Of a stretch of DNA of 25,910 nt, positions 1 to 25,910 are shown piece by piece (position 1 is the first letter of the stretch; every line of letters begins with the position of its first letter). The position numbers were made by a program, and so were the translations under genes. The notes under the pieces were generated by a model that was not told where the DNA came from, did no database searches, and saw nothing but the letters and a program-made list of their open reading frames with translations. Origin of the DNA: Burkholderiales bacterium (GTDB lineage Bacteria > Pseudomonadota > Gammaproteobacteria > Burkholderiales > SG8-39); assembly GCA_041568535.1 (NCBI GenBank), contig JBFFZT010000001.1, positions 1-25,910 of the forward strand, written 5' to 3'.

Positions 1-1
1 G

Positions 2-106
2 AACGCCGCGCTCAACTGGATCGAGATCGGGCCGCGGGACTGGCGCGTGAGAGCGTGGGCGGACGTCGGGCACCTGGAGCGCGCGCTCGACGACCTGCCG
101 GACTGA
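2..106 (+). CDS. 3' end of a gene running in from the left edge; possibly histidine phosphatase (phosphoglycerate mutase-like) family
   Basis: Frame from base 2 reads NAALNWIEIGPRDWRVRAWADVGHLERALDDLPD* (TGA 104-106). The N-x-x-L-N...W-x-D-x-x-HL tail resembles histidine phosphatase C-termini. Partial, so the family call is tentative. Confidence 0.5.
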   Translation, partial: NAALNWIEIGPRDWRVRAWADVGHLERALDDLPD

Positions 107-110
107 AGCC

Positions 111-566
111 ATGGCGCCGCAGCTCGAATTCCTGATGCGCATCGCCGCCGACGTCGGCGAGCTGCAGACCATGGGCGGCGGGCCGCTCGGCGAGCGGCGC
201 GTGGTGGCGATCACCGGCGGGTCGTTCGAAGGGCCCGGGCTGCGCGGCACGATCGTGCCGGGCGGCGCCGACTGGCAGATCGGGCGCGCCGACGGCGTGC
301 TCGACATCGACGCGCGCTATGCGCTGCGCACCGAGGCGGGCGCGCTGATCCGCGTGGTGAGCCAGGGCTACCGGCACGGGCCGCCCGAGGTGCTCGCGGC
401 GCTCGCACGCGGCGAGGCAGTGCCCGCGAACCGGTATTTCTTCCGCACGGTGATGCGCTTCGAGACCGGGGACGCAGCGCTGCTGTGGCTCAACCGCACC
501 ATCGCGGTGGCGACGGCCGAGCGCCGCGCCCGGCAGGTGCTGCTCGAAGCCTGGCGGCTGCTCTAG
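111..566 (+). CDS. DUF3237 (UPF0311) family protein
   Basis: 151 aa with GERRVVAITGGSFEGPGLRGTIVPGGADWQ, DARYALRT and YFFRTVMRFETG, typical of DUF3237. Starts 4 nt after the upstream stop. Confidence 0.85.
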   Translation: MAPQLEFLMRIAADVGELQTMGGGPLGERRVVAITGGSFEGPGLRGTIVPGGADWQIGRADGVLDIDARYALRTEAGALIRVVSQGYRHGPPEVLAALARGEAVPANRYFFRTVMRFETGDAALLWLNRTIAVATAERRARQVLLEAWRLL

Positions 567-1546
567 GCGGGCTCGAGCGGCGGCTCGTCGAGGAGGGCGA
601 TCTGCTCCCGCAGCTCGAGGATGCGGTCCTGCCAGTAGCGCTGCGTGTTGAACCAGGGGAACGCCGCGGGGAACGCGGGATCGTCCCAGCGCCGCGCGAT
701 CCAGGCCGAGTAGTGCAGCAGGCGCAGCGTGCGCAGTGCCTCCAGCAGGTGCAGCTCGCGCCGGTCGAACTCGAAGAACGGCCGGTAGCCCTCGAGCACC
801 AGGCCGAGCTGCTGCGCCATCGCCGCGCGATCCCCCGAGAGCAGCATCCACAGGTCCTGCAGGGCGGGTCCGCTGCGCGCGTCGTCGAAGTCGACGAAAT
901 GCGGCCCGGCGTCGGTCCACAGCACGTTGCCGGCATGGCAGTCGCCGTGCAGCCTGATCGCGCGCAGCCTGCCCGCGCGCTCGAAGCAGCGCGCCACGCC
1001 CGCGAGCGCGAGCGCGGCCGCGCTCTGCCATGCTTCGCGCAGGTCGGCCGGCACGAAGCCCTGCTCGAGCAGCCAGTCGCGCGGCTCGCGGCCGAAGGTT
1101 TCGGGGTCGAGCGCCGGGCGTGCAGCGAAGGCGCGCGTCGCGCCCACTGCGTGGATGCGGCCGATGAAGCGCCCGAGCCAGCGCAGCGTCTCCTTGTCTT
1201 CGAGCTCGGGCGTGCGACCGCCGCGGCGCGGGAACACGGCGAAGCGATATCCCGCGTGCGCGTTGAGCGTGGCGCCTTCGAGCGCGAGCGGCGCGACCGC
1301 CGGGATCTCGCGCGCCGCGAGCTCCTGCACGAACGCGTGCTCTTCGAGGATCTGCGCGTCGCTCCAGCGTCCCGGGCGGTAGAACTTCGCCACCACGCTG
1401 CCGCCGTCCTCGAGCCACACCTGGTAGACGCGGTTCTCGTAGCTGTTCAGCGCGAGCAGCCGCCCGTCGCCGCGCAGGCCCGCGAGCTGCAGCGCGTCGA
1501 GCACGGTTTCCGGCGTCAGTCCGGCATAGGGCGCGGGCGCGGTCAT
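563..1546 (-). CDS. srkA: Stress response Ser/Thr kinase SrkA (RdoA/YihE), APH-like kinase fold
   Basis: LNSYENRVYQV, AKFYRPGRW, catalytic HGDCHAGNVLW, VDFDDA and C-terminal WDDPAFPAAFPWF. Start moved to ATG 1546 (MTAPAPYAGLTPETVLDAL) because the longer ORF overlaps the divergent gene. Confidence 0.92.
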   Translation of the reverse strand: MTAPAPYAGLTPETVLDALQLAGLRGDGRLLALNSYENRVYQVWLEDGGSVVAKFYRPGRWSDAQILEEHAFVQELAAREIPAVAPLALEGATLNAHAGYRFAVFPRRGGRTPELEDKETLRWLGRFIGRIHAVGATRAFAARPALDPETFGREPRDWLLEQGFVPADLREAWQSAAALALAGVARCFERAGRLRAIRLHGDCHAGNVLWTDAGPHFVDFDDARSGPALQDLWMLLSGDRAAMAQQLGLVLEGYRPFFEFDRRELHLLEALRTLRLLHYSAWIARRWDDPAFPAAFPWFNTQRYWQDRILELREQIALLDEPPLEPA

Positions 1547-1553
1547 GCGATCG

Positions 1554-1564
1554 GCTAGACTAGC
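1554..1564. promoter_or_regulatory. Palindromic GCTAG-A-CTAGC carrying a -10-like hexamer on each strand (TAGACT +, TAGTCT -)
   Basis: Centred at 1559, midway between the divergent ATGs at 1546 (-) and 1572 (+). Neither gene has a Shine-Dalgarno. Confidence 0.55.
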
Positions 1565-1571
1565 ACCGCGC

Positions 1572-2375
1572 ATGAAAGCCGCCGCCGAAAACGTGGTCGA
1601 GGTCCGCGACCTGCACTTCGCCTACGGCGACAACCGGGTGCTGCGCGGCCTCTCGCTCACGGTGCCGCGCGGCAAGGTAGTGGGCATCCTCGGCACCAGC
1701 GGCTGCGGCAAGTCGACGCTGCTGAAGCTGATCGGCGGCCAGCTGCGCCCCGCCCGCGGCACGATCCACGTCGACGGCGAGCCGGTACACGCGCTGGAAG
1801 GCGCGCAGCTCTACGCGCTGCGGCGCAAGATGGGCATGATGTTCCAGACCAGCGGCCTGTTCACCGACCTGAGCGTGTTCGAGAACATCGCGTTTGCGCT
1901 GCGCGAGCACACCGCGCTGCCCGAGGAAGTGATCCGCAGCCTGGTGCTGATGAAGCTGCACGCGGTGGGCCTGCGCGGCGCGCACGCGCTGCGCGTGGGC
2001 GATCTCTCGGGGGGCATGACGCGGCGCGTGGCGCTCGCGCGCGCCATCGCCATGGACCCGATGCTCACCATGTACGACGAGCCGTTCGCGGGCCTCGACC
2101 CGATCTCGCTCAACGTCATCTCGGGCCTGATCCGCACCCTGAACGACGCGCTGGGGGCGACCTCGCTCGTCGTCACCTACGACGTGCACGAGTCGCTCAA
2201 GGTCGCCGACTACCTGTACGTGATTTCCGAAGGCGTGGTGATCGGCAAGGGCGCGCCCGCCGAGATGCGCGAGTCGCAGGACCCGCGCATCCACCAGTTC
2301 CTGCACATGGAGCCCGACGGACCGGTGCGGTTCCACTACCCCGCGCCGCCGCTTCCGGGGGAGCTCAGCCTGTAG
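1572..2375 (+). CDS. mlaF: MlaF/Ttg2A-like ABC transporter ATP-binding protein (orphan, no permease adjacent)
   Basis: Walker A GTSGCGKST, Q-loop MMFQ, signature LSGGMTRRVALARA, Walker B LTMYDEPFAGLD, MlaF-type tail QFLHMEPDGPVRFHYPA. H-loop position reads VVTYD. Start at ATG 1572 (MKAAAENVVEV). Confidence 0.85.
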   Translation: MKAAAENVVEVRDLHFAYGDNRVLRGLSLTVPRGKVVGILGTSGCGKSTLLKLIGGQLRPARGTIHVDGEPVHALEGAQLYALRRKMGMMFQTSGLFTDLSVFENIAFALREHTALPEEVIRSLVLMKLHAVGLRGAHALRVGDLSGGMTRRVALARAIAMDPMLTMYDEPFAGLDPISLNVISGLIRTLNDALGATSLVVTYDVHESLKVADYLYVISEGVVIGKGAPAEMRESQDPRIHQFLHMEPDGPVRFHYPAPPLPGELSL

Positions 2376-2376
2376 G

Positions 2377-2934
2377 CTAGGCCTTGCCTTCCTTCGGCAC
2401 GAACTTCAGCGCCACGCCGTTGTTGCAGTAGCGCAGGCCGGTGGGCGGCGGGCCGTCCTTGAACACGTGGCCGTGGTGGCCGCCGCAGCGCCGGCAGTGG
2501 TACTCGGTGCGCGGGTAGATGAGGAAGTAGTCGGTCTTGGTCTCGAACACGCCCGGAATGGTGGTGAAGAAGCTCGGCCAGCCGGTGCCGCTGTCGAACT
2601 TCATCGCCGAGGTGAACAGCGGCAGGTCGCAGCCGGCGCACACGAAAACGCCCTGGCGCTTCTCGCGGTCGAGCGGGCTCGAGCCCGCGCGCTCGGTGCC
2701 TTCCTCGCGCATCACATTGAACGCGGCGGGCGACAGGCGCTTGCGCCACTCGTCCTTGGACAGCTGGAGCGGCTCGTCCGCCGAGGGCGTCGCCGTGCCG
2801 GCGGCAAGGAACGTCTTCCAGTTCTGCTGCAGCTCTTCGACCATCGCCATTCCTTTCTTCTGAGCGTGCGCCAGCCAGGACGCCCCGGCCAGGGGCACCG
2901 CCAGCAGCGCTCTCAACAGTTCGCGTCGATCCAT
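2377..2934 (-). CDS. msrB: Peptide-methionine (R)-S-oxide reductase MsrB with Tat-type signal peptide
   Basis: MDRRELL twin-Arg leader ending in AHA, MREEGTERAGSSPL, two CxxC (CAGC, CRRC), KFDSGTGWPSF, GHHGHVFKDGPPPTGLRYCNNG. SD AAGGAGG upstream. Confidence 0.95.
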   Translation of the reverse strand: MDRRELLRALLAVPLAGASWLAHAQKKGMAMVEELQQNWKTFLAAGTATPSADEPLQLSKDEWRKRLSPAAFNVMREEGTERAGSSPLDREKRQGVFVCAGCDLPLFTSAMKFDSGTGWPSFFTTIPGVFETKTDYFLIYPRTEYHCRRCGGHHGHVFKDGPPPTGLRYCNNGVALKFVPKEGKA

Positions 2935-2980
2935 GAGGCCTCCTTGCCGAGTTTAGTCGAAGGCTGCGCCGCGTCCTGAC

Positions 2981-3012
2981 AAAAAGAAAACGGCCAGCAG
3001 GTGCTGGCCGTT
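2981..3012 (-). terminator. Rho-independent terminator downstream of the small His-rich gene
   Basis: Perfect 10-bp stem AACGGCCAGC (2989-2998) / GCTGGCCGTT (3003-3012) with a 4-nt loop. The - strand continues into a U-rich tract (complement of AAAAAGAAAA). Confidence 0.85.
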
Positions 3013-3036
3013 GGACTTCGCGCGCGCCGGCGAGTT

Positions 3037-3378
3037 CTAGTAGCCGGCGTGGCCGGCGATGACCGCGCCGATCATGGCGCCCACGATCAGGCCGCCGAGG
3101 ACGTCGTGCGAGCTGTGCCGGCGGTAGACCACGGTGGGCGCCTGGTGCACGACCACCGGGCGGTGCGCATACGCGGGGCGATAGGCGTACGGGCGGTACC
3201 CGTAGCGGTGCCGGGCGTAGTACGGCGCATGCTTGTGCACGACCACGACGCGCTTGTGGCCATGGCCATGGCCATGGCCATAGCCGTGGCCGTGGCGGTA
3301 GCCGTCGGCGAGGGCGGGCGTGGTGCTCAGGAACGCGGCGCCGGCCAGGGCGGCGAGTGCGAAGGTCTTCTTCAGCAT
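3037..3378 (-). CDS. Small secreted His/Gly/Tyr-rich protein with C-terminal glycine-zipper-like helix
   Basis: Start ATG 3378 preceded by AGGAGA. Signal peptide MLKKTFALAALAGAAFLSTTPALA, then GYRHGHGYGHGHGHGHKR, a Pro/Tyr/Val-rich middle and VLGGLIVGAMIGAVIAG. Has its own terminator. Confidence 0.8.
   Translation of the reverse strand: MLKKTFALAALAGAAFLSTTPALADGYRHGHGYGHGHGHGHKRVVVVHKHAPYYARHRYGYRPYAYRPAYAHRPVVVHQAPTVVYRRHSSHDVLGGLIVGAMIGAVIAGHAGY
3257..3280. repeat. Tandem repeat (TGGCCA)x4, itself a perfect 24-bp palindrome, encoding the (Gly-His)n tract
   Basis: tggccatggccatggccatggcca read directly at 3257-3280. Confidence 0.9.
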
Positions 3379-3451
3379 GTCTGTCTCCTTTCCTCGTTGC
3401 ACCGGGCACCCAGGGGCGCCGGCGATGGAGACATGGTCGTGCTGCGGGGGC

Positions 3452-3484
3452 GTAACGTGTGTAACGGTGTGTTACCCGCGTAAC
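3452..3484. promoter_or_regulatory. Cluster of four GTAAC/GTTAC pentamers upstream of the His-rich gene; candidate transcription-factor operator
   Basis: GTAAC 3452-3456, GTAAC 3461-3465, GTTAC 3471-3475, GTAAC 3480-3484, in an AT-enriched intergenic patch. Confidence 0.55.
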
Positions 3485-3494
3485 GGCGGCGGGC

Positions 3495-4178
3495 CTATTT
3501 CTTCTTGTATTTGTGCGGGGCGCGCGGCTCCGGCGACGGCCGGCGGTACTGGAGCATGGCGCCCAGCCTGCGCTCGAACGGGTCGCGGCGCACGAGCGCG
3601 CGCTCCTCCGCGGGCGTGAGCAAGTCGTAGTGGGGCAGGGCGTCCAGCCGCTCGGCCACGGCCCAGGCGCCCTTCGCCGCCGTCACCCAGGCGGCGGGTT
3701 GCAGCACGCGCAGGTCGAACGGCCGCGAGTACGCGCGCAGCGTCTTGTGGTCGCGGCGGTTGGCATACTCGTGCAGGTAGGACATCGCCAGCTCGCGCAG
3801 GCTGCGGTACACCGGGTCGCGCCAGCGCAGCGTGATGCCGTTGGTCTTGGAAATGGCGCCCCAGCGCCCCCGGCGCCGGAACAGCGCGACGACGTGGTCG
3901 TAGTCGCGCACCGCGCGCATGTCGAGCAGCAGCGGCGGCTCGCCGTGCACCCAGAGCGCGGCCGCGGCGAGCATCGCGCCCTCGATGCAGTGCGCGCGCC
4001 GCGCGCGCAGCACCTCGCGCACGCTGTTGCACGTGTCGCCGTGGGGCTCGAAGTTCTGCCGCAGGTCGTAGAGGAACGCCTGGATCTTGCGCGGGCTGTG
4101 CAGGCGCCGCAGCACGGCGAACTCGGCCTTGGTGAGGCCGAGGTCTTCGCGGCGGGCAAATCGGCGTCGGGTCGCCAT
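3495..4178 (-). CDS. Conserved hypothetical protein, transglutaminase/papain-like fold candidate
   Basis: RRAHCIEGAMLAAAAL (Cys at a helix start), DHVVALF (His on a strand), WGAISKTN and RDPVYRSLRELAMSY. Start taken as ATG 4178 (MATRRRFARREDLGLT). Confidence 0.7.
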   Translation of the reverse strand: MATRRRFARREDLGLTKAEFAVLRRLHSPRKIQAFLYDLRQNFEPHGDTCNSVREVLRARRAHCIEGAMLAAAALWVHGEPPLLLDMRAVRDYDHVVALFRRRGRWGAISKTNGITLRWRDPVYRSLRELAMSYLHEYANRRDHKTLRAYSRPFDLRVLQPAAWVTAAKGAWAVAERLDALPHYDLLTPAEERALVRRDPFERRLGAMLQYRRPSPEPRAPHKYKKK

Positions 4179-4243
4179 CCTGACCGCATCTTGACACGCC
4201 CCGCGTTGCGCAGGAAAAAGGCGATCCAGAGGAGGACTCACCG

Positions 4244-4603
4244 ATGAGCTACGTAGACGGTTTTCTGCTTCCCGTGCCGAAAAGGAACCGCGAGGCCTAC
4301 CGCCGCTTGGCCCGCAAAGCCGGCAAGGTATGGCGCGAGCACGGCGCGCTCGACTACGTCGAGTGCGTGGCGGACGACGTGAAGCCGGGCAAGTGGACCT
4401 CGTTCCCGCAGGCGGTGAAGTTGAAGCCCGGCGAGACGGTGTGGTTCTCCTGGATCGTGTACAAGTCGCGCAAGCACCGCGACCGCGTGCTCGCCAAGGT
4501 GATGCAGGACAAGCGCCTCAAGCCGATGATGGATCCGAAGGCGATGCCGTTCGACGGCCGGCGCATGATGTGGGGCGGCTTCAAGGTGATGGTGGACCTG
4601 TGA
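4244..4603 (+). CDS. DUF1428 (YbaA-like) family protein
   Basis: MSYVDGFLLPVP, WREHGALDYVECVADDV, SFPQAVKLKPGETVWFSWI, MPFDGRRMMWGGF. SD GGAGG upstream. Confidence 0.92.
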   Translation: MSYVDGFLLPVPKRNREAYRRLARKAGKVWREHGALDYVECVADDVKPGKWTSFPQAVKLKPGETVWFSWIVYKSRKHRDRVLAKVMQDKRLKPMMDPKAMPFDGRRMMWGGFKVMVDL

Positions 4604-5088
4604 CTGCGCCCTTCGTCATCACGCGCGTGCTGGACGCGCCGCGCGACAGGGTGTGGCGCGTATGGACCGAAGTCGAGCATCTCAGGCAATGGTGGGGGCC
4701 GAAAGGCTTCGTCGTCACCCACTGCAAGGTCGACCTGCGCCCGCGGGGCACCATGCACTACTGCCTGCGCACGCCCGACGGCAATGAGATGTGGGGCAAG
4801 TTCGTCTACCGCGAGATCGTGAAGCCCGAGCGCCTGGTCTGGATCAACTCGTTCTCGGACAAGGATGGCGGCACCACCGTGCATCCGCTGATGGCGGACT
4901 GGCCGCGCGAGATGCACACCACGGTGCGCTTCGAGGCGCAGGGCGCGAAGACCCGGGCGACCGTGACGTGGGTTCCGGTCGAGGGCTCGAGCGAAACCGA
5001 GCGTAAGACTTTCGATGCGGGCCGCGACAGCATGAAGCAGGGTTGGTCGGGCACGTTCGAGCAGCTCGAGGCTTACCTGTCCCTGTGA
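4600..5088 (+). CDS. SRPBCC/Aha1-like (START-fold) ligand-binding protein
   Basis: GTG start overlapping the DUF1428 stop (GTGA 4600-4603). FVITRVLDAPRDRVWRVWTEVEHLRQWWGPKGF, VDLRPRG, YREIVKPERLVW, QGWSGTFEQLEAYL. Confidence 0.9.
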   Translation: MTAPFVITRVLDAPRDRVWRVWTEVEHLRQWWGPKGFVVTHCKVDLRPRGTMHYCLRTPDGNEMWGKFVYREIVKPERLVWINSFSDKDGGTTVHPLMADWPREMHTTVRFEAQGAKTRATVTWVPVEGSSETERKTFDAGRDSMKQGWSGTFEQLEAYLSL

Positions 5089-5105
5089 ACGCAGTACAGT
5101 GAGCG

Positions 5106-5477
5106 ATGGCCAACCCCGCACCCGGATTCAGGAAGACCCCGCGCAGCCACATCGTCACGCGCCCGGCCGGAAAGCGCGTGCGCGTGACGCTTGGCGCCGA
5201 GTTGCTCGCCGATTCGCGCGACGCGCTCGAGATGCGCGAGGGCAGCTACCCGCCCGTGTACTACGTGCCGCGCAAGGACGTGAAGATGGAGCGCCTCGTG
5301 CGCACCGCGCACGCGACGCACTGCCCCTACAAGGGCGACGCCTCGTACTTCTCGATCGTGGACGGACCCGAGAACGCGGTCTGGAGCTACGAGCAGCCCT
5401 ACGACGAGATGCGCGACATCCAGGATCTGCTCGCCTTCTACCCGAACAAGGTCGCGATCGCGCTCGGCGATGAGTAG
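5106..5477 (+). CDS. DUF427 domain protein
   Basis: EGSYPPVYYVPRKDV, THCPYKGDASYFS, NAVWSYEQP, LAFYPNKV are hallmark DUF427 motifs. Confidence 0.92.
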   Translation: MANPAPGFRKTPRSHIVTRPAGKRVRVTLGAELLADSRDALEMREGSYPPVYYVPRKDVKMERLVRTAHATHCPYKGDASYFSIVDGPENAVWSYEQPYDEMRDIQDLLAFYPNKVAIALGDE

Positions 5478-6993
5478 GGCGACGCGCCGCGAGTGGATCG
5501 GGCTCGCGGTGATTGCGCTGCCGTGCATGCTGTACTCGATGGACCTGACGGTCCTCAACCTCGCGGTGCCCAAGCTGAGCGCCGCGCTGGCGCCGAGCAG
5601 CGCGCAACTGCTGTGGATCGTGGACATCTACGGGTTCCTGGTCGCGGGCTCGCTCATCACCATGGGCACGCTGGGCGATCGCATCGGCCGGCGCCGGCTG
5701 CTGATGATCGGGGCGGCGGCGTTCGGCGCCGCCTCGGTGCTCGCCGCGTTCTCGAGCAGCCCGGCGATGCTGATCGCGGCCCGCGCGCTGCTCGGCGTCG
5801 CGGGGGCGACGCTCGCGCCCTCCACCCTGTCCCTGATCCGCAACATGTTCCACGACGCGCACGAGCGCACCGTGGCGGTGAGCGTCTGGATTATGAGCTA
5901 CTCCGCGGGCGCGGCCATCGGCCCGCTGGTGGGCGGCGCGCTGCTCGAGTACTTCTGGTGGGGCTCGGTGTTCCTCATCAACGTGCCGGTGATGCTGCTG
6001 CTGCTCGCGCTCGCGCCGGTGCTCCTCCCCGAATCGCGCGACCCGCACGCGGGCCGGCTCGACGTGGCCAGTGCGGCACAATCATTGCTTGCGGTGCTGG
6101 CCGTGATCTACGGCTTGAAGCGCATCGCCGAGGACGGCGCGGCATGGTTGCCCGCCGCGGTGATCGTGGCGGGCATCGCGGTCGGCGTCGCCTTCGTGCG
6201 TCGCCAGCGCCGGCTGCCCGACCCGCTGATCGACCTGCGGCTGTTCCGCATCCCCGCGTTCAGCGCGGCCATCGCCACCAACATCCTGGGCTTTCTCGCC
6301 ACCTTCGGCACGTTCCTGTTCATCGCGCAGTACCTGCAGTCGGTGCTCGGCCTGTCGCCGCTGCGTGCCGGGCTGTGGAGCACGCCGGCCGCGTTCGCCT
6401 TCATCTTCGGCTCGATGGTGACGCCGGCGATCGTGCGCGCGTTCGCGCCGGCGACGGTCATCGCCGGCGGCATGCTGTTCTCGGCCGCGGGCTTCGTGGT
6501 ACTGGCGCAGGTGGGCGCGTCGGCGGCGCCGCTCGCCGTGCTGGTCGTCGGGTCGGTGGTGTTCTCGGCGGGCCTCACGCCGGTGGTCACGCTCACCACC
6601 GACCTCGTGCTCGGCGCCGCACCGCCCGAGCGCGCCGGGGCCGCGGCCTCGATCTCCGAGACCAGCTCGGAGCTCGGCGGCGCGCTTGGCATCGCGCTCC
6701 TCGGCAGCGTGATCACCGCGCTGTACGGCGGCGCCATGGCGGGGGTGGCGATGAACGGCGTGGCCGCGCAGGCGGCCGAGGCCGCGCGCGCGACGATCGG
6801 CGGCGCCGTATCGACGGCTGCGCTGCTCGCGCCGCCGGATGCCGCGGCGCTGCTCGGCGCGGCGCGCACGGCGTTCGCGCGCGCTTTCACGGTCACCGCG
6901 TATATCGGCGCCGGCATCTCCGCCGTCGTTGCGCTCCTCGCCGTGGTGCTGCTGCGCGGCGTGCGCGCAGTCCCGCATCCGGCGCAGGCTTGA
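5470..6993 (+). CDS. MFS drug:H+ antiporter, 14-TMS DHA2 (EmrB/QacA/SmvA-like) family
   Basis: 507 hydrophobic aa with MDLTVLNLAVPKL, WIVDIYG, motif A GTLGDRIGRRRLL, GPLVGGALLEYFWWGSVFLINVPV, ETSSELGGALGIALLGS. Overlaps the DUF427 stop by 8 nt. Confidence 0.93.
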   Translation: MSRATRREWIGLAVIALPCMLYSMDLTVLNLAVPKLSAALAPSSAQLLWIVDIYGFLVAGSLITMGTLGDRIGRRRLLMIGAAAFGAASVLAAFSSSPAMLIAARALLGVAGATLAPSTLSLIRNMFHDAHERTVAVSVWIMSYSAGAAIGPLVGGALLEYFWWGSVFLINVPVMLLLLALAPVLLPESRDPHAGRLDVASAAQSLLAVLAVIYGLKRIAEDGAAWLPAAVIVAGIAVGVAFVRRQRRLPDPLIDLRLFRIPAFSAAIATNILGFLATFGTFLFIAQYLQSVLGLSPLRAGLWSTPAAFAFIFGSMVTPAIVRAFAPATVIAGGMLFSAAGFVVLAQVGASAAPLAVLVVGSVVFSAGLTPVVTLTTDLVLGAAPPERAGAAASISETSSELGGALGIALLGSVITALYGGAMAGVAMNGVAAQAAEAARATIGGAVSTAALLAPPDAAALLGAARTAFARAFTVTAYIGAGISAVVALLAVVLLRGVRAVPHPAQA

Positions 6994-7037
6994 TGTTTCC
7001 GTCGAGGCGCTGCGCGCTCGGCGGCTGAGCGGGCCGC

Positions 7038-8129
7038 CTAGACCTTGCGCACGCTGAGCAGGTAGTCGTAGCCCGTGGCTTCGGTGCGCAGCGAGATCTC
7101 GGCGCCGACGAGGCCCTCGGTCCAGGCGAGCACGCTCTCGGCGGAGCGGTAGCGCAGCGACCAGTCGGCGATCATCTCGAGCGGCCACAGCATGTCGGTG
7201 CCGGACTTCATGTTGCCGAGGAGCAGCATGCCCCCGGGCCGCAGGGTCTCGTAGAGGCGGCGCGTCAGCACCTGGCAGGTGCGGTCGCTGAAGTAGTCGA
7301 ACAGCCCCGCGCGGTAGATCAGGTCGGACGGCGGCAGCAGCGACGAGGGATCGACTTCGCGCAGCAGCCGCAGCACCGAGATATGCCGCATCTCGATGCG
7401 CGCCGCGCCGTTCGCCGGCCCTTCGCAAACCGCCCTGGAGAGTTGTCGGCCGGCAAAGCACAGTGCGTCGCCATCCTGGTCCAGCAGGAAAAAGCGCGTG
7501 GCCCGCGCCGCGAGCGGATCGTGCGCGAGGAACTCCGTGACCTCGCGGGCCGGCCCGCAGCCCAGGCTCGCGATGACGCAGGGGTCGGAACCGCCGTGCC
7601 TCGCGACGGCCTCGCCGATCGCCTGGCGCACGAGGTCCTTGCGCTTCACCACGAACTGGCCGATGTGCACCGCGAGCTCGTGCGCGACGGCGCCGAAGCT
7701 CGTATCGCCCTCCGGCGCGCCGTCGTACATGTAGTTCATCGCCACGTAGTCGCCGGGGTAGCCGAGCGGCTTGGTGTACGCCTGGCGCCACAGCGGCGCG
7801 CCCATCAGCTCGGGCGTCAGGTGCGCCTCGGTGTAGTCCTTGGCCAGGCCCAGGTGCTGCGGCGTCGCGGCGATTTCCGGCAGGCACGCCGCCGCGTCCG
7901 CCCAGGCGACGCGCCAGTCGTTCCACAGATCGCGCGTGATGGCGCCGATGACGGGGTCGGCGACCGCGCCCGCGATCTGCGGGCCCGCCGAGCGCAGCCG
8001 CGCCTTGGTGGCGAGGAGCAGCTCGACCGTCCGGTCCACCACCTCGCGGTACTCGGGGCACAGCCAGCCCGCCGCGCGGGCGACCTGCGGCGCAAGGACA
8101 GCGCGCGTGCGTTCGATGTTCGCGTCCAT
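7038..8129 (-). CDS. Class I SAM-dependent methyltransferase, PhcB-like
   Basis: SAM motif IASLGCGPAREV, acidic LLDQD, DLIYRAGLFDYF, LRPGGMLLLGN, DWSLRYRS, plus AYTKPLGYPGDYVAMNYMY. I recall the last motif from PhcB-type methyltransferases. The methyltransferase call is firm; the PhcB subfamily call is less so. Confidence 0.8.
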   Translation of the reverse strand: MDANIERTRAVLAPQVARAAGWLCPEYREVVDRTVELLLATKARLRSAGPQIAGAVADPVIGAITRDLWNDWRVAWADAAACLPEIAATPQHLGLAKDYTEAHLTPELMGAPLWRQAYTKPLGYPGDYVAMNYMYDGAPEGDTSFGAVAHELAVHIGQFVVKRKDLVRQAIGEAVARHGGSDPCVIASLGCGPAREVTEFLAHDPLAARATRFFLLDQDGDALCFAGRQLSRAVCEGPANGAARIEMRHISVLRLLREVDPSSLLPPSDLIYRAGLFDYFSDRTCQVLTRRLYETLRPGGMLLLGNMKSGTDMLWPLEMIADWSLRYRSAESVLAWTEGLVGAEISLRTEATGYDYLLSVRKV

Positions 8130-8130
8130 C

Positions 8131-9429
8131 TCAGATCGCCTTTACCGGCCGCGCACCTGCCGGGTCGTGCGCCGCGTCGCTGACTACGCGCAGGCCCGCG
8201 CCGGCCGCCACCTTGCGGCCGGTCAGCAGGTAGGCGTTGATCTGCTCGCCGTGCTTCAGCGTCAGCGTGCCGCGCTCCTGGAACTCGTACTTGTTGCGCA
8301 GCCGCCAGTAGGTCGTCTCCGACACCTGGATGGCGCCCGGAATGCCCTCCTGCTGCAGGCGGCTGGCGTCGTTGACCGGCCCGCCCCACAGGTCGAAGAT
8401 CGGCACGTGGGTGCCGATCACGCCGGAGACGAGCGACCCGGTGCTCATGCCGATGCGCACCTGCAGCGGCAGGTCGTTTTCCTCGGCGTAGCTGCGCACG
8501 AAGGCGAGCGCCTCGATGGCGAACTCGGCCATTGCCTCGGCGTTCTTTGGCGAAGGCGAGCGCACGCCGGCGACCGCCATGTAGCTGTCGCCGATGGTCT
8601 TGACCTTCTCGACCCCGCGCTGGTCCGAGATCTCGTCGAAGCGGTTGAAGATGACGCCCAGCACCTCGACCACGTGGCCCGGCGCCATGCGGTGCGTGAG
8701 CGAAGTGAAGCCGACGATGTCGGCGAACAGCACGGTGGCCTCGCCGACCGCCTCAGCGATGGTGCGCTCGCCGTCGCGCAGCCGGCTCATGATGCGGTCG
8801 GGCAGGAAGTTGCGCAGCAGCGTCTCGCTCGCCTGCTTGTCGGTGCGCAGGTCCTCCTCGAGCGCGTAGGCGTGGCGTTCCGTCCACTCGAGCAGCGCCG
8901 TGTAGATCAGGCCGATGGCCGACGCGGCCACCAGGAAGACGTTGGTGTTGAGGAACTGGAACGTGCTCGCGCCGGTGGCGAGCAGCAGCACGTTGGCCAG
9001 CGCGATGATGGTGCAGCAGGCGATGAACGCCGCGCTGAACAGCAGGCGGATGGCGCCGCAGGCATACATGATGACCAGCAGCAGCCCGGGCACGCCGTAG
9101 GTGAAGCCGTGCGGCAGGATGGCGAGCACCAGGGCGATGCCCGCGGCGCCGAGGATCACGGTGGCGCACAGCACGCTCTGCGACCAGCGCTCGAAGGATT
9201 TCAGGAACGTGAAGCCGAAGACGGCAACGGCGAAGAAGCTGAACGGCAGGCGCACGCTCAGCGTGTAGAGCAGCGCGTCGGGAGCGATGCTGTAATCCCA
9301 GGCGAGGAACAGCAGGTAGAGCGTCGCCGCGACGGGCAGCGAAACGCGGATGAACGGAATCGAGCGTTCCGCGTAGCGCGCGCGGAAACGGGCTTCCTTG
9401 TCGCCTTCGAATCGGGCCAGTCCAGGCAT
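8131..9429 (-). CDS. Membrane-anchored class III adenylate cyclase (about 6 TM, helical linker, catalytic domain)
   Basis: About six hydrophobic segments in the first ~180 aa, linker SETLLRNFLPDRIMSRL, then VLFADIVGFT, EKVKTIGDSYM, RIGMSTG, FDLWGGPVNDASRL. Both metal Asp, the ATP-specifying Lys/Asp and the Asn/Arg pair are present. SD GAGGTGAGG upstream. Confidence 0.93.
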   Translation of the reverse strand: MPGLARFEGDKEARFRARYAERSIPFIRVSLPVAATLYLLFLAWDYSIAPDALLYTLSVRLPFSFFAVAVFGFTFLKSFERWSQSVLCATVILGAAGIALVLAILPHGFTYGVPGLLLVIMYACGAIRLLFSAAFIACCTIIALANVLLLATGASTFQFLNTNVFLVAASAIGLIYTALLEWTERHAYALEEDLRTDKQASETLLRNFLPDRIMSRLRDGERTIAEAVGEATVLFADIVGFTSLTHRMAPGHVVEVLGVIFNRFDEISDQRGVEKVKTIGDSYMAVAGVRSPSPKNAEAMAEFAIEALAFVRSYAEENDLPLQVRIGMSTGSLVSGVIGTHVPIFDLWGGPVNDASRLQQEGIPGAIQVSETTYWRLRNKYEFQERGTLTLKHGEQINAYLLTGRKVAAGAGLRVVSDAAHDPAGARPVKAI

Positions 9430-9454
9430 CGCCTCACCTCGATGCAGGTACCCA

Positions 9455-9490
9455 CTGACGCTAGTCCGGCAGGTGCCGGACGATCGTCAG
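9455..9490. other. 36-nt imperfect inverted repeat in the intergenic region 5' of the cyclase
   Basis: CTGACG-CTAG-TCCGGC-AGGT-GCCGGA-CGAT-CGTCAG pairs at 14 of 16 stem positions. No U-tract follows on the - strand. Confidence 0.7.
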
Positions 9491-9514
9491 AGAACGTGAC
9501 CAGCGTGCACTAAG

Positions 9515-10354
9515 TCACGTCGGCGCGCGTAAGGATTTGCCTGATATGGGACTCAGGAAATACGCATCCATGGCGAGCACGCCCCCTTCCACGTGCTCGA
9601 GGAGGCGCTCGGCGCGCGCATCGCGCCCCGCCGCGCCCAGCGCCACGAACAGGGGCAGGAAATGCTCCTCGCTCGGGTGCGCGCGCACCCCCGCCGGCGA
9701 GAGCCGGCGGTAGTCGGCGAGCCGGTCGTAGTCGTGCGCTTCGATGCACTTGCGCACCCAGTCCTGGAACTCGCTTACGTAGGGCGCGCCGCCCCCGACG
9801 CCCGTATCGCGCACGCTGCGCAGCTCGCGCAGGTTGTGCGTGAGATGCCCGGAGCCGATGATCAGCACCCCTTCGCGCGCGAGTGGCGCGAGCGCGGCGC
9901 CGAGCGCAAGGTGGTGGCGCGGGCCGAGCGCCGTCTGCACCGAGACCTGCACCACCGGCACGCTGGCCTGCGGGTACATATACAGCAGCGGCGTCCAGGC
10001 GCCGTGATCGAGGCCGCGCTGCGCATCGATCGACGCCTCCAGGCCCGCGGCGGCGAGCAGCTGCTGCGCGCGCCGCGCGACCTCGGGCGCCCCCGGTGCC
10101 GGGTAACGGATCTCGTACAGGGGCTGCGGGAAGCCGTAGAAGTCGTGCATCGTTTCGGGATGCGCCGCGCCGGTCAGCGCCGGCCGGTCGGTTTCCCAGT
10201 GCGCCGAGGCGATGAGGAGGGCGCGCGGGCGGGGCAGACGCTCCCCCAGCGCCTTCCAGGCCCGGCCCGTCGCGCTGGCGCCCGCCTCCAGCGCGTGCAT
10301 CGGCGAGCCGTGCGAGATGAAGACCACGGGCAACGGCGCGCTAGACTCGCTCAT
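9515..10354 (-). CDS. DODA-type (class III, LigB/YgiD family) extradiol dioxygenase
   Basis: FISHGSPM, IASAHWET, HDFYGFPQPLYEIRYPAPG, RGLDHGAWTPL, IIGSGHLTHNL, RAHPSEEHFLPL. Confidence 0.92.
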   Translation of the reverse strand: MSESSAPLPVVFISHGSPMHALEAGASATGRAWKALGERLPRPRALLIASAHWETDRPALTGAAHPETMHDFYGFPQPLYEIRYPAPGAPEVARRAQQLLAAAGLEASIDAQRGLDHGAWTPLLYMYPQASVPVVQVSVQTALGPRHHLALGAALAPLAREGVLIIGSGHLTHNLRELRSVRDTGVGGGAPYVSEFQDWVRKCIEAHDYDRLADYRRLSPAGVRAHPSEEHFLPLFVALGAAGRDARAERLLEHVEGGVLAMDAYFLSPISGKSLRAPT

Positions 10355-10377
10355 TGAAGGGAATTCTCGCAGAAACG

Positions 10378-11199
10378 ATGAGGCACTGGCCGGTCCTGCT
10401 GTGCATGCTCGCCGCGCTGCCCGCCGCGGCGCAGGACAAGCCGCGCCCGGACGTGATGGAGACCTTCACCGTCAACCAGGACCGGGAAGGGTTCGAGCCG
10501 CCGCTCACCGAGAACGAGCCGGTCTATTTCGTCATGGGCGCGCGCGGCGGCACCAACGCGCGCTTTCAGCTGTCGTTCAAGTACCGGCTGTTCGACCGCG
10601 GGCTGGGGTGGGGCAGCGATCAGCCCTGGCTGGCCGGCTTTTACTTCGGCTACACCCAGACCTCGCTGTGGAACCTGTCCGGCGATTCCAAGCCGTTCCG
10701 CGACACGAGCTACCGGCCGTCGTTGTTCTGGGCCTGGAAGCGCACCGACGACAAGACCTGGATCGACGCGGCGCGCGCCGGTTTCGAGCACGAGTCGAAC
10801 GGCCGCGACGGCGCGGAGTCGCGCTCCATCGACGTCGCCTTTGTGCGCCCGGAGTGGCACTGGGACCTCGACAACGGCAAGCGGCTGGAATTCACGCCGA
10901 AGGCCTACGGCTATATCGACAAGCAGGAGAATCCCGATATCCAGAGGTACCGCGGCTACGTCGACTGGCAGCTGCGCTATGGCGATGAAGTGCGCAGCTG
11001 GCGCGCCATGGCGCGGCTCGGCACGGCGGGCAAGGGCAGCCTGACGCTGGACTGGTTCGAGCGCACGCGCGTGCTCGGCTTTGGCCCGGTGTCAGGCTAC
11101 TTCCACGTGCAGTTCTTCGCCGGCTACGGCGAGGACATCCTCGACTACGATCGGCGCTTCAAGTCGCAGCTGCGCCTGGGCTTCGCCATCGTGCCCTAG
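10378..11199 (+). CDS. pldA: Outer-membrane phospholipase A (OMPLA/PldA family)
   Basis: Signal peptide MRHWPVLLCMLAALPAAA, RFQLSFKY, YFGYTQTSLW, PFRDTSYRP, catalytic FEHESNG, GYGEDILDY and a beta-barrel-type C-terminus (LGFAIVP). A TTG at 10354 is an alternative start. Confidence 0.9.
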   Translation: MRHWPVLLCMLAALPAAAQDKPRPDVMETFTVNQDREGFEPPLTENEPVYFVMGARGGTNARFQLSFKYRLFDRGLGWGSDQPWLAGFYFGYTQTSLWNLSGDSKPFRDTSYRPSLFWAWKRTDDKTWIDAARAGFEHESNGRDGAESRSIDVAFVRPEWHWDLDNGKRLEFTPKAYGYIDKQENPDIQRYRGYVDWQLRYGDEVRSWRAMARLGTAGKGSLTLDWFERTRVLGFGPVSGYFHVQFFAGYGEDILDYDRRFKSQLRLGFAIVP

Positions 11200-11211
11200 C
11201 GCGCACCGCCC

Positions 11212-11715
11212 TCAGGTGGTCGACGGCCGCCAGGTATAGGGCACGGGGCCCGCCGCGCGCAGTACGCGGATCATGCGCAGCGCCGCCTCGCGGCCGCGGT
11301 AGTAGCCGGGCACGACGATGGTCTCGTCGAAGCCCATGGCGCGGTAGAAGCCGCGCGCCGCTTCGTTGCCGGCGCGCAGCTCCAGGTGCAGGCTGGCGAT
11401 GCCGGCGGTGCGCGCCGATTCCACCAGCCATTCCACCAGGCGCCGGCCGATGCCCATGCGCCGCTGCGCGGGACGCACCGCGAGCAGCACGAGGTGCGCG
11501 CGCTCGTCGCCGAACTCCATGATGGCGAACCCGGCGATGCGCCCGCGGTCGCAGGCCACCGGCGTCAGCGTGTCGGGATTGCGGATCGCTTTCAGGATGC
11601 GCGCGGCATCGTACTTCCAGCCCAGTCCGGATTCGACCAGGTCGCGCGACATGAGCGCGATCGCCTGTGCGTCGCGTTGTCCGGCGAGCCTGACCGAAAT
11701 GGCGTGCGCGGTCAT
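11212..11715 (-). CDS. GNAT acetyltransferase, RimI-like
   Basis: HLVLLAVRPAQRRMGIGRRLV (acetyl-CoA-binding motif A), LELRAGNEAARGFYRAMGF, VPGYY. Confidence 0.88.
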   Translation of the reverse strand: MTAHAISVRLAGQRDAQAIALMSRDLVESGLGWKYDAARILKAIRNPDTLTPVACDRGRIAGFAIMEFGDERAHLVLLAVRPAQRRMGIGRRLVEWLVESARTAGIASLHLELRAGNEAARGFYRAMGFDETIVVPGYYRGREAALRMIRVLRAAGPVPYTWRPSTT

Positions 11716-11721
11716 GCGGGA

Positions 11722-11751
11722 AGTCTAATCGCAATCGCGGCGAATTGTCAT
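11722..11751 (-). promoter_or_regulatory. Sigma70-like promoter ATGACA-N18-TAGACT, 6 nt before the GNAT ATG
   Basis: On the - strand, -35-like ATGACA (11751-11746), -10 TAGACT (11727-11722), ATG at 11715. No SD. Confidence 0.6.
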
Positions 11752-11754
11752 CGG

Positions 11755-14313
11755 TCAGCCGGCCTCGGCGAAGCGCTCGCGGATGCGCACCGCGCGCTCC
11801 AGCCCGTCGGCGGCCTCCAGCACCTTGAGCCGCAGGTCCGGATCCAGCGTGCCGGCGAGGACGCGCTGCACCGCGGCGAGCGCCCGTGCGTCCCACTGGC
11901 CCGCCAGGAACGCGCCCAGCCAGTGCTCGACGAAGAAGATCTTGCGCTTGGCCTTGAGCTCGGGGAGCCGCGCCAGGGCCGCGCCGAGCAGGGGAGCGGT
12001 GTACGCCGCGTGCTCGGGCGCATTGAAGGGCGCAAGCGCTTCCTCGATCCAGCTCTCGGGAAGCTCGACGTCGCCCGCCAGCCGCCGGAACATGGCGCGC
12101 TTGGCTTCCGCGTCGGCGAGCGCGGCCGATGCCGCGAAGGCGTAGCGGCGCGCGTTGTCGCCGCGCTCGGCGGCCGCGGCCTCGGCAAGCAGGCGCGGGC
12201 CGTCGGGGTCGGCGCGCACCAGCAGCCGCGCGATGAGGCGGAAGCGGTCGCGCTCGCCGAGCTCGACGCCGGGCGCGGCGAGCGCGCCTTCCAGCAGCCG
12301 CTTCAGGTCGGTAAGCGCGTTGCCCGACCAGGCGAGCGCGATGAAGGCGCGCAGCATCAGGAGGCGCCGGCTCTCCGGCCCCTCGCCGAGCGCCGCGTCG
12401 AGCAGCGTGCGCTCCAGGCGCGGCGCGAGCCGGTCGCGCTGCGCGTCCGACAGGTAGCGCCGGAACGCCGCCTCGATGCGCGCCAGCAGCCCCGCGAGGA
12501 TCACGTCGTCGCTTTCCTCGGGCGCGAGCGCCAGCGCGAAGTCGATGAAGGCCGCGGGGGCGAGCTCGGCGTCGCGCACGCTTTCCCACAGCGCTTCGAC
12601 CAGCTGCGCGCGCAGCAGCCCGTCGGGCAGCGCGCGCGGCTCGGCGAGCAGCGCGTCGCGGCTCGCGGCATCGAGCAGGAACCGCCCGTAGCCGAAATCC
12701 CCCGCGTTGGGATAGCGCCAGCGCACCGGGCGCCGTCCGGCGGGTCCGGCAACCGTGGCGAGCGCGCGCTCGAGGCGCACCTCGGAGGTCATCACGCTGC
12801 CGTCGGCGGCGGCGGCCGCCACCACGAGCTTTTGCGGCCAGACGCCGCCCTGGCCGGCGGTGTCTTCCTGCACGAGCTGCACGCCGGCGCCGCTCTCGCG
12901 CAGCGTCACGGTGGGCAGGCCGCGCCGTTGCACCCAGGCCGCGGCCCAGGCCTGCAGGTCGCGCTGCTCGACGCGCTCGAAGGCGCGCACCAGGTCGCTC
13001 CAGTCCGCCGCGCCATAGGCGTGGCGGCGCAGGAAGTCGCGCATCGCGCGCCGGAACACGTGCTCGCCAAGATAGAACTCGGCCTGGCGCAGGACGGCCG
13101 GTCCCTTGGCGTACACGATCGCGCCGTAGGCGGACTTGGCCGCCGACAGGTTCGCCAGCGGCTGCCTGAGCGGCGTGGTGCCGGCGGTGGCATCGGTACG
13201 GTAGGCGCTCGCCTTGAGCGCGTGGAAGGCGCTCCAGGGCTCGAGCTCGGGCACGATCGCGGCGGCCGCCTTGGCCGCCATGAAGTTGGCGAAGCCTTCC
13301 TTCAGCCACAGGTCGTCGAACCAGCGCATGGTGACCAGGTTGCCGAACCACTGGTGCGAGGTTTCGTGGAAGATGAGCTGCGCGCGCCGCAGCAGGTCGG
13401 GGCGGCTCGGCGGATCGGGAAACAGGATCGATTGCTCGTTAAGAAACGTGGCGCCCGCATGCTCCATGCCGCCGTAGGCGAGCTCGGGCACCAGCACCAG
13501 GTCGTACTTGGCGAACGGGTAGGGCCGCGCGAACTCGGCCTCGAAGAACGCGAGCGCGAGGCGATTCAGGCGCAGCACCTCTGCGGCGTGCGCGCGCGCC
13601 CGCTCCAGCTGCGAGCGGCGCACGAACAGGCGCACCGGCTCGCCCGCCTGCGTCAGCTCCTCGAACGGGCCGGCGGCGAAGGCGAAAAGATAGGTCGAGA
13701 TCGGCTCGGTCTCGGCGAAGCGCACGCGGCCGGGCGCCTGTTCGAGCGCGGGCGCGTTCGACACCGCGCGCCAGTCCCGCGGCAGCCGCAGCGCGAGGCG
13801 AAAGCGCGCCTTGAGATCGGGCTGGTCGAAGCAGGGAAACACGCTGCTCGCATCCGCGGGCACGAACAGCGAGTACACGTAGCTCGAGCCGTCCTCGCGG
13901 TCGCGGTACACGGTGAGCGCGCTGCCGCCGACCGCGATCGGCGCGCTGAACTCCAGCTCGACGCGGTTCGCGCCGCGCCGCAGCGCATCGCGCGGCACGA
14001 TGAGGTGCTCCTTTTCGTGCCGCGCCTGCACCGGCTTGCCGTTGACGCGCAGGCGGCGCACCGGCGCGCCGCGCCAGTCGAGGATCAGGTCGACGCGGCG
14101 CGCGAGCGCCACCTGCAGCTCGAGGCGGCCGTCGGCGCGCTTGCGGCGCACGTCGAGCCGCAGGTCCAGGGCGTACGCGAGGTCGCGGTAGTGCTGCGTG
14201 CGCCAGCGCGCCAGCTCCAGCGACACGCCGGGCTCGAGCCGCGGGGCCGGCTGCCCGAACGCGGCGCCCGAATGCGCGGCCAGCAGAATCAGGAGGGCAG
14301 CCCCGGCGCGCAT
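11755..14313 (-). CDS. Secreted M1 family aminopeptidase (PepN-like, with C-terminal helical domain)
   Basis: Signal peptide MRAGAALLILLAAHSGAAFG, FPCFDQPDLKA, GGMEHAG (GAMEN equivalent), zinc motif HETSHQWFGNLVTMRWFDDLWLKEG, YAKG. The real start is ATG 14313, not 15672. Confidence 0.93.
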   Translation of the reverse strand: MRAGAALLILLAAHSGAAFGQPAPRLEPGVSLELARWRTQHYRDLAYALDLRLDVRRKRADGRLELQVALARRVDLILDWRGAPVRRLRVNGKPVQARHEKEHLIVPRDALRRGANRVELEFSAPIAVGGSALTVYRDREDGSSYVYSLFVPADASSVFPCFDQPDLKARFRLALRLPRDWRAVSNAPALEQAPGRVRFAETEPISTYLFAFAAGPFEELTQAGEPVRLFVRRSQLERARAHAAEVLRLNRLALAFFEAEFARPYPFAKYDLVLVPELAYGGMEHAGATFLNEQSILFPDPPSRPDLLRRAQLIFHETSHQWFGNLVTMRWFDDLWLKEGFANFMAAKAAAAIVPELEPWSAFHALKASAYRTDATAGTTPLRQPLANLSAAKSAYGAIVYAKGPAVLRQAEFYLGEHVFRRAMRDFLRRHAYGAADWSDLVRAFERVEQRDLQAWAAAWVQRRGLPTVTLRESGAGVQLVQEDTAGQGGVWPQKLVVAAAAADGSVMTSEVRLERALATVAGPAGRRPVRWRYPNAGDFGYGRFLLDAASRDALLAEPRALPDGLLRAQLVEALWESVRDAELAPAAFIDFALALAPEESDDVILAGLLARIEAAFRRYLSDAQRDRLAPRLERTLLDAALGEGPESRRLLMLRAFIALAWSGNALTDLKRLLEGALAAPGVELGERDRFRLIARLLVRADPDGPRLLAEAAAAERGDNARRYAFAASAALADAEAKRAMFRRLAGDVELPESWIEEALAPFNAPEHAAYTAPLLGAALARLPELKAKRKIFFVEHWLGAFLAGQWDARALAAVQRVLAGTLDPDLRLKVLEAADGLERAVRIRERFAEAG

Positions 14314-14320
14314 GCGCGGC

Positions 14321-14328
14321 AGTATAGT
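14321..14328. promoter_or_regulatory. Overlapping divergent -10 hexamers AGTATAGT (TATAGT + at 14323-14328; TATACT - at 14326-14321)
   Basis: Lies in the 39-bp gap between divergent starts 14313 (-, no SD, 7 nt from the hexamer) and 14353 (+, SD GGAGG). Confidence 0.6.
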
Positions 14329-14352
14329 GGGGCCAACTCCCAGGAGGCGGAC

Positions 14353-15750
14353 ATGGCAGAAAAATTCGATGCCCTCATCATCGGCGCCGGGCAGGCGGGG
14401 CCGGCGCTCGCCGCGCGGCTCGACCGCGAGGGGCAGAAGACGGCGGTAATCGAGCGCAAGCTCATCGGCGGCACCTGCGTCAACACCGGCTGCATCCCCA
14501 CGAAGACGCTGGTGGCGAGCGCGCGCGCCGCGCACATGGCGCGGCGCGGGGCGGAGTTCGGCTTCGCCGCGGGCGAGGTGCGCGTCGACATGGGCGCGGT
14601 CAAGCGGCGCAAGGACGCGGTGGTGAAGCAATCGGTGGACGGCGTCACCAAGTGGATCACGGGCCTCAAGCACGTCGAGCTGATCCGCGGGCACGCGCGC
14701 TTTACCGGCGCGCACGCGCTGTCGGTCGACGGCCGGCAGCTCGCGGCGGAGCGCATCTTCATCAACGTCGGTGGCCGCGCCATGGTGCCCGACATCCCGG
14801 GCCTCGCGCAGGTGCCCTTTCTCACCAACACCTCGATGATGGAGGTGGACCGGCTGCCCGAGCATCTGGTGATCGTCGGCGGCAGCTACATCGGCCTCGA
14901 GTTCGCGCAGATGTACCGGCGCTTCGGTGCCGAGGTGACCGTGGTGGAGCGCGCGCCGAAGCTCCTGCCGCGCGAGGACGACGACGTCGCCGCGGGCATC
15001 CGCGACATCCTGGAGCGCGAGGGCATCGTCATCCGCACCGGCGCCGAGTGCATGGCGCTCTCGCGCCGCGGCGAGCGCATCGCGGTGGGCCTGTCGTGCA
15101 AGGAAGGCCCGCCGCTCGCCGAGGGCAGCCACGTGCTGCTCGCGGTCGGGCGCGTGCCCAATACGCAGGACCTCGGGCTGGATGCCGCGGGCATCGCCAC
15201 GGACGAGCGCGGCTACATCCAGGTGGACGAGCAGTGCCGCACGAGCGTCGAGGGCGTGTGGGCGCTCGGCGACGCGAACGGGCGCGGCGCCTTCACGCAC
15301 ACCTCCTACAACGACTACGAGATCGTCGCCGCCAACCTGTTCGACGACGACCCGCGCCGGCTCGCCGACCGCATCCCGTGCTACGCGCTGTTCATCGATC
15401 CGCCGCTCGGCCGCGCCGGCATGAACGAAGCGCAGGCGCGCGCCAGCGGCCGGCGCGTGCTCGCCGGCAAGATGCCGATGACGCGCGTCGGCCGCGCGCG
15501 CGAAGCGGGCGAGACCCAGGGCTTCCTGAAGGTGCTGGTGGACGCCGAATCGCAGGAGCTGCTCGGCGCCTCGCTGCTCGGCCTGAACGCCGACGAGATC
15601 GTGCACGCGCTCTTGGACGTCATGTACGCGAAGAAGCCCTACACCACGATCCAGCGCGCCGTGCACATCCACCCTACCGTGAGCGAGCTGGTGCCGACGC
15701 TGCTCGGCAGCCTCGCCCCGCTCAGCGATCCAGGCGGGCGAAAAGGATAG
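14353..15750 (+). CDS. FAD-dependent pyridine nucleotide-disulfide oxidoreductase (MerA/RclA/Lpd-like class I)
   Basis: IIGAGQAG, redox disulfide GGTCVNTGCIPTK, NAD(P)H motif VGGSYIGLEFA, VGRVPNT, ALGDANG, HIHPTVSE. Start ATG 14353 after GGAGG. Lacks the MerA metal-binding domain and C-terminal Cys pair. Confidence 0.92.
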   Translation: MAEKFDALIIGAGQAGPALAARLDREGQKTAVIERKLIGGTCVNTGCIPTKTLVASARAAHMARRGAEFGFAAGEVRVDMGAVKRRKDAVVKQSVDGVTKWITGLKHVELIRGHARFTGAHALSVDGRQLAAERIFINVGGRAMVPDIPGLAQVPFLTNTSMMEVDRLPEHLVIVGGSYIGLEFAQMYRRFGAEVTVVERAPKLLPREDDDVAAGIRDILEREGIVIRTGAECMALSRRGERIAVGLSCKEGPPLAEGSHVLLAVGRVPNTQDLGLDAAGIATDERGYIQVDEQCRTSVEGVWALGDANGRGAFTHTSYNDYEIVAANLFDDDPRRLADRIPCYALFIDPPLGRAGMNEAQARASGRRVLAGKMPMTRVGRAREAGETQGFLKVLVDAESQELLGASLLGLNADEIVHALLDVMYAKKPYTTIQRAVHIHPTVSELVPTLLGSLAPLSDPGGRKG

Positions 15751-16282
15751 GCGCGGCGAGCAGCAGGGCGACGAGCAGCAGCACCAGGACCGGCGCGCGC
15801 GTGGCGAGCAGCGCGAGCGGCGCCGCGACGAACAGGGCGCCCAGCAGCCAGGGCATGCGCGGCGCCTTGCCGAGGTCCGCGCCGAGCTTGCGCTTCAGCC
15901 AGCGCGCCAGCTTGCCCGGCGCCGGGCCGGTGCGGTGGCCGAGCGCGCGCGCGAGCGAGCGCTCCTCGAGCCAGGAAAACAGCACCAGGCTGAGCACGAA
16001 CAGGCTGCCGAGCAGCGCCACGGGCGCGAGCAGCAGGCCGAGGAGCGCCGCCACCGCGTTGGTCCCGAGGAACAGCACGATGGGCGTAAGGCCGCAGGCG
16101 ATGGCGGTGACCACGACGAGCACGAACGCCGGCGCCACCAGCCGCAGCCGGGGCGCGAGGTAGTCGCGGAACGCGTCGAGCTCGCGGTAGCGCCGGATCA
16201 GGCCGGCGGCGTCGTCCAGCGGCCCGGACAACTGCTGGCCGAGCCACTGCGGCACCGAGACCTGCGGTTGCGTCGTCGCCAT
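15722..16282 (-). CDS. Hypothetical membrane protein (about 4 TM)
   Basis: 186 aa with two pairs of hydrophobic segments around a basic loop. SD GGAAGGAGG 6-7 nt before the ATG. The 3' end overlaps the convergent oxidoreductase by 29 nt. Confidence 0.7.
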   Translation of the reverse strand: MATTQPQVSVPQWLGQQLSGPLDDAAGLIRRYRELDAFRDYLAPRLRLVAPAFVLVVVTAIACGLTPIVLFLGTNAVAALLGLLLAPVALLGSLFVLSLVLFSWLEERSLARALGHRTGPAPGKLARWLKRKLGADLGKAPRMPWLLGALFVAAPLALLATRAPVLVLLLVALLLAAPILFARLDR

Positions 16283-16391
16283 GCCCCGCCTCCTTCCCTG
16301 TCAGAAAATGCAAGGCAAGCATACGGAACTTCCGGCCAGAATGCCGGGAAAAATTACGCACTGGCAGCCCCCTCGCTTAGACTTGCCGCCC

Positions 16392-17771
16392 ATGAAACCC
16401 AACCTCGTCGTCATCCTCGTCGACGACCTGCGCTATGACGAGTTCGGCGCTGGCGGCCACCCGTACATGAAGACGCCGCACATCGACCGGCTGGCGGCCG
16501 AAGGGGTGCTGTTCGAGCGCGCCTTCCACACCACGCCGATCTGCTCGCCGAACCGCGCTTCCATCGTCACCGGCCAGTACGCGAGCCGCCACGGCATCAT
16601 CGACAACGTGGCGCGCGACGCCATGAGCCACCGGCTGCCGAACTACCACCTCGCGCTGCAGCAGCTCGGCTACGAGACCGCGCACGTCGGCAAGTGGCAC
16701 ATGGGCAACGACGGCATGCCGCGGCCCGGGTACCACCATTGGGTGAGCTTCGACGGGCACGGCAGCCTCGTCGACCCGAAGCTGAACGTGAACGGGCGCT
16801 ATGAGCCGCGCGCGGGCTACATGACCGACCTACTGAACCAGGAGGCGCTCGCGTTCGTCGAGCGCAGACGCTCGAAGCCGTTCGCGCTGTTCTTCGCGCA
16901 CAAGGCGGTGCATCCGGACGCGCACCAGGCCGCCGACGGCACGCTCGACATGAGCCGCTTCGGCGGCTACATCCCGGCCGAGCGCCACCGCGCGTTGTAC
17001 GCGGAGGGCGTGTTTCCGAAGACGCCCAACATGCGGCCCTACCGCGAGCTCGTGAAGCAGGCGCCGGCGTGGGCCGAAGCCTTCGAGCTGAAGGGCAGCG
17101 AGCGCTCGCGCGCGCTGCTGGAGGCGATCCAGGCGGGCTCGCAGGAGGAGATCCGGCAGCGCGCGCGCATGATGGCGTCGGTCGACGAGGGCGTGGGGAT
17201 GCTGCTCGACGCGCTCGCCCGGCTGAAGAAGCTGGACGACACGGCGATCGTGTTCCTCGGCGACAACGGGTACTTCTTCGGCGAGCACGGCCTGGGGCCC
17301 GAGCGGCGCTTCGCCTACGAGGAGGGCATCCGCTCGCCGTTCGTCGTGCGCTACCCGCGCAAGGCGCGGGCCGGCACGCGCAACCGCGACCTCGTCATCT
17401 GCCAGGACATCGCCCCCACCTTCATCGAGCTGGCGGGCGGCCGGCCCGGCGCCCACATCCAGGGCCGCTCGTTCGTGCCGCTGCTCACCGGGCGACGCAA
17501 GGGCTGGCGCAAGTCGATCCTCGTCGAGTACTGGGCCGAGCAGGCGATGCCGTGGCTCGTCGGCATGACCTACAAGGCGGTGCGCACCGACCGCCACAAG
17601 CTGATCCACTGGGTGAACCGCGGCGCCGCCGGCGAGCTCGACGAGCTCTACGACCTCGAGCGCGACCCGTGGGAGCTGAAGAACCTGGCGCGCGGCGCGC
17701 GCCATGCCGCCGTGCGCGCGCGGCTGCGACGCGAGCTGCGCAAGCTGGTCGCCGACGCGGCCGGCTTGTAG
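16392..17771 (+). CDS. Sulfatase (formylglycine-dependent, Cys type)
   Basis: MKPNLVVILVDDLRYD, signature ICSPNRASIVTGQY (CxPxR), GKWHMG, FLGDNGYFFGEHG, YEEGIRSP, ELYDLERDPWE. No signal peptide. Confidence 0.93.
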   Translation: MKPNLVVILVDDLRYDEFGAGGHPYMKTPHIDRLAAEGVLFERAFHTTPICSPNRASIVTGQYASRHGIIDNVARDAMSHRLPNYHLALQQLGYETAHVGKWHMGNDGMPRPGYHHWVSFDGHGSLVDPKLNVNGRYEPRAGYMTDLLNQEALAFVERRRSKPFALFFAHKAVHPDAHQAADGTLDMSRFGGYIPAERHRALYAEGVFPKTPNMRPYRELVKQAPAWAEAFELKGSERSRALLEAIQAGSQEEIRQRARMMASVDEGVGMLLDALARLKKLDDTAIVFLGDNGYFFGEHGLGPERRFAYEEGIRSPFVVRYPRKARAGTRNRDLVICQDIAPTFIELAGGRPGAHIQGRSFVPLLTGRRKGWRKSILVEYWAEQAMPWLVGMTYKAVRTDRHKLIHWVNRGAAGELDELYDLERDPWELKNLARGARHAAVRARLRRELRKLVADAAGL

Positions 17772-17794
17772 TCAAGGCAATCAGGGAGGCTGAC

Positions 17795-19018
17795 TTGGAA
17801 TCGATCGATCGCCCCACCATCCAGCGCTCGGCCATCGACCTCGCCGAGGACGTCAAGCTGCGCGCCCCCCAGGGCGCGGCCGAGAAGCTCGCGCACTACG
17901 GCGGCGCCGAGGTTGCCGCGGCGTTGCTCAAGCTCTCGCCCGGCTTCACGCAGGACGTGCTCACCTACCTGCCCGCCGATACGCGCGAGCGCGCGCTCGC
18001 CGCCGCCCCGGTCGAGATCGCGCGCCAGTGGCAGCGCAACGCGCTCTACGAGGAAGGCTCGATCGGCCGCATGATGGAGCCGCTGTACGCGTCGTTCCCG
18101 CCGCAGGCGACCGTCGGCGAGGCGATCGAGGCGCTGCACGAGCTGGTGAAGCACGCCTTCATCACCTACATCTACGTCGTCGACGACGAAGAGCGGCTGC
18201 TCGGCATCGTCACGATGCGCGACCTGCTGTTCAACGACCATGCGCGGGCGCTGCGCGACGTAATGCTCACCGACGTCTTCGCGCTGCACGCGCCGACCCC
18301 GCTCGACGAGGCGATGAAGCAGGTGCTCGATCGCCACTACCCGGTCTATCCGGTGGTGGACGCCGAGAACCGCATCCGCGGCCTGGTGCGCGGCCAGAGC
18401 ATGTTCGAGGCGCGCGCCTTCGACATTGCGGCGCAGCCCGGCAGCATGGTCGGCGTCGAGAAAGAGGAGCGCATGGGCACGCCGTGGCAGCGCAGCCTCA
18501 CCATGCGCCACCCCTGGCTGCAGCTGAACCTGCTCACGGCGTTCCTCGCCGCGGCCGTGGTCGGCATCTTCCAGGACACGATCGACCGGCTGGTGATCCT
18601 GGCGCTGTTCCTGCCCGTTCTCGCCGGCCAGTCGGGCAACACCGGCTGCCAGGCGCTCGCGGTGACGCTGCGCGGCATGACCATCGGCGAGTTGAAGCCC
18701 GGCTCGGAACGCGCGCTGATCAGCAAGGAGGCCTACCTCGGGCTGCTGAACGGCGCCGGCGTCGGGCTGGTGGCGGCGATCGGCATGTACGTCACGGCGA
18801 GCAGCCAGAACTCGGCGCACCCGTTCATGCTCGCTTTCGTCGTCTTCGCGGCCATGATCGGCTCGTGCGTGGCGAGCGGGCTGTCCGGGGCCATGGTGCC
18901 GCTCACGCTCAAGCGCCTGGGGTTCGACCCCGCCACGGCCTCGAGCATCTTCCTCACCACCGCCACCGACGTGGTGAGCATGGGAATGCTTCTCGGTCTC
19001 GCGGCGCTGCTGATTTAG
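17795..19018 (+). CDS. mgtE: Magnesium transporter MgtE
   Basis: TTG start 17795 after AGGGAGG. CBS pair (SIGRMM..., YIYVVDDEERLLGIVTMRDLL), RHPWLQLNL, GQSGNTGCQA, FDPATASSIFLTTATDVV with the conserved Mg-binding Asp. Confidence 0.92.
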   Translation: MESIDRPTIQRSAIDLAEDVKLRAPQGAAEKLAHYGGAEVAAALLKLSPGFTQDVLTYLPADTRERALAAAPVEIARQWQRNALYEEGSIGRMMEPLYASFPPQATVGEAIEALHELVKHAFITYIYVVDDEERLLGIVTMRDLLFNDHARALRDVMLTDVFALHAPTPLDEAMKQVLDRHYPVYPVVDAENRIRGLVRGQSMFEARAFDIAAQPGSMVGVEKEERMGTPWQRSLTMRHPWLQLNLLTAFLAAAVVGIFQDTIDRLVILALFLPVLAGQSGNTGCQALAVTLRGMTIGELKPGSERALISKEAYLGLLNGAGVGLVAAIGMYVTASSQNSAHPFMLAFVVFAAMIGSCVASGLSGAMVPLTLKRLGFDPATASSIFLTTATDVVSMGMLLGLAALLI

Positions 19019-19057
19019 GTCTACCATGCGTCGAGCACCCGCCCGGGGGAGGTCGCC

Positions 19058-19492
19058 ATGCAAGTGAAGGAGATCCTGCGCGTCAAGGGCAACCGGCTGT
19101 TGACGATCGAGCCGTCAGGCCGCGCGGTCGACGCGGTGAAGACCATGTCCGAGCAGAACCTGGGTTCGCTCATCGTGATGGAGCATGAGCGCATGGTCGG
19201 CGTGCTGACGTTCCGCGAGATCCTGCAGGCGCTGGCGCAGCGCAGCGGCACGCTCGGCGACCTGCGCGTCGCCGACGTCATGGTGCGCGACCCGGTGACC
19301 GCCACTCCCGACATGGAAGTGAACGACCTGCGGCGCACGATGCTCGATTCGGGGGCGCGCTATCTTCCGGTGGTGCAGGACGCGAAGCTCCTCGGAGTGA
19401 TCTCGTTCCGCGACGTCGCCAAGGCGGTGCTCGAGGAGCAGGACTTCGAGAACAAGATGCTGAAGGGATACATCAAGAATTGGCCCGCGTAG
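19058..19492 (+). CDS. Stand-alone CBS-domain protein
   Basis: MQVKEILRVKG, LGSLIVME, GVLTFREIL, RYLPVV, GVISFRDVAK. SD GGAGG upstream. Confidence 0.9.
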   Translation: MQVKEILRVKGNRLLTIEPSGRAVDAVKTMSEQNLGSLIVMEHERMVGVLTFREILQALAQRSGTLGDLRVADVMVRDPVTATPDMEVNDLRRTMLDSGARYLPVVQDAKLLGVISFRDVAKAVLEEQDFENKMLKGYIKNWPA

Positions 19493-20723
19493 GAAGTTCC
19501 TCCTCGGCGGCTCGGCGCTAGCCCTCGCCGCGGCCGGCGCCGCCGCCTGGCGGTTCTGGCCCGAGCAGGGCTTGTGGAATCCGTGCCTTGCGCAGCTGCC
19601 GCGCCGGCTCGCCGAGCACGAGCTGGTGCGCGCGGCCTGGGACGGCATCGACCCCGCGCAGGCCTGGGATGCCCACGCCCATCTCGTCGGCACCGGCGAT
19701 TCGGGCAGCGGCGTGGTGGTCAATCCGCGCATGGAGAGCCTGCTGCATCCGGGGGAGTACGCGCGGCGCCTGTTCTTTCTGAACGCGGGTTGCGCGCACG
19801 CCGCGCCGCCCGGCAGCGTCGATGGCGCCTACGTCGGCCGCATCCTCAACCTCATGCAGGGCATGCGCGCAGGCGCGAAGCTGCTGCTGTTCGCGTTCGA
19901 TCGCGCGCACGACGAGCGCGGTGAAGTGCGCTGGGAGCAGACCGGGTTCTACGTTCCCAACCCCTACGCGCGCGATGTTGCGCGCGCGCACCCGCAAGTG
20001 TTCGAGTGGGTGGCGTCGGTGCATCCCTACCGCGCCGACTGCGTGGCGGCGCTCGAGCGCGCCAAGGCCGAAGGCGCGCGCGCCGTGAAGTGGCTGCCAG
20101 CAGCGATGGGCATGGATCCGGGCTCGCCGCGCTGCGACCGCTTCTACCGCGCCGCGGCGCGCCTGGGGCTGCCGCTCATCTCGCACGCCGGGCTCGAGCG
20201 CGCGGTGATGGGCGCCGACGCCCAGGACTTCGGCAATCCGCTCAGGCTGCGCCGTGCGCTCGACGCCGGCGTGCGCGTGGTGGTGGCGCACTGCGCCTCG
20301 ATGGGCCAGGACCGCGACCTCGACCGGGGTGCGGGCGGGCCGCTGGTCGACAGCTTCGAGCTGTTCGCGCGCATGATGGACGAGGCGCGCTACGCGGGCC
20401 GGCTCTACGGCGACATCTCGGCGATGACGCAGGTGAACCGCGCCGGCGGCACGCTCGCGCGCGTGCTCGAGCGCCAGGACTGGCATGCACGATTGCTCAA
20501 CGGCTCGGACTATCCGCTGCCGGGGCTGATGCCGATCTTTTCCGTGGACTACATCGTGTCGCTCGGCCTGCTCGCGCCGGCGGCGGCGCCGGTGCTCACC
20601 GAGATCCGCCGGCACAATCCGCTGCTGTTCGACTTCGTGCTCAAGCGCAGCCTGCGCGCGCACGGCCGGGCGCTGGCCGCCGGCGTGTTCGAGACGCGGC
20701 GCTTCTTCGAGGGCGCCGTGTAG
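19479..20723 (+). CDS. Amidohydrolase (TIM-barrel metallo-hydrolase) with probable Tat signal; start uncertain (ATT 19479 or TTG 19572)
   Basis: Metal ligands DAHAH, KWLP, SHAG, AHCAS, NGSDYP. The frame is open upstream of 19572 and encodes [22 protein letters not shown]. The next in-frame stop upstream is at 19461-19463. Confidence 0.8.
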
Positions 20724-20726
20724 AAT
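20721..20726 (+). promoter_or_regulatory. -10 hexamer TAGAAT (sharing the upstream TAG stop), 7 nt before the aroC ATG
   Basis: TAGAAT-CTTTTGC-ATG with no SD at normal spacing. Confidence 0.55.
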
Positions 20727-20733
20727 CTTTTGC

Positions 20734-21819
20734 ATGTCCGGCAACAGCTTCGGCACGCTGTATTGCGTGACCTCGTTCGGCGAATCGCACGGCCCGGCCT
20801 ACGGTGGCGTGGTCGACGGCTGCCCGCCGGGGCTCGAGCTCTCGGCGGCCGACCTGCAGGCCGAGCTCGATCGCCGCAAGCCCGGCAGCTCGCGCCACGT
20901 CACGCAGCGGCGCGAAAGCGACGCCGTCGAGATCCTCTCCGGCCTGCACGAGGGCAAGACCACCGGCACGCCGATCGGCTTTCTGGTGAGGAACGAGGAC
21001 GCGCGCTCCAAGGATTACGCGGCCATCGCGGAGAAGTTCCGCCCGGGCCACGCCGACTACACCTACTGGCAGAAATACGGCGTGCGCGACCCGCGCGGCG
21101 GCGGCCGCGCCTCGGCGCGCGAGACCGTGGTGCGCGTGGCAGCCGGGGCCATCGCCAAGAAATGGCTCGGCGCGCGCTACGGCGTGCGCGTGCGCGGCTA
21201 CCTGGCGCAGCTCGGGCCGCACCGCATCGCGTTTCGCGATTGGGAGGCGGTCGGCGCGAACGCGTTCTTTGCGCCCGACGCCGGTATCGTCGCCGAGCTC
21301 GAGAAGTTCATGGACCAGCTGCGCGAGGCGGGCGACTCGTGCGGGGCGCGCGTCAACGTGGTGGCGCACAAGGTGCCGGTGGGCTGGGGCGAGCCGGTAT
21401 ACGGGCGCCTGGACGCCGACATCGCGGCGGCGATGATGTCGATCAACGCGGTCAAGGGCGTCGAGATCGGCGCCGGCTTCGCGTCGGTGGCGCAGAAGGG
21501 CAGCGAGCACGGCGACGAGATGACCCCGCAGGGGTTCCTCACCAATAACAATGGCGGCGTGCTGGGCGGCATCTCCACGGGCCAGGATGTGCTGGTGTCG
21601 GTCGCGCTCAAGCCCACCTCCAGCATCCGCCTGCCGCGACGCACGATCGACGTGCGCGGCGCGGCGACCACGGTGTCGACCGCCGGCCGCCACGATCCCT
21701 GCGTCGGCATCCGCGCGACGCCGATCGCCGAAGCGATGCTCGCGTGCGTGCTGATGGATCACGCGCTGCGGCACCGCGCGCAGTGCGGCGACGTGACGCC
21801 GCCGACGCGCCCGGTATAG
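20734..21819 (+). CDS. aroC: Chorismate synthase
   Basis: [58 protein letters not shown]. Confidence 0.98.
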
Positions 21820-21845
21820 AAAAGCCGATTGGAATCCTTTACAGT
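21817..21845 (+). promoter_or_regulatory. Candidate sigma70 promoter for hfq: TAGAAA-N17-TACAGT
   Basis: -35-like TAGAAA 21817-21822 and -10 TACAGT 21840-21845, in the AT-rich gap before hfq (SD GAGG at 21867-21870). Confidence 0.55.
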
Positions 21846-21877
21846 ATCGCTCCACCCCACGCGCGTGAGGCAATAAC

Positions 21878-22117
21878 ATGAGTAGCAAGGGGCAGCTGCT
21901 ACAAGACCCGTTCCTGAACACCCTGCGCAAGGAACACGTTCCCGTCTCGATCTATCTGGTGAACGGCATCAAGCTCCAGGGGCAGATCGAATCCTTCGAC
22001 CAGTACGTGGTGCTGCTGCGCAACTCGGTGACGCAGATGGTCTACAAGCACGCGATCTCCACGGTCGTGCCCTCGCGCGCCGTCAGCGTCGGCGCCGACC
22101 CCGAAAAGGACGCTTGA
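21878..22117 (+). CDS. hfq: RNA chaperone Hfq
   Basis: [50 protein letters not shown]. Confidence 0.99.
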
Positions 22118-23247
22118 TCCCCGCGGCGGCGCCCGACAACCAGGCCGCGGTGCTCGTGAGCCTGGATCTCGGCGGGGCGGCCCCCGAGGACGCCGCCGAA
22201 GAGCTGCTGCGGCTCGCCGCAAGCGCCGGCATCCGGCGCCACGCCGAGGTGCGCGGCAGCCGCGCGCGCCCCGACCCCAAGTACTTCGCCGGCAGCGGCA
22301 AGGTGGCCGAGATCGGCCGCGCCGCGGCCGCGCTCAACGCCGGCTGGGTGATCTTCAACCACCCGCTCTCGCCCGCGCAGGAGCGCAACCTGGAGCGCGC
22401 GCTGCAGTGCCGGGTGATGGACCGCGCCGAGCTGATCCTGGAGATCTTCGCGCAGCGCGCGCAGACCAGCGAGGGCAAGCTCCAGGTGGAGCTGGCGCAG
22501 CTCGAGCACCTGTCGACGCGCCTGGTGCGCGGCTGGACGCACCTCGAGCGCCAGCGCGGCGGCCTCGGCAAGACCGGCGGCCCGGGCGAGAAGCAGATCG
22601 AGCTGGACCGCCGCTACATCGCCAAGCGCGTACGCGTGCTGCACGACAAGCTCGACACCCTGCGCCGGCAGCGCGGCGTGCAGCGGCGCGCGCGCGCGCG
22701 CGGCGACGTGCTCTCGGTATCGCTGGTCGGCTACACCAACGCCGGCAAGTCGACGCTGTTCAACGCGCTCGTGCACGCCGGGGCGCGCGAGGCCGACCAG
22801 CTGTTCGCCACGCTCGACACCACCACGCGCCGCGTCTGGCTGCCCGAGGCGGGCACGGTCGTCGTCTCCGACACGGTCGGCTTCATCCGCGACCTGCCGC
22901 ACGGGCTGGTGGCGGCGTTTCGCGCCACGCTGGAGGAGACGGTGCACGCCGACCTGCTGCTGCACGTGGTGGACAGCGCCTCGCCGGTGCGCGAGCAGCA
23001 GGCGCTCGAGGTGGACAAGGTGCTCGCGGAGATCGACGCCGCGGCGATTCCGCAGATCCGGGTCTGGAACAAGATCGACGCCTCCGGCCTGCAGCCGGGG
23101 GTGGAGCGCGACGAGTATGGTAGGATTGCCCGCGTGTTCGTGAGCGCGCGCAGCGGCGCCGGCCTCGCCGATCTGCGGGCGGCGATCGCCGAAGCCGCCA
23201 GAGCGCGGCAGCCCCGCATCCCTTCTCCGGAACCGATTTCACTGTAA
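22114..23247 (+). CDS. hflX: Ribosome-splitting GTPase HflX
   Basis: TTG start overlapping the hfq stop (TTGA). [33 protein letters not shown]1 [16 protein letters not shown]3 DTVG, G4 NKID. Confidence 0.97.
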
Positions 23248-24440
23248 TGTCATTGAACGACCCGAACTGGGGGCGCGGCTCCCGCGGCCCGGGGGGCAAT
23301 CAGGGCCCGCCCGACCTCGACGAGCTCTGGCGCAACTTCAACCGCAAGCTGAACGAGCTGTTCGGCGGCCGGCGTGGCGGCGGCGGCGGCATGCCGCCCG
23401 CGGCGCCTTCCGGGCGCATGCTCGGCGGCGGCGCCGGCGTGCTGGTGGCGCTGGTGCTCGTGATCTGGATGGCGAGCGGCTTCTACGTGGTCGACGCCGC
23501 CTCGCGCGGCGTGGTGCTCACCTTCGGCAAGTTCTCCGAGATCACCGATCCGGGCCTGCGCTGGCGCATGCCGTTCCCGGTCCAGTCGCACGAGATCGTG
23601 AACCTGTCGCAGGTGAGGACGCTCGAGGTCGGCTACCGCAACAACGTCAAGACCAAGGTGCTGAAAGAGTCGCTCATGCTCACCGACGACGAGAACATCG
23701 TCGACCTGCAGTTCGCGGTGCAGTACGTGGTGACCGACGCCAAGGCGTGGCTGTTCAACAACCGGCGTCCCGAGGAAGTGGCGATGCTGACGGCGGAAGC
23801 CGCGATGCGCGAGATCATCGGCAAGAACAAGATGGACGCCATCCTGTACGGCGGCCAGGACAACATCGCCAACCAGGCGCAGGTGCTGATGCAGCAGATC
23901 CTCGACAACTACAAGACCGGCATCAGCCTGAGCCGCGTGACCATCCAGAACGCGCAGCCGCCCGAGCAGGTGCAGGCCGCGTTCGACGACGCGGTCAAGG
24001 CGGGCCAGGACCGCGAGCGCCAGAAGAACGAGGGCCAGGCCTACGCCAACGACGTCATCCCGCGGGCGCGCGGTACCGCGTCGCGCCTGAAGGAAGAGGC
24101 CGAGGGCTACAAGGCGCGCGTCGTCGCCAACGCCGAGGGCGAGGCGTCGCGCTTCCGCCAGGTGCTCGCCGAGTATTCCAAGGCGCCGGCGATCACGCGC
24201 GAGCGCATCTACATCGAGACGCTGCAGAGCGTGCTGTCGTCGACCTCGAAGATCCTGGTCGATACGCGCTCCAGCGGCAACCTGCTGTACCTGCCGCTCG
24301 ACAAGCTGATGCAGCAGGCGGGCGTCGGCGGGCTGAGCGAGTCGCAGGCGTCGCAGCGCGCGCCGGACGCCGCGCTGCCCATGGATCCGGGCCCGCGCTC
24401 GCGCGACAGCCTGCGCAACCGCGAGCGGGGGGAGCGCTGA
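23247..24440 (+). CDS. hflK: FtsH protease modulator HflK
   Basis: [57 protein letters not shown]. Confidence 0.97.
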   Translation: MSLNDPNWGRGSRGPGGNQGPPDLDELWRNFNRKLNELFGGRRGGGGGMPPAAPSGRMLGGGAGVLVALVLVIWMASGFYVVDAASRGVVLTFGKFSEITDPGLRWRMPFPVQSHEIVNLSQVRTLEVGYRNNVKTKVLKESLMLTDDENIVDLQFAVQYVVTDAKAWLFNNRRPEEVAMLTAEAAMREIIGKNKMDAILYGGQDNIANQAQVLMQQILDNYKTGISLSRVTIQNAQPPEQVQAAFDDAVKAGQDRERQKNEGQAYANDVIPRARGTASRLKEEAEGYKARVVANAEGEASRFRQVLAEYSKAPAITRERIYIETLQSVLSSTSKILVDTRSSGNLLYLPLDKLMQQAGVGGLSESQASQRAPDAALPMDPGPRSRDSLRNRERGER

Positions 24441-24441
24441 C

Positions 24442-25326
24442 ATGAGAGCCTTCGGCCCGATCCTTGCGGTCCTCGTCGCGCTGGTGCTCATCGCCTCGAG
24501 CGTGATGTTCACGGTCGATCAGCGCCAGAACGCGATCGTGTTCCAGTTCGGCGAGGTGAAGGAAGTGATCACCGAGCCCGGCCTCAAGTTCAAGTGGCCG
24601 ATGATCCAGAACGTGCGCCTGTTCGACATGCGCATCCTCGCCTACGACGACGCCGAGCCGCTGCGCTTCCTCACCCAGGGCAACAAGCCGGTGCTGGTCG
24701 ACTCGTTCATCCGCTGGCGCATCATCGACGTGCGCCAGTACTTCATCTCGGTGACCGGCAGCGAGGCCGAGGCGACGCGGCGCCTGCGCCAGACCATTTC
24801 CGGCGCGCTGCGCGACGAGTTCGGCACGCGCACCGTGCACGACGTGGTGTCCGGGGAGCGCGACGCGGTCATGGGCCGCGTGCGCGAGAAGGCCGACCAG
24901 GACCTGCGCCGCATCGGCGTCGAGATCGTCGACGTGCGCCTGAAGCGCGTCGACCTGCCGCAGGAAGTGAGCGAGTCGGTCTACCGCCGCATGGAGGCCG
25001 AGCGCAAGAGAATCGCCAACGAGCAGCGCTCCACGGGCGCAGCCGAGTCCGAGCGCATCCGCGCCGACGCCGACCGCCAGCGCGAGGTGATCCTCGCCGA
25101 GGCGTACCGCGACGCGCAGCGCGTCAAGGGCGACGGCGACGCGCGCGCCGCCGCGATCTACGCGCAGGCGTTCCGCCAGGATGCGGAGTTCTATTCGTTC
25201 TACCGCAGCATGGAAGCCTACCGCTCGACCTTCCGCGGCCGCAGCGACCTGCTGCTGCTCGAGCCGAACTCCGACTTTTTCCGCTATCTCAAGGATCCGG
25301 CCGGCAGGGCCGGGGGCAGGCGATGA
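24442..25326 (+). CDS. hflC: FtsH protease modulator HflC
   Basis: TVDQRQNAIVFQFGEV, PGLKFKWP, VDVRLKRVDLP, VYRRMEAER, FYSFYRSMEAY. Confidence 0.97.
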   Translation: MRAFGPILAVLVALVLIASSVMFTVDQRQNAIVFQFGEVKEVITEPGLKFKWPMIQNVRLFDMRILAYDDAEPLRFLTQGNKPVLVDSFIRWRIIDVRQYFISVTGSEAEATRRLRQTISGALRDEFGTRTVHDVVSGERDAVMGRVREKADQDLRRIGVEIVDVRLKRVDLPQEVSESVYRRMEAERKRIANEQRSTGAAESERIRADADRQREVILAEAYRDAQRVKGDGDARAAAIYAQAFRQDAEFYSFYRSMEAYRSTFRGRSDLLLLEPNSDFFRYLKDPAGRAGGRR

Positions 25327-25332
25327 CGCGCC

Positions 25333-25518
25333 ATGGCGACCACGTTCCTCCTCGCCTTCGCCCTGATGCTGATCATCGAAGGGGCGCTCCCCTTCCTCGC
25401 GCCTAGCCTCTGGCGCGACACGTTCCGGCGCATCACCCAGCTCTCCGACGGCCAGATCCGCTTCTTCGGCCTCACCTCGATGCTGATCGGGCTGCTGCTT
25501 CTGGTGCTCGCCATCTGA
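25333..25518 (+). CDS. DUF2065 (YjeT-like) small membrane protein
   Basis: [19 protein letters not shown]...[10 protein letters not shown], in its usual position after hflC. Confidence 0.92.
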
Positions 25519-25910
25519 TGCGCTGGCTCCTGCCCGAGTACATCGAGGACATCCTGCCGGCGGAAGCCGCGCGCATCGAGCGGCTGCGCCGCGCGATCCT
25601 CGACCTCTTTGCCGCGGCGCGCTACGAGCTGGTGATGCCGCCGCTCATCGAATACGTGGATTCGTTGCTCACCGGCACCGGCCACGACCTGGACGTGCGC
25701 ACCTTCAAAGTGGTGGACCAGCTCTCGGGGCGCATGATGGGCCTCAGGGCCGACATCACGCCGCAGGTGGCGCGCATCGACGCGCATCTTCTCACCCGCA
25801 AGGGCGTGACGCGTCTGTGCTACTGCGGCGCGGTGCTGCACACGCGCCCGGCGAGCCCGGGCGCGACGCGCGAGCCGATCCAGATCGGCGCCGAGCTCTA
25901 CGGCCAGGCC
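25518..25910 (+). CDS. hisZ: ATP phosphoribosyltransferase regulatory subunit HisZ (5' partial, runs off the window)
   Basis: Not in the ORF track. ATG 25518 overlaps the DUF2065 stop (TGATG). Translates [17 protein letters not shown]...[13 protein letters not shown]...[28 protein letters not shown]...[12 protein letters not shown]. Confidence 0.95.

Follow-up and report, generated by a model that had tools for sequence, protein, structure and literature searches.

The window, the whole stretch of 25,910 nucleotides analysed in this study, contains adjacent genes for a membrane-bound adenylate cyclase and a methyltransferase, and on balance we judge it somewhat probable from the sequences that they form a Phc-type make-and-sense pair, in which a self-made chemical signal would be read out as cAMP rather than through a phosphorelay. 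The genes give this impression because the cyclase carries a PhcS-type sensor domain and a relative of PhcB is always adjacent to it. A Phc-type pair with a cAMP output has not previously been described; searches of the literature yielded no paper linking PhcB to an adenylate cyclase and no paper linking PhcS to MASE8, the Pfam family of the membrane domain of this cyclase.

Which ligands bind to the membrane-embedded six-helix domains of adenylate cyclases has long been asked (for a review, see PMC12414865), and the main proof of principle so far has been a synthetic chimera between a quorum sensor and a cyclase (PMC4821796). The window provides a natural cyclase with a sensor domain of a quorum-sensor family, and the enzyme that is likely to make its ligand is encoded 1 nt downstream. 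As the sensor and the likely synthase are adjacent, both the ligand and the response could be found with two E. coli clones. In the literature the Phc module is ascribed to Ralstonia and Cupriavidus, whereas the survey reported here finds it in many phyla, and the locus in the window would add a cAMP output to this Phc-like synthase–receptor module. The chances are about even that this is the first natural class III cyclase with a genetically assigned anchor ligand, in which a portable PhcS/MASE8 receptor for a methyl ester is connected to cAMP, and in sister loci to c-di-GMP turnover or phosphorelay. If this is true, Phc-type quorum sensing is a widespread system with swappable outputs and not a peculiarity of Ralstonia.

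Gene layout and the cyclase

Both genes lie on the minus strand. The cyclase gene (8131–9429, stop codon at 8131–8133) encodes a membrane protein of 432 amino acids and has a Shine–Dalgarno-like AGGTGAGG (9432–9439) immediately 5′ of its ATG, while the methyltransferase gene (7038–8129, stop codon at 7038–7040) encodes a class I SAM methyltransferase of 363 amino acids, a short form of the PhcB family. At the junction (8127–8133) the plus strand reads cat-c-tca, corresponding to TGA-G-ATG on the coding strand, so that the cyclase stop codon and the methyltransferase start codon are 1 nt apart; the two open reading frames and this spacing are as described in the original prediction. The sequence AAGG is located 10–13 nt 5′ of the methyltransferase ATG. 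The spacing between the two genes in relatives ranges from an overlap of 8 nt to a gap of 20 nt, and a promoter scan of positions 6900–9700 found no promoter.

The catalytic domain of the cyclase (residues 226–403, 8221–8754) matches the Pfam family Guanylate_cyc (PF00211) with an E value of 5e-50. Alignment to the C1 and C2 domains of AC9 assigned all of the catalytic residues to one chain, as in cyclases of the homodimer type, with Asp237 and Asp281 as metal ligands, Lys277 and Asp346 as the ATP-specifying residues, Arg325, and Asn353 and Arg357 as transition-state residues. The closest solved relatives are the catalytic domains of AC9, AC8 and the mycobacterial Cya/Rv1625c. A helical linker (8755–8850) precedes this domain; it contains the cyclase-transducer-like motif LLRNFLP (residues 204–210) and aligns to the linkers of Cya (PDB entry 7yzi) and AC9. 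Hydropathy analysis revealed six hydrophobic spans between approximately residues 24 and 180. Six transmembrane helices, an LLxNxLP linker and a full catalytic set with ATP-specifying Lys and Asp had been anticipated, and all of these features were found. By its domain and residues the protein is a class IIIa adenylate cyclase, for which the production of cAMP is predicted. The source genome contains 13 matches to cyclase domains and at least 12 to cNMP-binding domains.

Kinship of the sensor domain and the methyltransferase to PhcS and PhcB

The membrane domain of the cyclase was identified as a MASE8 six-helix sensor domain (8851–9303; Pfam PF20968, match at residues 43–193, 44–47 bits against a gathering cut-off of 26.2) by Pfam, hydropathy, invariant columns and homology to PhcS-type sensors. 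Asp45, Arg60 and Gly115 are invariant family-wide; the columns of Val101, Gly112 and Phe165 are at least 90% Met, Tyr and Phe, respectively, in the family, and the window protein matches at Phe165 only. An anchor of the Rv1625c type had originally been suggested and is not supported by sequence, as the domain belongs to MASE8 and the match to 7yzi (E value 0.15) is confined to the last helices and the linker.

The comparison of this six-helix region with PhcS, which had been proposed as a check, places both in the same sensor family. Two disjoint sets, the cyclase-type and the PhcS-type sensor domains, were aligned by hhalign with a probability of 100% and an E value of 7e-40 over 216 columns, and an HMM built from PhcS-type and related sensors alone matched the window cyclase with an E value of 7.5e-14. 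As a control for specificity, this HMM was run against the 12,501 six-frame open reading frames of the source genome, in which the window cyclase was the single match. A BLASTP comparison of the cyclase membrane domain with PhcS was not significant (E value 1.9), and neither was an hhalign comparison of two shallow profiles, one of cyclase-type sensors and one of PhcS-type sensors from Burkholderiales (probability 14.6%). The claim of homology therefore stands on intermediate sequences and on the specificity control, and by way of these intermediates the sensor domain of the cyclase is homologous to the PhcS-type sensor domain. Pfam MASE8 did not match Janthinobacterium PhcS or the kinase of locus L003 at an E value of 0.01 and reached only 12 of 80 partner sensor domains; furthermore, none of the top NCBIfam matches of PhcS proteins is named as a PhcS family. 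Among the features of a PhcS-type sensor, the window cyclase has the homologous domain and the PhcB-family neighbour, while the HisKA/HATPase_c transmitter is absent and is replaced by Guanylate_cyc. Canonical MASE8-GGDEF proteins are also among the nearest relatives of the sensor; their genomes were searched with the window methyltransferase and no PhcB-family methyltransferase was found, so a synthase gene next door is not a requirement for a MASE8 domain.

The methyltransferase consists of an all-helical N-terminal cap (residues 1–177, 7599–8129; pLDDT 90.9 in the AlphaFold model) and a Rossmann-fold SAM-binding domain (residues 180–363, 7041–7592). The cap includes the motif KPLGYPGDY (from residue 120, 7746–7772), of which Lys120, Pro121, Gly123, Gly126 and Asp127 are family-invariant, and the SAM-binding domain contains SLGCGPAREV (from residue 188, 7539–7568), Asp217 and AGLFDY (from residue 274, 7293–7310). 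These three motifs, which the original prediction had pointed out, prove to be the most conserved of the whole family, being invariant as KPLGYxGDY, GCGPAxE and GLFDY from PhcB to the window clade. With 31% identity over 238 amino acids to Ralstonia P0166, which is named PhcB by NCBI (E value 6e-29), the window protein is by sequence a true homologue of PhcB. However, the expected clustering with PhcB did not hold: in the methyltransferase tree the protein and the PhcB clade are on opposite sides, and an AU test rejects a single clade of the two (p = 0.0003, for a group chosen once the tree was known). In addition, an HMM of the N-terminal domain of PhcB, of about 100 amino acids, has no match in the window protein, which begins at the core, or in its clade; within the family, its matches fall in the branch that comprises Burkholderiales, Verrucomicrobiota and Planctomycetota. 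Because the enzyme is outside the PhcB clade and has no such domain, its substrate may differ from that of PhcB. NCBIfam has no family for the window methyltransferase, and sequence comparison gave no significant match between the methyltransferase family and any solved structure.

A neighbourhood survey had also been suggested as a check, and the pair recurs in every informative relative: in all ten informative loci of the window clade a cyclase output stands beside the methyltransferase, the latter being 42–61% identical to that in the window. In two of these ten (L021 and L131), a single methyltransferase lies between two sensors, the second of which has a GGDEF-EAL or a kinase output. Across the family, for which 80 loci were kept of more than 590 seen, the methyltransferase adjoins a sensor-domain gene in 81 of 93 surveyed loci, in at least six phyla and in three gene orders. 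The outputs of 83 scanned sensor genes included HisKA in 76, a receiver domain in 30, a cyclase domain in seven, and GGDEF-EAL and SpoIIE in one each; the membrane domain is the sole part common to all partner proteins, the outputs of which differ. The methyltransferase and sensor-domain trees show matching nesting, with the cyclase clade sister to an alphaproteobacterial kinase-linked clade (supports of 92 and 99) and an acidobacterial clade next out. The survey also included a phcBSRQ-like locus of Janthinobacterium, the kinase of which is 92% identical to a protein named PhcS by NCBI, and the plasmid collection yielded a single phcB-like locus, from Paraburkholderia, without informative names.

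Signalling model and alternatives

Methyl 3-hydroxymyristate is a product of PhcB and the signal perceived by PhcS (PMC8578825, PMC11960443). By analogy, the cytoplasmic methyltransferase of the window would transfer a methyl group from SAM to a small carboxylic acid, probably a lipid-like one, yielding a membrane-permeant methyl ester. This ester would build up and be sensed inside the membrane by the six-helix MASE8/PhcS-type domain of the cyclase, a class IIIa homodimer. The helix that follows TM6 and the LLRNFLP transducer element would then relay the signal to the catalytic dimer, altering the synthesis of cAMP. The cAMP would in turn act on the many cNMP-binding proteins of the source genome, and tight translational coupling would ensure that synthase and receptor are co-expressed. 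We infer the action of the methyltransferase on a small molecule, the identity of this molecule, its binding by the MASE8 domain and the direction in which cAMP would change. The products of PhcB are methyl 3-hydroxymyristate or methyl 3-hydroxypalmitate, and we know of no structural demonstration that the ester binds directly to PhcS. Coupling of such a sensor to a cyclase is physically feasible, since a lipophilic autoinducer elicits a response from the engineered chimera of quorum sensor and cyclase (PMC4821796). A synthase–receptor pair with a cAMP readout had been the central proposal of the original prediction; homology to PhcB, recurrent pairing and a PhcS-family sensor now speak for it, whereas membership of the PhcB clade and the Rv1625c anchor are not supported. 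The kinship of the sensor to PhcS gives this proposal stronger support from sequence than it had at the outset.

The conserved adjacency and the matching trees would suit any enzyme that acts on the ligand of the receptor, and the methyltransferase could thus modify a ligand made elsewhere, for example by methylating, and thereby inactivating or altering, a free fatty acid or another acid sensed by the MASE8 domain, so that the two genes would form a sense-and-convert unit for quenching or adaptation. The MASE8-GGDEF proteins in genomes without the methyltransferase likewise imply that some MASE8 ligands do not come from a neighbouring gene. However, the product of the methyltransferase is itself the signal in the sole characterized member (PMC8578825), and the SAM-site residues and KPLGYxGDY are invariant from PhcB to the window clade, suggesting the same type of reaction; we regard conversion of a ligand made elsewhere as rather unlikely.

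The methyltransferase might instead methylate the sensor or another protein in the manner of CheR and tune the sensitivity of the receptor; partner-specific co-diversification would likewise be expected between an enzyme and a protein substrate. CheR1 matches a short part of the sequence weakly (E value 0.005 over 50–75 residues), which points in this direction, but similarity to CheR-type protein-glutamate methyltransferases over the whole domain was not found. The best 50 solved structures in the fold search are mostly small-molecule methyltransferases, including a mycobacterial fatty-acid O-methyltransferase, with a few protein or tRNA methyltransferases and no CheR. Furthermore, the partners have only the membrane domain in common while their outputs vary, and PhcB works via a diffusible ester (PMC8578825), all of which makes protein methylation a distinctly improbable role. 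That the cyclase and methyltransferase genes merely share an operon and are functionally unlinked is very unlikely in view of their adjacency in all ten clade loci, the pairing of 81 of 93 loci in at least six phyla and three gene orders, and the congruence of the two trees.

Comparison with known systems

The preferred reading, a make-and-sense pair with a cAMP output, has its closest model in the Phc system, with which the window shares a SAM methyltransferase of common descent that bears the same invariant motifs, a homologous six-helix sensor encoded adjacent to it and the logic of a synthase beside its receptor. It differs in that the output is a class IIIa adenylate cyclase and not a histidine kinase, genes for PhcR and PhcQ are absent, the gene order is reversed with the receptor first, and the methyltransferase belongs to another clade and does not have the N-terminal domain of about 100 amino acids. 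The sister of both the window methyltransferase and its sensor is found in the Alphaproteobacteria Parvibaculum and Sneathiella, in which PilZ-fused PhcB-like methyltransferases accompany a convergent MASE8-like kinase; these methyltransferases are, however, longer (about 480 amino acids, with an N-terminal PilZ-type extension) and their partner, a histidine kinase, is encoded on the other strand. Canonical MASE8 proteins (MASE8-GGDEF with or without PAS, in Burkholderiales) share the membrane domain family and are the nearest sensor relatives on the tree outside the methyltransferase-linked set, but have a diguanylate cyclase output.

Among cyclases, the homodimeric architecture of six transmembrane helices and a class IIIa domain in M. 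tuberculosis Cya/Rv1625c (PDB entry 7yzi; PMC9433096) is also predicted for the window protein, and the catalytic domain and linker of the two are homologous (E value 3e-51), whereas their membrane domains are not detectably related by sequence and Rv1625c is not known to have a ligand or a partner enzyme. The CqsS–Rv1625c chimera (Beltz, Bassler and Schultz 2016, PMC4821796), in which CqsS is the sensor and CAI-1 the ligand that regulates cAMP synthesis, resembles the window cyclase in joining a six-helix quorum-sensor domain, a transducer helix and a class IIIa catalytic domain. The chimera is synthetic, whereas the window cyclase is natural and has a MASE8/PhcS-type sensor with a candidate ligand synthase encoded directly behind it.

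Organization and recurrence of the gene pair

The pair is located on the minus strand and consists of an open reading frame for a cyclase of 432 amino acids (8131-9429) followed by one for a methyltransferase of 363 amino acids (7038-8129). The plus strand reads cat-c-tca at 8127-8133, such that the TGA of the cyclase gene and the ATG of the methyltransferase gene are 1 nt apart, as had been stated in the original prediction. AAGG is found 10-13 nt upstream of this ATG, and AGGTGAGG lies directly before the ATG of the cyclase gene.

Pfam assigns residues 43-193 of the cyclase to MASE8 (44 bits against a cut-off of 26.2) and residues 226-403 to Guanylate_cyc (E 5e-50). The six transmembrane helices, linker motif and ATP-specifying Lys/Asp catalytic set that had been proposed were confirmed by hydropathy (six hydrophobic spans, residues 24 to 180), by LLRNFLP at residues 204-210 and by aligned residues that complete the homodimer-type set (D237, K277, D281, R325, D346, N353 and R357). 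In class III cyclases, Lys and Asp at the specificity positions are the mark of an adenylate cyclase, and these residues mark the 8131-9429 product as a putative adenylate cyclase. Since the closest solved catalytic domains are those of AC9, AC8 and mycobacterial Cya/Rv1625c, the enzyme is placed in class IIIa. Sequence comparison does not support the proposed Rv1625c-type anchor: the membrane domain searched alone against solved structures matched only Cya (PDB 7yzi), with an E value of 0.15 and an alignment confined to the linker and the final helices; Pfam identifies the anchor as MASE8.

Sufficient flanking DNA was available for ten loci of the clade to which the window methyltransferase belongs (the window, L001, L019-L022, L129, L130, L131 and the contig encoding protein P0113). 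The methyltransferases of these loci are 42-61% identical to that of the window, and a MASE8-Guanylate_cyc gene is located immediately upstream on the same strand in 10/10, with spacings from an overlap of 8 nt to a gap of 20 nt; the pairing thus recurs elsewhere, which was the question put to the neighbourhood survey in the original prediction. A flank of M1 peptidase, GNAT, phospholipase A1 and LigB genes is common to the window and L130 on one side and is absent from the other clade loci; what is conserved is therefore the pair alone. The order of these genes (M1 peptidase, GNAT acetyltransferase, phospholipase A1 and LigB dioxygenase) is the same at 9515-13351 of the window and 1-3556 of L130, whereas the other flank carries a 913-amino-acid cyclase in L130 and an MFS transporter (5470-6993) in the window.

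Two loci carry a second sensor. The order in L021 (4600-9031), from a Sideroxydans-labelled MAG, is MASE8-cyclase, methyltransferase and MASE8-GGDEF-EAL, which would give one synthase flanked by a cAMP-linked and a c-di-GMP-linked sensor. In L131 (3951-7793; methyltransferase 42% identical) the order is MASE8-cyclase, methyltransferase and MASE8-PAS-histidine kinase. The MASE8 region of the cyclase is broken across two reading frames in L131 and in L130 (3603-3917 and 3845-5005), for which gene decay, a frameshift or a misassembly could be responsible. In the single MAG locus L129 (1045-3582), an AMP-binding (acyl-activating) enzyme and a receiver-domain protein are located directly upstream of the pair, an arrangement absent from the other loci.

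Relationship of the cyclase membrane domain to PhcS

When 185,579 genomes, each representing one species, were scanned, over 590 methyltransferase relatives emerged; the best 80, which were taken with their flanks, belong to the Alphaproteobacteria, Myxococcota, Verrucomicrobiota, Acidobacteriota and Planctomycetota, among other groups. An iterated profile search seeded with cyclase residues 1-205 was run against six-frame translations of 94 loci and converged on 82 open frames; these directly adjoin the methyltransferase gene and number one per locus except for L021, which has two. Among the 93 loci that gave a methyltransferase match, 81 have a sensor-domain gene beside it. When the regions that follow the sensor domain were scanned with Pfam in 83 genes, 76 proved to encode HisKA, 30 Response_reg and seven Guanylate_cyc, and GGDEF + EAL and SpoIIE were each met once. 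D45, R60 and G115 of the window cyclase are invariant in all 80 sensor domains, and at the positions of V101, G112 and F165 at least 90% conservation is seen for M, Y and F, respectively, of which the window keeps F alone. The Pfam MASE8 model reaches only 12 of the 80 domains, and Janthinobacterium PhcS is not recognized by it.

Specificity controls were run because iterated membrane-domain searches can drift. A profile of 63 sensor domains, built without cyclase-type or Burkholderiales PhcS-type sequences, matched 10/10 PhcS-type domains (E 1e-36 to 1e-42) and 7/7 cyclase-type domains (E 1e-24 to 1e-29), and the cyclase was its sole match among 12,501 six-frame ORFs of its own genome. A PhcS-side profile free of cyclase-type sequence likewise found the window cyclase (E 7.5e-14) as the sole match in that genome, and hhalign of two disjoint sets, cyclase-like and PhcS-like, gave a probability of 100% (E 7e-40, 216 columns). 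The PhcS side is anchored by the Ralstonia locus L102, which belongs to the PhcS-like set, and by the Janthinobacterium locus L099, which has a phcBSRQ-like order (464, 448, 365 and 337 amino acids) and a kinase 92% identical to an NCBI-named PhcS. Neither direct comparison of shallow cyclase-type and PhcS-type alignments nor pairwise BLASTP of the cyclase membrane domain with PhcS was significant; the homology to the PhcS sensor, for which the original prediction had proposed a profile comparison, is therefore a remote one that is shown via intermediates.

A single 929-amino-acid frame in a Myxococcaceae MAG (L094, 6838-9624) comprises a PhcS-like sensor, HisKA, HATPase, a receiver and a class III cyclase domain. 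This predicted fusion is a second, independent route from a PhcS-like sensor to a cyclase. Unlike its sisters, one alphaproteobacterial methyltransferase subclade from Parvibaculum/Parvibaculaceae MAGs (L040, L044 and L052) lacks any sensor gene within 6 kb.

Identity and descent of the methyltransferase

Pfam and NCBIfam scans of the window methyltransferase gave nothing above threshold. The motifs quoted in the original prediction are present and are the core motifs kept invariant throughout a large family, and its description as PhcB-like is justified by homology to Ralstonia PhcB (31% identity over 238 residues, E 6e-29), a 470-amino-acid protein named by NCBI 'class I SAM-dependent methyltransferase PhcB'. 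Exact look-up of homologues from Janthinobacterium, Massilia, Paraburkholderia and Cupriavidus returned 'class I SAM-dependent methyltransferase'. A search of 5.8 billion proteins gave approximately 113 clusters at 50-99% identity, mostly of 350-370 amino acids, all derived from metagenomes or MAGs and mostly labelled Burkholderiales or Betaproteobacteria; many close homologues bear the JGI label 'EF 3-hydroxypalmitic acid methyl ester biosynthesis protein'. The next tier, at 41-42% identity, is mostly of ~480-500 amino acids, with a PilZ domain in some. The close family was not found in 400 other Burkholderiales genomes, 11 of which encode proteins of 29-34% identity in frames of 467-532 amino acids, among them Ralstonia PhcB and the looked-up proteins of the four other genera.

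The model that AlphaFold returned from 44 family members has a high confidence (pLDDT 90.9) and predicts an all-helical cap (residues 1-177) atop a Rossmann domain. Its top solved neighbour is the uncharacterized Bordetella protein 3ocj (Z 20.3), followed mostly by small-molecule methyltransferases such as SgvM, CmoA and ChlM; a mycobacterial fatty-acid O-methyltransferase is also among the neighbours (Z 15.8). The 3ocj entry, a structural-genomics protein of B. parapertussis annotated 'possible exported protein', covers the whole methyltransferase including the helical cap at 18% identity, and its sequence match to the family profile is not significant.

When 92 methyltransferase cores are placed on a tree, the six that are cyclase-linked group in a single clade (support 100), the sister of which is an alphaproteobacterial clade with a convergent histidine kinase partner (support 92); the next clade out is acidobacterial and myxobacterial, its partner being an upstream hybrid kinase (support 99). 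The Ralstonia/Burkholderiales PhcB clade, together with Verrucomicrobiota and Planctomycetota, is placed on the opposite side. Constraining the cyclase-linked and PhcB clades together cost 142 log-likelihood units (AU p 0.0003, for a group named after the tree was seen), and the clustering with PhcB that would have supported the original prediction was thus not obtained, the enzyme falling outside the PhcB clade. The PhcB-type N-terminal domain occurs in the Burkholderiales/Verrucomicrobiota/Planctomycetota branch and is absent from the cyclase-linked clade.

In the sensor-domain tree, the cyclase type groups with the alphaproteobacterial kinases (support 99) and then with the acidobacterial group (support 91). 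This nesting is the same as that of the methyltransferase tree; synthase and sensor domain have therefore been passed on together, with exchange of the output domain. The second sensors of L021 and L131 fall among the cyclase-type sensors or adjoin them, and these loci show the output exchange directly in their predicted products.

The six strongest Pfam MASE8 matches in the 400 Burkholderiales genomes are on other proteins, and all seven matches scanned with Pfam, including four of these six, are MASE8-GGDEF proteins with or without PAS. Most of their carriers are genomes in which the methyltransferase was not found; MASE8 is therefore not tied to an adjacent synthase, and the domain can, by this distribution, work without one. 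No MASE8-cyclase without a methyltransferase was seen in the genomes searched. The MASE8-GGDEF sensors adjoin the cyclase-type sensors on long branches (support 97). Canonical loci are L142-L150 and L152, the proteins of which may be 'solo' receptors or sensors of something else.

Proposed mechanism and alternatives

The best-supported reading, to which we give somewhat more credence than doubt, is that the pair is a Phc-type make-and-sense module with cAMP output. The methyltransferase would make a membrane-permeant methyl ester, which would be sensed by the MASE8/PhcS-type domain of the cyclase dimer, and the signal would run via the post-TM6 helix and transducer motif to the catalytic dimer. 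The substrate and product, the binding of the product by the sensor and the direction of regulation are what we infer. The make-and-sense logic is backed by experiments on PhcB/PhcS, the characterized member of the family (PMC8578825, PMC11960443), and a CqsS-Rv1625c chimera indicates that such sensor-cyclase coupling can work (PMC4821796).

A rival reading, which we regard as unlikely, is that the enzyme acts on an external ligand. Methylation of the receptor protein itself is more doubtful still; most of the top 50 structural matches of the methyltransferase model are small-molecule enzymes and a few act on proteins or tRNA, CheR is absent from these 50, and the sole sequence link to CheR is a local match of 50-75 residues (E 0.005). 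That two genes kept side by side in all ten clade loci with sufficient flanks have no functional link is hardly credible. The host of the pair, a 2.56 Mb MAG (79% complete), has 13 cyclase-domain matches and at least 12 cNMP-binding matches. Cyclic-nucleotide signalling in this genome is unusually dense for its size (for example, 1776-2039 of contig C256 and 4414-4872 of contig C185).

The literature search returned no paper tying PhcB to an adenylate cyclase and none tying MASE8 to PhcS. In a 2025 review of cyclase membrane domains, synthetic chimeras are the only receptor proof of principle cited. The Phc-type module itself is already known; what the papers searched do not describe is a cyclase output on a Phc-like synthase-receptor module.
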